From positions 432-64,431 of the forward strand of contig CAWFPC010000008.1 in the NCBI GenBank assembly GCA_963817745.1: a stretch of DNA of 64,000 bases, given 5' to 3'. The position numbers and the translations under genes were made by a program. The notes below the pieces were generated by a model. That model was not told the DNA's origin and did not search any database. It saw only the letters and a list, made by a program, of their open reading frames with translations. This DNA is from an uncultured Chloroflexia bacterium (GTDB lineage: Bacteria; Chloroflexota; Limnocylindria; Limnocylindrales; CSP1-4). The first letter of the stretch is position 1, and every line of letters starts with the position of its first letter. Shown piece after piece: positions 1 through 64,000 of this stretch.

Positions 1-339
1 GCATCGGCCGACGGCCTGGACGACCAGGAGCGAACGGTGGCGCTGCGCGTGGCGCAGGAGGCCATGCAGAATGTCCGCAAGCACGCCGAGGCGACGACCG
101 TGGTCGTGGATACCCAGCAGACGAACGGTGACTGGACGCTGGAGATCCGCGACGATGGCCGCGGCTTCGACCCCGCTGCGATCGCGCGTGGTGGCCGGAA
201 CTTCGGTGTGCGGTTCATGCGCGAGCGAGCCGAGCTGATCGGGGCCCGCTTCCACATACGTTCACGACCGGAGGGCGGTACCGTGGTGCGGCTGGAGATC
301 CCGACGGGGGCAAGGATGGGAGCAAAGGAGAACGGATGA
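1..339 (+). CDS. Sensor histidine kinase, C-terminal HATPase_c domain (5' truncated by window edge)
   Basis: Intact N box (QEAMQNVRKHA), G1 box (DDGRGF) and G2-like box (FGVRFMRERA) of NarX/DegS-class kinases; overlaps the next gene (ATGA). Confidence 0.9.
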   Translation, partial: ASADGLDDQERTVALRVAQEAMQNVRKHAEATTVVVDTQQTNGDWTLEIRDDGRGFDPAAIARGGRNFGVRFMRERAELIGARFHIRSRPEGGTVVRLEIPTGARMGAKENG

Positions 340-1082
340 GCGCGAGCGAATACGGCGGACCGGACCGCAGACGGGGCGGTCCCGATCGACGGACACCGGG
401 CGAGACCACCCGGATCCTCATCGTCGACGATCACGCGTTGTTCCGGGCGGGCGTCGCCGGGATCCTCGCTCGTGAATCCGACTTCGAGATCGTGGGCGAG
501 GCCGACGACTCGCGGAGTGCCGTCGATCGATCGCTCGAGACGTCGCCCGACATCGTCCTGATGGACCTCTCGCTGCCATCCCCCGGCGGCATCGAGACCA
601 CGCAGCGGATCAAGCGCGAGCTGCCGTCCACCGGGATCATCGTGCTCGCCCAGACCGAGGACGAGGACGCGCTGTTCGACGCCATCAAGGCCGGTGCCGC
701 AGCCTTCATCCTCAAGGACGTCGGGCCCGACGACCTCGTCACGATCATCCGCCGCGTCGCGACCGGCGAGTTCCTCATCAACGACAAGGTGTTCTCCAAG
801 CCGGCGGTCGCCTCGCGCGTCCTCAAGGAGTTCCGCGAGCTCGCGGTCTACGGCCAGGAGGCCGCCCCGATCTTCGCGCCGCTCTCGCCGCGCGAGGTCG
901 AGATCCTGGACAACATCGCCCAGGGCATGACCAACAAGCAGGTCGCCTACGCGCTCTCGATCAGCGAGCAGACCGTCAAGAACCACATGAGCTCCATCCT
1001 GCGCAAGCTGTCGGTGAACGACCGGACCCAGGCCGTCGTGTACGCGATGCGCCAGGGTTGGATCCGGATGCCCGAGGACTGA
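336..1082 (+). CDS. NarL/DegU-family response regulator (REC + LuxR HTH)
   Basis: ILIVDDH...PDIVLMDLSLP receiver; LSPREVEIL...GMTNKQVA...TVKNHMSSILRKL LuxR HTH. Confidence 0.95.
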   Translation: MSASEYGGPDRRRGGPDRRTPGETTRILIVDDHALFRAGVAGILARESDFEIVGEADDSRSAVDRSLETSPDIVLMDLSLPSPGGIETTQRIKRELPSTGIIVLAQTEDEDALFDAIKAGAAAFILKDVGPDDLVTIIRRVATGEFLINDKVFSKPAVASRVLKEFRELAVYGQEAAPIFAPLSPREVEILDNIAQGMTNKQVAYALSISEQTVKNHMSSILRKLSVNDRTQAVVYAMRQGWIRMPED

Positions 1083-2323
1083 TGCCCGACGAGACACCGT
1101 CACCGACGGCCGCCCTCGACGAGCTGTCGGAACGGCTGGCCGACGACCTCCTCACGCTCGACAAGGAGCTGGTCGAGGTCGACCTGTTGATCGCGCAGGC
1201 GAAGACCGAGTCGGCGCGGCACGAGGGCCGCCGCGTGGCCGCGACGGAGAAGCTCGCCACCGTCGGCGACGACGCGGACCCGAAGGAGCGCATCGACGCG
1301 CTCACCGCGATCATCACGCTCACGAAGCGCGCCGCGCTCATGGAGACCCAGGTCGACGTGCTCGAGGGCAAGCGGCGCGCCCTCGCCCGCTACCGCGATG
1401 GGCTCGCCTCCTACATCGACGCCGTCACCGGGCTCGATCCGGCCGCCCTCGCGGCGCGCGCCCTCGAAGCGCCGACGGACGATGCTGCCCCGGACGCTCC
1501 GATGTCGCCGGCGGTCTCCCGCCTCGTGCTCGGCGCCCAGGAGGATCTCCGACGCGAGATCGCCCGGGCGATGCATGACGGGCCCGCCCAGAGCCTGACG
1601 AACATCGTGCTCCAGGCGCAGATCGTCGACCGGTTGGTCGTGCGCGATCCGGCCTCGGCGGCGATCGAGGTCCAGCAGCTGATCGCGATGGTCCAGCAGA
1701 CGCTGGATGCCACGAAGTCGTTCATCTTCGACGTCCGACCCATGGTCCTCGACGACCTCGGGCTCGTGCCGACGATGCGCCGGGCGACCCGGGACCGCGG
1801 CCGTCGCGCCGGCGTCCCCGTCGAATTCGATTCACTCGGGCAGGACCGTCGCCTGCCGATGGACCTCGAGAGCGGCCTGTTCCGCATCCTCGACGAGGCG
1901 CTCGCCGCGTACCTCGCCGCGGAGCCCGATCGCGTCGCCCTCCGGCTCGACTGGGGCGAGCAGCTGGAGGCGCACGTCACCGCGACGCGGGCGGTCGTCG
2001 AAGGCGCGCCGCCGGCGAGCGGCGTCGTGCCGACGATCCCTGGCAAGGACCTGCCGCCGGCCCTCGCCGCGATGATGGAGGACCGTCGCGCCGATGAACG
2101 CGACGCCGCCGAGGCGGCCGTCCGCGATGCGGTCGTGCACCTGCCCCCGGCGACATGGCGGGAGATCCAGGACCGGGCGGCATCCATCGGGGTCACGGTG
2201 GAGCTCCTCGCCGACGGGGGCGAGCTCCGGCTGCTGGCCGACATCCCGCCGCCCGATGCGGCGACCGCCCCCGGCGACGAAGCCGCAGACCAGCCTGCGG
2301 CCGTCGACGTCCCAGCCGGCTGA
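1082..2323 (+). CDS. DegS-like cytoplasmic histidine kinase (coiled coil + HisKA_3) with degenerate ATP-binding domain
   Basis: AQEDLRREIARAMHDGPAQSL H box and FDVRPMVLDDLGLVPTM resemble DegS; no TM helix; N and G boxes missing. Start at ATG 1082, overlapping the upstream TGA. Confidence 0.85.
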   Translation: MPDETPSPTAALDELSERLADDLLTLDKELVEVDLLIAQAKTESARHEGRRVAATEKLATVGDDADPKERIDALTAIITLTKRAALMETQVDVLEGKRRALARYRDGLASYIDAVTGLDPAALAARALEAPTDDAAPDAPMSPAVSRLVLGAQEDLRREIARAMHDGPAQSLTNIVLQAQIVDRLVVRDPASAAIEVQQLIAMVQQTLDATKSFIFDVRPMVLDDLGLVPTMRRATRDRGRRAGVPVEFDSLGQDRRLPMDLESGLFRILDEALAAYLAAEPDRVALRLDWGEQLEAHVTATRAVVEGAPPASGVVPTIPGKDLPPALAAMMEDRRADERDAAEAAVRDAVVHLPPATWREIQDRAASIGVTVELLADGGELRLLADIPPPDAATAPGDEAADQPAAVDVPAG

Positions 2324-2336
2324 GCGGGCGATCGTC

Positions 2337-2504
2337 GTGGGGGCGCGTGCGACCGGGCGAGGTCAGGGCCTGGTCGAGTACGGACTCATCCTGGTCCTCG
2401 CCGCCGTGCTCACGGTCGTGTGGCTGAACCTGTTCGGCGGGGCCATCGCGGACGCGCTCGCGGCCATCGGCCGGTTCATCGATGCCGCCACGGGCGGCGC
2501 GTGA
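2337..2504 (+). CDS. Divergent Flp-family pilin (probable minor pilin)
   Basis: G|QGLVEYGLIL Flp motif followed by a hydrophobic helix; GTG start at 2337 inferred. Confidence 0.7.
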   Translation: MGARATGRGQGLVEYGLILVLAAVLTVVWLNLFGGAIADALAAIGRFIDAATGGA

Positions 2505-2556
2505 TGCGGGCGCGCACCGGTCACTCCGGCTGGCGCGACCGGTACCATCGAGCCAG

Positions 2557-2586
2557 TTGTGGGCCACTCTCAGGGCGCGCTATGTT
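2557..2586 (+). promoter_or_regulatory. Possible sigma70-type promoter of second pilin
   Basis: TTGTGG-N18-TATGTT upstream of AGGAGG RBS at 2623-2628. Confidence 0.35.
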
Positions 2587-2636
2587 GGCGCCAGCCCTCG
2601 ATCGAGGGACGAGTACTCATCCAGGAGGCGCACGAC

Positions 2637-2811
2637 ATGGCACTTATCGTCAGCACGATCCTCGCCGCCCTTCATCGGGACGAGGAAGGCCAGGGCCTCG
2701 CGGAGTACGCGCTGATCCTCGCCCTCATCGCCATCGTCGCGATCATCGCCCTCATCTTCCTGGGCGGCCAGGTCAGCTCGATCCTCAGCGACGTCGGCGA
2801 CGTCGGTCTAA
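2637..2811 (+). CDS. flp: Flp/Fap pilin (one +1 indel near 3' end)
   Basis: MALIVSTILAALHRDEEG|QGLAEYALILALIAIVAIIALIFLGGQVSSILSDVG; TAA at 2809-2811 is reached after removing one extra base relative to the sister copies. Confidence 0.9.
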
Positions 2812-2836
2812 CCGACCACCGACGCATCGAGTCCAG

Positions 2837-2875
2837 GACCGCCGGGCCTTCGGGACCGGCGGTCTTGTCGTATTT
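2837..2875 (+). terminator. Intrinsic terminator after pilin 2
   Basis: GACCGCCGG-g-CC-TTCG-GG-a-CCGGCGGTC hairpin followed by TTGTCGTATTT. Confidence 0.8.
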
Positions 2876-2904
2876 GTGCACGCATCGCTCGGTCACACGG
2901 CCAC

Positions 2905-2933
2905 TTGACATGCCAGAGGGTGCCTCGTACCGT
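2905..2933 (+). promoter_or_regulatory. Sigma70-type promoter of pilin 3
   Basis: TTGACA-N17-TACCGT. Confidence 0.75.
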
Positions 2934-2939
2934 GGCCCA

Positions 2940-2986
2940 GCCTCCGGGCGACCGGGGAGCCTGTACGGAAAGGAGGTACCACCCAC
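2940..2986 (+). repeat. Conserved pilin 5' leader, copy 1 (hairpin + AAGGAGGT RBS)
   Basis: GCCTCCGGGCGACCGGGGAGCCTG...GGAAAGGAGGTACCA, nearly identical to 3288-3334. Confidence 0.85.
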
Positions 2987-3156
2987 ATGTCTCAGCTTTT
3001 TGCTCTGATCTCGTCCTTCCGCACTGACGAGGAGGGCCAGGGTCTCGCCGAGTACGCGCTGATCCTCGCCCTCATCGCGATCGTGGCGATCATCGCCCTG
3101 ATCTTCCTGGGCGGCCAGGTCTCTCGATCCTCAGCGACGTCGGCGAGTCGGTCTAA
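2987..3156 (+). CDS. flp: Flp/Fap pilin (one -1 indel)
   Basis: MSQLFALISSFRTDEEG|QGLAEYALILALIAIVAIIALIFLGGQV...SDVGESV; TAA at 3154-3156. Confidence 0.9.
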
Positions 3157-3179
3157 CCACCGACGCCAGCTGAAACGCA

Positions 3180-3216
3180 GACCGCCGGTCACACGGCCGG
3201 CGGTCTTCGTGTTTCT
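3180..3216 (+). terminator. Intrinsic terminator after pilin 3
   Basis: GACCGCCGG...CCGGCGGTC stem followed by TTCGTGTTTCT. Confidence 0.8.
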
Positions 3217-3250
3217 GGCGACGCACGGGATGCACCCGGCCTACGGCCTA

Positions 3251-3281
3251 TTGACACGCCCGCACGCGGCCTCCGTACGGT
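3251..3281 (+). promoter_or_regulatory. Sigma70-type promoter of pilin 4
   Basis: TTGACA-N19-TACGGT at the same position relative to the conserved leader as in the pilin 3 unit; the long spacer may include indel error. Confidence 0.6.
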
Positions 3282-3287
3282 AGCCCC

Positions 3288-3334
3288 GCCTCCGGGCGAC
3301 CGGGGAGCCTGCATCGGAAAGGAGGTACCAACTC
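3288..3334 (+). repeat. Conserved pilin 5' leader, copy 2
   Basis: GCCTCCGGGCGACCGGGGAGCCTG...GGAAAGGAGGTACCA. Confidence 0.85.
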
Positions 3335-3507
3335 ATGTCGCAGCTTTTTGCCCTTATCTCGTCCTTCCGCACTGATGAGGAAGGCCAGGGTCTCGCGGAG
3401 TACGCGCTGATCCTCGCCCTCATCGCGATCGTCGCGATCATCGCCCTTGTCTTCCTGGGTGCCCAGGTCTGCGACCATCCTCAGCGATGTCGGCGAGTCG
3501 CGTCTAG
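3335..3507 (+). CDS. flp: Flp/Fap pilin (two +1 indels)
   Basis: MSQLFALISSFRTDEEG|QGLAEYALILALIAIVAIIALVFLGAQV...; TAG at 3505-3507. Confidence 0.9.
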
Positions 3508-3535
3508 ACCACCGACGTCTCGACGTCACCGAAAC

Positions 3536-3572
3536 GACCGCCGGGCCCGTCGGGCTCGGCGGTCTTCTTTGT
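3536..3572 (+). terminator. Intrinsic terminator after pilin 4
   Basis: GACCGCCGGGCCC-GTC-GGGCTCGGCGGTC followed by TTCTTTGT. Confidence 0.85.
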
Positions 3573-3659
3573 CTCGGATGGCCGTCACGATCCGGCTCCA
3601 GGGCGCCGTTGCGCAGGCCTGGATGACGGTCATGGTGTCGGCCGTACGACAGCGCACCA

Positions 3660-3737
3660 CCAACCTTGCACCCAACCTTGCGACACGCATGGTTTCCTGC
3701 CGTTTCCTACCAGATGGTCCTAGCCCTTTGGTATAGT
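3660..3737 (+). promoter_or_regulatory. cpaB operon promoter: extended -10 with two upstream direct-repeat pairs
   Basis: TG-G-TATAGT at 3729-3737; CCAACCTTGC twice (3660-3669, 3672-3681); GTTTCCT(G/A)CC twice (3692-3711). Confidence 0.55.
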
Positions 3738-3799
3738 CGCGCGGCTTTTGGGCGGTGCTACAGTGGTGCCACCTGTCACACGACTCGGGGAGTACCAAC

Positions 3800-4704
3800 T
3801 TGAAGCGTTCTAATCGTCTCGTCCTGCTCGTGGGCGTCTTTCTCGCGATCGTCGCGTTCGTGGGGATCCTGCTGATCGCCCAAGGCGGCGGCGGCGACGC
3901 CGGAGGACCGACGATTCCCACCACGGCGCCGCACCGTCATCGCGACGGCGGACATCCCGCTCGGCTCGCGCATCGGCGCCGACCAGGTCACGGTCCAGGT
4001 CAAGGACCTCGAAGGGCGGGACGCGGACGCATTCGGCGACACGTCGCAGGTCATCGGGCAGATCGTGCGCCAGCAGGTCACGGCGGGCCAGGCGATCACC
4101 CAGCGAACGCTCACGGGTGGCACCCAGGGGCAGATCCTCAACATCGAGACACCGCCCGGACAGCGTTCCATCGCCGTCCAGGTCGACCAGGTCACCGGCG
4201 TCGGCACGGTCATCAAGACCGGCGACTACGTGGACATGATCGTCGGCCTCACCGCCGCCCAGTTCCCCGTCATCACCGTGAACCCGGACGACGACACGTT
4301 CAGCGTCGTGGGCGGCCTCAACGGCACGAGCGTCAAGCTCCTGCTGCAGGGCATGCAGGTCCTGGGCACGCTGCTCCCGCCGCCGCCGGCGCGCGGACCC
4401 GAACGCGCCCGCCCCGTCGGGCGGACCGAGCATCGACCCTCTCACCGGCCAGCAGGAGATCGTGATCCTGTCGGTCACGGCCCAGCAGGCCGAGATCATC
4501 AAGTTCGTCCAGATGGACGGCAACGTGTCCCTCGTCCTGCGCTCACCCGAAGACTTCATCGACCCGACCACCGGTCAGCCGTTCCCCGACGGTCCCGTCC
4601 CGGACACGACGACCGGCGTCATCCTCAAGACGCTCGTCGATACCCTCGGCGTCCTGCCGCCGGAACTCGTCGAGACGGTCCTTCCGAGCCAGGAGCAGCC
4701 CTGA
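3800..4704 (+). CDS. cpaB: Flp pilus assembly protein CpaB/RcpC (frameshifted in assembly)
   Basis: N-terminal TM; SAF-like segment; PPGQRSIAVQVDQVTGVGTVIKTGDYVDMIV and ILSVTAQQAEII RcpC motifs across three frames; TTG start. Confidence 0.85.
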
Positions 4705-4865
4705 TCACGTCCTTCCCGGGCGGCCGGACGGCCGCCACTCCCCGACCCAGGCGCAACGGGCGCGATGGACCGCCAGGTCCCGCGCCCGTCCTGGTCAGGG
4801 CCACGCACGCACCCCGCTGACGCACCGACCAACGACATCAACGACAACGAGAGCCGAACCGCCTG

Positions 4866-6125
4866 ATGGCAGACCAGATCCGCGTCCTCATCGTCGACGA
4901 CATCCCGGAGACCCGCGACCACCTCACGAAGCTGCTCGGCTTCGAGAGCGACATCGACGTGGTCGGCTCGGCGGCGTCCGGCGCGGAAGCCCTCGATCTC
5001 GCGACGAAGCTCTCCCCGGATGTCGTCCTGATGGACATCAACATGCCGGACATGGACGGCATCGCCACGACGGAGCTGATGTCCCACTCGGCGCCCGCCG
5101 CGTCCGTGATCATGATGTCGGTCCAGGGCGAGGCGGACTATCTCCGCCGATCGATGCTCGCCGGCGCACGCGAGTTCCTCGTCAAGCCCTTCAGCAGCGA
5201 CGAGCTCACCGCGTCGATCCGGCAGGTCTACGGCCGCGAGCGCGAGAAGCTCAGCCGCATGGTCGTCGCGCCGGCCGCAGCATCGGCCGAACGGCAGCGC
5301 GTCCTCGGAGGGGTCCGCCGACCCGGGCATCGTCGTCGCGGTGTTCAGCCCGAAGGGCGGCGTCGGTCGGACGACCGTGGCCGTCAATCTCGCCGTCGCC
5401 GCCGCCACCGAGCTCGGCAAGAAGGTCGTCGTCGTGGACGCGTCCTTCCAGTTCGGCGACGTCGGCGTCCTGCTCAACCTGAACCTCAAGAACAAGTCGA
5501 TCGCCGACCTCATGCCCGAGCTCGACCAGGGGGAGCTCGACTCGCTCGACACGTTCGTGATCAACCACTCCGCGGGGATCCGCGTGCTGCTCGCTCCGCC
5601 GTCGCCCGAGATGGCCGAGCTCATCACGCCGAGCGCCATCAAGCGGGTCCTGGAGACGCTCCGCCGCGATCACGACCTCGTGGTCGTCGACTGCACGGCG
5701 TTCTTCAACGACACGACCCTCGCGATCCTCGATGCCGCCGACATCATCCTCACGATGCTCAGCCTCGAGATCACGAGCATCAAGAACATGCGGCTCTTCC
5801 TCGAGATCGCCGACCAGCTCGGCTACGAGGCCGGCAAGGTCCGACTCGTCCTCAACCGCGCCGATTTCGGCGCTCGGCATCCGGGTCGCGGACGTCGAGC
5901 ATTCGATCGGCCGCAAGGTCGACGAGACCATCGTCAGCGACGGTCGCAGCGTGGTCTACGCGCTGAACCGTGGCGTACCGTTCTTTCTCAGCAACCGGGA
6001 GACACAGGTCTCCCAGGACATCCTCCGATTGGCCCGGTCGGTCGTCGGTGAGCGGACGCATGTCGCGGCCGGCGCCGAGGGCCCAGAAGGCCGCGCAGAA
6101 GAAATCGTTGTTCGCATGGCGATGA
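4866..6125 (+). CDS. cpaE: Receiver domain + CpaE/TadZ MinD-like ATPase (frameshifted)
   Basis: REC (VLIVDD, LMDINMPDMDG, FLVKP) then FSPKGGVGRTT deviant Walker A, DASFQFGD and LVLNR; ends KKSLFAWR* at 6125. Confidence 0.85.
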
Positions 6126-6174
6126 AGGTGCTCGCACCCGCGGGCAGCCCCACGGGGCATAAAGGGGTGAAGAC

Positions 6175-7593
6175 ATGTCCCTGTTGAAGCGGATCGAGAG
6201 CGCTCGACCAGGTGGCGCCGGCACACCGGCCGCACCGCCTTCCGGAGAACCCGGACCGAACCTGCCGGCTCCCGCCGGCGGCCAGCCGCCGCCGTCGATG
6301 GGGACGGCGCGTCTCCAGTCCCAGGCGCCGGTCCGTGAGTCCTTCCGTGACGTGAAGTTCCGGATCCAGAACCGCGTCATCCAGGACCTGGACCCGAAGC
6401 TCGACCTGTCGAACCAGGTCGAGGTCCGACGCCAGATCGAGGAGATCTTCGGCAAGGTCATCGACGAGGAAGGCCTCGCGCTGACCCGTGCCGAGCGCGT
6501 CCGGATGCTCGAGCAGATCACGGACGAGATCATCGGCCTCGGACCGCTCGAGCCCCTGCTCCGCGACGAGTCGATCACCGAGGTCATGGTCAACGGCCCG
6601 CGCCAGGTCTACATCGAGCGCTCCGGCAAGCTGGAGCTGACCAACGTCGTGTTCCAGAACGACGACCACGTCATGCGCATCATCGATCGGATCATCGCGC
6701 CGATCGGCCGCCGCGTGGACGAGTCGTCGCCGATGGTCGATGCCCGACTGACCGACGGTTCCCGCGTCAACGCCATCATCCCGCCGCTGTCTTTGGTGGG
6801 CCCGGTCGTCACCATCCGGAAGTTCTCGGCATCGCCCTTCACCGTCGACGATCTGATCCGGTTCGGCACCGCGACCGCAGACATGTTCGACTTCCTTCGC
6901 GCCTGTGTGGAGGCTCGCCTGAACATCTTCGTCTCCGGCGGCACCGGCTCCGGCAAGACCACGACCCTCAACGTGCTGTCGTCGTTCATCCCGAACGACG
7001 AGCGCATCGTGACGATCGAGGACGCCGCCGAGCTGCAGCTCCGCCAGGAGCACGTCGTCACGCTGGAATCGCGTCCGCCGAACATCGAGGGCAAGGGCGC
7101 GATCCCGATCCGCGAGCTCGTGCGCAACGCCCTGCGCATGCGGCCCGATCGCATCATCGTCGGCGAGTGCCGATCCGGTGAGGCGCTGGACATGCTCCAG
7201 GCCATGAACACGGGCCATGACGGCTCGATGTCCACCGGCCACGCCAACTCACCACGCGACATGCTGTCGCGCCTCGAGACGATGGTCCTCATGGCCGGCG
7301 TCGACCTGCCGCTGCGGGCCATCCGCGAGCAGGTCGCCTCGGCGGTCGACCTCATCGTCCAGCAGAGCCGCCTCAAGGACGGGACCCGGAAGATCGTCAA
7401 CATCACCGAGGTCCAGGGCATGGAAGGCGACGTCATCGTCATGCAGGACGTCTTCGTCTTCGAGCAGACGGGCGTCGTCGAGGGCAAGATCCAGGGCCGC
7501 CTCAAGGCGACCGGCATCCGTCCGAAGTTCGTCGAGAAGTTCGAGATCATGGGCATCAACCTGCCCCCGGGTCTCTTCGGCTTCACCTACTAG
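6175..7593 (+). CDS. cpaF: Tad pilus assembly ATPase CpaF/TadA
   Basis: GGTGSGKTT Walker A, TIEDAAEL, ALRMRPDRIIVGECR, AMNTGHDGSMSTGHAN. Confidence 0.97.
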   Translation: MSLLKRIESARPGGAGTPAAPPSGEPGPNLPAPAGGQPPPSMGTARLQSQAPVRESFRDVKFRIQNRVIQDLDPKLDLSNQVEVRRQIEEIFGKVIDEEGLALTRAERVRMLEQITDEIIGLGPLEPLLRDESITEVMVNGPRQVYIERSGKLELTNVVFQNDDHVMRIIDRIIAPIGRRVDESSPMVDARLTDGSRVNAIIPPLSLVGPVVTIRKFSASPFTVDDLIRFGTATADMFDFLRACVEARLNIFVSGGTGSGKTTTLNVLSSFIPNDERIVTIEDAAELQLRQEHVVTLESRPPNIEGKGAIPIRELVRNALRMRPDRIIVGECRSGEALDMLQAMNTGHDGSMSTGHANSPRDMLSRLETMVLMAGVDLPLRAIREQVASAVDLIVQQSRLKDGTRKIVNITEVQGMEGDVIVMQDVFVFEQTGVVEGKIQGRLKATGIRPKFVEKFEIMGINLPPGLFGFTY

Positions 7594-7614
7594 TCGAGAG
7601 GAGGAAGACCGACC

Positions 7615-8633
7615 GTGGACCCGCTCATCCTCGGCGTGGCCGGTGTCGCCGCGTTGGCCATCCTGCTGATCGCCGTCGGCGTCGCGAGCTCCGGGAGCTC
7701 CGGCATCTCGGACCGGCTGGAACGCTATGCGTCGAGCAAGACCGAGACCAAGGCCGCGTCCAGCTGGCGGCCAGGGGCCGATCACCGACCTGATCGCCCA
7801 GAGCGCCGCGCTCGCCAACCTCAACAAGGCGGTCGAGGGGCGCGACTACGGTGCCAACCTGGCGCGCGAGATCGCGCGCGCAGACCTCAAGCTCAAGCCG
7901 TCCGAGTTCCTCATGATCCGGGCTGGCATCGACGATCGGCATCCCCGATCGCGATGCTCGTGCTGTCGGTCGTGCTTCCCGTCGCTCGGCAACCCGCTCC
8001 TCGTGCTGATCGGCGGCCTCGTCGGGTTCATGCTCCCCAAGTTCTGGCTGGGACGGCGCAAGTCGGGACGCCTCAACGCGTTCAACAAGTCGCTCCCGGA
8101 CACGATCACGCTCATCGCCAACGCGCTGCGCGCCGGATCGTCGTTCCTGCAGGCCATCGAGCTCGTCGTCCGTGAGTCCCGACCGCCGATCTCCACCGAG
8201 TTCGGGCGGGTCATCCGCGAGGTGAACCTCGGCCTGCCGTTCGAGCAGGCCCTCGAGAACATGGTCCGCCGCGTACGGTCGGACGACCTCGAGCTCATGG
8301 CGACCGCGATCTCGATCCAGTACCAGGTCGGCGGCAACCTCGCCGAGATCCTGGACTCGATCGCCTACACCATCCGCGAGCGGGTCCGCATCAAGGGCGA
8401 GATCCGGACCCTGACGGCGCAGCAGCGCCTGTCCGGGTATGTCGTCGGCTTCCTGCCGATCGGCCTGGCGGGCTTCCTGTTCATCGCGGCGCCGCGGTTC
8501 ATGGACCCGATGTTCGACCCGGCCGTCGCCATCATCGGCCTGCCGGCCGGCGTCATCATCCTCGCGATCGGTGGATTCATGATGTTCCTCGGGCTTCATG
8601 CTCATCCGCAAGATCGTGGACATCGAGGTCTAG
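7615..8633 (+). CDS. tadB: Tad pilus platform protein TadB (T2SSF domain; frameshifted)
   Basis: SLPDTITLIANALRAGSSFLQA...GGNLAEILDSIAYTIRERVRIKGEIRTLTAQQRLSG; stop TAG 8631-8633. Confidence 0.9.
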
Positions 8634-8635
8634 CC

Positions 8636-9569
8636 GTGGAAGTCCTGCCCATCGCCGTCGCCGCTCTCGCGGCCGGCGCCATCCTCCTGATCGTCCTCGG
8701 GCTCACCGGCAGCTCGCCGGTCGACCCGGTCCAGGCTCGCCTGAGCCAGCTCGGCACCATGCAGGCGAAGAACCTCGAAGAGCTCGAGCTGCAGGCCCCG
8801 TTCATGGAGCGGACGCTGCGTCCACTCGCCCTGGGCCTGTCCAGCCGCATGACCCGGATGCAGTCCGCGTCGTTCAGCGAGAAGACCGAGAAGCGCCTCG
8901 CCCTCGCGGGCAATCCCGGTGACCTTCGGGTCGCCGACTGGCTCGGCATCAAGGCCATCGGCGCGATCGTCGGCGGCATCCTGTTCTTCCTGCTGTTCGT
9001 CGTCGGCGGCGTCATCGGGTTCCCGTTCCTCATCGGGCTCGTGATGACCGGCCGTCGGCGCGCTCCTCGGCTACACCGTCCCCGAGTTCTGGCTCGGCGG
9101 TCGCGTCAAGAAGCGCCAGAAGGCCATCCTCCTGATGATCCCGGACACGCTCGACCTGCTGACGATCTCGGTCCGCGCCGGTCTCGGCTTCGACGCCGCG
9201 CTGGGCAAGGTCGTCGAGAAGCTCAAGGGCCCGCTGTCCGAGGAGTTCCGCCGCGCACTCGCCGAGGTCCGCGTCGGCAAGGCGCGCCGCGACGCGCTGC
9301 GCGACATCGTCCCGCGCACCGAGGTGGTGCCGCTGACCAACTTCATCGGCGCGATCATCCAGGCCGAGCAGCTGGGTGTCTCGATCAGCAAGGTGCTGCA
9401 GGTCCAGTCGGAGCAGCTGCGCATCGAGCGCCGGCAGCGCGCCGAGGAACAGGCCGCCAAGGCACCGATCAAGATGCTGTTCCCGCTGGTCGGGTGCATC
9501 TTCCCCTCGCTGTTCATCGTCATCCTCGGGCCGGCCATCATCCTGATCGTCAAGAACCTCAAGGTCTGA
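8636..9569 (+). CDS. tadC: Tad pilus platform protein TadC (frameshifted)
   Basis: PDTLDLLTISVRAGLGFDAAL...QAEQLGVSISKVL...AEEQAAKAPIKMLFPLVGCIFPSLF. Confidence 0.92.
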
Positions 9570-9613
9570 CGCTGGGGGCCGACGACGCGGCCGGGGCTCC
9601 GCGGCGGGCCCGT

Positions 9614-10003
9614 GTGGCCGCGGCGGTCAGCGATGGCGCGACCGTCGGCAACGAGACGCGCGGCACGCAGCTCGTGGCACGACTCGAGGTCGGGTCGTCG
9701 TTGTGGGCCAAGTTCAAGGGCCTGATGGGTCGCCCCGCGCTGCCACCCGGCGACGGCTTGTGGCTGCCCGACAGCAACGGGATCCACATGATGTTCATGC
9801 GCTTCCCGATCGATGCCGTGTTCGTCGGCCGCCCGTTGCCGGATGACCCCGGCGTCCGTGTCGTCGTCGCGGCGAAGCGCGACGTGCGCGCGTGGACCGG
9901 GCTCGTGCCGCTCGTGCGGGCTGCGCACGGGGTGCTGGAACTCCCCGCCGGCACGATCGCGGCGTCGGGGACCGCCGTCGGGGATCGGCTCCGCTTCGGC
10001 TGA
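9614..10003 (+). CDS. DUF192 family protein
   Basis: KFKGLMGR...GLWLPDSNGIHMMFMRFPIDAVFV...VLELPAG pattern; start codon approximate. Confidence 0.85.
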   Translation: MAAAVSDGATVGNETRGTQLVARLEVGSSLWAKFKGLMGRPALPPGDGLWLPDSNGIHMMFMRFPIDAVFVGRPLPDDPGVRVVVAAKRDVRAWTGLVPLVRAAHGVLELPAGTIAASGTAVGDRLRFG

Positions 10004-10412
10004 CATCACGTGGCGTCCGGGGGCCCCGCGGAATCCGGGCGATCGCCGGGCGTGCCGGCGAGCGCCGCGAAATCGGCATCCATCGCGGTGGCTCGTACTA
10101 CACGCGGCGGACCTTGCCTGAATTCGGCACGCATCAGCCGCGCTCGTAGGGACCGATAACGAACGCCGTACGAAGCCCGAGTGAACACGATTCGCGTCCG
10201 AACCGGCCGAGAACGACCCAAGGTCACGCTTGCGCCGTCGATACGACTCGTGGGCGTGTTGTTTGCCGGTTTCTTGCGGCCAGGAGGTCGAGGCCGATCT
10301 GCCGTCGCCGTCGCCCGGCACCTGCTCGGATCCCAATGTCGCCTGCCCCCACATGCCACCCGATCGGCAAGCTCGTAAGTCCGGGTAGAGCGGCACCTCC
10401 CATGCTCACGGC

Positions 10413-11299
10413 ATGGACGATCGGCGTGTCGGGCGCATCGTTCGCGAGGTGCGGATCCACCGAGCGTGGCGCCAACGCGATCTCGCGGACCGCGCCGGCG
10501 TGAGCCAAGGGGTTGATCTCCATGATCGAGCGCGGGCGCCTCGAGAACGTATCGCTCGCTACGCTCCGAACGGTCAGTGCAGCCCTCGACATTCGCATCT
10601 CGATCGACGCTTGGTGGAGGTCGGGCGACGCGGATCGACTTCTCGATCGTGGCCACGCGGCACTCGTGGATCACGTGGTCACGAAGTTGCGGGCCTGGGG
10701 CTGGGCCACGCGCGTCGAGGTCACGTTCAACGCATACGGCGATCGCGGGTCCGCCGATGTCGTCGGCTGGCACGCCGGGGCAGCGGCTCCTGTTGATCGT
10801 CGAAGTGAAGACCGCGGATCCTCGACGTTCAGGAGACCCTGGCGACGTTTGCCCGGAAGGTTCGTGTCCTCCCGCCGCTCCTGGCCCGGGAAGAGGGCTG
10901 GTCGGCGCGATCCGTCGCCCGCCTTCTCGTCGTCGCAGACTCGCGCGGCAACCGCGACATCGTCCGCCGGCATGCGGCGACCTTCGATTCTGATCGGGCA
11001 GCGCGAGGACGGTGGCGGTGCGTCGGTGGCTCGCGCGGCCCGACGCCAGCGAACGTTCGAGCGGCTCGGATGCGGCACCGGCTCGCGGCTTCGGTGGGAT
11101 CTGGTTCGTGCTGCCGGCAACGCTCGGGACGACCGCTGGCGAGATCGATCGGTCGATCGAGGGTGCGATCGATGCGAACCCCACGGCCGCGCACCGTCGG
11201 AACGCCCGCGAGGCCATCCGTGATGGACATCGTCCGGGGCGTGACCGCCAAGGCCCTGGATCTCGCATTCCCCGGAACATGCGTCGGCTGCCGGCGTGA
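10413..11299 (+). CDS. XRE-family HTH fused to PD-(D/E)XK nuclease-like domain (several indels; 3' end uncertain)
   Basis: WRQRDLADRAGVSQ..ISMIERG HTH; SADVVGWH...LLIVEVKT catalytic-like motif at about 10750-10813. Confidence 0.7.
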
Positions 11300-11914
11300 A
11301 GGCACCGTCCTGTGTGACGCCTGCGGCCGCGCGCTCGACGCGCGCCTGGAGGCGCCCGCCGGCGTACCGATCGGGCTGCCCGGCGACATCCCATGGCCCC
11401 TCCTGCAGCTCGAATGGTGCGCCCCGTTCCACGGCGCCGTCCGAGCGGCGCTCCACGCGATCAAGTACGGCGGCGAGCAGCGCATCGCGACACCGCTCGG
11501 GGCGGCGATCGCGCGGCGATGGGCGCGCGTCGGGCGTGGGCGCCGAGATCGTGACCCACGTGCCCGTCCACGCCGACCGGGCACGGATGCGCGGGCTACG
11601 ACCAGGCGGCCCTGATCGCCGCGGCGGCCGCCACCGACCTCGGGCTCCCGTGCCTGCCGCTGCTCGAGCGCCGTCGCGCGACGATCGCCCAGTTCGACCT
11701 GGACCGACGCGACCGAGCCACCAACGTCGCCGGTGCGTTCGGCGTGCGCGCGGCCGCGCTGCCCGGAGCGACGTCGCCGCGCTCCGCGGCCGATGGATCC
11801 TGCTCGTCGACGACGTCGTGACGACCGGCGCGACGCTGGCGGCCTGTGCGATCGGCATTGCTGGCCGTGGGTGTCCTGGGCGTGTCCGCGATCACCGTCG
11901 CCCGCGAGCGTTGA
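11223..11914 (+). CDS. comF: ComF family phosphoribosyltransferase-like competence protein (frameshifted)
   Basis: N-terminal CVGC...CDAC zinc ribbon; VPVHADRAR..G; WILLVDDVVTTGATL PRTase motif; followed by hpf. Confidence 0.88.
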
Positions 11915-12013
11915 GACCGTCGCGGGCCAGCCCGCTCGGCCGGCCCCTGAGCGACCCGGGGCTATACTCGACGCAACGCGCCCGACCCCCGACGCACGCC
12001 CCGGAGGTGACGC

Positions 12014-12611
12014 ATGCGAACCATCGTCAAGGGCAAGAACGTCGAGATCCCCGACCGAGTTCGCGATTACGCCGAGCGCAAGCTCCACCGACTCGATCGC
12101 CTCCTCGACGACCAGACCGACGCCATCGTCGAGTTCTCGAACGAGATGCATCGCAGCGCGTCGGACGCCCACATCGCCGAGGTGACGCTCATCATCGACG
12201 GCCAGGTGCTGCGCAGCCACGCCACGGGCATCAGCTACCAGGCGGCCCTCGATACGGTCGTCGACAAGGTGGAGCGCCAGGCCGTGGACCACCGCTCCAA
12301 GCCGCGCCTGCGCGCCCGCCCCGAGGAGGAGAAGGAGATCCTTCGGCGGCTTGCCGACGGCACCCGCGAACCCGGACACGAGCGACGGATCGTGAAGACC
12401 AAGCGCTTCGCGATCGAGCCGATGTTCGAGGAGGACGCGCTCGCGGCGATGGACGACCTCGGCCACCAGTTCTACATCTTCGTCAACGCCGAGACCGAGC
12501 ACATCGCGATCCTCTACCGGCGCGATGACGGCGACTACGGCCTGATCGAGCCCACCCTCGGCGGCGGCTACACGGTCGGGCGCGACCAGCGTCGACGGCC
12601 GCGGGCGCTAG
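12014..12611 (+). CDS. hpf: Ribosome hibernation promoting factor, long form (3' end approximate)
   Basis: RTIVKGKNVEIPDRVRDYAERKL RaiA domain plus IVKTKRFAIEPM...LYRRDDGDYGLIEP S30AE C-domain; GGAGGTG RBS. Confidence 0.92.
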
Positions 12612-12698
12612 CACCGCGGCGGATCGACCGCCGTCCTTCCCTGACCCGCGCGGCGCACGGAGCCGTCCCGCGATCCGGCGCGTCGTACGATGCCGCGG

Positions 12699-13642
12699 AT
12701 GCTTCCCGACGGTCGACGGCTCGGCGCCCACCTGCCGCTCGGTGGTGGCATGGTCAAGGCCGTCGAGCGAGCCCACGCCATCGGCGTCCAGGCCCTGCAG
12801 ATCTTCAGCGACAACCCGACGGCCTGGCGGCGGCGCGCCGCACCGCCGGCCGAGCTGGACGCGTTCCGCGACGGGCTCGCCGCGTATGACATCCGACCGA
12901 CCGCGATCCATGCGGCGTATCTCGTCAACCTCGCCGGACCGGGCGACGACTTCTTCGGCCGATCCGTCGCGATGCTCGCCCACGAGCTGCGCGGCGCCCC
13001 GTCCTTCGGCGCGCGCTACGTCAACGTCCACATCGGGTCGCATCTCGACACCGGCGTGGCGGCCGGAGCACGACGCATCGGTGAGGGCGTGGAGCTGACG
13101 CTTGCCGAGGTGGACGCTGCGGACGGCGTCATGCTCGTCCTCGAGAACTCGGCCGGGAGCGGGTTCGGGCTCGGTGCCGACGTCGGCGAGCTCGCGTCGA
13201 TCGCGGAGGCGATCGCGGCTCGCGGGATCGACGACGGCGGGTCGGGTTCTGCCTCGATACGGCCCATGCGTGGGGCGCCGGGATCGACATGGGCTCGCGT
13301 GACGGGATCGATGCCTTCCTCGCCGACTTCGATGCCCGGATCGGGCTGCGCCGCCTGGTCATGGTGCACCTCAACGACACCCGCTCGGAGCGTGGCTCGC
13401 GCACCGACCGCCACGAGCACCTCGGCGCGGGCCGGATCGGCGAGGTCGGGCTCGCGCACGTGCTGACGCATCCGTCGCTCGCGCACGTGACGTACTACCT
13501 CGAGACGCCGGGCATGGACGAGGGCTACGACGCGATCAACGTCGCCCGTGCCTTCGCCCTCGCCGAGGGACGGCCGCTGGAACCGCTGCCGGAGGGTGCC
13601 CTCGACGTGCGGAGCAGCCGGGCGCGGACGGCGCCGGCATGA
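12699..13642 (+). CDS. nfo: Endonuclease IV (AP endonuclease; frameshifted)
   Basis: LGAHLP, QIFSDNP, IHAAYLVNLA, LENSAG, HLNDT...DRHEHLGAG and LETP metal-binding motifs. Confidence 0.92.
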
Positions 13643-15346
13643 CGGCTGGCACCGGCCGCCTTCGCGGGTTCGATCGCCGCGACGTCCTCGTCCTGCTCGG
13701 GTTGCTGGCCCTCGCCGCGTTGCTTCGACTCCCCGATCTCGCGACGCGTGGCACGTGGGACGGCGACCAGGGTCACGACATGCTCGTCCTGCGCGCCTTC
13801 GTCCGTGACGGCGTCGTGCCGCTGCTCGGTCCGCCGACCTCGATCGGCGACTTCCACCACGGGGCGCTGTACTACTACCTGCTGGCGCCGGCGGCGGCAC
13901 TCACCGGAGGCGATTCGCCGCTGGCGATCGTGACGATGATCGCGCTCGCGGGGATCGCCGCCGTCGGCGTGACCTGGTGGCTCGCGCGTGCGATCGGTGG
14001 ATCGGTCGCCGGTGCGGTGGCGGGCCTCGCGATGGCGATCTCGACCGCCGCGGTCGATGAATCGACGTTCATCTGGAACCCGAACCTCATCGCCCTGTCG
14101 AGCTCGATCGCGCTCGCCGGCGCGTGGCGGGCATGGACGACGCGCAGTCCGCGATGGTGGCTCCTCGCCGCATTCGGCACGGCCGTGACGATGCAATGCC
14201 ACGTGCTCGGGATCGCGTTGCTGCCGATCGTCGGGGCGCTGCTCGTGGCCGACGTCCGGCGTCGTGACGCGGCGGAGCGCGGCGGCGTCCTGCGTGCCGC
14301 ACTGGGCGGTCTCGCGATCGTCGTCGTGGCGTACGTCCCGTTGGCGATCAACGAGCTGACGACCGACTTCGCCGAGCTTCGCGCGGCGCTCGACTACGTC
14401 GCCGGTGGTCGGGGCGGTGGTGGGCACAAGCCTGCCGGTCCGCTTCGGGATCGCCGGGCGTCCGGGTCGTCAGCTGGCCGCTCGTCGGGTTGATCACGAC
14501 GGCGTTCCCGGCGGCGGTGCTGACGACGAGTGCCGTGGTCCTCATCGTGATCTGGCGCTGGCGGTCCGCGGATCCCGGCGAACGGGTCGCGGTCCGCTGG
14601 CTCGGGCTGGGCCTGCTCTGGTCCGTGCTGTTCCTCGACGATCGCCGCCCCGAGCCTGGCGAGCGTGGTGGCCGGGCTGCCGAACGACCACTACCACGCG
14701 TTCGCCGACCCGATGGTCTTCGTGCTCGTTGGCCTGGGCGTGGCGGCGGCCGTGCGACCGGTCCTGCCCGGATCCGCCCGAACCGCGCGCATCGCGACCG
14801 CGGGCAGCGCGACCGCGGGCAGCGCGACCGTCATCGCCGTCGTCGCGCTCGTGGCGTTCGTCGCGCTCCTCGGCTGGAACGTCACGCACCAGCCGCCGTC
14901 GGTCCATCCCGATGGCGGCTTCCCGGCCGGTCAGATCGCCGGCGACAAGGTCGATGCCGCGCTGACGGCGGCGGGCATGCCCGCGGGACCGTCCCGCGCT
15001 GCTTCGATCGTTGCCGGAGTTCAAGTCGACCGAGGCGGTCGCCTATCCGCTCGTCCGCATCGGCCGCTCGGTCCTGGCCGAGACCCCGATCGGGTTCGCG
15101 CCGGGCTCCGTGGCGCCAGGCGCGACGCCGACGTCGATGCCGCTGGTGCTGCTGTGCGACCAGTTGTTCGCCGAGACGCTGGCCGCCGACTGCGGCGGAC
15201 CCGCCGAGGCTGCCGTCACCGCCGATGCCGGCGGTCCGGGCTCCGGCGTCGGGGCGGACCCGTCCGGCTGGGGGCCGCTCCTCACGCGGTTCGAGGCAGC
15301 GCCCGGGCGGTTCGTGTCGGTCTACGGCCCGGCGTCACCTGGCTGA
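13639..15346 (+). CDS. GT-C fold (ArnT/PMT, GT39/83-like) polytopic glycosyltransferase (frameshifted)
   Basis: First-loop WDGDQ...GPPTSIGDFHHGALYYYL motif, multiple TM helices, IWNPN, QCH. Confidence 0.7.
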
Positions 15347-15396
15347 GGGAGCGGCGGCGGACCCTCGCAGCTCCGCTGCTCAGCGCCCCGGACATG

Positions 15397-15431
15397 AACG
15401 AACGCCGGCGCCCCAGACGCCGGCGTTCGTT
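15397..15431. terminator. Hairpin between convergent genes (probable bidirectional terminator)
   Basis: Perfect 14-bp stem AACGAACGCCGGCG / CGCCGGCGTTCGTT with 7-nt loop. Confidence 0.75.
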
Positions 15432-15480
15432 GTCCCCGAGACCCGGATGTGGAGGGCGTCCGGGCCAGTGCTGATAAGCG

Positions 15481-16044
15481 CTAGTAGCGGCCGGGTTCCC
15501 GGCCGGTGGATCGCTGGATCGAGCGAACGGTCGAGACGGCCGTCCCGGAGGCGACGCCGCTGGACGGCGGGCCGCCGACGCGACCGACGGTGAGCGGCCG
15601 GCTGCTGCCGACCGGTCCGCCGAGCGCTCGCTCGCTGGTTCGTCCGGGGACGCTGCCACCGGTGCTTGTCGTGTCCGACGGGAAGGCGCGGCCGTAGCGG
15701 CGCATCCGGACCGCGAGGTAGTACTCCATGACCTGCCGGACCTGCGGCTCGGACAGGAGATCGTCGGCGCGCAGTGCGTACTCGACCCGCGCGGTAGGGT
15801 TCGCGGCGCCTGCCGCGACGAGGCCCAGGTACTGCGGGGTGTCGGCATCATCACGAAGCTCACGGAGCCCGCGAGCCAGTTTCGTGGCCGTGCCGAGCGA
15901 CGGCATCCGATCGCCGCGGATCAGCCGGGAGATGGTCGAGTGATCGACCCCCGACTGCTGAGCGAGCTGGCGTTGCGACATCTTCTTGGCCTTGAGCTGT
16001 GCTCGAAGCCATTCGTTGAACGCTCGGCCGTTTTGGCTGGTCAT
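15481..16044 (-). CDS. XRE-family HTH transcriptional regulator
   Basis: FNEWLRAQLKAKKMSQRQLAQQSGVDHSTISRLIRGDRMPSLGTATKLA; low-complexity C-terminal tail. Confidence 0.88.
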   Translation of the reverse strand: MTSQNGRAFNEWLRAQLKAKKMSQRQLAQQSGVDHSTISRLIRGDRMPSLGTATKLARGLRELRDDADTPQYLGLVAAGAANPTARVEYALRADDLLSEPQVRQVMEYYLAVRMRRYGRAFPSDTTSTGGSVPGRTSERALGGPVGSSRPLTVGRVGGPPSSGVASGTAVSTVRSIQRSTGREPGRY

Positions 16045-16353
16045 CGTAGGACTGGGCGCTCCTGGCGGCGTGTTGCGGGCGGTCGATGCCGCTCGACTCG
16101 TGCCTCGATGCGTCGATGATGCTGAGACGCCGAGTCGGGCTGTATCACCCGTTGGTACCGTCAAGGGGTCCGGCACGGGCCCAATCGGACGGTTCGGTGT
16201 TGTGCAGTCGTCGTCGGTCCGGTCCGGACGTGACGAGAGACTCCCCCATGACCAAGGTACGTGGTCCGGTTTCGCATGGATGTTCACCCGCACGCTGGGG
16301 GAACGTTGCAGTCCTGTCGCAGCCCGTGTCTCCACGAGGGGCGGCGACGCGGT

Positions 16354-17548
16354 TCAGGCGGGCGCCGGCGCCGTTTCGACGATCCGGCCGTTGCCGCTCG
16401 GCTTGCCCGAGACCAGGTACACGATCGAGCCCACCACGATGACCGAGAAGACGCTGATGACGCGGTCGAGGAGCGCGATCGCGGTCGCCTCGGGCAACGG
16501 GACCCCGTAGGCCACCGTCAGGACGCCGACGACCCCGGCTTCCACGATGCCAAGCCCGGCGGGGCTCAAGGGGACGGCCGTCAGCAGCGAGCCGACGAGG
16601 GCGACGAAGATCGCGCCCGACAGGCCGACCGAGACGTCACCGAAGCCGAGCGCCTGGATGACGAAGAAGAGGCGCAGTCCCTCGGTCATCCAGATGAGGC
16701 CGGTCAGCAGCCCGAGGATCGGCAGCTGGCGCATCCCCAGCGCACCGAAGACGCCCTCCTCGAAGCGGTCGTACAGCTCGAGCACCTGGTGGGGCAGGAA
16801 CGGCAGCGCGACGATGATGCGCCGGCCGAAGTTGCGCATCGTGAACAGGCCGATGGCGAGGATGGTGACCACCACCAGCGCGACGCCGAACACGATCTGG
16901 ATCGACACCGGAAGGCCGTCGCGGAAGCTCCAGAAGCCGGCAGCGATCCCGAGCAGCGCGATCGCGAAGAGATCGAGCACGCGTTCGATGAACACCGTGC
17001 CGAACGTCCGGCTCAGCGACGCGGTGCTGTTGATCTTGAGCAGGTAGGCGCGATAGACGTCACCGAGCTTGGCCGGCACCACGCAGTTGACCAGCCAGGA
17101 CAGCAGGATGATCTCGGTGGAGTCCTTGACGGGGACGCGGATGCCGGTCCCACGGAGCAGGATCGACCAGCGCAGGCCGCGCATCGGGAAGCCCATGTAG
17201 AACACGGCGACGGCCGCCAGGATGAGCAGCGGGTTCGCGGCGAGGATGAGGTCCGGGCACGACCGCGAGAGCGGCGGCATTGAGGCTGACGAACCCGGCG
17301 ATGATGAGGATCGGGATGGCGATCGAGATCAGCGTGCGCGGCTGCCGCAGCCGTCGCGCGAGCGACATCTGCTCGGCGTCGGGCACCGCCTCGCCGTTCC
17401 CCGCGCGGGCGGGGTCGGTCCCGGTCGCGGATGCGTCGGGTTGCGGATCGGTCGAGGTCGACTGCGCGCCGGGAACCAGGCGCGGGTCGATCGCGGGGGT
17501 AGCCTCCATCGACTCGGAGGGTACGGAATCATCGGACGCACCCGCCAT
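16354..17548 (-). CDS. Lysylphosphatidylglycerol synthase TM / UPF0104 flippase-like membrane protein (frameshifted)
   Basis: RGLRWSILL...NCVVPAKLGDVYRAYLL...ERVLD...VPLSPAGLGIVEAG...DRVIS. Confidence 0.85.
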
Positions 17549-17583
17549 CCGCCGATGGTCCTGCCCGTCGCCCCCGGCCCCGG

Positions 17584-18300
17584 TCACGGTCGCGTCTCGG
17601 GATGCGGCAGCTCGCCGGTCTGTGGCTGGATACGGCCGTTCCCGCGCGTGCGCTGGACGAGCTTGGCGATCGGCGTCCACAACCGGATGAGGTAGCTCGC
17701 CCGGCCCGGGACGATCTCGGCGGTCGACAGGGCGGCGAGCAGGCCCGCAGCCGTCGACGGATCGCCGTCGAGGGCGGTGTACGCGACGCCGACCTCCATC
17801 ACCGAGTGCGAATCGGACGCCGCGACACCGGCGAGGCCGTGCTCCTGCGCGAATGCGGCCGCCTGCTCGTTGCCCTTCCCGAGTAGCCGGGCGTTGTGGA
17901 CCTCGACCCAGTCGACGAGCCCCGCGAGCGACGCCAGGCGGGCGTCCTTGCCGAGCGATCCACGCCACGCGTCGAACGGATGCGGGATCCCGACGAGCCC
18001 ACCCTGCTCGCGCGCGGCCGCGATCGAGTCCGCGGCCGACAACCCGGGCGGGACGGCGCGCTCCAGGAAGGCGCAGATGAGATCGCCGTCGGCGGTCTTC
18101 ACTTCCTCCCCGACGATCACCGTGAGTCCCGGTGGCGCGGCATCGCGGGCTCGCAACGCCCCGTCGATCCGGTCATGGTCGGTGACGACGAGGTGCGTCA
18201 GGCCACGGCTCGCGGCAGCCCGCACGACCTTCGCGGGATCGGCCAGGCTGTCGAACGAGGCCGACGTATGACAGTGCAGGTCGATGAAGGCCCGGGTCAT
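17584..18300 (-). CDS. PHP-domain metallophosphoesterase
   Basis: DLHCHT, VTDHD, GEE, HPF, EVHNAR and SDSHS PHP motifs. Confidence 0.88.
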   Translation of the reverse strand: MTRAFIDLHCHTSASFDSLADPAKVVRAAASRGLTHLVVTDHDRIDGALRARDAAPPGLTVIVGEEVKTADGDLICAFLERAVPPGLSAADSIAAAREQGGLVGIPHPFDAWRGSLGKDARLASLAGLVDWVEVHNARLLGKGNEQAAAFAQEHGLAGVAASDSHSVMEVGVAYTALDGDPSTAAGLLAALSTAEIVPGRASYLIRLWTPIAKLVQRTRGNGRIQPQTGELPHPETRP

Positions 18301-18367
18301 CCGTCGGGGGGTCCTCGCTCGGCGCACGGCGCCCGCCCACCGGACAGCGCGGCTGGTGCGCGGGACC

Positions 18368-18471
18368 GCGGGTGGCGCCGGGCGAGGGTCCGGCGGAGCG
18401 AGCGCTAGGCGCAGCGCCGGAGCGAGCGGAGGCCGCGCGAGCGCCCGGCGACAGGACCCGACGCAGGGTCC
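18368..18471. repeat. Intergenic REP-like element, copy 1
   Basis: 38-bp core 18398-18435 identical to 21320-21357; shared flanks GCGGGTGGCGCCGG and GGCGACAGGACCC. Confidence 0.85.
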
Positions 18472-18478
18472 CGGCACG

Positions 18479-19477
18479 TCAGATCTGCTGGACGAGCGAC
18501 TTCTTGAAGAAGTCGAAGTGCTCGAGGGCGATGCCGGTGCCGAGTGCGACGCAGTCGAGGGAGTTCTCGGCCACGTGGCAGGGGACGCCCGTGACCTGGG
18601 TGAGCAGCTTGTCGACGTTGCGCAGCAGCGCGCCGCCGCCCGACATGACCATGCCCTTGTCGATGATGTCGCTCGACAGCTCGGGCGGGGTCTGCTCGAG
18701 GACGGTCCGGACCGCGGCGACCAGCTGCTGGAGCGGTGCCTCGATCGCCTCCATGACCTCCGACGAGGTGATCGGGATGGTGCGCGGCAGGCCCGCGATC
18801 AGGTCGCGGCCGCGAACCTCCATCGTGAGCTCGCGCTCCAGCGGCAGCGCGGTGCCGATCTGGATCTTGACCTCTTCCGCCGTCCGCTCGCCGACCATGA
18901 GGTTGTACTTCTTGCGGATGTACGTCGCGATCGATTCGTCGAACTTGTTGCCACCCACACGCAGCGAGTGCGACACGACGATGCCGCCCAGCGCGATGAC
19001 CGCGATCTCGGACGTGCCGCCGCCGATGTCGATGATCATGTTCCCCGACGGCCCGCTGATGGGCACGTTCGCACCGATCGCCGCGGCGAGCGGCTCCTCG
19101 ATGAGGAACGCCTCCTTGGCGCCGGCCTTGAGCGCGGCGTCGCGGACCGCGCGCTTCTCGACCGAGGTCACGCCGGCCGGCACGCTGATCATCACCTCGG
19201 GCCGGCTGAAGCCGATCCGGCCCTTGGTGGCCTTGTTGATGAAGAACCGCAGCATCGCCTCGGTGATGACGTAGTCCGCGATGACCCCGTCCTTCATCGG
19301 CCGGATGGCCTGGATGTTGCCGGGCGTGCGGCCGATCATCTCGCGGGCTTCCTCGCCGACCGCGACGATCCGGTTGTCGTCCGACACCGCCACGACGGAC
19401 GGTTCGGTGATGACGATGCCTTTGCCCTTGACGTAGACGAGGACGTTGGCCGTCCCGAGGTCGATGCCGATCTTCAT
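18479..19477 (-). CDS. mreB: Rod shape-determining actin homolog MreB (Mbl-like position after murA)
   Basis: [25 protein letters not shown] actin-fold motifs. Confidence 0.96.
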
Positions 19478-20821
19478 ACGCGTTGCTCCGTGGTCCCTTC
19501 TGCCAGGCGTTCGATCCTGGCTCCGAGTTCCAGGAACTTGCCGTCGATGTTCTCATAGCCCCGGTGGACGTGATGTGCACCGTGGATGGTCGATGTCCCG
19601 TCGGCCGCGAGCGCGGCCAGGATGAGCGAGGCCCCGGCCCGCAGGTCGCTGATGTCGACCTCCGCGCCGCGCAACTGCGAGCGACCGGTGATGGTCGCGT
19701 GGTGGTTGTCCGCGATCTCCACCGCGGCGCCCATCCGACCCACCTCCGCGAGCCACTCGAGGCGGTCCTCGAAGATCGCCTCGTGGACGCGCGACGTGCC
19801 CTGCGCCTGGGTGAGCAGCACGCACGTCGGCGGTTGGAGGTCGGTGGCGAGGCCCGGGTAGGGCGCCGTCTCGACGTCGCAGGCTCGAAAGCCCGTGCCG
19901 TGGAGCGCCGTGCCGTCGACTTCGATGGTAGTCGACGCCACACGAGACGCCGACGCCGGCACGGCCCATCGTCTCGATGAACGCCCCCAGATGGTCGCAC
20001 GGGGCGCCTTCGAGTGTCACGCGGCCGCCGGTGACGGCCGCCGCGACGATGAACGTGCCCGCCTCGATCCGGTCCGGGATGACCCGATGCTCCGCCCCAC
20101 GAAGCCGCTTGCGACCCTCGACCTCGATCGTGTCGGGCGCCGTCCGGCGGACCGCGGCCCCCATCGACACGAGGAACGCGATGAGGTCGTCGACCTCCGG
20201 TTCCTGGGCGGCCGGGCGGATCGTGGTGCGACCCTCGGCGAGCGTCGCCGCGAGCATGGCGTTCTCGGTGCCCATGACCGACACGAACGGGAACGTGATG
20301 TCGCCACCGCGCAGCCGCCCGGGCGCCTTCGCGAAGTAGTAGCCGTGGCGGTAGTCGATCTGGGCGCCGAGCGCCCGCATCGCCTCGACGTGGAGGTTCA
20401 CCGGTCGCCGGCCGATCCGGTCGCCGCCCGGGTTGCTGATGATGACCTCGCCGAACCGCGTGAGCAGCGGCCCGAGCAGGATGAAGCTCGCGCGCATCCG
20501 CGCGGCGGCTTCCAGCGGCACGAACAGCCAGTCGACGTCGCCCGCGGCGACCTCGTAGACGTTCGGGCCGGGATGGTCCACGACGACCCCCAGCTCGATG
20601 AGCGTCTGCGCCATGACGCGCACGTCCTCGATCTCGGGGACGTTGGTCAACCGGCAGCGTTCACCGGTGAGCGTCGCCGCCGCGAGCAGCTTGAGGGCGG
20701 CATTCTTCGCCCCGCTGATCTGCACCGTGCCGCTGAGTGGCCGGCCACCCTCGATCCGGAAGACCTCGCGGGCGACCGGCTCCGGGCGGTACTCCCACTG
20801 GAACGGCCGCGCGTCCGCCAT
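19474..20821 (-). CDS. murA: UDP-N-acetylglucosamine 1-carboxyvinyltransferase (frameshifted)
   Basis: [53 protein letters not shown]. Confidence 0.95.
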
Positions 20822-20831
20822 CAGCCCAGGC

Positions 20832-21260
20832 CTATCCGCGGCGCCGCGGACCCTCCCGGTGGCGTCGCTCGGCGACGCGGATCCGGAGGAGCGCCTGCTG
20901 CAGCTGGGCCCGTGCGGCACTGAGGTCCGCACCTTCGTGGAACCCGGTCTCGAGCGCGCGCTCGGCCTCGCGACGCGCTTCCTCGGCCTTCGCGAGATCG
21001 ATCTCGCTGGCCATGTCCGCGGTCTCGGCCATCACGACCACCTTGTCCGGTCGGACCTGGAGGAAGCCGCCGACGATGGCGAACGCCTCCTCCTCGCCGC
21101 CCTTGCGGATCCGCAGCTCGCCGATCCCGAGCATCGACACGAGCGGCGCGTGATGCGGCAGCACCCCCAGCTCGCCCTCGGAACCGGGCAGGATGACCGC
21201 ATCGACTTCATCCGAATATGCGAGCCGCTCCGGGGTGACGATCTCGAGCAGGATCGTCAT
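20832..21260 (-). CDS. atpC: F1Fo ATP synthase epsilon subunit
   Basis: LEIVTPER...PGSEGELGVLPHHAPL...GGFLQV. Confidence 0.96.
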   Translation of the reverse strand: MTILLEIVTPERLAYSDEVDAVILPGSEGELGVLPHHAPLVSMLGIGELRIRKGGEEEAFAIVGGFLQVRPDKVVVMAETADMASEIDLAKAEEARREAERALETGFHEGADLSAARAQLQQALLRIRVAERRHREGPRRRG

Positions 21261-21290
21261 CGCGCGCCTCTCGGACTCGAGGCCGGCGAG

Positions 21291-21380
21291 GCGGGTGGCG
21301 CCGGCCGGGTCGCGGCGCAGCGAGCGCTAGGCGCAGCGCCGGAGCGAGCGGAGGCCGTGAACCGGGCGGCGACAGGACCC
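21291..21380. repeat. Intergenic REP-like element, copy 2 (between atpD and atpC)
   Basis: Same 38-bp core and flanks as 18368-18471. Confidence 0.85.
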
Positions 21381-21393
21381 GCCACGAGGGACC

Positions 21394-23699
<2,306 letters not shown>

Positions 23700-23739
23700 T
23701 GCGTGGCCCTCGGTGGCCGCCGCCGCTGTCATCACCGCA

Positions 23740-23830
23740 TGGCGGCGTTGTCGGCTGCGCGCGCTCACTCACGCAGCTTGGGCTGCGCTCGCTCACGTGC
23801 TCCCCTCCGCCTTGCCCTGCGGCGCCCCAG
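23740..23830. repeat. Repeat-like intergenic insert between atpA and atpG
   Basis: Internal duplication GGCTGCGC..GCTCAC(TCAC)G and hairpin CGCAGC-TTGG-GCTGCG; shares CGCTCGCTC and GCTGCGC words with the reverse complement of the REP-like core. Confidence 0.45.
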
Positions 23831-23856
23831 CGGCGGATTCTTGGTTCGGTCATGAG

Positions 23857-25392
<1,536 letters not shown>

Positions 25393-25404
25393 GCGTGCGA
25401 TCTC

Positions 25405-25950
25405 CTAGAGGGCGCCCGAGATGAGCCAATTCCGGAGCCGCTCCAGGCGGCCTCGGACGCTCCCGTCGATCAGGCGGTCGCCGACGCGCACGACGAGACC
25501 GCCGAGCAGGCTCGGATCGATCTGGACGTCGAGGGCGATGCGGTTGCCGGTGGATTGTTCGAGCCGCTGGGTCAGCGCCCGGGTCTCGTCTTGGGTGAGC
25601 GGCGCGGCGCTCGTGACGGTGGCGTGGGTCAGCCCCTGGCGCCGATCGTCGAGGCGGCGGAACTCGGCCGCGACGCGGGGCAGCTGCTCGATCCGGCCGC
25701 GCCGGAGCAGGAGCTGGATCATGTTCTGCACGGGACGCGAGGCACTGCCCTTGAGCAGGCCGGCGACGGCCATCGACCGCTGGTCGAGCGGGATCGCCGG
25801 GTTGGCGAGCGTCCTCGGGACGTCGTCGCGGTCGAACAGGGTCGCGGCCGCGTCGAGCTCGGCTCGCCACGCCTCGACCGTGCCGTCACGCTGGGCCACC
25901 TCGAAGGCGGCCTCGGCGTAGCGGCGCGCGGCGCTGTCCCGTCGTGCCAT
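25405..25950 (-). CDS. atpH: F1Fo ATP synthase delta subunit
   Basis: ARRYAEA...IDPSLLGGLVVRVGDRLIDGSVRGRL. Confidence 0.96.
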   Translation of the reverse strand: MARRDSAARRYAEAAFEVAQRDGTVEAWRAELDAAATLFDRDDVPRTLANPAIPLDQRSMAVAGLLKGSASRPVQNMIQLLLRRGRIEQLPRVAAEFRRLDDRRQGLTHATVTSAAPLTQDETRALTQRLEQSTGNRIALDVQIDPSLLGGLVVRVGDRLIDGSVRGRLERLRNWLISGAL

Positions 25951-26526
25951 CAGTTCCTCGACTCGTCCTGCGGCGCCGTCGCGAGGAATTCCTCGACCAG
26001 CCGACGCTGTCGGGCGTCGGTCATCGATTCCCCGACGACCCGGCTGGCGGCAGCCAGCGCGAGGTTCGCGACCTCGCCTCGGAGCTCGCCGATGGCGCGC
26101 TGCTTCTCCGCCTCGATCTCGTCGGCGGCGCGGACGCGCATCCGTTCGAGCTCGGCACGGGTCGCCGCGATGTCCGCGTCACGGGTCTCCTGGGCGACGC
26201 GTCTGGGCGCGTGCCAGGATCTCGTTGCTCTCGCGGCGGGCTTCCGCCAGGGTCGCCACGCGCTCCGCCTCCGCGCTCTCACGATCGGTGCGGGCTTGCT
26301 CGGCGTCCTTGAGGCCCTGTTCGATGCGTTCCTTCCGGTCCGCGAGCATGCGCGTGACCGGCTTCAAGGCGAACGTCCAGAGGATGGCGAAGAAGAGGAG
26401 GAAGTTCAGGCCGCTGACGATCACCCAGAACAGGTTGATCTGGAACAGCGCCGGTTCGCCCCCTGCCTCGGTGGCCAATCGGACGACCTCGCGTCCGGAT
26501 CGGGACACGACGGCCATGAGGTCCAC
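25950..26526 (-). CDS. atpF: F1Fo ATP synthase b subunit (frameshifted near 26200)
   Basis: INLFWVIVSGLNFLLFFAILWTFALKPVTRMLADRKERIEQGL, then a coiled coil in the next frame. Confidence 0.92.
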
Positions 26527-26550
26527 GATGCTCTCTCCGTGCCCGATGGA

Positions 26551-26769
26551 TCAGGCGGGCTGGATGAAGATGGCGAGCAGGCCGACGACGATCGCGAGGA
26601 CGCCGAGGCCCTCGGCGAATGCCGCCAGGATGATCGCGATGCCGCGGATCTGGCCGGCGGCGTCGGGGTTGCGACCGATCGCGGTTGCGGCGAGGCCGCC
26701 GAGGATGCCGATGCCGATGCCGGGGCCGATGACCCCGAGGGCGGCAAGACCGGCGCCGATGTATTCCAT
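26551..26769 (-). CDS. atpE: F1Fo ATP synthase c subunit (H+-type signature)
   Basis: GPGIGIG, GRNPDA and AFAEGL with the conserved Glu; AGGAGG RBS. Confidence 0.96.
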   Translation of the reverse strand: MEYIGAGLAALGVIGPGIGIGILGGLAATAIGRNPDAAGQIRGIAIILAAFAEGLGVLAIVVGLLAIFIQPA

Positions 26770-26848
26770 TGCGTGACTTCCTCCTATCGCCCCGGGCCTG
26801 ACGAGCCCGGGTTCATGAGACCGATGGTCGGTGGGCGTCTGCGACGCC

Positions 26849-27893
26849 TCAGTGGGCGGGCTGGAGCGTCGAGGGCTCCTGTCCGTGCAGGGATTCGAGC
26901 GCCTCTTCGGCGACGTGGCCCTCCTCGTGGTCGTGGCTCTCGATGGCGAGCGTGATGAAGACGAGGGTCAGGACGCTGAAGATGAGGGCCTGGATGGCAT
27001 TGAGCAGGAAGTCGAGCCCGATGAGCCCGACCGGGATGATCGCGAGGGTCAGGCCGGTGATGACGCCCAGGGCGACCTCGCCGCCGTAGATGTTGCCGAA
27101 GAGTCGCATCGACAGCGTGATCGGCTTGACGAACTCGAGCATGAGCTCCACGAGGCCGACGAACATCGCGATGAGGCCCGCGCCGATGCCCGGCCTTGAA
27201 CTCGTAGATCGGGAAGAACTTGCCGAGGTAGCCGCGGACGCCCAGCTTGCGGAAGCCTTCGATCTCGAAGATCGCGAACGACACGAGGGCCAGGCCGAGC
27301 GTGATGTTGACGTCGCTCGACGGCGCACGGAGCTGTTCCAGGCGACCGACCGGCGGGACCAGCCCGATCCAGTTCGAGAAGAGGATCAGCACGAAGAAGG
27401 CGAAGAAGATCGGGACGTACGGGAGCGCCGTGGGTCCGGCGAGCCCGACCCCGAAGCTGCTGAGCGACTCGTAGAGGGTCTCGAACGCGTTCTGCCCGCG
27501 TCCGGGGATCAGCTTCCGGCCGCGCGTCATGAGGATCGCGGCGATCAGGATGCCGCCGATGACGAGCCACTGGGTGAAGATCGTCGAGCTGATGCTCGGG
27601 TAGAACACGATGAGCTTGTCGGCTCCGGGAGCCGGTTCCGATGTCAGCGGCAGCACGACGTGCGGCGCCGGGAACTCGAGCGTCCCCTCGATGAAGCACA
27701 CCGGGAACGCACACGGGTCGCCGGGTGCGCCTTCCCTCGGGAACGGCGGCACGAGGATGAGGGCGACGATGTTGAGGACGATGACGACACCGATGAGCGT
27801 GAACCACCGGCTGGACAGCCCTCGCCCCTTGGGCGTTGGCGCGGGGCTTGGGTCGTCGGCGACCGCGGCGGTCGCGACAGGCTCAGTCGTCAC
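26849..27893 (-). CDS. atpB: F1Fo ATP synthase a subunit (frameshifted)
   Basis: ILFSNWIGLVP, APSSDVNITLGLA, KPITLSMRLFGNIYGGE, IQALIFSVL. Confidence 0.95.
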
Positions 27894-27965
27894 GCTAGCT
27901 CCACACACAGGAGCGCGGCGTCACGCCGCGCTCGGGTCCTCCACCGCCGGTCGGGACGTGACCGG

Positions 27966-28187
27966 CTAATCGATCGTCTTCAGGAACCGGCTCACCAGTC
28001 TGATGATCGCCACGGTCCCGGCGCCGGCGCCGAGGAAGAAACCGACGATCAAGAAGACGGGGAGGGTCCCCAGCTGCCCATCGACCCAACGGCCTGCGAG
28101 CACGCCGATCAAGGTCGTGACCAGGAGAGAGATGCCGATCTCCGAGAAGAGGGCGACATAGGCCCAACCCCGGCCGGGCTCGATCAT
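27966..28187 (-). CDS. AtpZ/AtpI family small membrane protein
   Basis: Two TM helices with GRWVDGQLGT..FLIVG pattern; first gene of the atp operon; TGCTACACT -10 upstream. Confidence 0.8.
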   Translation of the reverse strand: MIEPGRGWAYVALFSEIGISLLVTTLIGVLAGRWVDGQLGTLPVFLIVGFFLGAGAGTVAIIRLVSRFLKTID

Positions 28188-28253
28188 GGGCGACCTGTCA
28201 AGGCGCGCGTAGTGTAGCAGCTGCGCGCCCGGGGCCGCCACGGACGGGGCGGC

Positions 28254-28892
28254 TCAGCGGAGCACGACGAAGGCGTCGACGATCCATGCGAACGGCCACG
28301 TGGACCCGACACGACCGATCGGCGCCACGGCGATCGGGGCGGGCGTGGGTTCCGGGGTCGGCGTCGGGTCGGGTGTCGGCGTCGGGGTCGGGTCGGGCGT
28401 CGGCGTCGGGGTCGGGTCCGGTGTCGGCGTCGGGGTCGGCGTCCGGCGTCGGCGTCGGGGTCGCGTCGGGGTCGGCGTCGGCGTTGGGTCGGTCGCGGTC
28501 GGCTTCGGCGTCGGCTTGGGCGTCGGGCGCGGCGTCGGCCTCGGCGTCGGCCTGGGCGTGGGCGTCGCCCCCGGTCGCGGTGTCGGGGTCGGTTCGGCGG
28601 TCGGCGTCGGCTCGGGCGTGGGCGACGCGGCGACGCTCGCGGATCCGCTCGCCGCGGCGCCGTCGCTCGGTTCCAACGGTGGGCTGACGACAGCATCGGT
28701 CGCCACGGCTGCGGGCGTCGCACTGCCGCCGACGATGCGCGGTTCGCTGTCGCTCGGCGATGCGGTGACGCCGAGGACCTCGCCCTCGCGCCGCGGCATC
28801 AGCGGACCCAGGACAGCGACCAGAAGGACGATCGATGCGACCCCGAACACGGCCAGGGCGCCGTCACGCCGAAAGCGCGCGCGTGAGGTCAC
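28254..28892 (-). CDS. Membrane-anchored Pro/Thr-repeat protein
   Basis: N-terminal TM helix, long (PT)n, PTPR and PTPD repeats, short C-terminal hydrophobic tail; possible indel within the repeats. Confidence 0.65.
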
Positions 28893-29284
28893 GCCACCGC
28901 TCGCGACGGGTGTCAGCGGGTGCGCCTGGCGATGCGCGCTCGTCGTCCGGGCCAGCGGATGCGGCCGTACCGGCGACGACGAGGCGTGTCGGTCGTGCGG
29001 TGGTCGGGCCGATGCTCGGCCGCGTCGGCGGTCGGCGGCGGTTCCGCGATCCGTGCCGCGGCTCGATCGGCCTCATGGTCCCGGCGCGTGGCGGTGGGTC
29101 GCCCGAGCGCGCGACGGAGGACGTACATCCCGATCGAGCCGTCGACGAGATCGCCGATGACCTCCAGCGGCCGGCGCCGATGGGCGTGGTCGGTCGGGCT
29201 CGGCGCGCGCGAGCCACGCACGAACAGCACGCCGACCACAGCCACGACCGCGGCGAACGCGATGATGAGCGGCTCCAGCGGCAT
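28864..29284 (-). CDS. Hypothetical membrane protein (frameshifted)
   Basis: N-terminal TM ([17 protein letters not shown]), then [15 protein letters not shown]; 3' part lies in another frame. Confidence 0.5.
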
Positions 29285-29466
29285 GCGGTACCCCGAGTGG
29301 TGCCCCGACGATCGCGGCTCGACCGATGCCGGCCGCGCAGTACCGGCGCGATGCTACACCGCTCGACACCGCATCCCACCGCCCCTTGCGGGAGCCGAGC
29401 CCCGCACAGCCCACCGGATCGCACCTCGGCCCCGCCGACGCCACACCGCGTGATCGGACGCGGCGG

Positions 29467-30597
29467 CTACGGCGGCGTGTCGTGGTCGGTTCGTATGCCT
29501 CGGCTTCGAGTTCCTCGGGTCGGCGGAATGCGCCCCGGATCGGCCCGAACAGGACGAGTCCCGACAGCACGAACACGCCGAGGAACGCGTACAGCTGGTT
29601 CACCTCGGACAGCAGCAGCGCGATGAGCCCGAGCACGACGCAGATGCCGTAGATCACGAGGACCGTGCTGCGGTGCGACAGCCCGAGGTCGAGCAGCCGG
29701 TGGTGGATGTGCGAGCGGTCCGCGCTGAACGGGGACCGGCCCTCGCCGCAGCCGTCGGACGATGATCCAGAAGGTATCGATGATCGGGACACCCAGGACC
29801 AGCAGCACGACCGCGACCTTCCCGGACCCCAGGATCGACAGGACGGCCAGGGTGTACCCGACGAACTGGACGCCGCTGCTCCCGAGGAAGATCGACGCGG
29901 GGTGGAAGTTCCAGCGGAGGAACCCGAGGAGCGCGCCGGCCAGCGCGAAGCAGAGCACGGCGATGAGCGGCTGGCCGACCTGGGTCGTGAGGCTGATGAG
30001 GCCCAGCGTGACCGCCGCGATCGAGCGTGATCCCGCTCGAGAGGCCGTCGAGCCCGTCGATCCAGTTGATGCTGTTGATCATCCCGACGATCCAGAAGAT
30101 CGTGAACCCGATCGCGAACGCGCCTTCGAAGCGGATGCACGCCGCCGCCGAACGGATTCGCGATGAAGTCGATGGTGATGCCGAGCGCGATGGCGAGGAC
30201 CGCGAGCGCGAGCTGGCCGAGGAGCTGCCAGCGGGCGCGCAGGTCGAACAGGTCGTCGATCGCGCCGAGGATCGCGGCAAGCGGCGCCGCCAAGGAACAG
30301 GGCCGTGAGATCGGTCGCCGGCGGTTGCAGGTTGAGCGGCACGGGGACCCAGCCGGCCGCGCCGTTGAGCGCCACGAAGCCCGCCGCGACGAGCAGGAAC
30401 GCGGCCGCCACGGCCAGTCCGCCGGCGCGCGGGATCGGCGCCGTGTTGACCCGGCGCGCCTCGGGCCGGTCGACGATGCCGTGGCGGAGCACGTAGCGGC
30501 GGACGACCGGCGTGAGGCCGAGCGACAGGAGCCCCGCGGCGAGGAAGACCGCGATGATCGGGCCGACGCTCGCGCCGACGTCCTCGATGAAGGTCAC
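29467..30597 (-). CDS. wecA: WecA/TagO-family undecaprenyl-phosphate GlcNAc-1-phosphate transferase (multiple indels)
   Basis: [46 protein letters not shown]; typical glyA-wecA-atp order. Confidence 0.9.
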
Positions 30598-31922
30598 GCG
30601 GCGGGCAGGCCCGGCACGGGGAACCGCTCGACGATGGAGGTGACCTCGCCCGCGAGCCGGCGCTGGACCGCCGCGTCATCGCGGAGGCGGATGGCCTCGG
30701 CGATGATCCGCCCGATCGCGCGCATCTCGTCCTCGCCGAAGCCACGGGACGTGGTGGCCGGCGTGCCCAGGCGGATGCCGGAGGCCGTATTGGGCGGCAG
30801 CGGGTCGAACGGGATCGCGTTCTTGTTCACCGTCACGCCGATCTCGTCGAGCAGGTGCTCGGCTTCCTTGCCCGTGACCCCGAACGGCGTCACGTCGACG
30901 AGCAGCAGGTGGTTGTCCGTGCCGCCGGAGACGACCCGGGCGCCCTGCTCGGTGAGCGTTGCGGCGAGCGTCTGGGCGTTCGCAACGGTCCGCCGCTGAT
31001 CCTCGCGGAACGGTTCCTCCGCCGCGAGCTTGAAGGCGACCGCCTTCGCCGCGATCACGTGCATCAACGGGCCGCCCTGGACGCCGGGGAAGACGGTCTT
31101 GTCGATGGCCGGCCCGAGCGCGCCCTTGAGCGCCGGGAAGTCGGCCGGGTCGATGCCCTCGGGCAGCTCGGCGCGAGCGAAGATCAGCCCACCGCGCGGC
31201 CCGCGCAGCGTCTTGTGCGTCGTGGTCGTGACGATGTCGGCATGCGGGAAGGGGCTCGGGTGGACCCCGGCGGCGACGAGACCGGCGACGTGCGCCATGT
31301 CCACGAACAGCAGCGCCCCGACGGCATGCGCGATCGCCGCCATCCGCTCGAAATCCCAGGTCCGCGGGTACGCGCTGGCGCCGGCGACGATGAGCTTCGG
31401 CCGGACTTCGTGCGCCTGCGCCTCGAGGGCGTCGAGGTCGATCCGTTCGGTGTCCTGGCGGACGCCGTAGGCGTGGACCTCGTACAGCTTCCCGCTGAAG
31501 TTGAGCGCCATGCCGTGGGTGAGGTGCCCGCCATGGGCCAGATTCATGCCCAGGATGCGGTCGCCCGGTCGCAGGACGCTGAAGTAGGCCGCCATGTTGG
31601 CCTGGGCGCCCGAGTGGGGCTGGACGTTGACGTGCTCCGGCCCCGGGTAGAGGGCGAGCGCCCGCTCCTGGGCGAGTCGCTCGGCGACGTCGACGTACTC
31701 GCAGCCACCGTAGTAGCGCTTGCCCGGCAGCCCCTCGGCGTACTTGTTCGTCAGCCAGCTGCCCTGGGCCTCCATGACGGCGGCCGAGACGTAGTTCTCG
31801 CTGGCGATGAGCTCGATCTTGTCGTGCTGCCGCCGGCGCTCACCCTGCATCGCGTCCCAGAGGACCGGGTCGACCTCGGCGATCGACTCCATCGCTCGAC
31901 CGCTCGAGGCGGAGATGGCCAT
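30594..31922 (-). CDS. glyA: Serine hydroxymethyltransferase
   Basis: [53 protein letters not shown]. Confidence 0.98.
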
Positions 31923-32035
31923 GGTGCGCACGACTCCTTCCTGCCCGGCGTGCTCCCCCAGGTGCTCCGTCACGCTCGTCCGGCTATCTTCCCACGAACG
32001 AGACGCGCGACGACCGGTCCCGACCGACCGCCGGT

Positions 32036-32719
32036 TCAGCCGGCCCCGCTCCCAGTGGACCCGGGCGGAAGCACCCCGATGGCGTGGGCGACCCCGGCTG
32101 CGTCGAGGATCTCGGCGACGCGAGCGGCCGGGACGGCGCCCTCGCGCAGGATCTGCGGCGCGTCGCCGGTGCAGTCGACGACGGTGGAGGCTGGGCCGCC
32201 CCGGACCGGGCCGCCGTCGAGCACGAGATCGATCTCCTCGCCGAGCTCCCGGATGATCGCGGCCGCGTCCTCGGCGTCGGGCCGGCCGGACAGGTTCGCC
32301 GACGTCGTGGGCAGTGGCCCGAGGGCACGGGCGAGCGCCCGCGGCGCATCGTGATCCGGCAGGCGCAGGCCGATCGTCGGGCGACCGCCGGTGAGCACCT
32401 CGGGTAGCGGCCGGTCGGGGCGCTGCGGGACGACGATCGTGAGCCCACCCGGCCACGCCGCCGCTGCCAGCGCGGTCGCCGCCGGCGTGAGCACGCCGAC
32501 CTCGTCCGCCTGGGATGCCTCGGCGAGCAGGAGCATCACCGCCTTGTCGCCGTGCCGGCGTTTCACCTGGAACAGGCGCTCGATCCCGGCGGGTGTCTCG
32601 AGCGCCACCGCGATGCCGTACACGGTGTCCGTCGGGAGGGCCACGATGCCGCCGTCGCGCATGGTCAGGATCGCCTGCGCGCGACCCGCGTCGTCGTCCG
32701 GGACGACCCGGGCGGTCAC
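32036..32719 (-). CDS. tsaC: L-threonylcarbamoyladenylate synthase, short TsaC/YrdC type
   Basis: [32 protein letters not shown]. Confidence 0.93.
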
Positions 32720-33706
32720 CGGCTCGCCGCGGCCGCCGTGGCGGCCGTTCCAACCAGGGCGGTTTCCTCAACGGTGCCGTCCGCCGGATCGCCTCGTCCG
32801 GCGTCCTCCGCCTCCGCGGCCAATCGATCCGCGGCCTCGAGCGCATCGTTCGGATCGGCGAGGACCAGCGCCTCGATCAGCTGGGCGGCCCCTTCGTCCT
32901 CGAGCGGCGGCGCGATGTAGCGGGCCGCGGCGCGCACGCCGGCAGGCGCCGTGGGCATCGCCGCGCCGTGCCCGACCTCGGCGAGCATCTCGACATCGTT
33001 CCACTGGTCGCCGATCGCCAGCGTCGCGCCGAGCGGGATCCCCAGGCGTCGCGCCAGCCAGCGGATGGCCCGGCCCTTCGACACGCCCGGCGCCACGAAC
33101 TCCAGGAATCGCGGGTGCGAGATCGTCACGTCCGCCACCCCATCGAACGCCGCGCGCGCGAGTGCGGCCATCTCGGTCGGGAGCGGCGGCTCGCCGACGG
33201 CGAGCACCTTGGTCACCGGGTGGGCGATCGCGCTCGCCAGGTCGGGGACGAGCTCGGCGCGGGCGCCCATGAACGCGGAGTAGTCGTCGGCGTTCGGGTC
33301 GTCGGCGCGGACGATGAACCGCTCGAGGTGGTTCATGTGCGGATCGAGGCCGTGCTCCTTGGTCCAGGCGACGATGGCGCGCGCGGTCGCCGCGGGCAGC
33401 GGCGTGTGGACGAGCAGCCGACCGACGCGTCCCGAGCCCGGGACGGGCATGGCGCGGATGATCCCGCCCTGGTAGCCGACGAGCGGCCCGGTCAGCCCGA
33501 GCTCGACGGCGAACCGCATGGCACTCGACACCATCCGTCCGGTCACGAGCGACACCGCCACGTCGCGTGCCATCGCGGCTCGCACCGCGGCGATCGTGCG
33601 TGGCCCGATGACGTGGTCGTCGCCGATGATCGTCCCGTCGATATCGAGCGCGATGAGCCTGATCGGGAACTGGGGCGCGCGCGCTCCGGGGGAGTCGATC
33701 GGTCAT
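32716..33706 (-). CDS. Cof-type HAD-IIB hydrolase (5' frameshift)
   Basis: [16 protein letters not shown]...[16 protein letters not shown]. Confidence 0.9.
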
Positions 33707-34611
33707 GGCGTGGGCCCGCGGGTCACGACGGCGACCCGCGGCAGACCGGCGAGGTCGGCCTCGACCCGGCACGACCAGCCGGCCAGCCGCTCCCCGACCA
33801 GCGCGCCGATCGCCGTCCCCTGGTCCGCGCCGATCTCCAGCAGGGCGACGCCGTCGGGCGAGAGGACGCCCGGCAGTCGATCGAGCAATCGTCCGATGAC
33901 GGCCAGCCCGTCCGGCCCGCCGTCGAGGGCGAGTGCCGGTTCGTAGGTCGTCGGCAGCGGGAGCGAGGCCATCGCGTCCTCGCGGACGTACGGCAGGTTC
34001 GCGGCCACGACGTCCCACGGGCCGGCAGCCTGCGGCGGGACGAGGTCGGCGCCGACGAAGCGCATGCGATCGCCGACCGCGTGGCCGACCGCGTTCTCGC
34101 GCGCGAGATCGAGCGCCTCCGGTGAGATGTCGACGGCCGTGATCTCGACGTCCTCGGGGCCGACGCCGCCGCCGACGAAGCTCCGAGGCGATCGTCACCG
34201 CGATCGCGCCGCTGCCCGTGCCGACATCGATGAGCCGCACCCCCGGTCCGCCAAGCGGCCGCGCCCCGGACGTGAGCCGTCGCATGGTCTCGGCCAGCGC
34301 GAGATCGACGAGCAGCTCGGTCTCGGGACGGGGGATCAGGGCACGCGGATCGACGGCGAAGGCCAGGCCGTGGAATTCCTTGAACCCGCGGATGTAGGCG
34401 ACGGGCTCGCCCGCCACGCGGCGATCGAGCGACGCCCGGTACGCGGCCGCGGCGTCTGCCCCGACCGGGGCGTCCGGGTGCGCGACGATCGCGGTCCGGT
34501 CCACGCCGACGGCGAAGCCCAGCAGCAGCTCGGCATCGAGCCGTGGCGTGTCGACCTCGGCCGTGCGCAGCCGGTCGATGCCCTCGTGCAGCAGCTCCTG
34601 GTCGTCGGCAT
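33703..34611 (-). CDS. prmC: Release factor glutamine methyltransferase (frameshifted)
   Basis: RLDAELLL, RRVAGEPVAYIRG, ALIPRPETE, DVGTGSGAIA, ANLPY, ALDGGPDGL. Confidence 0.95.
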
Positions 34612-34621
34612 GGTGGTCCGG

Positions 34622-36911
34622 TCAGAGCCGGATGGTGACGCCGATGTCGCCGACCTTGCGCAGCACCTCCGCGCTGGTGGTCCCCCGCCAGCGGTGGAAC
34701 AGGAGGTCCACCGATGCGTCGCCGACGCGCAGGTCGGTGAGGGTCACCTTGCCGAGCCAGTCCGGCAGGTGCGGATGGCGCAGCTCGAGCTCGTTGCCGT
34801 CCGCGTTGCCCCGCAGCCCGAGCATGGTCGACAGGAACAGGAACGACGCGCCAGCGGCCCACGCCTGCGGCGAGCAGGCGACCGGGTACGGCACGGGCGA
34901 CGTGGCCTCCATCCGATCGAAGCCGCAGAACAGCTCGGGCAGGCGGAAGTCGGGGAATCGCTGCGCCGCCTCCAGCATCTGGCCGACCAGCCGGTTCGAG
35001 GCCTCGTCGAAGCCGTATCGCTTGAAGCCGGCGGCGATGAGCGAGGTGTCGTGGGGCCAGACCGTGCCCGTGTGGTAGCCGATCGGGTTGAAGCCCGCCT
35101 GGTCGGACGCCATCGTCCGGATGCCCCAGCCGGAGAAGACGGTCGGCTGCAGCAATCGATCGATCACGTCGCGCGCGCGCTCCGGCGAGACGATCCCCGA
35201 CCAGAGGCAATGGCCCGCGTTCGAGCCGATCGCGTCGGCCTGGCGCTTGTCGCGGTCGAGCGCCATCGCGTAGTAGCGCTGGTCCTCGACCCAGAACGCC
35301 GCCTCGAAGCGTTCGCGCAGGGCGTCCGCCTCGGCGTCGAGCTTCGTCGCGAGCGCCTCCTCGCCACGCATGCGGGCGAGCCCGGCCATCCGTCGCTTGG
35401 CGTCGTAGACGTAGCCCTGCACCTCGGCGAGCGCGATCGGGGCGACCGCCTGGGCGCCGCTCCGGTCGCGGATGGCGTCGCTCGAATCCTTCCAGCCCTG
35501 GTTCAACAGGCCGCGCTCGGAGCGGCGCTCGTACTCCACGAACCCATCGCCGTCGCGGTCGCCGTAGTCGTCGATCCAGGCGAGCGCGGCCAGCGCGTTC
35601 GGCCACAGCCGGTCGACCAGCCCGCGGTCGCCGGTCCAGTCGAACGTCGCCCCGAACAGGACGAGCCAGAGCGGCGTCGCATCGACCGATCCGTAGTACG
35701 GCGTGTGGGGCAGCTCGCCGGCCCCGGCCATCTCGCCCGAGCGCAGCTCGTGGAGGATCTTGCCGGGTTCCGCATCGCGCCAGTCGTCGACCTCCTTGGC
35801 CTGGTAGGCGGCCAGGATCGGTGAGCGTCTCGACCGCCAGCTGCGGCCGGAAGGCGAGGGACTGGAACGCGGAGATGATCGAGTCGCGCCCGAACAGCGT
35901 GGCGAACCACGGGACCCCGGCCGCGACGTAGCGCTGGTCCGGGCCGGGTCCGTCGTTGACGAGGAGCCGGAGGTCGGCGACGGACCGTCGCACCACGAGG
36001 TTGAACAGCTCGTGGTCGCTCGTGACCGTCGTCGTGCCCCGCTCCCAGGCGTGATACGCGGCGGCGCCCTCGTCCCCCGAGATCCGCGGCGCGTCGGGGA
36101 ACAGCGCGGCGAGCTCGGCCCGTCCCGTGGCGGTATCCCGGGGAGTGGCGGGCGCGATGCGCTCCGTCACCCACGCGGTCCAGCGCAGCTCGCGGTCCTG
36201 GCCGGGCTCCAGCTCCACGCTCCAGCGGAAGCGGACGGACGCACCCGTGTCGGTGCCGTCGAGCGTCGTCGGATCGACGCTCTCGACGACGGCCGCTGGC
36301 TCCGAGAGCTCGAGATGCGTCAGTCGCTGGCACCCGTCCAGACCGTCGTACCGGAACGTGACGCGCCGGTCGGTCACGGCGATCGGCAGCAGCCGGCCGC
36401 GACGCTGGCGCGGGTAGCCCCGGACCTCGAAGATGTCGGCGCCGTCGGCGCCGAACTCGAGCTCGATCGGGATCTTGAGCGGTCGCGGCGCGTGGTTGAC
36501 GATCCGCAGCACCTCGACCGCGCCCTCGGCCGCCACGAGGCGCTCCCGGCTGATGCCGATCGTGCGCCCCACCAGCTCATCGAGCGGGTGCACCTTCGCA
36601 TCGGGGTTGCGGTCCGCCGACGGGTTCGTCATCTGGATCCCGCCGCGGTAGTTCGCCCCGACCGAGGTCTGGAGCAGGACCGGTCGCTCGCCGCCGACCC
36701 GGAGGACCGCACAGGACAGGAGGCGGCTGTCGCCGCGATACAGGCCCAGTCCGCGCGTGTCGGCGTGGATGTCGCCGAACGAATCGGTCAGCAGGTAGAC
36801 GTTGGCGTGCTTGAGGACCTGCACCGAGCCGAGGTCGGTCGCCCGCGCCACCGGTTGCACCCGGGGCGGCAGGAAGCGGACCTCGGCGGCGTCAGGCGGC
36901 GTCATCGGCAC
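34622..36911 (-). CDS. Amylo-alpha-1,6-glucosidase / glycogen debranching enzyme family (frameshift near 35820)
   Basis: [65 protein letters not shown]. Confidence 0.92.
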
Positions 36912-37992
36912 CGGTCAGGGTCGCGAGGCGGTCGGCCTGGTCGGCCATCTGGAGCGCGTCGATCAGGTCGTCGAGATCGCCGTCGAGCACGCCCGGCAGG
37001 TTGTGGACGGTCTTCCCGATGCGGTGGTCGGTGACCCGATCCTGCGCGAAGTTGTAGGTCCGGACCTTGTCGCTCCGATCGCCCGAGCCGACCATCGAGC
37101 GGCGCGCGGCCGAGTCGGCGGCACGCTGCTTCTGGATCTCGAGGTCGTACAGCCGCGACCGCAGCACGGACATCGCCTTCGCCTTGTTCTTGTGCTGGCT
37201 CTTCTCGTCCTGGATCTCGACGACGAGACCGCTCGGGATGTGGGTGATGCGCACGGCCGAGTCGGTCGTGTTCACCGACTGCCCGCCGGGACCGGACGAC
37301 CGCTTGACCTCGATCCGCAGGTCCCGTTCCTCGTCGATCTCGACCTCCACCTCGTCGACCTCGGGCAGGACCACGACCGTCGCGGTCGAGGTGTGGATCC
37401 GCCCGCTCGACTCGGTCGCCGGGATGCGCTGCACGCGATGGACGCCGCCCTCGAACTTGAGCCGGCTGTACGCCCCGTCGCCGCGGACCTGGACGATCGC
37501 CTCCTTCACGCCGTCGATCCCGGTCTCGTTCAGGCTCAGGACCTCGGGCGTGTAGCGATGGCGCGCGGCGTAGCGCAGGTACATCCGCAGCAGCTCGGCG
37601 GCGAACAGGGCCGCCTCGTCACCACCGGCCCCGGCACGGACCTCGAGGATGACGTCGCGGTCGTCGTTGGGATCGCGCGGCAGGAGCAGGACCTTCAGCT
37701 CGTCGAGGAGGCGCGTCTCGTCGCCCTCCAGCCGGGCGATCTCGTCGCGGGCCATCGCCCGCATCTCGTCGTCGCCGTCGCCGGCGTCGCGGACCTCGCG
37801 GGCCCCGGTCAGCTCCGCGCGGGTCGCCTCGAGGCGCCGGAACGCCTCGACCGTCGGCTCCAGGCGTGCCAGCTCCTGGCCGAGGCGGCGGAGCTCGTTC
37901 GGGTCCATGCTGACCTCGGGTCGGGCGAGCTCACCCTGCAGGTCGTCGTATTGCGCGGCGATCTCGGCGAGCTTCGCGTCGAGGTCGCTCAT
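36892..37992 (-). CDS. prfA: Peptide chain release factor 1
   Basis: [21 protein letters not shown] (PxT), [17 protein letters not shown]. Confidence 0.98.
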
Positions 37993-39028
37993 GCCTGGGT
38001 CGGTGGCTCGCCCGGGCTGGGGGAGGCGGTGGCTTCGACCACCTCCGCGGGCGTGTCGGTGGCCTTCGGCGCCAGGTCCATCGGCTCGAGGTCCAGCTCG
38101 GCGGAGCCGACCGGCACCGCGTTGCCATCGGCCAGCAGCGCCTCCTCCATCGACGCGATGGCGACCTCGATCATGTCGTCGGTCGGGCGCTTGGTCGTGA
38201 TCTTCTGGACGAGGATGCCCGGCCACATGACCACCCGGATGATCGGGTTGCGGCGGTGCTTTGCCCCGAACTTGAGGATCTCGTACCCGACGGCGGCGAT
38301 GACCGGGATGAGCAGGATGCGGCTCGCGATCATCACCAGCGGCGGCTGTCGGCCGACCAGCGAGAAGATGAGGATCGACAGCATCACGACGACGACGAGG
38401 AACTCGGTCCCGCAGCGGTGGTGGGCCGTCGGGTACTTGCGGACCTCGTCAACCGTCAGCGGATCGCCCGCCTCGAGCGCATGGATCGTCATGTGCTCGG
38501 CGCCGTGGTACTGGAAGACGCGCTTGATGTCCGGGGTGCGCGAGATGAGCGTCAGGTACCCGAGGAAGATGCCGACCTGGATGAGGCCCTCGACCAGCGG
38601 CTGGGCGAAGGAGCTCGTGGAGCCGGACGGTGGCCACGCTCGAGATGAACAGCGGGATGAGCGTGAAGATCGCGATCGCCGCCGCCAGGGTGACGACCAG
38701 CATGATGATGATCGAGCCCTTGCCGAGCTCGACGTCGTCCTCCTCGGCCTGCAGGTTGGCGCTGCGGACCAGCCAGCGCGTCCCGACGACGAGCGTCTCG
38801 TACAGCACCACGAGGCCCCGCACGAACGGCCACTTGGATGCCTTCGTGCCGTGGACGCCGGAATTCGAGCCGTTCGGTCGCGGTGACGATCCGGCCATCG
38901 GGGTGGCGCAACGCGACGGCGATCGCGTCGCGGCCGCGCATGAGGACACCCTCGATCAGGGCCTGGCCGCCGTAGGCGTAGTTGGGACCGCCGGCGGGCG
39001 GGGCCGCGGGCACGGGTTCCGAGGACAT
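37989..39028 (-). CDS. DUF1385 family membrane protein (frameshifted)
   Basis: [41 protein letters not shown]; habitual neighbour of rpmE and prfA. Confidence 0.9.
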
Positions 39029-39151
39029 GCCGGCAAGTCTACCGGCGATGGAGCGCCATCGGGTCGAGGCGCTCCTGCAGAGCGCGCGATGTCGCCGGCG
39101 TGCCGACGGCCCCCGGCGCTGCGCCCGCGGACGCATCGCCAGCCGCCCGGA

Positions 39152-39182
39152 ATTCGAAACGGCCGGCCCGAGGGCCGGCCGT
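39152..39182 (-). terminator. Probable terminator after rpmE
   Basis: ACGGCCGGCC-CTCG-GGCCGGCCGT followed by TTCGAATT on the minus strand. Confidence 0.6.
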
Positions 39183-39222
39183 CCAGTCGGTCGCGAAGCG
39201 TTCGCTCCGCCGGATCGCAGCG

Positions 39223-39435
39223 TCAGCTGCGAGCCTGGCGCTCCAGTCGCTTCTGGAAGCGCTCGACCTGCCCGGCGGTGTCGATGATGTTCTGCGTCCC
39301 CGTGAAGAACGGATGGCAGTTGCTGCAGACGTCGACGCGAAGCTCGGGTCGGGTGGACCCGACGACCCATTCGCGGCCGCACGAGCCGCAGTGGACCTTC
39401 GCTTCGTAGTACGTGGGATGGATATCGGCCTTCAC
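39223..39435 (-). CDS. rpmE: 50S ribosomal protein L31, Zn-binding type
   Basis: MKADIHP..HCGSCG...DVCSNCHPFFTG. Confidence 0.97.
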   Translation of the reverse strand: MKADIHPTYYEAKVHCGSCGREWVVGSTRPELRVDVCSNCHPFFTGTQNIIDTAGQVERFQKRLERQARS

Positions 39436-39517
39436 GGCGGTGTTCTCCTCCGACGCCGTCCGCGCAGGGCCATCGCCCCGCCGGTGGTCGCCGGCTATGT
39501 GCTGTGGCTGGTGCTGA

Positions 39518-39793
39518 TCAGCCCGGCGCCGGAGCGGTCTCGACCGCCTCGACCCGGATGCGCTTCTTGTCCTTGGTGGCGTGCTCGAACTTCACCTTGC
39601 CGGTGACCGTCGCGAACACGGTGTAGTCCCGGCCGAGACCCGTGCCCGGGCCCGAGAGGAACGTCATGCCGCGCTGGCGGACGATGATCGACCCGGCCGG
39701 CACGAGCTGGCCGTCGCCGGCCTTGACGCCGAGTCGCTGGCCGACGCTGTCGCGGCCGTTCTTGACGCTGCCGCCTGCCTTCTTGTGGGCCAT
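39518..39793 (-). CDS. rpmA: 50S ribosomal protein L27
   Basis: [28 protein letters not shown]. Confidence 0.98.
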
Positions 39794-39799
39794 GAGGTC

Positions 39800-40460
39800 C
39801 TACTCGTCCTTCTTTGTCGCGCGCGGCTTCGCGGCGGGCTTCTTCGCGGCGGGCTTGGCGGCCGCGTCCGTGGACGCGTCGTCGGCCTTGGCCTTGGTGG
39901 TCGGCTTCTTCGTGGTCGCCTTGGCCGTCGTGCGCCGATGCCTTCGCGTCGTCGGCACCCTCGTCGGCCTTGGCCTTCGTGGCCGCCTTCGCGGTCGTGG
40001 CCTTCTTCGCCGGCGCGGCCGCCTTCGCGAGCTTGGCGGCGAGCTCCGCGTCCTTGGCGGCCTGTGCCGTGGCGGCTTCCTCGAGACGCTGGCGTTCGGT
40101 CTTGGCGTCCTGCTGCGCCTTCGCCGCGTCCTTGGCCGCGCTCTTGCCGCCGAACACGATGTCGCTGATGCGCAGGACCGTCAGCTCCTGGCGATGGCCC
40201 TTCTTGACCCGGCTGCGGGCCTTGGGTCGGTACTTGAACGAGATGAGCTTGGGGCCGCGATCCTGGCGGATGACCTCGGCGCTGACCGCGGCACCATCGA
40301 CCAGCGGGCGACCGATGCTCGCGTCGTCGCCGTCGGCGACGAGGAGCACGCGCTCGAGCGTGATCGTCTTGCCGGGCTCGACATCGAGCAGCTCGACTTC
40401 GAGTTCGGTGCCGACCTCGACGCGGTATTGCTTTCCGCCGGTCTCGATGACTGCGTACAT
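39800..40460 (-). CDS. rplU: 50S ribosomal protein L21 with long Lys/Ala-rich C-terminal extension (indel in tail)
   Basis: MYAVIETGGKQYRV...KKGHRQELT core; tail ends KKDE* at TAG 39800-39802. Confidence 0.95.
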
Positions 40461-40561
40461 GGATCCTCAGGACTTCATTTGGCGACGGTGCGACGCGCGC
40501 GTGGCGATCGGGCTGTCGGACATGGGATGACGCCCGGCATCAGCCGAGGCGCGGACGGTGG

Positions 40562-40591
40562 AGTCTACGACCGAACGGCGGTTTCGGTCAA
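40562..40591 (-). promoter_or_regulatory. rplU-rpmA-rpmE promoter
   Basis: TTGACC-N18-TAGACT on the minus strand; GACCGAA/TTCGGTC inverted repeat across the spacer. Confidence 0.65.
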
Positions 40592-40624
40592 TCGAGGGCC
40601 GTCGTCGAGCGCCTGCCGCATCCG

Positions 40625-41388
40625 TCAGCCCAGCTCGTCGGCGAGGACGAGCCGTTCCCGCACGATCGATGTCGCCACGAGCGTTCGACCGAGCTCGTCG
40701 CCCAGCGCCCCGACGACCTCCTCCGGCCGCCCGGTCCCGAGCTCGGGATGGAACCGGGTGCGGACCGTGAGCGTGGCCGGCGGCCCCGGATCGCTCACCG
40801 CGACGGCCACGAGCAGGGGGCGCAGGTCGTACTCCACTCGCTGTCGCCCTTCGCGTCGCTGGCGCGCGAGGCGCCCGGCGGCCATCACCGTCGTGCAGGC
40901 GGCGGCCAGGGCGCCCGGGTCGAGATCGGCGTCGGTGTCGCTGCCCACCTCGACGCGGTAGTCCGCGGCCGCGACGCGACCCGCCAGCGGCGGGCCGGCG
41001 AGCCAGACGTCGAAGATGTCGATGAGGCGCCAGCCCTCGGGGAGCCGGCCGTCCAGCGCCTCGCGGACGCGCCACAGCGGCCAGCGTTCGGTGAGGACGA
41101 GGTCGATGAGCTCGGCCTCGGCGGACATGCCCAGCGACAGCGGCGCCCCGAACGCGATCCGCGGCCGCGACCGCGCGCCGTCGGTCCGTGCCATCGGCAG
41201 GCCGGCGGCGTCGATCGCGGCCTCCCAGGCATCGACGGTCTCGCGCTGGGCCAGCGGTGGAGCATCGGCGTCGCGGGCCACCACCAGCCGCCAGCGCTGG
41301 CGCGGCTCGGGCATGCGCGGCGGCGCGGTGGCTCGGCGGACGCCTCGCCCCGCGGCTCAGGCTCCCGCGGGTCGGAGGGGACGGTCAT
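40625..41388 (-). CDS. DUF2344 / TIGR03936 radical SAM-linked protein (start 41388 with indel, or 41314)
   Basis: RPRIAFGAPLSLGMSAEAELIDL...LPEG; GTGRPEEV. Confidence 0.82.
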
Positions 41389-41408
41389 GTCTGGTAGTCT
41401 GCCGGACG

Positions 41409-42717
41409 ATGGCCGAGCCCGATCCGCCCGCAACGGACCGGCAGCCCGCCCAGCCCGGCGCCACGGTCACGCCGCCGCCCGTCCCGGCCTGGGTGGCATC
41501 GCTGCCGCCGCCCCCGTTCGTCGACCAGAGCGCGCCCGCGTCCGCCCCACGGTTCGCCCCGCTGTCGCCGCGCGTGGCCGTCCTCATCGGCGCTGCCATC
41601 GTCATCGGTCTGCTGCTGTGGATGGCGCGCGACAGCGTGCGCCCGTTCGTCGTCGGCCTGCTCCTCGTCTACCTGCTCGACCCGCCGGTCCGCTGGCTCG
41701 TCCGGCGCGGCGTGCGACGCAGCATCGCGATCGCGATCGTGTACATCGTCGCGATCGTGGGCTTCCTGGAGTTCCTGAACCTCACGCTCACGCCGCTCGT
41801 CAACGAGCTGCTGCGGTTCATCGCCGACTTCCCGCGTCTCGCCGAACAGCTCCAGGCCCAGCTCGAACGGTTGTCCGAGATCTACGCACGGCTGCAGATC
41901 CCCGACGCGGTCCGCGAGTGGATCGATGCGGTGATCGCCGGGCTCAGCGAGGGCGGCGCCGCCCCCGAGCTCGACCTGTCGTTCCTGATGCCGCTGGTGA
42001 CGGGCGCCGGGAGCATCATCGGCGCGATCTTCGGCTACGTGATCCTGCCGGTCTGGGTGTTCTACCTGCTCAAGGACCGCGCGACGCTCACCGGCCAGTT
42101 CGACGCGGCCTTGCCGCAGGCGTGGCGCTTCGACGTGTGGGCCGTGCTGCGGATCGTCCAGCGCGTGTTCGGCCAGTGGGTCCGCGGCCAGATCATCCTG
42201 GGCATCACCGTCGGCGTGTTCACGTTCATCGGCCTGACGATCCTGAGCATCGTCGTGGATCCGGTCTTCGGGCGGTACGCGATCCTGCTCTCGGTCATCG
42301 CCGGGATCCTCGAGCTCGTCCCGATCATCGGGCCGATCATCGCCGCCGTCCCGGCCGTCCTCCTCGCGGCGACCGCGGGCCTCGAGGCCGTCGTCGCGGC
42401 GCTCGTGCTGTACACCCTCGTCCAGCAGGTCGAGAACAACTTCCTCGTCCCCAAGATCCAGGGCGACGCGGTCGAGCTCCATTCGTCGGCGGTGATCTTC
42501 GCGATCATCATCGGCGGAGCGCTCGCCGGCCTGCTCGGGGCGATCCTCGCCCTGCCGATCGCCGCGGCGATCCGCGATGTCGTGCGCTACCTGTTCCGGC
42601 GCCTGAGCCCCGATGCACCGGAAGCGCTGGCCGCCTCCGTCACGGGGTTGGGGCTCGAGGAACGCCTCGCGCTCGATGCGATGACCCCCTGGCGACGCGG
42701 CTGGAGCCCGCCCATGA
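41409..42717 (+). CDS. AI-2E (PerM/TqsA) family transporter
   Basis: YLLDPPVRWL, WVFYLLKD, GQWVRGQ, LVPIIGP, VQQVENNFLVPKIQG, GALAGLLGAILALP; 3' end inferred at TGA overlapping the next ATG. Confidence 0.9.
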
Positions 42718-43391
42718 CCGCGGCGCCCGACCCGTACAAGATCCTCCAGGTCGATCCCGAAGCCGAGGACGAGGTCATCGTGGCCGCGTACCGCCGGCTC
42801 GCGCGCAAGTACCACCCCGATGTCGCGGCGGGTCCCGAGGCCGCTGCCCGGATGTCCGCGATCAACGCGGCCTGGGAGGTCATCGGCGAACCGGCGCGAC
42901 GCGCGGCCTACGACCGCGAGCGCGCGGTGGCAGCCGCGTTGTCGCGTCGCGGCGACACGACGCACCCCGAAGGGCTCGACGGCGGCGTCGACGGCGACCG
43001 CGCACGCGAGCTCCGCCGACGCGTCCGCGGGCCGGCGCGCGAGGCGGACCGTCCCGGCCGACCGAGCCCGAGACCGTGTCGCGCGATTGGTCGAGCGGCC
43101 GTTCGTCGGTCGGGGGCGGCTACGACGAGTCGATGCGGACCGCGCAGGGCACCGGTGCGGCCGGCCCCCCGCCCGGCCAGCCATCGGGGAGCGTCCTCAA
43201 CTTCGGTCGCTACTCGGCGTGGTCGCTCGGCGAGATCGGCCGGGCGGACCTCGAGTACCTCGAGTGGCTCGATCGGATGCCGATCGGCCGGCCGTACCGC
43301 GACGAGATCGACGCGATCCTGCGTCGCACCGGGCGTCGCCGCTCCGCCGCGGCCGAGACGCGACCGACGCGGGCTCTTCCGCCGCCGCTGA
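42714..43391 (+). CDS. J-domain protein with C-terminal DUF3820-like motif (frameshifted)
   Basis: DPYKILQV...AYRRLARKYHPD...INAAWEVI J domain with HPD; C-terminal LNFGRY..SLGEI...EYLEWL. Confidence 0.8.
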   Translation: MTAAPDPYKILQVDPEAEDEVIVAAYRRLARKYHPDVAAGPEAAARMSAINAAWEVIGEPARRAAYDRERAVAAALSRRGDTTHPEGLDGGVDGDRARELRRRVRGPAREADRPGRPSPRPCRAIGRAAVRRSGAATTSRCGPRRAPVRPAPRPASHRGASSTSVATRRGRSARSAGRTSSTSSGSIGCRSAGRTATRSTRSCVAPGVAAPPRPRRDRRGLFRRR

Positions 43392-43395
43392 CCGC

Positions 43396-44630
43396 TCAGG
43401 CGGCCGACGTGGCGATGTCCTGCTCGGCGGACGCCCGCGGGACCGCCCATGCCAGCAGGTAGGGCGCAACGATCGTGGTCAGGACCACGGCGACGAGGAC
43501 GGCCCCGAACAATCCCGGCGCGTCAACAATCCCGCGGCCAGCCCCAGGTTGGCGACGACGATCCCGACCTCGCCGCGGGGCACCATCCCGAAGCCGACGG
43601 CCGCGGCTCCCCAACGGCCGATCGAGCGGGCTCCGATCAGCCCGCCGACGACCTTGGTCAAGATGCCGACGACCGCCAGGACGACGGCGAGCACGGCGAC
43701 GGCCGGATCCAGGAGCACGCCGAGATCAAGCTGAGCGCCCGTCACGGCGAAGAAGAACGGCGTGAAGATCAGGCCCAGCGGCCGCATGTCACGCTCGAGC
43801 TCATCCTGGGCTTCCGTCTCGGCTACGACGAGCCCGGCGACGAAGGCGCCGATGATCGCCGCCAGGCCGATCGCCGCGGACACGAGCGCGACGGCGAACA
43901 TCAGGATGAACGCCGGCACGAGCGGGGTGTCGGCGAACAGCGGCCAGGTGAACACCTCACGCTTGAGGCCACGCGCGCGGCGAGCAGCCGCGAACCCGAG
44001 CCCAAGGAGTCCGACGGCCGCGACCACGACCAGCAGCGTCGAACCGGAGAGATCACCGGAGGCCCCACCGGCGACGACGCCGATCAGGATCAACGCGAGG
44101 ACGTCGTCGATGACCGCCGCACCGAGCACCACCCGCGCGAAGGTGCGATCGAGCACCCCGAGGTCCGACAGGACGCGGCTCGTGATGCCGATGCTTGTCG
44201 CGGCCAGGGCGACGCCGACGAAGGCCGCCGAGCCGGGGGGCTCCCCCGTGGCCAGGACGACGCCGATACCGGCGATGATCGGCAGGAGCGAGGCGATGAC
44301 TGCCGTCAGCACGGCGGGGCGACCGACCGCCAGGAGATCGTCGAGTCGCACTTCCAGGCCGACCGAGAACAGCAGGATCACGACGCCGAGCTCCGCGAGC
44401 ACGAACGCAGCCTCGCCGGGGACGACCAGCGCCAGGGCTCCTGGCCCGACCAGGAACCCGCCGAGCAGCTCCCCGATGACCGCAGGCTGGCCCAGACGCC
44501 GTGCCACCTCCTCGCCGACCTTTGCGGCGACGAACAGCACGAACAGCCCGAGCAGGACGTCGAATGGCGCACCGGTCGCCGATGGCGGTGACTCCGTCAA
44601 CGTCGGTGGCATGGCGATGGAAGCCAGCAT
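43396..44630 (-). CDS. CPA2-family cation:proton antiporter (frameshift near 3' end)
   Basis: QPAVIGELLGG, LAELGVVILLF.VGLE, AATSIGIT, AAVIDD, GMVPRGEVG. Confidence 0.92.
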
Positions 44631-44640
44631 CGATCCGTCC

Positions 44641-45908
44641 TCAGACGAGGTAGCGGGCGTAGACGTAGACCGTCGCGATCACCAGCGTCACGAGCGTGAC
44701 CGGAACCCCATAAGCGCAGGAAATGCTGGAACGTGATCGGGTTCCCGGATCGATCGGCGACATTGGCGACGACGACGTTGGCCGAGGCGCCGACGATGGT
44801 CGCGTTACCCCCGAAGCAGGCCCCGAGGGCGAGCGCCCACCACAACGGCTCGATCGGGATGCCGGCGGCACCCAGCTCCTGGACCACCGGGATCATCGTC
44901 GCGGTGTACGGGATGTTGTCGATGATCGCGGAGGCGATGCCACTCAGCCAGATGAGGCCGATCGTCGTCACCACCGGGTCCCCGCCGGTCAACGCGATCA
45001 GGCCATCTGCCACGGCATTCACGATCCCGACATGCACGATCGCCTGGACGAGCATGAAGAGGCCGACGAAGAAGAAGAGGGTCGCCCACTCGACCTCGCG
45101 CGAGGACCTTTTCGGCGTGGGACCGGGTCAACAGCATCAGGACCGCAGCCCCGAGCAGGGCGATCGCCCCTGCCTCCAGGCCGAGAGGCGTCGCCAGGAG
45201 GAATCCAGCGACCGTGAGGCCGCTCACCGCGAGGCTCAAGCGCATCAGCGCCGGATCCGTGATGAAGGCGCGCTCGTCGAGGGCCAGGACGCTCGCCCGT
45301 ACCGTCGGGTCGACGGTGAGGTCACCACGGAAGAAGAGTCGCGTCATCGCGAGAAAGACGAGCAGCGCGAGCGTGGCCACCGGCGCCATGTGGATCAGGA
45401 AGTCGTCGAACCCCAGGCCCGCGGCGGAGCCGATGAGGATGTTCGGCGGGTCGCCGATCAGGGTGGCGGCGCCACCGATGTTCGCGGCGAGGATCTCGCT
45501 GATGAGGAACGGCAGCGGCGAGACGCGCAGGACATTCGCGACGTACAGGGTCACCGGCGCGATGAGCACGACGGTCGTGACGTTGTCGAGGAAGGCGGAC
45601 AGCACGGCGCAGACCAGGCTGAGGATCAAGAGCAGGCGGTATGGCTCGCCGCGAGCGGCCTTGGCCGACCGGATCGCCAGCCATTGGAAGAAGCCGGTCT
45701 GCCGGAGGATCCCGGCCAGGATCATCATCCCTGCGAGCAGGAAGATGACATTCAGGTCGATCGCCCCGAAGGCCTCGTGCTGATCGATGATGCCGAGGAC
45801 GACCACGAGCGAGCCGCCCAGCAACGCGGCCACGGTCTTGTCGACACGCTCCGTCGCGATGAGGGCGTACGTGACGAGGAAGATGAGCCCGGCGAGCGCG
45901 ACCTCCAC
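44641..45908 (-). CDS. ArsB/NhaD (IT superfamily) permease (frameshifted)
   Basis: SAFLDNVTT, ANIGGAATLIGDPPN, SAIIDNIPY, GGNATIVGASAN. Confidence 0.9.
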
Positions 45909-45913
45909 CCGTA

Positions 45914-46417
45914 TCAGGCGTCGTCGGGAATGTCGCCCTCGAGCGCCTCGAGGTAGTGCATCGTGAGTTCGAGCAGATCGAGATAACCCGTCGGCCGGCC
46001 ATCGTCGTCGACGACGTACAGACCCGAGAGATGCCGCGCGTGCATCTTGCGGAACGCGTCATCGACCGTCGCCGTGCCGCTGATGGATGCGACCGGCAGC
46101 ATGATGTCCGCGACACGACGCGCTCCGACCTCGCGTCCAAAGCGTTCGGCCTCGGCCAGGTCCGCCACCCCGGCGAGTAGCGTCTCCGGCGAGACCCGTG
46201 CCACGACAGTCTCCGCCAGGCGTAGCGTCGGCACCACACCGACGAGCACCCCGGCCGGATCCGTGACGCCGATGAGGCGCGTCTCGGGCCTGGCGGTGGC
46301 GAGTCGGACGATCGAGAGCGGGTCCACGTCCTGGTCCACAAGGATGGGCTCGATCGGCAGGTGGCCCATGCACATCGAGACCGGCGTGGACCGTGCGCGC
46401 CGAGTAGCGTCGCTCAT
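45914..46417 (-). CDS. CBS-domain protein
   Basis: Paired CBS repeats (GVTDPAGVLVGVV; LYVVDDDGRPTGYLD); start may be ATG 46372. Confidence 0.8.
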   Translation of the reverse strand: MSDATRRARSTPVSMCMGHLPIEPILVDQDVDPLSIVRLATARPETRLIGVTDPAGVLVGVVPTLRLAETVVARVSPETLLAGVADLAEAERFGREVGARRVADIMLPVASISGTATVDDAFRKMHARHLSGLYVVDDDGRPTGYLDLLELTMHYLEALEGDIPDDA

Positions 46418-46523
46418 CGCGGCGATCGCGACCCGTCCGGATGCGGCTCCGATGACGCGACTCCGTGACGCGGGATCGGGGCGCGGCCCACCACTGGCCG
46501 GGGCCTCTCGACCGCCGAGACGG

Positions 46524-47732
46524 TCACCATTCCACGCGCGTCTGGCGGATGTTGATGCTCTGGAGGATGCCGAGCGCGATGGCCATGCTCACGAGGGACG
46601 CGCCTCCATGAGTGACGAACGGCAGCGGGATGCCGGTGATCGGCATGATCCCCATGACCATCCCGATGTTCACGACGAGCTGGAACAGGATCATCGACGC
46701 GACCCCGGCCGCGAACATCGTCCCGAAGGGATCGCGTGAACGCCAGCCGGCGACGAGGACCCGCCATAGCAGCGCCACGAAGAGCCCGAACAGCACGAGG
46801 CCACCGATGAACCCGAGCTCCTCGGCGAGGATGGCGAACACGAAGTCGGTCGTCTGCACGGGCAGGAAGTCGCCCTGCGCCTGCGTGCCGTTGGTCAGGC
46901 CCTTGCCCATCAGCCCACCGGCCCCGACCGCGATCTGCGACTGGTACAGCTGGTAGCCCGCGCCCTGGATGTCCGGTGTCGGGTTGAGGAACGAGGTCAG
47001 CCGCTCCTTCTGGTAGTCGCGCAGGATGTAGGTCCACGCGATCGGGATCATCGCGATGACGACCGCTGCCAGCGCGGCGAGCCAGCGGATGCTCGCACCC
47101 GACATCCAGAGCATCCCGGCGAGGATCGCGAGGAACACGAGCGACGTTCCGAGGTCCGGCTGGAGCATGACGAGGATCCACGGCGGACCGACGAGCAGGC
47201 ACGCGCCGAGGATCGTGCCGATCCGGTCGAGGCGCGCCTGGTTCGCGGCGAGGTACGTGGCAAGCACGCTGATCATCAGGACCTTGGCGAGCTCGCTGAA
47301 CTGGAACGTGAACGGCCCGATCGAGATCCAGCGCGCGGAGTTGCCGACGCCGTCGCCGATGAGCAGCGTCAGGGCCAGCAGGCCCAGCTGCAGGCCGTAG
47401 ACGGGCCACGCCAGCGTCGTCAGCCAGTGGTAGTCGAAGGCGGTCGCGACGATGAACGCCGCCACGGCGATCGCCGCCCACATCAGGCCGCGGGTGAACA
47501 CCGTCCCGGCGTCGAGTGGCGTGGTCCCGGTCTCGACGCTGTTCGTGTACGCCATCACGAGGCCGATCGCGGCAAGCAACCCGGCGTACGTCGCGAGCTG
47601 GAGGTCGAAGGCGCGCCAGGCGGCCCCGACCGATCGCGCGGCCCAATCGGTGACGCGGGCCGGCTCGGCCCGGATGACGCCCATCAGGCGGGGCTCCGCA
47701 GGTCTGGTGCCGGGGCGCAGGATCGCTCGCAT
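46524..47732 (-). CDS. rodA: Rod shape-determining SEDS glycosyltransferase RodA
   Basis: ARWISIG..FQFSELAK, QPDLGT, GYQLYQS.IAVG.GG, TDFVF...EELG, GIPLPFVTHGG. Confidence 0.95.
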   Translation of the reverse strand: MRAILRPGTRPAEPRLMGVIRAEPARVTDWAARSVGAAWRAFDLQLATYAGLLAAIGLVMAYTNSVETGTTPLDAGTVFTRGLMWAAIAVAAFIVATAFDYHWLTTLAWPVYGLQLGLLALTLLIGDGVGNSARWISIGPFTFQFSELAKVLMISVLATYLAANQARLDRIGTILGACLLVGPPWILVMLQPDLGTSLVFLAILAGMLWMSGASIRWLAALAAVVIAMIPIAWTYILRDYQKERLTSFLNPTPDIQGAGYQLYQSQIAVGAGGLMGKGLTNGTQAQGDFLPVQTTDFVFAILAEELGFIGGLVLFGLFVALLWRVLVAGWRSRDPFGTMFAAGVASMILFQLVVNIGMVMGIMPITGIPLPFVTHGGASLVSMAIALGILQSINIRQTRVEW

Positions 47733-49631
47733 CAGTAGCTCTGGTAGAAGTTGCCGCGATCGAGCAGGTCGTGGTTGCGGTAGTCCTTCTTGATGTCGTA
47801 GTGCAGCTGGTAGAAGTACTTCACGATCTCGGTCGCGGCGTTGCCCTTCGTGCGCGAGTCGTAGGCGAACGCGAGGACCACCAGCTCCGAATTCGCCTTG
47901 TCGAACGATCCGTGCTTCGGGTCCTTGGGGACGAACCCGACGAACCAGGAGTGGTACGGCAGGCGACCCTTCTTGTCGCGCGTCCCGAACTCGGCCGTGC
48001 CCGATTTGCCGGCGATCTTGATCGGCATGTCGACGAGGTTGTAGGTGTGGCGGAGGGTGACGGTCTCGCGAGCGGCGTTGCGCATGGTGCGCAACACGCT
48101 GGCCTTGACGTCCATCTCGCGGATCACCTTCGGCTCGAATGGCCGGATGACCGTCCCATCGGGTCCGACGACCTCGCGCACGATCTGCGGCTGGTACAGC
48201 GTGCCGCCGTTGGCCAGCGCAGCGTAGGCGTTGATGAGCTGCAGCGGCGTCACGACGTCATAGCCCTGGCCGATCCCCGCCTGGTACGTCTCGCCCGGGA
48301 AGATCGGGGCACCGAGCGTGTCCTGCTTCCACTGGTTGGTCGGGACGATCCCGCCGACCTCGCCCGGCAGGTCGATGCCGGTCGGGGCACCGAAGCCGTA
48401 TTCCTTGGCCCACTCGCCAAGGCGATCGATCCCGAGCTTGCCGGCGAGCTGGAAGAAGAACGTGTCGCTCGAGTGACCGAACCCGCAGTAGATGTCGCAC
48501 GGTCCCCAGCCGCGCCGGTTCCATTCGTAGAACTTGGTCGACCCGAGCGTGAGGTAGCCCTTCGTGATCAGGCGGGTCGACGACGTGATCTTCCGATCGG
48601 CCAGGGCGCCCGTGCCGGCCACGAGCTTGTAGGTGGAGCCGGGCGGATAGTGGGCCTGCGTCGCGTGGTTCAGGAGCGGCTGATCCGGGTCGGTGACGAT
48701 CTTCTCGTAATCCTTGTTGCTGATGCCCCGCGCGAAGAGGTTGTTGTCGTAGGTCGGCAGGCTGACCATCGCCAGCACCTCGCCGGTCTGGGGATTCATG
48801 GCGATCACGACGCCGCGCTTCATCCCGATCTTCTTCATCGCCCACTTCAACGCCTTCTCGGCGTCCTTCTGGGCCTGCGTGTCGATGGTCAACGTCAGCG
48901 ACGCCCCGGGCACCGCCTCGTCGACCGTCCGCAGGACCTGCGTGCGACGCCCGCTCGGCGACCGCTGCACGCTCTGCGACCCGTACGTCCCGCGGAGCTC
49001 GGTCTCGTACGTCGACTCGACGCCGGACTTGCCGATGAGGTCGTCGGGCTGATAGCCCTCACTGCGCAGGTCCGGCAATTGCTCGGCCGACACCGGGCCG
49101 GTGTATCCGAGGATCTGGGCCAGCAGCGGGCCGTCGCGGTACGACCGCCGCGCCTCGACGACGACCTCGACGCCCGGGAGGTCGAAACCGGCCTCGGAGA
49201 TGAGCCGCGCCGTCGATTCGTCCACGTCCTGGGCCACGCGGACGAGGTCGAAGGTCGAGCCCGGCGTTGCCGTCGATCGTGGCGTGGATCTCCGACGGAT
49301 CCATGCCGAGCAGGGAGGCGAGCCGGTCGACGACCTCGTCTCGCCGCGGCTCGGGCAGGTCGGCCGGTCGCACCTTGACCGCGAACGTGGCCACGTTGGA
49401 CACGAGCGGGCGCCCGTTGCGATCGACGATCAACCCGCGTGGGGCCGGGATCGGCTCCAGGACCTCGCGCTGCTGCGTCGCAAGGGCGGCGAGCTGGGTG
49501 CCGTTCGCGATCTGGAGGTAGAACAGGCGCGCCGTGAGGGTCCCCACGCCGAGGACGATCACGAGGCCGAACACGAGGAATTGGGAGAAGCGGCGCGCCG
49601 GCAGCGGGCGGCCGTCCAGGTATGGATTCAC
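47732..49631 (-). CDS. mrdA: Penicillin-binding protein 2 (frameshift near 49260)
   Basis: PAPRGLIVDRNG dimerisation domain; PPGSTYK (SxxK), HSSDTFF (SxD variant of SxN), KSGTAE. Confidence 0.95.
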
Positions 49632-50128
49632 CAGTCGACCCGTTCGGCTTCGACGCGGCGGTCGTGCAGCGAGATCGTGAGCGGCCCGATCAGGGCGGCC
49701 AGGACGGCGTCGTAGATCGCGCTGGGTAGGACCGTGCCGATCGGGTCAGCGACTGGGAGCGGGGTGCCGAGCGCACCGAAGGTGAGGAACAGGATCATCG
49801 AGTACCCGAGACTGAGGATGAAGACCGCACCGATCGGGACGATGGGCCGCAAGCGTGCGAAGGAACGTGCCAGGACGGAGGCCCCGCCGACACAGAGAAG
49901 CAACGCGAAGGCCGAAGACCCCAACGGCCGTTGTGCCAACACATCAAGCGCGAGCCCTCCGACGAAGGCCCAGACAAGTCCGGCTTCCAGACCGACCGCG
50001 ATCGTCACGACCACACCCAGGACGAGCACCAGATGCGGTGTCGCGTCCCCGATCCGGAGGTATGGACCAACGGTCAGTTCCAGCAATGCCGTCACCACCG
50101 CACCGACCGCAGCAAGGAGCAGGGTCAT
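49628..50128 (-). CDS. mreD: Rod shape-determining protein MreD
   Basis: PHLVLVL...GLVWAFVGGLALD...PLG; multiple TM helices; directly upstream of mrdA. Confidence 0.88.
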   Translation of the reverse strand: MTLLLAAVGAVVTALLELTVGPYLRIGDATPHLVLVLGVVVTIAVGLEAGLVWAFVGGLALDVLAQRPLGSSAFALLLCVGGASVLARSFARLRPIVPIGAVFILSLGYSMILFLTFGALGTPLPVADPIGTVLPSAIYDAVLAALIGPLTISLHDRRVEAERVDW

Positions 50129-50328
50129 CGTACGGGTCGAATCCTCGGCGAAGCGGCCAAAGGTCGCGCGCCCAGCTGCCCGGCTCTCGACGACCGAAAC
50201 GGCGGCGACGTCTGCGCCGGAGTATCCCACGGACCGACCGGAACCGGCAACGGTCCGGTACGAACGTCCCGGGGAAGCCGCTCGTGGCGCGCCCGCGGTC
50301 GATGATATGCCCGGGATGGCGGCGCGCG

Positions 50329-50344
50329 TGTTTCACGTGGAACG
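50329..50344. promoter_or_regulatory. parS site 1
   Basis: TGTTTCACGTGGAACG versus the consensus TGTTTCACGTGAAACA; upstream of parAB. Confidence 0.88.
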
Positions 50345-50422
50345 GCGCCCCGCCGACGTGATTCGCGCACGACCCGTCGGCTTCGGTCGGTGGATCGTCG
50401 ACGCTCGATCCGGGGCCCGGCC

Positions 50423-50438
50423 CGTTTCACGTGAAACA
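50423..50438. promoter_or_regulatory. parS site 2
   Basis: CGTTTCACGTGAAACA, 15/16 match to the consensus. Confidence 0.92.
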
Positions 50439-50553
50439 CCGATCGCACAGCGTGATCCCCGATACGTCACGGGTGAGTGGGACGAGCGTGGCAGCTACGT
50501 TCGATCGAGCATCCTCACCGCCCCGCCCGCACAAGAGGAAGAAGGCCGTCTGG

Positions 50554-50562
50554 TGGTAGAAT
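50554..50562 (+). promoter_or_regulatory. Extended -10 promoter of parA operon
   Basis: TG-G-TAGAAT, 27 nt before the parA start. Confidence 0.55.
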
Positions 50563-50589
50563 CGGTATCCGTGAGAGCCCTTCGAGCCA

Positions 50590-51413
50590 TTGACTGACGT
50601 GGGCCGCACGATCGCCTGTGCAAACCAGAAAGGCGGCGTCGGCAAGACCACGACGGTGGTGAACCTGGCGAGCTATCTCGCGCTCGAGGGAGACCGCGTG
50701 CTCGTGGTGGACCTCGATCCGCAGGGAAACGCGACGAGCGGTCTCGGTATCGACCGCTCAAGCCTGGAACGGTCCGTCTACGACGCGGTCGTCGATGGAC
50801 AGCCACTCGAGGGACTCATCTCGCGTACGGCCGCCGCCGGTGTCGACCTCGTCCCATCGACGATCGCGCTCGCCGGCGCCGAGGTCGAGCTCGCGACCGC
50901 CGCCTCGCGTGAACGACGCATGCGCCGCCTCATCGAACCGATCGCCGCCGACTACGACGTGATCTTCATCGACAGCCCGCCATCGCTCGGTCTCCTGACC
51001 GTCAACGCATTGACCGCAGCCGATGGCGTGCTCATCCCGCTCCAGTGTGAGTACTACGCCCTCGAGGGATTGACCCAGTTGCTCGCCACCATCGATCTCG
51101 TTCGCAACCACCTGCACCCGGAACTGGCGCTCGACGGCGTCGTGCTGACCATGGCCGATGCCCGAACCAGGCTGTCCGCCGACGTCGCCGCCGAGGCCCG
51201 CCGCCACCTTGGCGCCACCGTGTACGACACCGTCATCCCACGGAGCGTCCGCCTCTCCGAGGCGCCGAGCCACGGGCTGCCCATCTCGACGTACGCGCCT
51301 GATTCGCGCGGCGCGGAGGCGTACAAGGCGTTCGCCGCCGAGTTCCGCGCACGGCAGCAGCGGCGACATCCGTCCACGCCAACCCTCGAGGAGATCGACG
51401 TGATGGTGGCCTC

Positions 51414-51417
<4 letters not shown>
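50590..51417 (+). CDS. parA: Chromosome partitioning ATPase ParA/Soj
   Basis: ANQKGGVGKTTT, DLDPQGNATSGLG, DSPPSLG, PLQCEYYALEG, IPRSVRLSEAPS. Confidence 0.97.
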
Positions 51418-54235
<2,818 letters not shown>

Positions 54236-54242
54236 GGTCCGC

Positions 54243-54743
54243 GTGATCGATGCACCCGGGGTGCCTCGCTTCGAGGTCGCTCCCCACCGGTGCTTCGCCT
54301 GCGGCACGCTCAACACGTCCGGCATGGGTCTCGTCCTGCATGTCGAGCCCGATCGCTGCTGGACAGAGCTCACGCTCGAGGACCGCTTCGAGGGCTGGGA
54401 GGGGATCGCCCACGGCGGCATCCTGTGCACGATCCTCGACGAGGTCATGGCCTGGTCGCTGGTCGGCCAGGACAACTGGGGCGTGACGGCCCGGATGAGC
54501 GTCGAGTTCAAGAAGCCGGTGCCCATCGGCGCGCCGATCCGCGCGGAAGGGTGGATCACGCGACCGCGGCGACGCCTCGTCGAGGCCGCTGCCCACATCG
54601 TCGACGCGGGCACGGGCCAGGTGCTGGCCACCGCCACGGGCCTGTACGTCGCCGCCGACGAGGCTCGCAAGCAGGTCCTCCGCGACCGCTACGGCTTCGT
54701 GCCCCTGGACGGCCGGGCGCCCGCCACGGCCCGGGTCAGATGA
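54243..54743 (+). CDS. PaaI-family (hotdog fold) thioesterase
   Basis: CFACG..N..G, EGWEGIAHGGILCTILDEVM, VTARMSVEFKKPVP. Confidence 0.9.
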   Translation: MIDAPGVPRFEVAPHRCFACGTLNTSGMGLVLHVEPDRCWTELTLEDRFEGWEGIAHGGILCTILDEVMAWSLVGQDNWGVTARMSVEFKKPVPIGAPIRAEGWITRPRRRLVEAAAHIVDAGTGQVLATATGLYVAADEARKQVLRDRYGFVPLDGRAPATARVR

Positions 54744-55718
54744 CGCTTCCAGCCGTGCGCGACGCGAGCCCGACGACGCAGCGTGCCGTCGCGTTCGTGG
54801 CGGCCCGCAAACCGGACGCCGAGGCCCTCGGCGCCGCGCTCGCGGACCAGGTCGGCGACCCGGACGCGTTCGCGGCAGCCCTCCGCCACGGTCTCGAGGG
54901 CCTCGCCGATCCCGAGTATCGCGAGGGCATGCGCTCCGTCGCCCCCGGCATCGGCCTGGTGCATGGCGTGCGTCGACCGTTGCTCGCCGCGATCGCCCGG
55001 GGGTTCCGCCAGCAGACCAGGCAGGATCGGCCGACGACGTTGTTGTTCCTCGCCGATCGCCTGTTCCAGGAACCGCATCTCGAGGCCCGCTGGTTCGCGT
55101 TCGGTCTGCTCGAGCGGACGCTGGCCGTCGATCCGGAGCGCACGTGGCAGCTCCTGCGCCGCGCGGCGCGCGAGGCGGGCGATTGGGTCACCGTCGACGA
55201 CCTGGCGCACCCCTACGGGATCGGGATCGCCGCGGAGTCGTACCGCTGGGCCGAGCTCGAACAGCTCGTCTACTCGCCGTCGCGCTGGGAACGACGGCTC
55301 ATCGGCTCGACGATCGCGACGATGACCCACGGCAACCGGCACACGGGGCGAGGGCGCGGACGTCGTGCCACGATCCCTGGCCCTGCTCGACGAGCTGATG
55401 GGGGACGCCGAGCCGGACGTCCAGAAGGCGCTCGCCTGGGCGTATCGATCGCTCGCGGCCCACGATCGCGTCGCCGTGACCACGGCCCTCCGACAGCAGA
55501 CCGACCTCGCCGTGGCGGGCGCCGACGGCCACCGCGCGTGGGTCGTCCGCGACAGCCTCGCCAAGCTCGACCCCGATGACGCCCGGGAGCTGCGCGATCG
55601 CCTCGCCGGCATCCGCAAGCGCAGCGGGGCGCCCTCGACCTCGGAGGCCGCGACCACGGCCAGCCGGTTCGGCGGGTTGCCCGACCCGCTCGACCATCCC
55701 GAACCACCGCTCGCGTAG
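54740..55718 (+). CDS. AlkD-like HEAT-repeat DNA alkylation repair family protein (frameshift near 55360)
   Basis: VHGVRRP, EAR, DWVTVDDLA, SRWERR, DVQKALAWA; family-level resemblance only. Confidence 0.7.
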
Positions 55719-55734
55719 CCAGGAGTAGGACAGC

Positions 55735-58300
<2,566 letters not shown>

Positions 58301-58315
58301 TCCCATGACGAACCG

Positions 58316-59428
58316 TTGATGTTCATGGGCGGACGGGAGGCGGCGTCGTTGTACGCGGACCAGTTCGAGGTCTACCACGGCAACGCCAACCCCGAGTTGG
58401 CGCGCAAGATCGCGCGCTACCTCGGCATGGAGCCGGGCAAGGCCGAGGTGTTCCAGTTCGCCAACGAGAACATCTTCGTCAAGATCCTCGACAACGTCCG
58501 CGAGAAGGACGTGTTCGTCGTCCAGCCGACCTCCCATCCGGTCAACCAGTCGATCATGGAACTCCTGATCATGATCGACGCGTTCAAGCGGGCGTCGGCC
58601 GGCCGGATCACCGCGGTCATCCCGTTCTACGCCTACGGGCGGTCCGACAAGAAGGACCAGCCACGCGTCCCGATCACCGCCCGGCTCATCGCCGACATGA
58701 TCACCGTCGCCGGCGCCGACCGGGTCCTGTCGATGGACCTCCACCAGGGCCAGATCCAGGGCTTCTTCAACATCCCGGTCGATGAGCTGACCGCGGTCCA
58801 CATGTTGTCGCGCTACTTCATCGACAAGCATCTCGACGACGTCGTCGTCGTCACGGACCTCGGCTTCGCGAAGCGTGCGCGGGCATTCGCCGAGCTCCTC
58901 GAGGCGCCGCTGGCGATCATCGAGAAGCGGCGCGTCGGCAACCTCGACCGGGCCGAGCTCATGAACGTCATCGGCGACGTGAAGGGCCGGCGGGCGATCA
59001 TCGTCGACGACGAGATCGACACGGCGGGCACGCTCATCGAGGTCGTCCGCGCGCTCGAGCGCGAGGGCGTGACCGAGATGTACGCCTGCGCGACGCACGG
59101 CGTCCTGAGCGACCCCGCGGTCGAACGCATCCGCGACAGCGCGCTGCGGGAAGTCGTCATCACCGACTCGGTGCCGCTGCCGCCGTCCAAGCGCCTGCCC
59201 AAGATCACGACGCTGTCGGTCGCGCCGCTCATCGGCGAGGCGATCAAGCGCATCCACCGCGGCGAATCGGTCGGCGCCCTGTTCTCGAGCGAGGTCTCCT
59301 TCACCCAGGAGATGCTGCTCTGGGAGGAGGGCGACGAAGGCGGTCCCCAGCTCGGGGGCGGCGAGCCCGACGACGGGGAGCCGGTCATAGCCACGCTCGC
59401 GACGGCCGTACCGTCGGGCGACCGATGA
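58316..59428 (+). CDS. prs: Ribose-phosphate pyrophosphokinase
   Basis: FANENIFV, AVIPFYAYGRSDKK, DLHQGQIQGFF, IVDDEIDTAGT, ATHG; acidic C-terminal tail. Confidence 0.97.
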   Translation: MMFMGGREAASLYADQFEVYHGNANPELARKIARYLGMEPGKAEVFQFANENIFVKILDNVREKDVFVVQPTSHPVNQSIMELLIMIDAFKRASAGRITAVIPFYAYGRSDKKDQPRVPITARLIADMITVAGADRVLSMDLHQGQIQGFFNIPVDELTAVHMLSRYFIDKHLDDVVVVTDLGFAKRARAFAELLEAPLAIIEKRRVGNLDRAELMNVIGDVKGRRAIIVDDEIDTAGTLIEVVRALEREGVTEMYACATHGVLSDPAVERIRDSALREVVITDSVPLPPSKRLPKITTLSVAPLIGEAIKRIHRGESVGALFSSEVSFTQEMLLWEEGDEGGPQLGGGEPDDGEPVIATLATAVPSGDR

Positions 59429-59677
59429 CACTCCAGCTGCACCGACCCGACGGCGAGGGCGGGGTCGAGCCCCGCCCCGTCGAGGTCGATGACTGGCAGG
59501 ACCAGCTGCGCTCGCCGCGCTGGGGCAGCGGCCTGCGCCGCGGCAAGCTGCCGGCCCTCAAGAACCCGGAGATGAACCCGACATCGCGGTTCCGCTCCGC
59601 GCTCTTCTGGCTGAGCCTCGGCGTATTGACGTTCGTGATCCTCGTCGGCGGGCTACGGCACGGGGTTCTGGGCCTAG
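59425..59677 (+). CDS. Small hypothetical membrane protein (indel near 3' end)
   Basis: ATGA overlap with prs; typical codon usage; C-terminal TM ALFWLSLGVLTFVILVGG; reconstructed end YGTGFWA* at 59677. Confidence 0.55.
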
Positions 59678-59735
59678 CACGCTCGGTCTCGTGCGGGAGG
59701 GTCGCGCGGCGACCTCGCCTATACTTCACCGTCCC

Positions 59736-62700
59736 ATGAAGTTCCTCTCCCGTTTCGTCGACTCGAACGACCGCGAGATCCGACGCATCCAGCCGCTGGT
59801 CGACGAGGCCAACGCGCTCGAGGCCGAGTTCGAGGCCCTGTCCGACGACGCGATCCGCGCCCAGATCGACGACATCCGGACCGAGATCCACGAGCAGGCC
59901 AAGCCCGACGAGCCGTCCGACGACGAGCTGCACCATCCTGACCTCGAACGCCGCCGCGAGCTGAAGAAGGCGCGCCGCAAGCGCGAGAACGAGCGCCTGC
60001 AGGCGGCCCTCGACGACGTCCTGCCCGAGGTCTTCGCGATGACCCGCGAGGCCATGAAGCGGACGCTCGGGATGCGCCACTTCGACGTGCAGTTCATCGG
60101 TGGCGCCGTCCTCCACCAGGGCAAGATCGCCGAGATGCGCACCGGCGAGGGCAAGACCCTCGTCGCGCCGCTGGCCGCGATCCTCAACTCGCTCACCGGT
60201 CGCGGGGTCCACGTCGTGACGGTGAACGACTACCTCGCCCGGCGCGACCCGCAGTGGATGGGGCCCATCTTCCATTTCCTCGGCGTCAGCGTCGGGATGA
60301 TCACCCACGACGCGTCGTTCGTGTTCGAGCCGGGCCACCCCACCAACGACGAGCGGCTCATCAACCTGCGCCCGGTGACCCGTCGCGAGGCCTACGCCGC
60401 TGACGTGACGTACGGCACGAACAACGAGTTCGGATTCGACTACCTGCGCGACAACATGGTCCTCGAGCTCGACCAGCGGGTCCAGCGCGAGCGCAGCTTC
60501 GCGATCGTCGACGAGGTCGACAACATCCTCATCGACGAGGCGCGCACCCCGCTCATCATCTCGGGCCAGGCCGAGGAGTCGGCCGACCTGTACTTCACGT
60601 TCGCGCGCCTCGTGCCGCGGCTGAAGGAACGGCCCGAGGGCGCCGAGGAGGGCGGTGACTACTTCATCGACCTGAAGGACCGCGCCGTCAGCCCGACCGA
60701 GATCGGCATCGACAAGATGGAGGGGTTCCTCAACGTCGAGAACCTCTACGACGCCGACCCGCGGCTGGCGCGCCACTTCGAACAGGCCCTCCGCGCCCAT
60801 GCGCTGTACAAGCGCGACCGCGACTACATCGTCAAGGACGGCGAGATCGTCATCGTCGACGAGTTCACCGGTCGCCAGATGCCCGGCCGCCGCTGGAGCG
60901 AGGGCCTCCACCAGGCGATCGAGGCGAAGGAGGGCCTGCGCGTCCAGCGCGAGAGCGTGACCCTCGCGACGATCACGTTCCAGAACTACTTCCGGCTGTA
61001 CGACAAGCTGTCCGGGATGACCGGTACGGCGATGACCGAGGCCGAGGAGTTCTTCAAGATCTACAACCTCGAGGTCGTCGCGGTGCCGACCCATCGCGAC
61101 ATGATCCGCGACGACTTCGCGGACCTCGTGTTCCGCGATGAGAACGCCAAGTTCAACGCGCTCATCGACGAGGTCGTGGAGATGCAGGAGGCCGGTCGGC
61201 CGGTCCTCGTCGGCACCGTCTCGGTCGAGAAGTCCGAGATCCTCTCGACGATGCTCAAGCGGCGCGGCATCAGGCACGAGACGCTGAACGCCAAGTTCCA
61301 CGAGAAGGAATCGGGCATCGTCGCGCAGGCGGGGCGCACCGGCGCGGTGACGATCGCCACGAACATGGCCGGCCGCGGCACGGACATCCTGCTCGGCGGC
61401 AACCCGGCCGGGCTCGCCTCCGAGGCGCTCCACAAGCGGGGGCTCAATCCGGCCGAGGTGGACGCCGCCACCATGGAGGCCGCCCTCGCCGAGGCGAAGG
61501 CCGAGACCGAGGCGGAGCACGTCCAGGTGGTCGATGCCGGCGGGCTGCACATCATCGGCACGGAGCGCCACGACTCGCGCCGCATCGACAACCAGCTCCG
61601 CGGCCGGGCGGGCCGCCAGGGCGACCCCGGGTCGTCGCGCTTCTACCTCTCGCTCGACGACGACCTCATGAAGCGCTTCGCCAGCGACCGCGTGACCGGG
61701 CTCATGGAACGGCTCGGGCTCGACGACGACGTCGCGATCGAGTCGAAGCTCGTGTCGCGCACGATCGAGAGCGCCCAGTCCCGTGTCGAGGGCTTCAACT
61801 TCGACATCCGCAAGCGCGTCGTCGAGTTCGACGACGTCATCAACAAGCAGCGCGAGACGATCTACGCCGAACGCGACAAGGTCCTCCACAACGAGGACCT
61901 GACCGAGACGGTCCAGACGTTCATCGACGACGAGATCGATGCGATCGTGGCGGCCGACCTCGCCGGCGACGATCCCGAGGCGTGGAACCTCGAAGGCCTC
62001 GCTGCCGCGCTCAACGCGATGGGCCTGTCGGGCGAGGGGACGACCCCCGACGAGCTGTGGGACATCGGTGGCCGCGAGGCCATCGCCGAGCACCTGCGCG
62101 AGCTCGCGGACGCGAAGCTCGCCGCCCGCGAAGCGGAGGTCGGTGCCGCCGACTGGGCACAGGTGGAGCGCGTGGTGCTGGTGCGGACCATCGATTCGCT
62201 GTGGGTCGAGCACCTGACCGAGCTCGACGACATGCGCCGCGGTATCGGCCTGCGCGGATATGCCCAGCAGGACCCGCTCAACGAGTTCCGGCGCGAGGCG
62301 TTCCGGATGTACGAGGAGTTCCGCGACCTGATCCGTCACGGCGTGGCCACCTCGGTCTTCCGGGTCACGGTCCAGCGCCAGCCGCCGCCGGGCGGGGACG
62401 CCGCCGTCGCGCAGTCGCTCGCACGCGGCGCGGCCGCGCTCCGTGCCGGCGCGACCAACGGCAGCGGCAACGGCGCCGATGGAGCGGGTACCGCCGGTGG
62501 CGCCGGTGGCGCCGCGCCACAGCCCGTGGCCGCGGTCGCGGGGTCCGCCATCCTTCGCGGCTCCCTGCCGACGGAGCCAAAGGTCCGGAACGTGCGCGAG
62601 TCGCTCGGCGACCAGCCGCTGCCCGGCGCGGGCGGTGCGTCCGCGGGCGGGGCTGCCGGCGGGGCGGGTGGCGACGCGCGGCCCGGCTATACGCCGACAG

Positions 62701-62774
62701 GGGAGCGGATCGGGCGGAACGACCCGTGCTGGTGCGGGTCGGGCGCCAAGTACAAGAAGTGCCACGGCCGCTGA
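59736..62774 (+). CDS. secA: Protein translocase subunit SecA
   Basis: EMRTGEGKT, DEVDNILIDEARTP, ATNMAGRGTDI, RIDNQLRGRAGRQGDPG, SEC-C CWCGSGAKYKKCH; start MKFLSRF with TATACT upstream. Confidence 0.99.
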   Translation: MKFLSRFVDSNDREIRRIQPLVDEANALEAEFEALSDDAIRAQIDDIRTEIHEQAKPDEPSDDELHHPDLERRRELKKARRKRENERLQAALDDVLPEVFAMTREAMKRTLGMRHFDVQFIGGAVLHQGKIAEMRTGEGKTLVAPLAAILNSLTGRGVHVVTVNDYLARRDPQWMGPIFHFLGVSVGMITHDASFVFEPGHPTNDERLINLRPVTRREAYAADVTYGTNNEFGFDYLRDNMVLELDQRVQRERSFAIVDEVDNILIDEARTPLIISGQAEESADLYFTFARLVPRLKERPEGAEEGGDYFIDLKDRAVSPTEIGIDKMEGFLNVENLYDADPRLARHFEQALRAHALYKRDRDYIVKDGEIVIVDEFTGRQMPGRRWSEGLHQAIEAKEGLRVQRESVTLATITFQNYFRLYDKLSGMTGTAMTEAEEFFKIYNLEVVAVPTHRDMIRDDFADLVFRDENAKFNALIDEVVEMQEAGRPVLVGTVSVEKSEILSTMLKRRGIRHETLNAKFHEKESGIVAQAGRTGAVTIATNMAGRGTDILLGGNPAGLASEALHKRGLNPAEVDAATMEAALAEAKAETEAEHVQVVDAGGLHIIGTERHDSRRIDNQLRGRAGRQGDPGSSRFYLSLDDDLMKRFASDRVTGLMERLGLDDDVAIESKLVSRTIESAQSRVEGFNFDIRKRVVEFDDVINKQRETIYAERDKVLHNEDLTETVQTFIDDEIDAIVAADLAGDDPEAWNLEGLAAALNAMGLSGEGTTPDELWDIGGREAIAEHLRELADAKLAAREAEVGAADWAQVERVVLVRTIDSLWVEHLTELDDMRRGIGLRGYAQQDPLNEFRREAFRMYEEFRDLIRHGVATSVFRVTVQRQPPPGGDAAVAQSLARGAAALRAGATNGSGNGADGAGTAGGAGGAAPQPVAAVAGSAILRGSLPTEPKVRNVRESLGDQPLPGAGGASAGGAAGGAGGDARPGYTPTGERIGRNDPCWCGSGAKYKKCHGR

Positions 62775-62787
62775 CCCGCCGTCGCGA

Positions 62788-63393
62788 ATGGGGATCGTCA
62801 CTCGTCTGCTCGTCCTGGCCACCGTCTCCGGCATCGCCGTCGCCGGCTATACGACGTACCGCATCTGGGAGCAGGGCGGTCGCGACGAGCAGCGACCCGC
62901 CGACGCCATCGTCGTGATGGGTGCCGCCCAGTACGACGGGCGACCCTCCCCGGTCTTCGCGGCCCGACTGGATCACGCCGTGGAGCTGTATCGCGCGGGC
63001 GTGGCGCCGCGGCTCGTGGTCACGGGCGGCAAGGCCGACGGCGACCGGACGACCGAAGCCGCCTCGGCCCGTGACTACGCGATCGCCCGGGGCGTGGACC
63101 CCGACGACATCCTGGTCGAGGACCGCAGCCGGACCACCCTCGAGTCGATCCGCGGTGTGTCCGCGCTGATGAGCGAGGCACAGCTCTCGAGCGCGGTGTT
63201 CGTGAGCGACCCCGCGCACATGCTCCGCGTGCTGCGGATGGCCGGCGACGCCGGGATCACGGCCTGGGGCTCGCCGACCCGCACGAGCCCGATCGACGCC
63301 GATCCGGTCGCGACGGTCGATGCCGTCATCCACGAGCTCGGCGGGCTTGCCGCGTACCTGCTGGGTGGCGGCACCGTCCTCCGGGGGTCCTGA
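62788..63393 (+). CDS. YdcF/ElyC/SanA (DUF218) family protein
   Basis: N-terminal TM; ADAIVVMGAA..., ARLDHA, VTGG, TEA, EDRSRTTLES, SDPAHMLR. Confidence 0.9.
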   Translation: MGIVTRLLVLATVSGIAVAGYTTYRIWEQGGRDEQRPADAIVVMGAAQYDGRPSPVFAARLDHAVELYRAGVAPRLVVTGGKADGDRTTEAASARDYAIARGVDPDDILVEDRSRTTLESIRGVSALMSEAQLSSAVFVSDPAHMLRVLRMAGDAGITAWGSPTRTSPIDADPVATVDAVIHELGGLAAYLLGGGTVLRGS

Positions 63394-63441
63394 CAGGGCT
63401 CCTCCGAGCCCGCCGCGCACGCATCCAGCACGGATTCGCGC

Positions 63442-63480
63442 ATTTCCCCCCTTGGCGGGGGGAGATTGGCCCTGTACACT
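63442..63480 (+). promoter_or_regulatory. Sigma70-type promoter with palindrome centred on the -35
   Basis: TTGGCG-N17-TACACT; ATTTCCCCCC/GGGGGGAGAT inverted repeat (63442-63466) flanks the -35. Confidence 0.7.
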
Positions 63481-63575
63481 GTGCCAAAACCTGTCGCTCC
63501 GGACCGCTCGTGCTCCCACGACAGGTAGCTCTCAGCCCGTCGCCAGTGCCCAGCGCCGTACAGAGAGGTAGCACG

Positions 63576-63800
63576 TTGAAGCAGGCCGAGGACGCAGCGT
63601 TCGTCGATCTCATCGCCTGTGAACGTGATTGCCGGAATTGCAGCTACGCAGCTGCACTCGACTGCGACGGCAACTGCGGTGTCTGCCCCCACAACGGCTA
63701 CTGTCCGTGCGTGAACCCCGTCGTCGCTCGGAGCAAGACGGCCCTGCGGCTCATCGAGCTGCGGCCCATCCTGCTCCAGGATCTGCAGGGCCGGAACTAG
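63576..63800 (+). CDS. Small cysteine-rich protein, 74 aa, tandem CX3CX2C motifs
   Basis: GAGAGG RBS + TTG start; CERDCRNC-X7-CDGNCGVC-X5-CPC; stop abuts the prfB start. Confidence 0.75.
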   Translation: MKQAEDAAFVDLIACERDCRNCSYAAALDCDGNCGVCPHNGYCPCVNPVVARSKTALRLIELRPILLQDLQGRN

Positions 63801-64000
63801 GTGGACGCGTCCGCCGTCCGCGACCTGGCCGAACGGATCCGATCGACCTCGGGGCGTCTTTGACCTCGAGGCCAAGGCAGAGCGAGTCAGCCAGCTCGAG
63901 ACGCTGACCCAGGAACCAGGGTTCTGGGACGACCAGCGCGGCGCCCAGAAGGTCCTGCGCGAGGCCAACGACCTCCGGTCCGAGATCGACACGTGGGGTG
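63801..64000 (+). CDS. prfB: Peptide chain release factor 2, 5' part, with programmed +1 frameshift
   Basis: 20 codons to CTT TGA C; the +1 frame continues DLEAKAERV...EPGFWDDQRGAQ; follows secA as in many Terrabacteria. Confidence 0.93.
63851..63864 (+). other. RF2 programmed +1 ribosomal frameshift site
   Basis: GGGG-CGT-CTT-TGA-C: SD-like G run 3 nt before the slippery CTT-TGA. Confidence 0.92.

Follow-up and report, generated by a model that had tools for sequence, protein, structure and literature searches.

In Aggregatibacter actinomycetemcomitans, the flp-tad operon is headed by the pilin genes flp-1 and flp-2. The flp-tad operon of Haemophilus ducreyi is headed by flp1-flp2-flp3 (PMC3201912). 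The locus analysed here resembles these Pasteurellaceae arrays in that small Flp prepilin genes stand in tandem directly 5' of the tad genes and encode products with a G|xxxxEY motif and a hydrophobic core. It differs from them in being a secretin-less locus of the Chloroflexota and in equipping every copy with a conserved promoter-like box, a 5' hairpin and a terminator. Its paralogues also yield nearly identical mature products, unlike those of the Pasteurellaceae, which encode clearly different pilins in one operon. Multiple, separately regulated Flp pilin genes are also described for Bdellovibrio bacteriovorus, whose type IVb (Flp) pilin genes flp1-flp3 are differentially regulated (PMC5430801). 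Differential regulation was measured in Bdellovibrio, whereas in the present locus, whose tandem copies encode what is essentially a single mature pilin, it is predicted from upstream footprints. The solved Tad pilins PilA (PDB 8u1k) and Flp type IVb pilin (PDB 8u2b/8ucr), with 45 residues each, are single-helix mini-pilins, as are those encoded here. The flp family profile aligned with 8u1k and 8u2b over the whole mature part (E ~3e-6), with E5-Y6 in register; the differences were a shorter mature pilin in the present locus (39 residues) and low identity outside the N-terminal helix.

The best explanation of the array, with a probability of about 0.78, is that it holds the major-pilin genes of a Tad (type IVc, Flp) pilus locus, the host being an uncultured soil bacterium of the Chloroflexota (Limnocylindria lineage). 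The locus is ordinary in kind, since multi-copy flp loci are already well known, and the current understanding of Tad pili is unchanged by the findings. What it would offer is a clean natural case of an abundant pilus subunit supplied, as a uniform product, by insulated and separately controlled genes.

Array anatomy and identity of the encoded pilins

The window, meaning the whole stretch of 64,000 nt that was analysed, contains three flp units (cassettes A, B and C, Table 1) in direct repeat, successive units starting 347 and 348 nt apart, confirming the tandem, near-identical repeat described in the initial annotation. The core DEEG|QGLAEYALILALIAIVAIIAL is common to the three cassettes, as had been stated, and the word ACCACCGACG, claimed to follow each stop, was found at all three sites (2815-2824, 3156-3165 and 3508-3517), but the "stops" preceding it are out of frame as assembled. 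GC-rich GACCGCCGG...CCGGCGGTC hairpins with T-rich tails follow all three cassettes, in agreement with the shared terminator stem that had been proposed. The 5' leaders of cassettes B and C are nearly identical, whereas cassette A was correctly singled out for its different upstream region and leader peptide. Over the whole cassette, B and C share 80% identity, and the promoter spacer and post-stop region are where they differ by numerous substitutions. A divergent flp-like gene ("copy 1") lies upstream of cassette A and possesses a very short leader, without a strong terminator hairpin of its own; its Pfam Flp_Fap score was 22.5 bits against a cut-off of 32.2, and a gene of this type was found at the matching position in 7/9 relatives of the first set compared.

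Table 1. Features of the flp array and of the adjoining Tad genes, in positions of the window.
Feature	Position	Strand	Elements and basis
Divergent flp-like gene, "copy 1"	2337..2504	+	GQGLVEYGLIL...AIDAATGGA*; 14 nt past upstream HisKA_3 kinase-like gene
Cassette A upstream region	2540..2636	+	Conserved GTACCATC box 2543-2549; -10-like TATGTT 2581-2586; 5' hairpin CCCTC-GATC-GAGGG 2595-2608; palindrome GAGTACTC 2611-2618; ribosome-binding site AGGAGG 2623-2628; from alignment of 7 A-type upstream regions and sequence reading
flp cassette A coding region	2637..2811	+	ATG 2637; leader MALIVSTILAALHRDEEG; mature pilin begins QGLAEY; TAA 2809-2811 in frame +1 relative to the ATG; assembled ORF extends to 3008
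Cassette A predicted terminator hairpin and T-rich tail	2834..2867	+	GACCGCCGGGCC...GGACCGGCGGTC; -26.8 kcal/mol
Cassette B candidate promoter and 5' leader	2905..2986	+	TTGACA 2905-2910, 17-nt spacer, TACCGT 2928-2933; 5' hairpin 2941-2959; GGAGG 2972-2976; from sequence reading and comparison of relatives' upstream regions
flp cassette B coding region	2987..3156	+	ATG 2987; leader MSQLFALISSFRTDEEG; TAA 3154-3156 in frame +2 relative to the ATG; assembled ORF extends to 3283
Cassette B predicted terminator hairpin and T-rich tail	3179..3206	+	-27.6 kcal/mol
Cassette C candidate promoter and 5' leader	3251..3334	+	TTGACA 3251-3256, 19-nt spacer, TACGGT 3276-3281; 5' hairpin 3289-3307; GGAGG 3321-3325; from sequence reading and comparison of relatives' upstream regions
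flp cassette C coding region	3335..3507	+	ATG 3335; leader as in B; VFLGA and T for S set its mature part apart; TAG 3505-3507 in frame +2 relative to the ATG; assembled ORF extends to 3736
Cassette C predicted terminator hairpin and T-rich tail	3536..3564	+	-27.6 kcal/mol
Tad assembly genes cpaB, tadZ/cpaE, tadA/cpaF, tadB, tadC	3800..9569	+	From Pfam domains and frame-break map

The assignment of the products to the Flp-type pilins is supported by the Tad assembly genes downstream, together with the profile match to the solved pilins. The Pfam domains found 3' of the array were SAF and RcpC (cpaB), REC and AAA_31 (tadZ/cpaE), T2SSE (tadA/cpaF) and T2SSF (both tadB and tadC); tadA/cpaF is intact (6175-7593), and every other Tad gene, as assembled, is interrupted by frame breaks. 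Scores of the window proteins against PF04964 (Flp_Fap) ranged from 19 to 22.5 bits, compared with the curated cut-off of 32.2, and a search of the window proteins against NCBIfam gave no match to a Flp model. More than 7,900 homologues were found, and the best ones listed were mostly of 56 aa, many of them named Flp or PilA with PF04964 on record. DEEG|QGLAEYALILALIAIVAIIALIFLG, found in all three copies, combines a Gly-terminated leader with the G|xxxxEY processing motif and a hydrophobic helix of ~20 residues, and the G, E and Y of this motif were invariant in an alignment of 14 sequences. Within this genome, flp genes are confined to the Tad locus, and a single Peptidase_A24 gene was found outside it (PF01478, 51 bits, G000:C12:39006-39323). 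This peptidase would cut the prepilin after the Gly of DEEG|QGLAEY, releasing the mature pilin of 39 residues.

Candidate transcription signals

Most likely, the near-identical flp genes are transcribed separately and strongly, each as a monocistronic unit in which a sigma-70-like promoter would be followed by a 5'-proximal stem-loop, a strong GGAGG, a prepilin ORF of ~56 codons and an intrinsic terminator. The stem-loop would probably stabilise the mRNA, and the terminator would shield the low-copy cpaB, tadZ, tadA, tadB and tadC from pilin-level transcription. Because cassette A differs from B and C in promoter, leader RNA and leader peptide, one mature subunit may be supplied under different controls. 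The view of the initial annotation that the cassettes are self-contained appears to be sound, judging from the conserved upstream footprints and from the terminators. The arrangement TTGACA-N17-19-TAnnGT, 5' hairpin and GGAGG was found in 15/15 B-type copies, and an A-type footprint, with its own -10-like box, hairpin and palindrome, in 7/7 copies; in cassette A itself, the -10-like TATGTT is the sole promoter element seen. Six terminator-like sites were obtained in the scan against 0.8 expected from shuffles, and hairpins with T-tails follow 39 of the 47 flp copies of 14 genomes, with stems of -20 to -36 kcal/mol.

When folded singly, each B-type 5' leader formed a hairpin at the same place, with modest z-scores. 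RNAalifold returned 3 pairs and no useful covariation for these leaders, because the stems vary in length and are misregistered by MAFFT. A search of positions 1-12000 against Rfam at E<=1 gave no match, so the 5' hairpins would not belong to a described RNA family. Additionally, the whole genome was searched for a regulon sharing the A-type palindrome or the B-type promoter, and the motifs were found at the flp locus only.

It has also to be considered that the array may be transcribed mainly as one polycistronic RNA running into cpaB, and that the hairpins, instead of being full terminators paired with promoters inside the array, set the ratio of pilin to machinery by leaky attenuation, by RNA processing or by stabilising 3' ends. 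Leaky hairpins after flp are usual in tad loci, and the T-tails of the present locus are interrupted, e.g., TCGTGTTTCT and TTCTTTGTCT. The TTGACA hexamer of the promoter claimed for cassettes B and C and their common 5' leader are both present, but a strict sigma-70 scan reported no promoter, and the candidate promoters were called from TTGACA and a TAnnGT -10-like hexamer kept in relatives. Such a single transcript is nonetheless considered unlikely, given that the B-type hexamers and their spacing are kept in every copy while their flanks vary freely, that the A-type copies have a conserved footprint of their own, and that stable stems with T-rich tails follow most of the copies.

Reading frames and probable assembly errors

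None of the stops assumed in the initial annotation is in frame; four 1-nt indels had been silently corrected there, and the broken frames were missed. The TAA, TAA and TAG of cassettes A, B and C are out of frame because of 1-base indels in the last ~45 nt, namely an apparent 1-nt insertion at ~2800-2803 in cassette A (relatives end in ...VGDSV*), an apparent 1-nt deletion at ~3122-3124 in cassette B and two apparent 1-nt insertions, at ~3471 and ~3501, in cassette C. The assembled ORFs reach 123, 98 and 133 codons by reading through the hairpins, compared with a family length of ~56 codons in the clade. These overlong ORFs lower the trust in the gene models of this assembly, not in the membership of the Flp family.

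Frame breaks are found throughout the window, which presented 0.81-0.93 frame switches per kb in comparison with short-read relatives (controls of 0, 0.08 and 0.27). As located by frameshift-aware protein-to-DNA alignment, which superseded a nucleotide multiple alignment for cpaB/cpaE that was too noisy at 70-80% identity, almost all of the breaks were 1-nt insertions (~25 insertions and 2 deletions in 8 genes). The genome is 68% "complete" in just 15 contigs, and its nearest named relatives are Nanopore-only MAGs (Flye, one Medaka round). Based on the window-wide indel load and on the 56-aa homologues, the four flp indels most likely arose as consensus errors, in a long-read metagenome assembly that is rich in indels, and not through biology. 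With about one 1-nt insertion, probably spurious, in each kb of coding sequence, the three flp genes and many others in the genome will be mis-called or missed by annotation, and users of this MAG should polish it before use.

Were the frameshifts real, flp, cpaB, tadZ, tadB and tadC would be pseudogenes of a decaying locus, or redundant copies free to decay. All three flp copies are broken, and the 4 indels in ~520 nt of flp coding sequence, all of them in the tails, amount to a density ~9-fold the window average. Broken flp copies were also found in other long-read relatives (three in G010, two in G016 and one in G011), and G010 has copies that combine frameshifts with substitutions at otherwise invariant residues, which has the look of true decay; some of the broken copies in these relatives could be redundant copies in real decay. 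For the window such an explanation is improbable, as similar 1-nt insertions break a murA-type gene, the gene of the ATP synthase a subunit and a GT4 transferase gene, and so strong a bias towards insertions over deletions is characteristic of errors. The core flp codons show perfect conservation once the indels are set aside, tadA shares 94-96% identity with its counterparts in relatives, and the "completeness" of the genome is low despite the few contigs. With consensus error retained as the preferred explanation, the excess of indels in the flp tails calls for a further cause, and strain or paralogue polymorphism may have confused the consensus.

Several of the insertions resemble both alleles of a SNP retained side by side. 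When metagenome contigs were scanned by exact pattern for the tail sequence of the window, with or without the extra bases, no match was obtained. Quadruplet decoding or a fixed 4-letter insertion context was rejected as well, the contexts being diverse and several of them lying at the start of short C/G runs. A genuine on/off switch, in which pilin expression would be phase-varied by frameshifting in the 3' tail, is highly improbable: the tail positions of the indels recur across genomes and paralogues (+G after GGCRAC in copy A of the present genome, G000, and in copy 2 of G016; +G after GGC in two G010 copies), but the sites have no homopolymer or short-repeat tracts, the window-wide insertion errors account for the indels, and we know of no switch design that breaks only the last few codons and reads through the terminator.

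Conservation of the array and evolution of its paralogues

The flp array, with 2-5 copies, is present in 13/13 independent assemblies of relatives whose upstream sequence reaches far enough, and because it recurs in all of them the arrangement is far beyond chance. This recurrence also argues against the third copy, or the entire triplication, being an assembly artefact of a repeat, a very remote prospect even though the region is repetitive, the assembly is error-prone and the contigs of short-read relatives stop just downstream of the expected array position; cassettes B and C are, moreover, too different for an assembly duplication, which would be near-identical. Regarding the origin of the copies, the identity between upstream regions of different genomes was 0.60 for A-A and 0.49 for B-B, compared with 0.37 for A-B within one genome. 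By this measure A and B, which differ in leader and promoter, are old positional paralogues across the genus, whereas C, which has the same leader peptide as B, is a lineage-specific duplicate of B. The whole-unit duplication put forward earlier, which was predicted to raise pilin dosage, is thereby upheld for B to C and not for A and B.

The evolution of A and B was compared by substitutions in 12 same-genome A/B pairs. The A-B amino-acid identity was 0.992 within the same genome and 0.913 with permuted partners, and the codon identity was 0.853 and 0.794, respectively (P<5e-5 in both cases). Within genomes, 4 codon differences were amino-acid-changing and 70 synonymous-only, compared with 494 and 1014 between genomes (binomial P=1.3e-8, within vs between). 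In the mature-coding part, within-genome paralogues are closer than between-genome orthologues, and the upstream regions show the opposite. The C-terminal tail of 13-14 residues varies freely between genomes, with dN/dS values of 0.65-0.92 between genomes and 0.14 within a genome, and the core presented a value of 0.05. Synonymous differences numbered 1-11 per A/B pair against a between-genome mean of ~7.7 (Wilcoxon P=0.07).

The excess of synonymous over amino-acid differences between A and B implies that an identical mature pilin is under selection within the genome. The suggestion that the array is a substrate for gene conversion was partly borne out, in that the copies do not evolve independently, but simple homogenisation is insufficient to explain the substitution counts. 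As in the concerted evolution of tandem paralogues, the mature segments of some genomes are nearly nucleotide-identical while the flanks have diverged; the near-zero synonymous difference in some genomes indicates recent conversion, and 4/12 A/B pairs (1-4 synonymous differences each) look recently converted. The difference from plain concerted evolution is that in most genomes the synonymous differences between A and B nearly match those between species, whereas amino-acid differences are ~11-fold fewer; selection for an identical protein is needed beyond homogenisation to account for this. The identity of mature A and B looks like the outcome of selection for identity and episodic gene conversion, and the 12-genome comparison provides a small but clear signal that the protein identity of the paralogues is selected, not merely inherited. 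About even odds are given to the wider proposal that in this Limnocylindria genus one mature pilin is deliberately encoded in at least two differently controlled units, distinct in promoter, 5' RNA and leader peptide, whose proteins are kept identical by selection and by short or episodic conversion while the tail diversifies. The diversification of the exposed tail may be driven, for example, by the pressure of pilus-using phages or predators. As a side reading, strain-level polymorphism of the tail may be what corrupts the long-read consensus there. In most relatives, the slot filled here by cassette C is held by a third, divergent pilin type.

The flp array and its Tad locus

The array is a real, tidy and ordinary pilin array in an error-rich assembly. 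Four flp-like genes were found in 2300-3600 of the window, the last three of which (cassettes A, B and C) were grouped by a repeat finder into a single three-copy family spaced 347 and 348 nt apart, in agreement with the period of about 348 bp in the initial annotation. The features described there were all present, namely the common core of DEEG followed by QGLAEYALILALIAIVAIIAL, the post-stop word ACCACCGACG, the terminators built on a GACCGCCGG...CCGGCGGTC stem and the TTGACA of B and C, followed by a 5' leader nearly identical between the two. A terminator scan returned 6 terminator-like sites, where shuffled sequences would be expected to give 0.8. Cassettes B and C are true paralogues and not an assembly duplication, an artefact that the initial annotation had allowed for, because they are only 80% identical over the whole cassette (90% over the codons of the leader peptide, 89% over the mature region).

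Features of the flp array and neighboring genes in the window
Feature	Position	Strand	Frame loss as assembled	Expected stop	ACCACCGACG	Hairpin and T-rich tail	TTGACA	Assembled ORF end
REC-GerE regulator	336-1082
HisKA_3 kinase-like gene	1058-2323
Divergent flp-like gene (ends ...AIDAATGGA*)	2337-2504	+
Cassette A (near-identical to B, C)	ATG 2637	+	near 2800-2803, apparent 1-nt insertion	TAA 2809	2815	2834-2867		3008
Cassette B (near-identical to A, C)	ATG 2987	+	near 3122-3124, 1-nt deletion	TAA 3154	3156	3179-3206	2905	3283
Cassette C (near-identical to A, B)	ATG 3335	+	near 3471 and 3501, two 1-nt insertions	TAG 3505	3508	3536-3564	3251	3736
tadZ/cpaE homologue	4866-5276
Example frame breaks	3929, 4410, 5286, 5863, 7732, 9044, 19933, 27200, 29751-30643

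The genes of the cassettes are Flp pilins. Pfam Flp_Fap matched the window proteins at sub-threshold scores (19-22 bits) and an NCBIfam search of the same proteins gave no Flp match; a profile of 14 family members hit two solved Tad pilins, 8u1k and 8u2b, at an E of about 3e-6, the alignment keeping Glu5-Tyr6 in register, and homologues carry the names Flp/PilA in public sources. Domain matches placed cpaB (SAF+RcpC), tadZ/cpaE (REC+AAA_31), tadA (T2SSE), and tadB and tadC (T2SSF) downstream. One A24 prepilin peptidase is encoded in the source genome, away from the locus, and no further flp genes were found elsewhere in that genome. Cut behind the Gly of DEEG, the prepilin would yield a mature pilin of 39 residues.

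The divergent gene starts 14 nt downstream of the kinase-like gene and keeps this place in most relatives. Its leader is only a few residues long and it lacks its own terminator; a role as minor or priming pilin is possible. A REC-GerE regulator and the kinase-like gene stand just upstream of the pilins, and in the tadZ/cpaE homologue the AAA_31 ATPase domain is preceded by a complete receiver domain (Response_reg, 102 bits).

The arrangement is classical: as in the window, flp-1/flp-2 of A. actinomycetemcomitans are multi-copy genes in tandem. The same holds for flp1-3 of H. ducreyi (PMC3201912). Differential regulation of flp genes was reported in Bdellovibrio (PMC5430801), and compensating pilin paralogues were discussed in Bradyrhizobium (PMC12918737).

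The region upstream of tadA was compared in same-genus genomes and named MAGs; the sequence of one named locus and of four contigs from short-read assemblies ends before the array. Cassette number, a comparison proposed in the initial annotation, was 2-5 near-identical copies at the same place in 13/13 relatives with enough upstream sequence, with one divergent copy in front in 7/9 relatives of the first set. The copies sort into positional types, among them A-type with a MALF... or MALI... leader and B-type with MSQL..ALISS.. or MT..YL.... A divergent third pilin, C-type (...SQVSDKLSVVGNAM, sometimes longer), occupies the last slot of most relatives, about 2.7-2.8 kb upstream of tadA (L014, L015, L017-L020); the window is without it, and a B-like duplicate (3335-3507) fills the slot. 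The four short-read contigs (G006:C29, G014:C144, G002:C360 and G018:C21; L022-L025) end 2.1-2.4 kb upstream of tadA, just downstream of the array site, as expected if repeats break short-read assemblies.

Broken reading frames

The stops assumed for the three ORFs in the initial annotation were all out of frame as assembled, and the ORFs continue through the hairpins; overall, its observation was partly confirmed and its interpretation partly supported. Compared with paralogues and relatives, frame was always lost inside the last ~45 nt. Several indirect lines of evidence favour assembly error over real indels. When ORFs of the short-read relative G006 (a syntenic 30-kb contig) were mapped on the window, 18 frame switches were found in 7,446 aligned residues (0.81 per kb), and a second short-read relative gave 0.93 per kb, against control rates of 0 (G006 vs G014), 0.08 and 0.27 per kb. 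Frameshift-aware alignment of eight genes showed ~25 one-base insertions vs 2 deletions, several of the insertions sitting where short C or G runs begin. Among the genes broken in this way are those for a murA-type enolpyruvyl transferase, for the a subunit of ATP synthase and for a GT4 transferase, losses that a living cell would be unlikely to survive and that favour an artefact. The flp core codons are perfectly conserved apart from the indels, and the best listed of >7,900 homologues in public metagenomes are nearly all 56 aa, ending ...QVSxILSTVGxS(V/I).

The source genome comprises 3.2 Mb in 15 contigs with a completeness score of only 68%, and few contigs with low completeness are usual for an indel-rich long-read MAG. 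Among named genomes, the closest to it are Microflora Danica MAGs, which are Nanopore-only, assembled with Flye and given one Medaka round (PMC12313526). Between 3700 and 34000, about 0.8-0.9 frame breaks per kb coding were counted, almost all 1-nt insertions, and cpaB, tadZ, tadB, tadC and an endonuclease IV-like gene are also split. Gene calls of this genome should be polished before use.

The flp coding sequence carries 4 indels in about 520 nt, ~9x the window average, all in the variable tail, and flp copies are broken in other long-read relatives too. Real decay of redundant copies is possible in some relatives, e.g. G010. We infer that strain or paralogue polymorphism in the hypervariable tail probably confuses the consensus. 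Several tail insertions resemble both SNP alleles side by side (GAC/GAG to GACG, TCG/GCG to TGCG, ACC/GCC to GACC) at about 2802, 3471 and 3501 in the window, in copy 2 of G016 and in copies 3 and 5 of G010 (L021, L013), and an identical insertion at an identical position recurs across separate genomes or paralogues. The pattern points to an artefact of the consensus where sites are polymorphic.

Expression signals

Upstream of B-type copies, TTGACA, a 17-19-nt spacer, TAnnGT, a hairpin and then GGAAAGGAGGT were found in 15/15 copies, the predicted hairpin starting 6-8 nt after TAnnGT with stem sequences that differ between genomes. The A-type upstream differs and keeps its own elements in 7/7: a GTACCATC box, a -10-like CTATAtTG, a CCCTC-n4-GAGGG hairpin, a 16-nt near-palindrome around GAGTACTC and AGGAGG. 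Downstream of 39/47 copies there is a strong hairpin (-20 to -36 kcal/mol) and a T-rich tail, the copies without them being mainly the divergent first gene. These conserved footprints support the view that the copies are expressed as separate units, with no fewer than two kinds of control.

A ~30-nt block, GAGGGTGAGTACTCATCCAGGAGGC, is nearly invariant at 2604-2628 and upstream of A-type copies in 6 relatives (L013-L020). The block, which contains the near-palindrome GGGTGAGTACTCATCC, separates the ribosome-binding site from the 5' hairpin, exclusively in A-type flp, and could be an operator or an RNA element; in the source genome it is unique to the flp locus.

Uniformity within genomes

The A and B copies are old, since their upstream regions show positional orthology (between genomes, A-A identity is 0.60 and B-B identity 0.49, vs 0.37 for A-B within a genome). 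Mature A-B amino-acid identity within a genome was 0.992 vs 0.913 for permuted partners (12 genomes, P<5e-5), and identical-codon frequency was mildly raised (0.853 vs 0.794; codon-bias floor 0.65). By Nei-Gojobori, dN/dS was 0.05 in the core, and in the 14-codon tail 0.65-0.92 between genomes and 0.14 for A vs B of the same genome. Same-genome pairs held 4 amino-acid-changing and 70 synonymous-only codon differences, vs 494 and 1014 between genomes (binomial P=1.3e-8); amino-acid differences were lower within the genome in 12/12, synonymous differences in only 8/12.

The gene conversion raised initially is supported in part. Four of the 12 pairs (L031, L032, G010 and L034), with only 1-4 synonymous differences, look like recent conversion, as do two B-type copies of G011 that are nucleotide-identical over the mature part, whereas the pairs of G017, L036 and G015 keep 9-11 synonymous differences with <=1 amino-acid difference. 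The best reading of these comparisons is episodic gene conversion plus selection keeping the mature subunit uniform, the tail diversifying between species; only this signal of selection for identity holds some interest beyond the locus. The window copies follow the rule of within-genome uniformity, all three sharing an otherwise rare SDVG in the tail.

Follow-up and report, generated by a model that had tools for sequence, protein, structure and literature searches.

What is a cysteine-rich reading frame of 74 codons doing immediately in front of prfB, the gene for release factor 2 (RF2)? In the usual account, the supply of RF2 and termination at UGA depend on nothing but the frameshift feedback within prfB; here an abundant class of soil bacteria places an eight-cysteine (Cys8) protein that belongs to no named family ahead of this gene. 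We examined the locus in a 64,000-nucleotide stretch of a contig from the class Limnocylindria, referred to here as the window, together with its relatives. The original prediction had described a 74-aa ORF with a TTG start, a Shine-Dalgarno (SD) sequence and eight Cys and one His within 31 residues, preceded by a promoter and ending in a TAG immediately before the prfB GTG. All of these features were confirmed, and their coordinates are listed in Table 1.

Table 1. Position of the small Cys8 gene (mini ORF), its signals and its neighbours in the window
Feature	Position	Strand	Remarks
secA	59691..62774	+	translation; context
DUF218 (YdcF-like) gene	62443..63393	+	PF02698, E 7e-30, residues 154-300; upstream context
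Promoter-like TTGGCG-17 nt-TACACT for the mini-ORF/prfB transcript	63452..63480	+	TTGGCG 63452-63457, TACACT 63475-63480
Putative stem-loop of the 5' leader, outer arms CCTGTCG ... CGACAGG, GGAC/GTCC-type hairpin inside	63490..63525	+	near the predicted mRNA 5' end
Shine-Dalgarno GAGAGG of the mini ORF	63563..63568	+	7 nt upstream of TTG
Cys8 mini-protein gene, 74 codons + TAG	63576..63800	+	predicted first cistron of the prfB operon; start TTG 63576, stop TAG 63798-63800
Cys-rich core, residues 15-45	63618..63710	+	C15 C19 C22 C30 C34 C37 C43 C45; presumed metal-binding module
12-mer CCCCGTCGTCGC, codons 47-51	63716..63727	+	frozen synonymous sites
Junction TAG/GTG, mini ORF stop abutting prfB start	63798..63803	+	read from sequence
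prfB ORF0, 20 codons (VDASAVRDLAERIRSTSGRL) then TGA	63801..63863	+	start GTG 63801
SD-like GGGG	63851..63854		upstream of CTT TGA C
+1 frameshift site CTT TGA C	63858..63864		end of ORF0
prfB main frame after +1 shift	63862..64000	+	continues past the window end; RF2 = 376 aa in all
RF-1 domain (PF00472) of prfB	C8:64899-65231		contig coordinates

The product of the mini ORF (MKQAEDAAFVDLIACERDCRNCSYAAALDCDGNCGVCPHNGYCPCVNPVVARSKTALRLIELRPILLQDLQGRN) carries its cysteines in the spacing C-x3-C-x2-C-x7-C-x3-C-x2-C-x5-C-x-C, all of them, like its only His, within the core. The promoter-like pair lies about 95 nt upstream of the ORF and is conserved in relatives as TTGGCG-N17-TATACT with a conserved CCCTC upstream; in the window it agrees with the consensus at only 8 of 12 positions, which is why a consensus scanner misses it. 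No terminator-like site was found in 63250-64000, and as the stop of the mini ORF abuts or overlaps prfB, the transcript must run on into prfB. We picture the mini ORF as the first cistron of a transcript that would comprise promoter, leader, mini ORF and prfB. The gene order is secA, DUF218, mini gene, prfB, an ORF of unknown function, ftsE, ftsX, an S41 peptidase gene and smpB, and the series secA ... prfB - ftsE - ftsX - S41 peptidase - smpB is a classic neighbourhood. The DUF218 gene probably starts downstream of the first position given in the table. The ORF between prfB and ftsE (324-384 aa; L126:1377-2480 (+), contig C8 ~65376-66479) had no Pfam match.

A high-GC genome with many spurious ORFs, together with the lack of a database family match, would be compatible with there being no gene here: the prfB leader might contain only an RNA element, or a frame kept open by GC content. 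The substitution pattern rules this out, with dS at ~0.65-1.2 and dN at ~0.03. Pairwise dN/dS was ~0.05 in the clade of the query (0.02 in the Cys core) and 0.02 in a second group, clade 3 (0.01 in the core). An SD sequence, GAGG or GGAG placed 6-9 nt upstream of the start, is present in all 30 of 30 relatives, eight Cys are invariant across the clades, and metagenomic copies run into the thousands. The absence of a gene thus has practically no probability left, and on these comparisons of sequence the frame is confirmed as a genuine protein-coding gene.

The mini protein falls into three clades that are only 43-65% identical to one another, plus one low-GC outlier, its most divergent member. 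Clade 1 is the query type of 74 aa, clade 2 comprises proteins of ~97-108 aa with a P/T/S-rich insert after MKQL, and clade 3 proteins of 65 aa begin MKEWIVCEDNC... and end in a basic RPRKR tail. Residues C15, C22, C30, G32, C34, C37, C43 and C45 are invariant across the three clades, and C19, E16, Y24, L28, D31, P38 and P44 are nearly so. The single His is replaced by Arg in clades 2 and 3, and it is therefore not a conserved ligand.

We then determined how widely the gene occurs. Among 251 genomes of the class, each at least 85% complete, it was found in 234 and in 53 of the 55 genera, as a single copy in all carriers except one (G543, two matches). Of the 17 genomes that lack it, 13 come from a single genus whose genomes measure 1.0-1.4 Mb. 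All 24 genomes of the same genus as the window carry it, at 91-97% identity. In a phylum-wide sample of 401 genomes, all strong matches (42/42) fell in the window's own class, and the weak matches elsewhere were a related module in another Chloroflexota genome (G055) and an unverified match in G354. A protein collection yielded 434 close relatives, none of them with a family name, and when 1.84 billion cluster representatives were searched exhaustively with HMMER, only 61 belonged to the mini protein. Outside Limnocylindria, the Cys8 module was found only as two singleton fusions. By these counts the mini gene truly belongs to the core genome of the Limnocylindria (Chloroflexota), a class of uncultivated soil bacteria.

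The original prediction had recognised no family, and our searches agreed with it. Scans of Pfam and NCBIfam with the 74-aa and 96-aa versions gave no match at E<=1, sequence searches of the PDB with a single sequence and with a profile gave chance matches only, and a Foldseek search of the PDB with the AlphaFold2 model gave no match. A literature search on prfB, upstream ORFs and cysteine-rich proteins returned nothing relevant. The family is thus undescribed in the libraries and literature searched. AlphaFold2 reached a pLDDT of 43.9 with 17 aligned sequences and 52.2 with 97, both of low confidence; the helical C-terminus that had been claimed reappears only as a prediction at this level. 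Given the low pLDDT and the missing fold match, no cofactor or interface has structural support.

What the cysteines might hold was approached by comparison with known proteins. A ferredoxin, a radical SAM enzyme and a WhiB protein resemble the mini protein in local Cys spacings and Cys-Pro pairs. The radical SAM motif CX3CX2C, as claimed earlier, does occur twice (C15-x3-C19-x2-C22 and C30-x3-C34-x2-C37), but at 74 aa the protein is too short for the barrel of a domain of ~200 or more aa, and neither Radical_SAM nor Fer4 was matched. The CX2CX2CX3CP spacing of 2x[4Fe-4S] ferredoxins is absent from the mini protein, which also has no sequence relative in the PDB. The stretch C34-x2-C37-x5-C43 recalls WhiB, but the G[VI]WGG turn (GVWGG) is absent, as is a match to Whib (PF02467). 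Likenesses to CDGSH proteins, metallothioneins and RiPP precursors, noted by eye, were dropped for want of a profile match; the conserved aromatic residues and the absence of a nearby maturase also spoke against them. From their number and conservation, the eight cysteines probably bind metal, either as two Zn(Cys)4 sites or as Fe-S.

The position of the gene was as constant as its sequence. In all 112 full loci checked, among them 30 loci of the class and 80 clade-3 metagenome loci, the mini gene lies directly 5' of the prfB frameshift site, and so it does in the low-GC outlier. The two genes abut (TAG/GTG, TGA/GTG, TGA/ATG), overlap by 1 nt (TAGTG, TGATG) or are separated by a spacer that is usually 15 nt or shorter; longer overlaps, in which prfB starts within the mini ORF, amount to 11 nt in clade 2 (cTTGGACGCAATTAA) and 27 nt in the outlier. 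Exceptions are rare, namely a distance of 24 nt (L167), one unresolved case (L173) and two in-frame fusions. The recurring C-terminal 'GRN' of the mini protein is the other-frame reading of the M-D-A/E-I start of prfB. The original prediction had proposed to compare cysteine conservation, the fixed stop-start contact and dN/dS across the clade, and all three turned out in its favour: the cysteines are invariant or nearly so, the contact is conserved class-wide and dN/dS is as low as given above.

It had also stated that the prfB GTG has no separate SD, which is close to what we measured: an SD exists and is weak. Across 77 loci, the median anti-SD duplex energy was -3.5 kcal/mol at prfB, against -6.8 at the mini ORF and -1.8 for a random in-ORF background. 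Among other Chloroflexota, one prfB (L125) has a clear AAGGAG before its ATG, and another (L124) has an SD of -3.3 kcal/mol, no better than the Limnocylindria starts. The locus thus has the two marks of a coupled first cistron, a stop near or overlapping the downstream start and a downstream start with no effective SD. Coupled translation is the natural reading of the conserved contact and the SD-poor prfB, and translation of prfB probably depends on the mini ORF. The stop codon of the mini ORF varies among TAG, TGA and TAA, so that no RF1- or RF2-specific logic is conserved; on this ground we rejected the idea of an RF1-specific stop (UAG before prfB). A read-through fusion in the window, where the TAG is in frame with the GTG, was likewise rejected, as the two frames differ by 1-2 nt in many relatives.

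Downstream of the junction, the autoregulatory frameshift that had been recognised earlier is fully present. ORF0, its SD-like element and the CTT TGA C site are conserved in every relative examined, and they correspond to the canonical +1 frameshift autoregulation of prfB (CUU UGA C with an upstream SD-like element). The difference from the canonical case lies in front of it. In Limnocylindria an ORF0 of 20-22 codons appears to be entered from a preceding conserved cistron and not from its own ribosome-binding site; one lineage has ORF0 fused to the protein encoded ahead of it. Because prfB has a weak SD and starts inside the mini ORF or only a few nt from its end, ribosomes finishing the mini ORF probably re-initiate on ORF0. 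They would then reach the ordinary RF2-sensing +1 frameshift 20 codons further on. If ribosomes come to prfB by way of the mini ORF, the mini protein would be made at least as often as RF2.

Such an arrangement could also serve a sensing leader: depending on cysteine, metal or redox conditions, the Cys-rich ORF would be translated or folded differently, and this would tune the number of ribosomes that reach prfB. The SD-poor prfB with its start touching the mini ORF stop would suit this explanation, as would eight Cys codons in 31. Termination-reinitiation leaders (ATGA, TGATG, TAATG) and the secM-secA pair share with our locus the stop/start contact, the SD-poor downstream start and the secA/prfB neighbourhood. 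The mini product differs from reinitiation and regulatory leaders in being itself under extreme purifying selection (dN/dS 0.02-0.05) and more conserved than the downstream RF2. Its non-Cys residues are as conserved as the Cys, unlike in attenuation leaders.

Constrained synonymous sites in the 3' third of the ORF would also suit a sensing leader, as they hint at a function of the RNA near the junction. Synonymous codons 46-50 (GTG AAC CCC GTC GTC) are frozen in 69-77 of 77 sequences per codon. Within the 12-mer, CCC and the second GTC are the same in 77/77 and the first GTC in 76/77, and other Pro and Val codons vary. The frozen positions fall in CCCCGUCGUCGC, and dS is 0.37 over the last 28 codons versus 1.23 over the core. 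RNAalifold pairs the 12-mer region with 63844-63854, CCCCG..GUCG with CGAC..CGGGG, at the frameshift SD-like element. We rejected this long-range helix, which would join codons 47-51 to the GGGG of the frameshift site: all its pairs are invariant, so that covariation is lacking, its energy is at z ~-1.5 relative to shuffled sequences, and clades 2 and 3 have nothing comparable.

The leader upstream of the ORF contains a putative two-tier stem-loop whose arms, compared by eye, change on both sides between relatives, CCTGTCG/CGACAGG versus CCCGCCG/CGGCGGG in the outer tier and GGAC/GTCC versus GGGC/GCCC versus GGATC/GATCC in the inner tier. RNAalifold returned no consensus for it from a gappy alignment. 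A motif, TGCCCAGC, is conserved upstream of the mini ORF SD in the leaders of L009-L088. An Rfam search of 63300-64000 gave nothing above chance, and neither a terminator nor an alternative hairpin system was found in the leader. Compared with leaders of the secM-secA type, the mini ORF has no known arrest motif or alternative RNA structure. Control of RF2 by metal would also, to our knowledge, be without precedent and without a physiological rationale. The original prediction had suggested that the supply of RF2 responds to metal, redox or cysteine; this found no direct support, and we consider a sensing leader improbable; conservation, fusion and evolutionary rate point instead to a protein partner.

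The first of these lines of evidence, the near-invariance of non-Cys residues, was described above, and the second is a natural fusion. In two independent short-read metagenome assemblies, the mini ORF is fused in frame and without a stop to ORF0 of prfB. The two come from different samples and have different upstream DNA and different start codons. The fused sequence reads ...RPRKR-CR-MALDP...VFL*, with an intact RF2 frame after the shift. Such fusions are rare (2 of 82 clade-3 loci). They imply that RF2 tolerates the Cys8 domain on its N-terminus, which is tolerance and not binding. A further apparent fusion in a divergent clade-1-like sequence (P0135; L219:2440-2570) was set aside as a probable assembly artefact, because its long-read contig has evident indels, including one extra G in ORF0, and a fragmented secA.

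The third line is the rate of change. Within families the mini protein is 86-97% identical and RF2 67-75%, so that the smaller protein evolves more slowly; between families the two diverge about equally, at 43-65% and 50-63% identity. Taken together, the near-invariant non-Cys residues, the natural fusion and the slower evolution than RF2 fit a protein partner better than a sensing leader. The reading that we put forward, tentatively and from sequence comparison, is a first cistron whose product would bind metal, whose translation would bring ribosomes to prfB and which may be a partner of RF2. The partnership taken by itself is a possibility to which we give slightly less than an even chance. 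In this mechanism the product would act with RF2, binding the N-terminal side of RF2 or the terminating ribosome, and would not be an unrelated passenger. In a more specific version, which appears doubtful at present, RF2 would have in the Cys8 protein a dedicated accessory subunit whose action depends on metal or redox state and which modulates UGA termination or the frameshift feedback.

The same adjacency and coupling would fit a passenger as well, that is, a housekeeping small Zn or Fe-S protein that happens to be the first cistron and is linked to RF2 by co-expression only. Coupled, overlapping cistrons are common in bacterial operons, and Cys8 modules do occur in contexts other than RF2. 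In G055, a related module with the spacing C-x5-C-x2-C-x9-C-x3-C-x2-C-x5-C-x-C ... NP forms the N-terminus of a ParB_N-HTH protein. A clade-3-like module forms the C-terminus of a 188-aa protein (L220:588-1154 (+)) that does not adjoin prfB and lies behind a sigma-like gene. The module is therefore not intrinsically RF2-specific. The HxxxCxxC anti-sigma-like segment to which this second module is attached can be taken in favour of a sensing leader. No relatives of either fusion were found among 5.8 billion proteins, and both are singletons.

Some details of these two proteins were recorded in passing. The ParB_N-HTH protein has 321 aa and lies on a 3-kb contig (L127:310-1275 (-)). The N-terminal segment of the L220 protein contains HLRDCERC and is ZAS-like; its gene overlaps the stop of the upstream gene, whose sigma-70 matches are sub-threshold (E 0.003).

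The passenger explanation also draws on the small-genome genus (L119-L123, genomes G025-G030), in which the Cys core is absent and RF2 is kept. The loss extends to the whole genus, and the mini protein is therefore not an obligate cofactor of RF2. In these genomes secA lies directly upstream of prfB, and the spacer of ~100 nt holds an upstream ORF (uORF) of 16-18 codons (at about positions 1380-1440 of each oriented locus). Its stop overlaps the prfB GTG as GTGA in 4 of 5 loci, and the fifth (L119) has a spacer of 3 nt after the stop. The uORF of one lineage (L123) starts GTG AAG CAG (MKQ) and keeps the 12-mer (P=0.004). The MKQ start, the 12-mer and the stop/start overlap together suggest that the Cys core was probably deleted and upstream translation into prfB kept; the vestigial overlap is also what a sensing leader would retain. 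The L123 uORF (VKQQSPVVALERPSERPW) is a probable deletion remnant of the Cys8 gene.

Against a mere passenger stands the adjacency to prfB, which holds without a break in the low-GC outlier as well as across clades with only 43% identity. The in-frame fusion to an essential RF2 in two samples likewise speaks against it, and a protein that changes more slowly than RF2 within families and jumps between them shows the pattern expected of co-adapting partners. We therefore regard the passenger as a rather unlikely explanation and keep to the first cistron that partners RF2.

Small proteins tied to RF2 are known from ribosome rescue: ArfA (E. coli), BrfA (B. subtilis) and ArfT (Francisella) are small RF2-dependent rescue factors. 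Like the mini protein they are small (40-75 aa), lineage-restricted and genetically tied to RF2, and an analogue that recruits RF2 to non-stop ribosomes would also agree with the basic RPRKR tail of clade 3 and with the absence of an ArfB-type third RF-1-domain gene from this 68%-complete genome. However, the mini protein has no sequence similarity to them and no Pfam or NCBIfam family, clades 1 and 2 lack a basic tail, and its Cys8 cluster and fixed position before prfB are foreign to the known rescue factors, which have no Cys cluster. ArfA and BrfA are made from truncated non-stop mRNA under tmRNA control, whereas the mini gene has a normal stop of its own and is coupled to prfB. With the SmpB gene only a few genes downstream, a rescue factor is very unlikely.

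Another likeness in kind is the small zinc-binding protein Trm112. It activates Mtq2, the methyltransferase for the eukaryotic and archaeal release factor. Both are small, Cys-rich proteins of a release-factor pathway that bind metal, presumably so in the case of the mini protein. Trm112 differs in having one 4-Cys Zn site and a methyltransferase as its partner, and the mini protein has another Cys pattern and no match to PF03966. The bacterial methyltransferase that acts on RF1 and RF2 is encoded by prmC, which here lies ~30 kb from the mini gene, beside prfA.

Were the mini protein to bind RF2 or the terminating ribosome, it would be a new accessory factor of termination, possibly tied to metal or redox state. 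As a true accessory subunit, it would be without precedent: ribosome rescue apart, no protein cofactor restricted to one lineage would have been found before for a class-I release factor in bacteria. If it binds neither, the locus would still show cleanly how, in nature, the synthesis of an essential translation factor can be made to depend on an upstream cistron. The mini protein also offers a new compact Cys8 module for structural study.

The RF1 gene (prfA) and its adjacent prmC homologue are found ~27-30 kb upstream of the mini ORF. The prmC homologue (window 33703-34504 (-)) bears either an assembly indel or a disruption: its match to TIGR03534 is split between two frames, with model positions 1-111 (106 bits) in one piece, 91-252 (102 bits) in the other and a TGA between the pieces.
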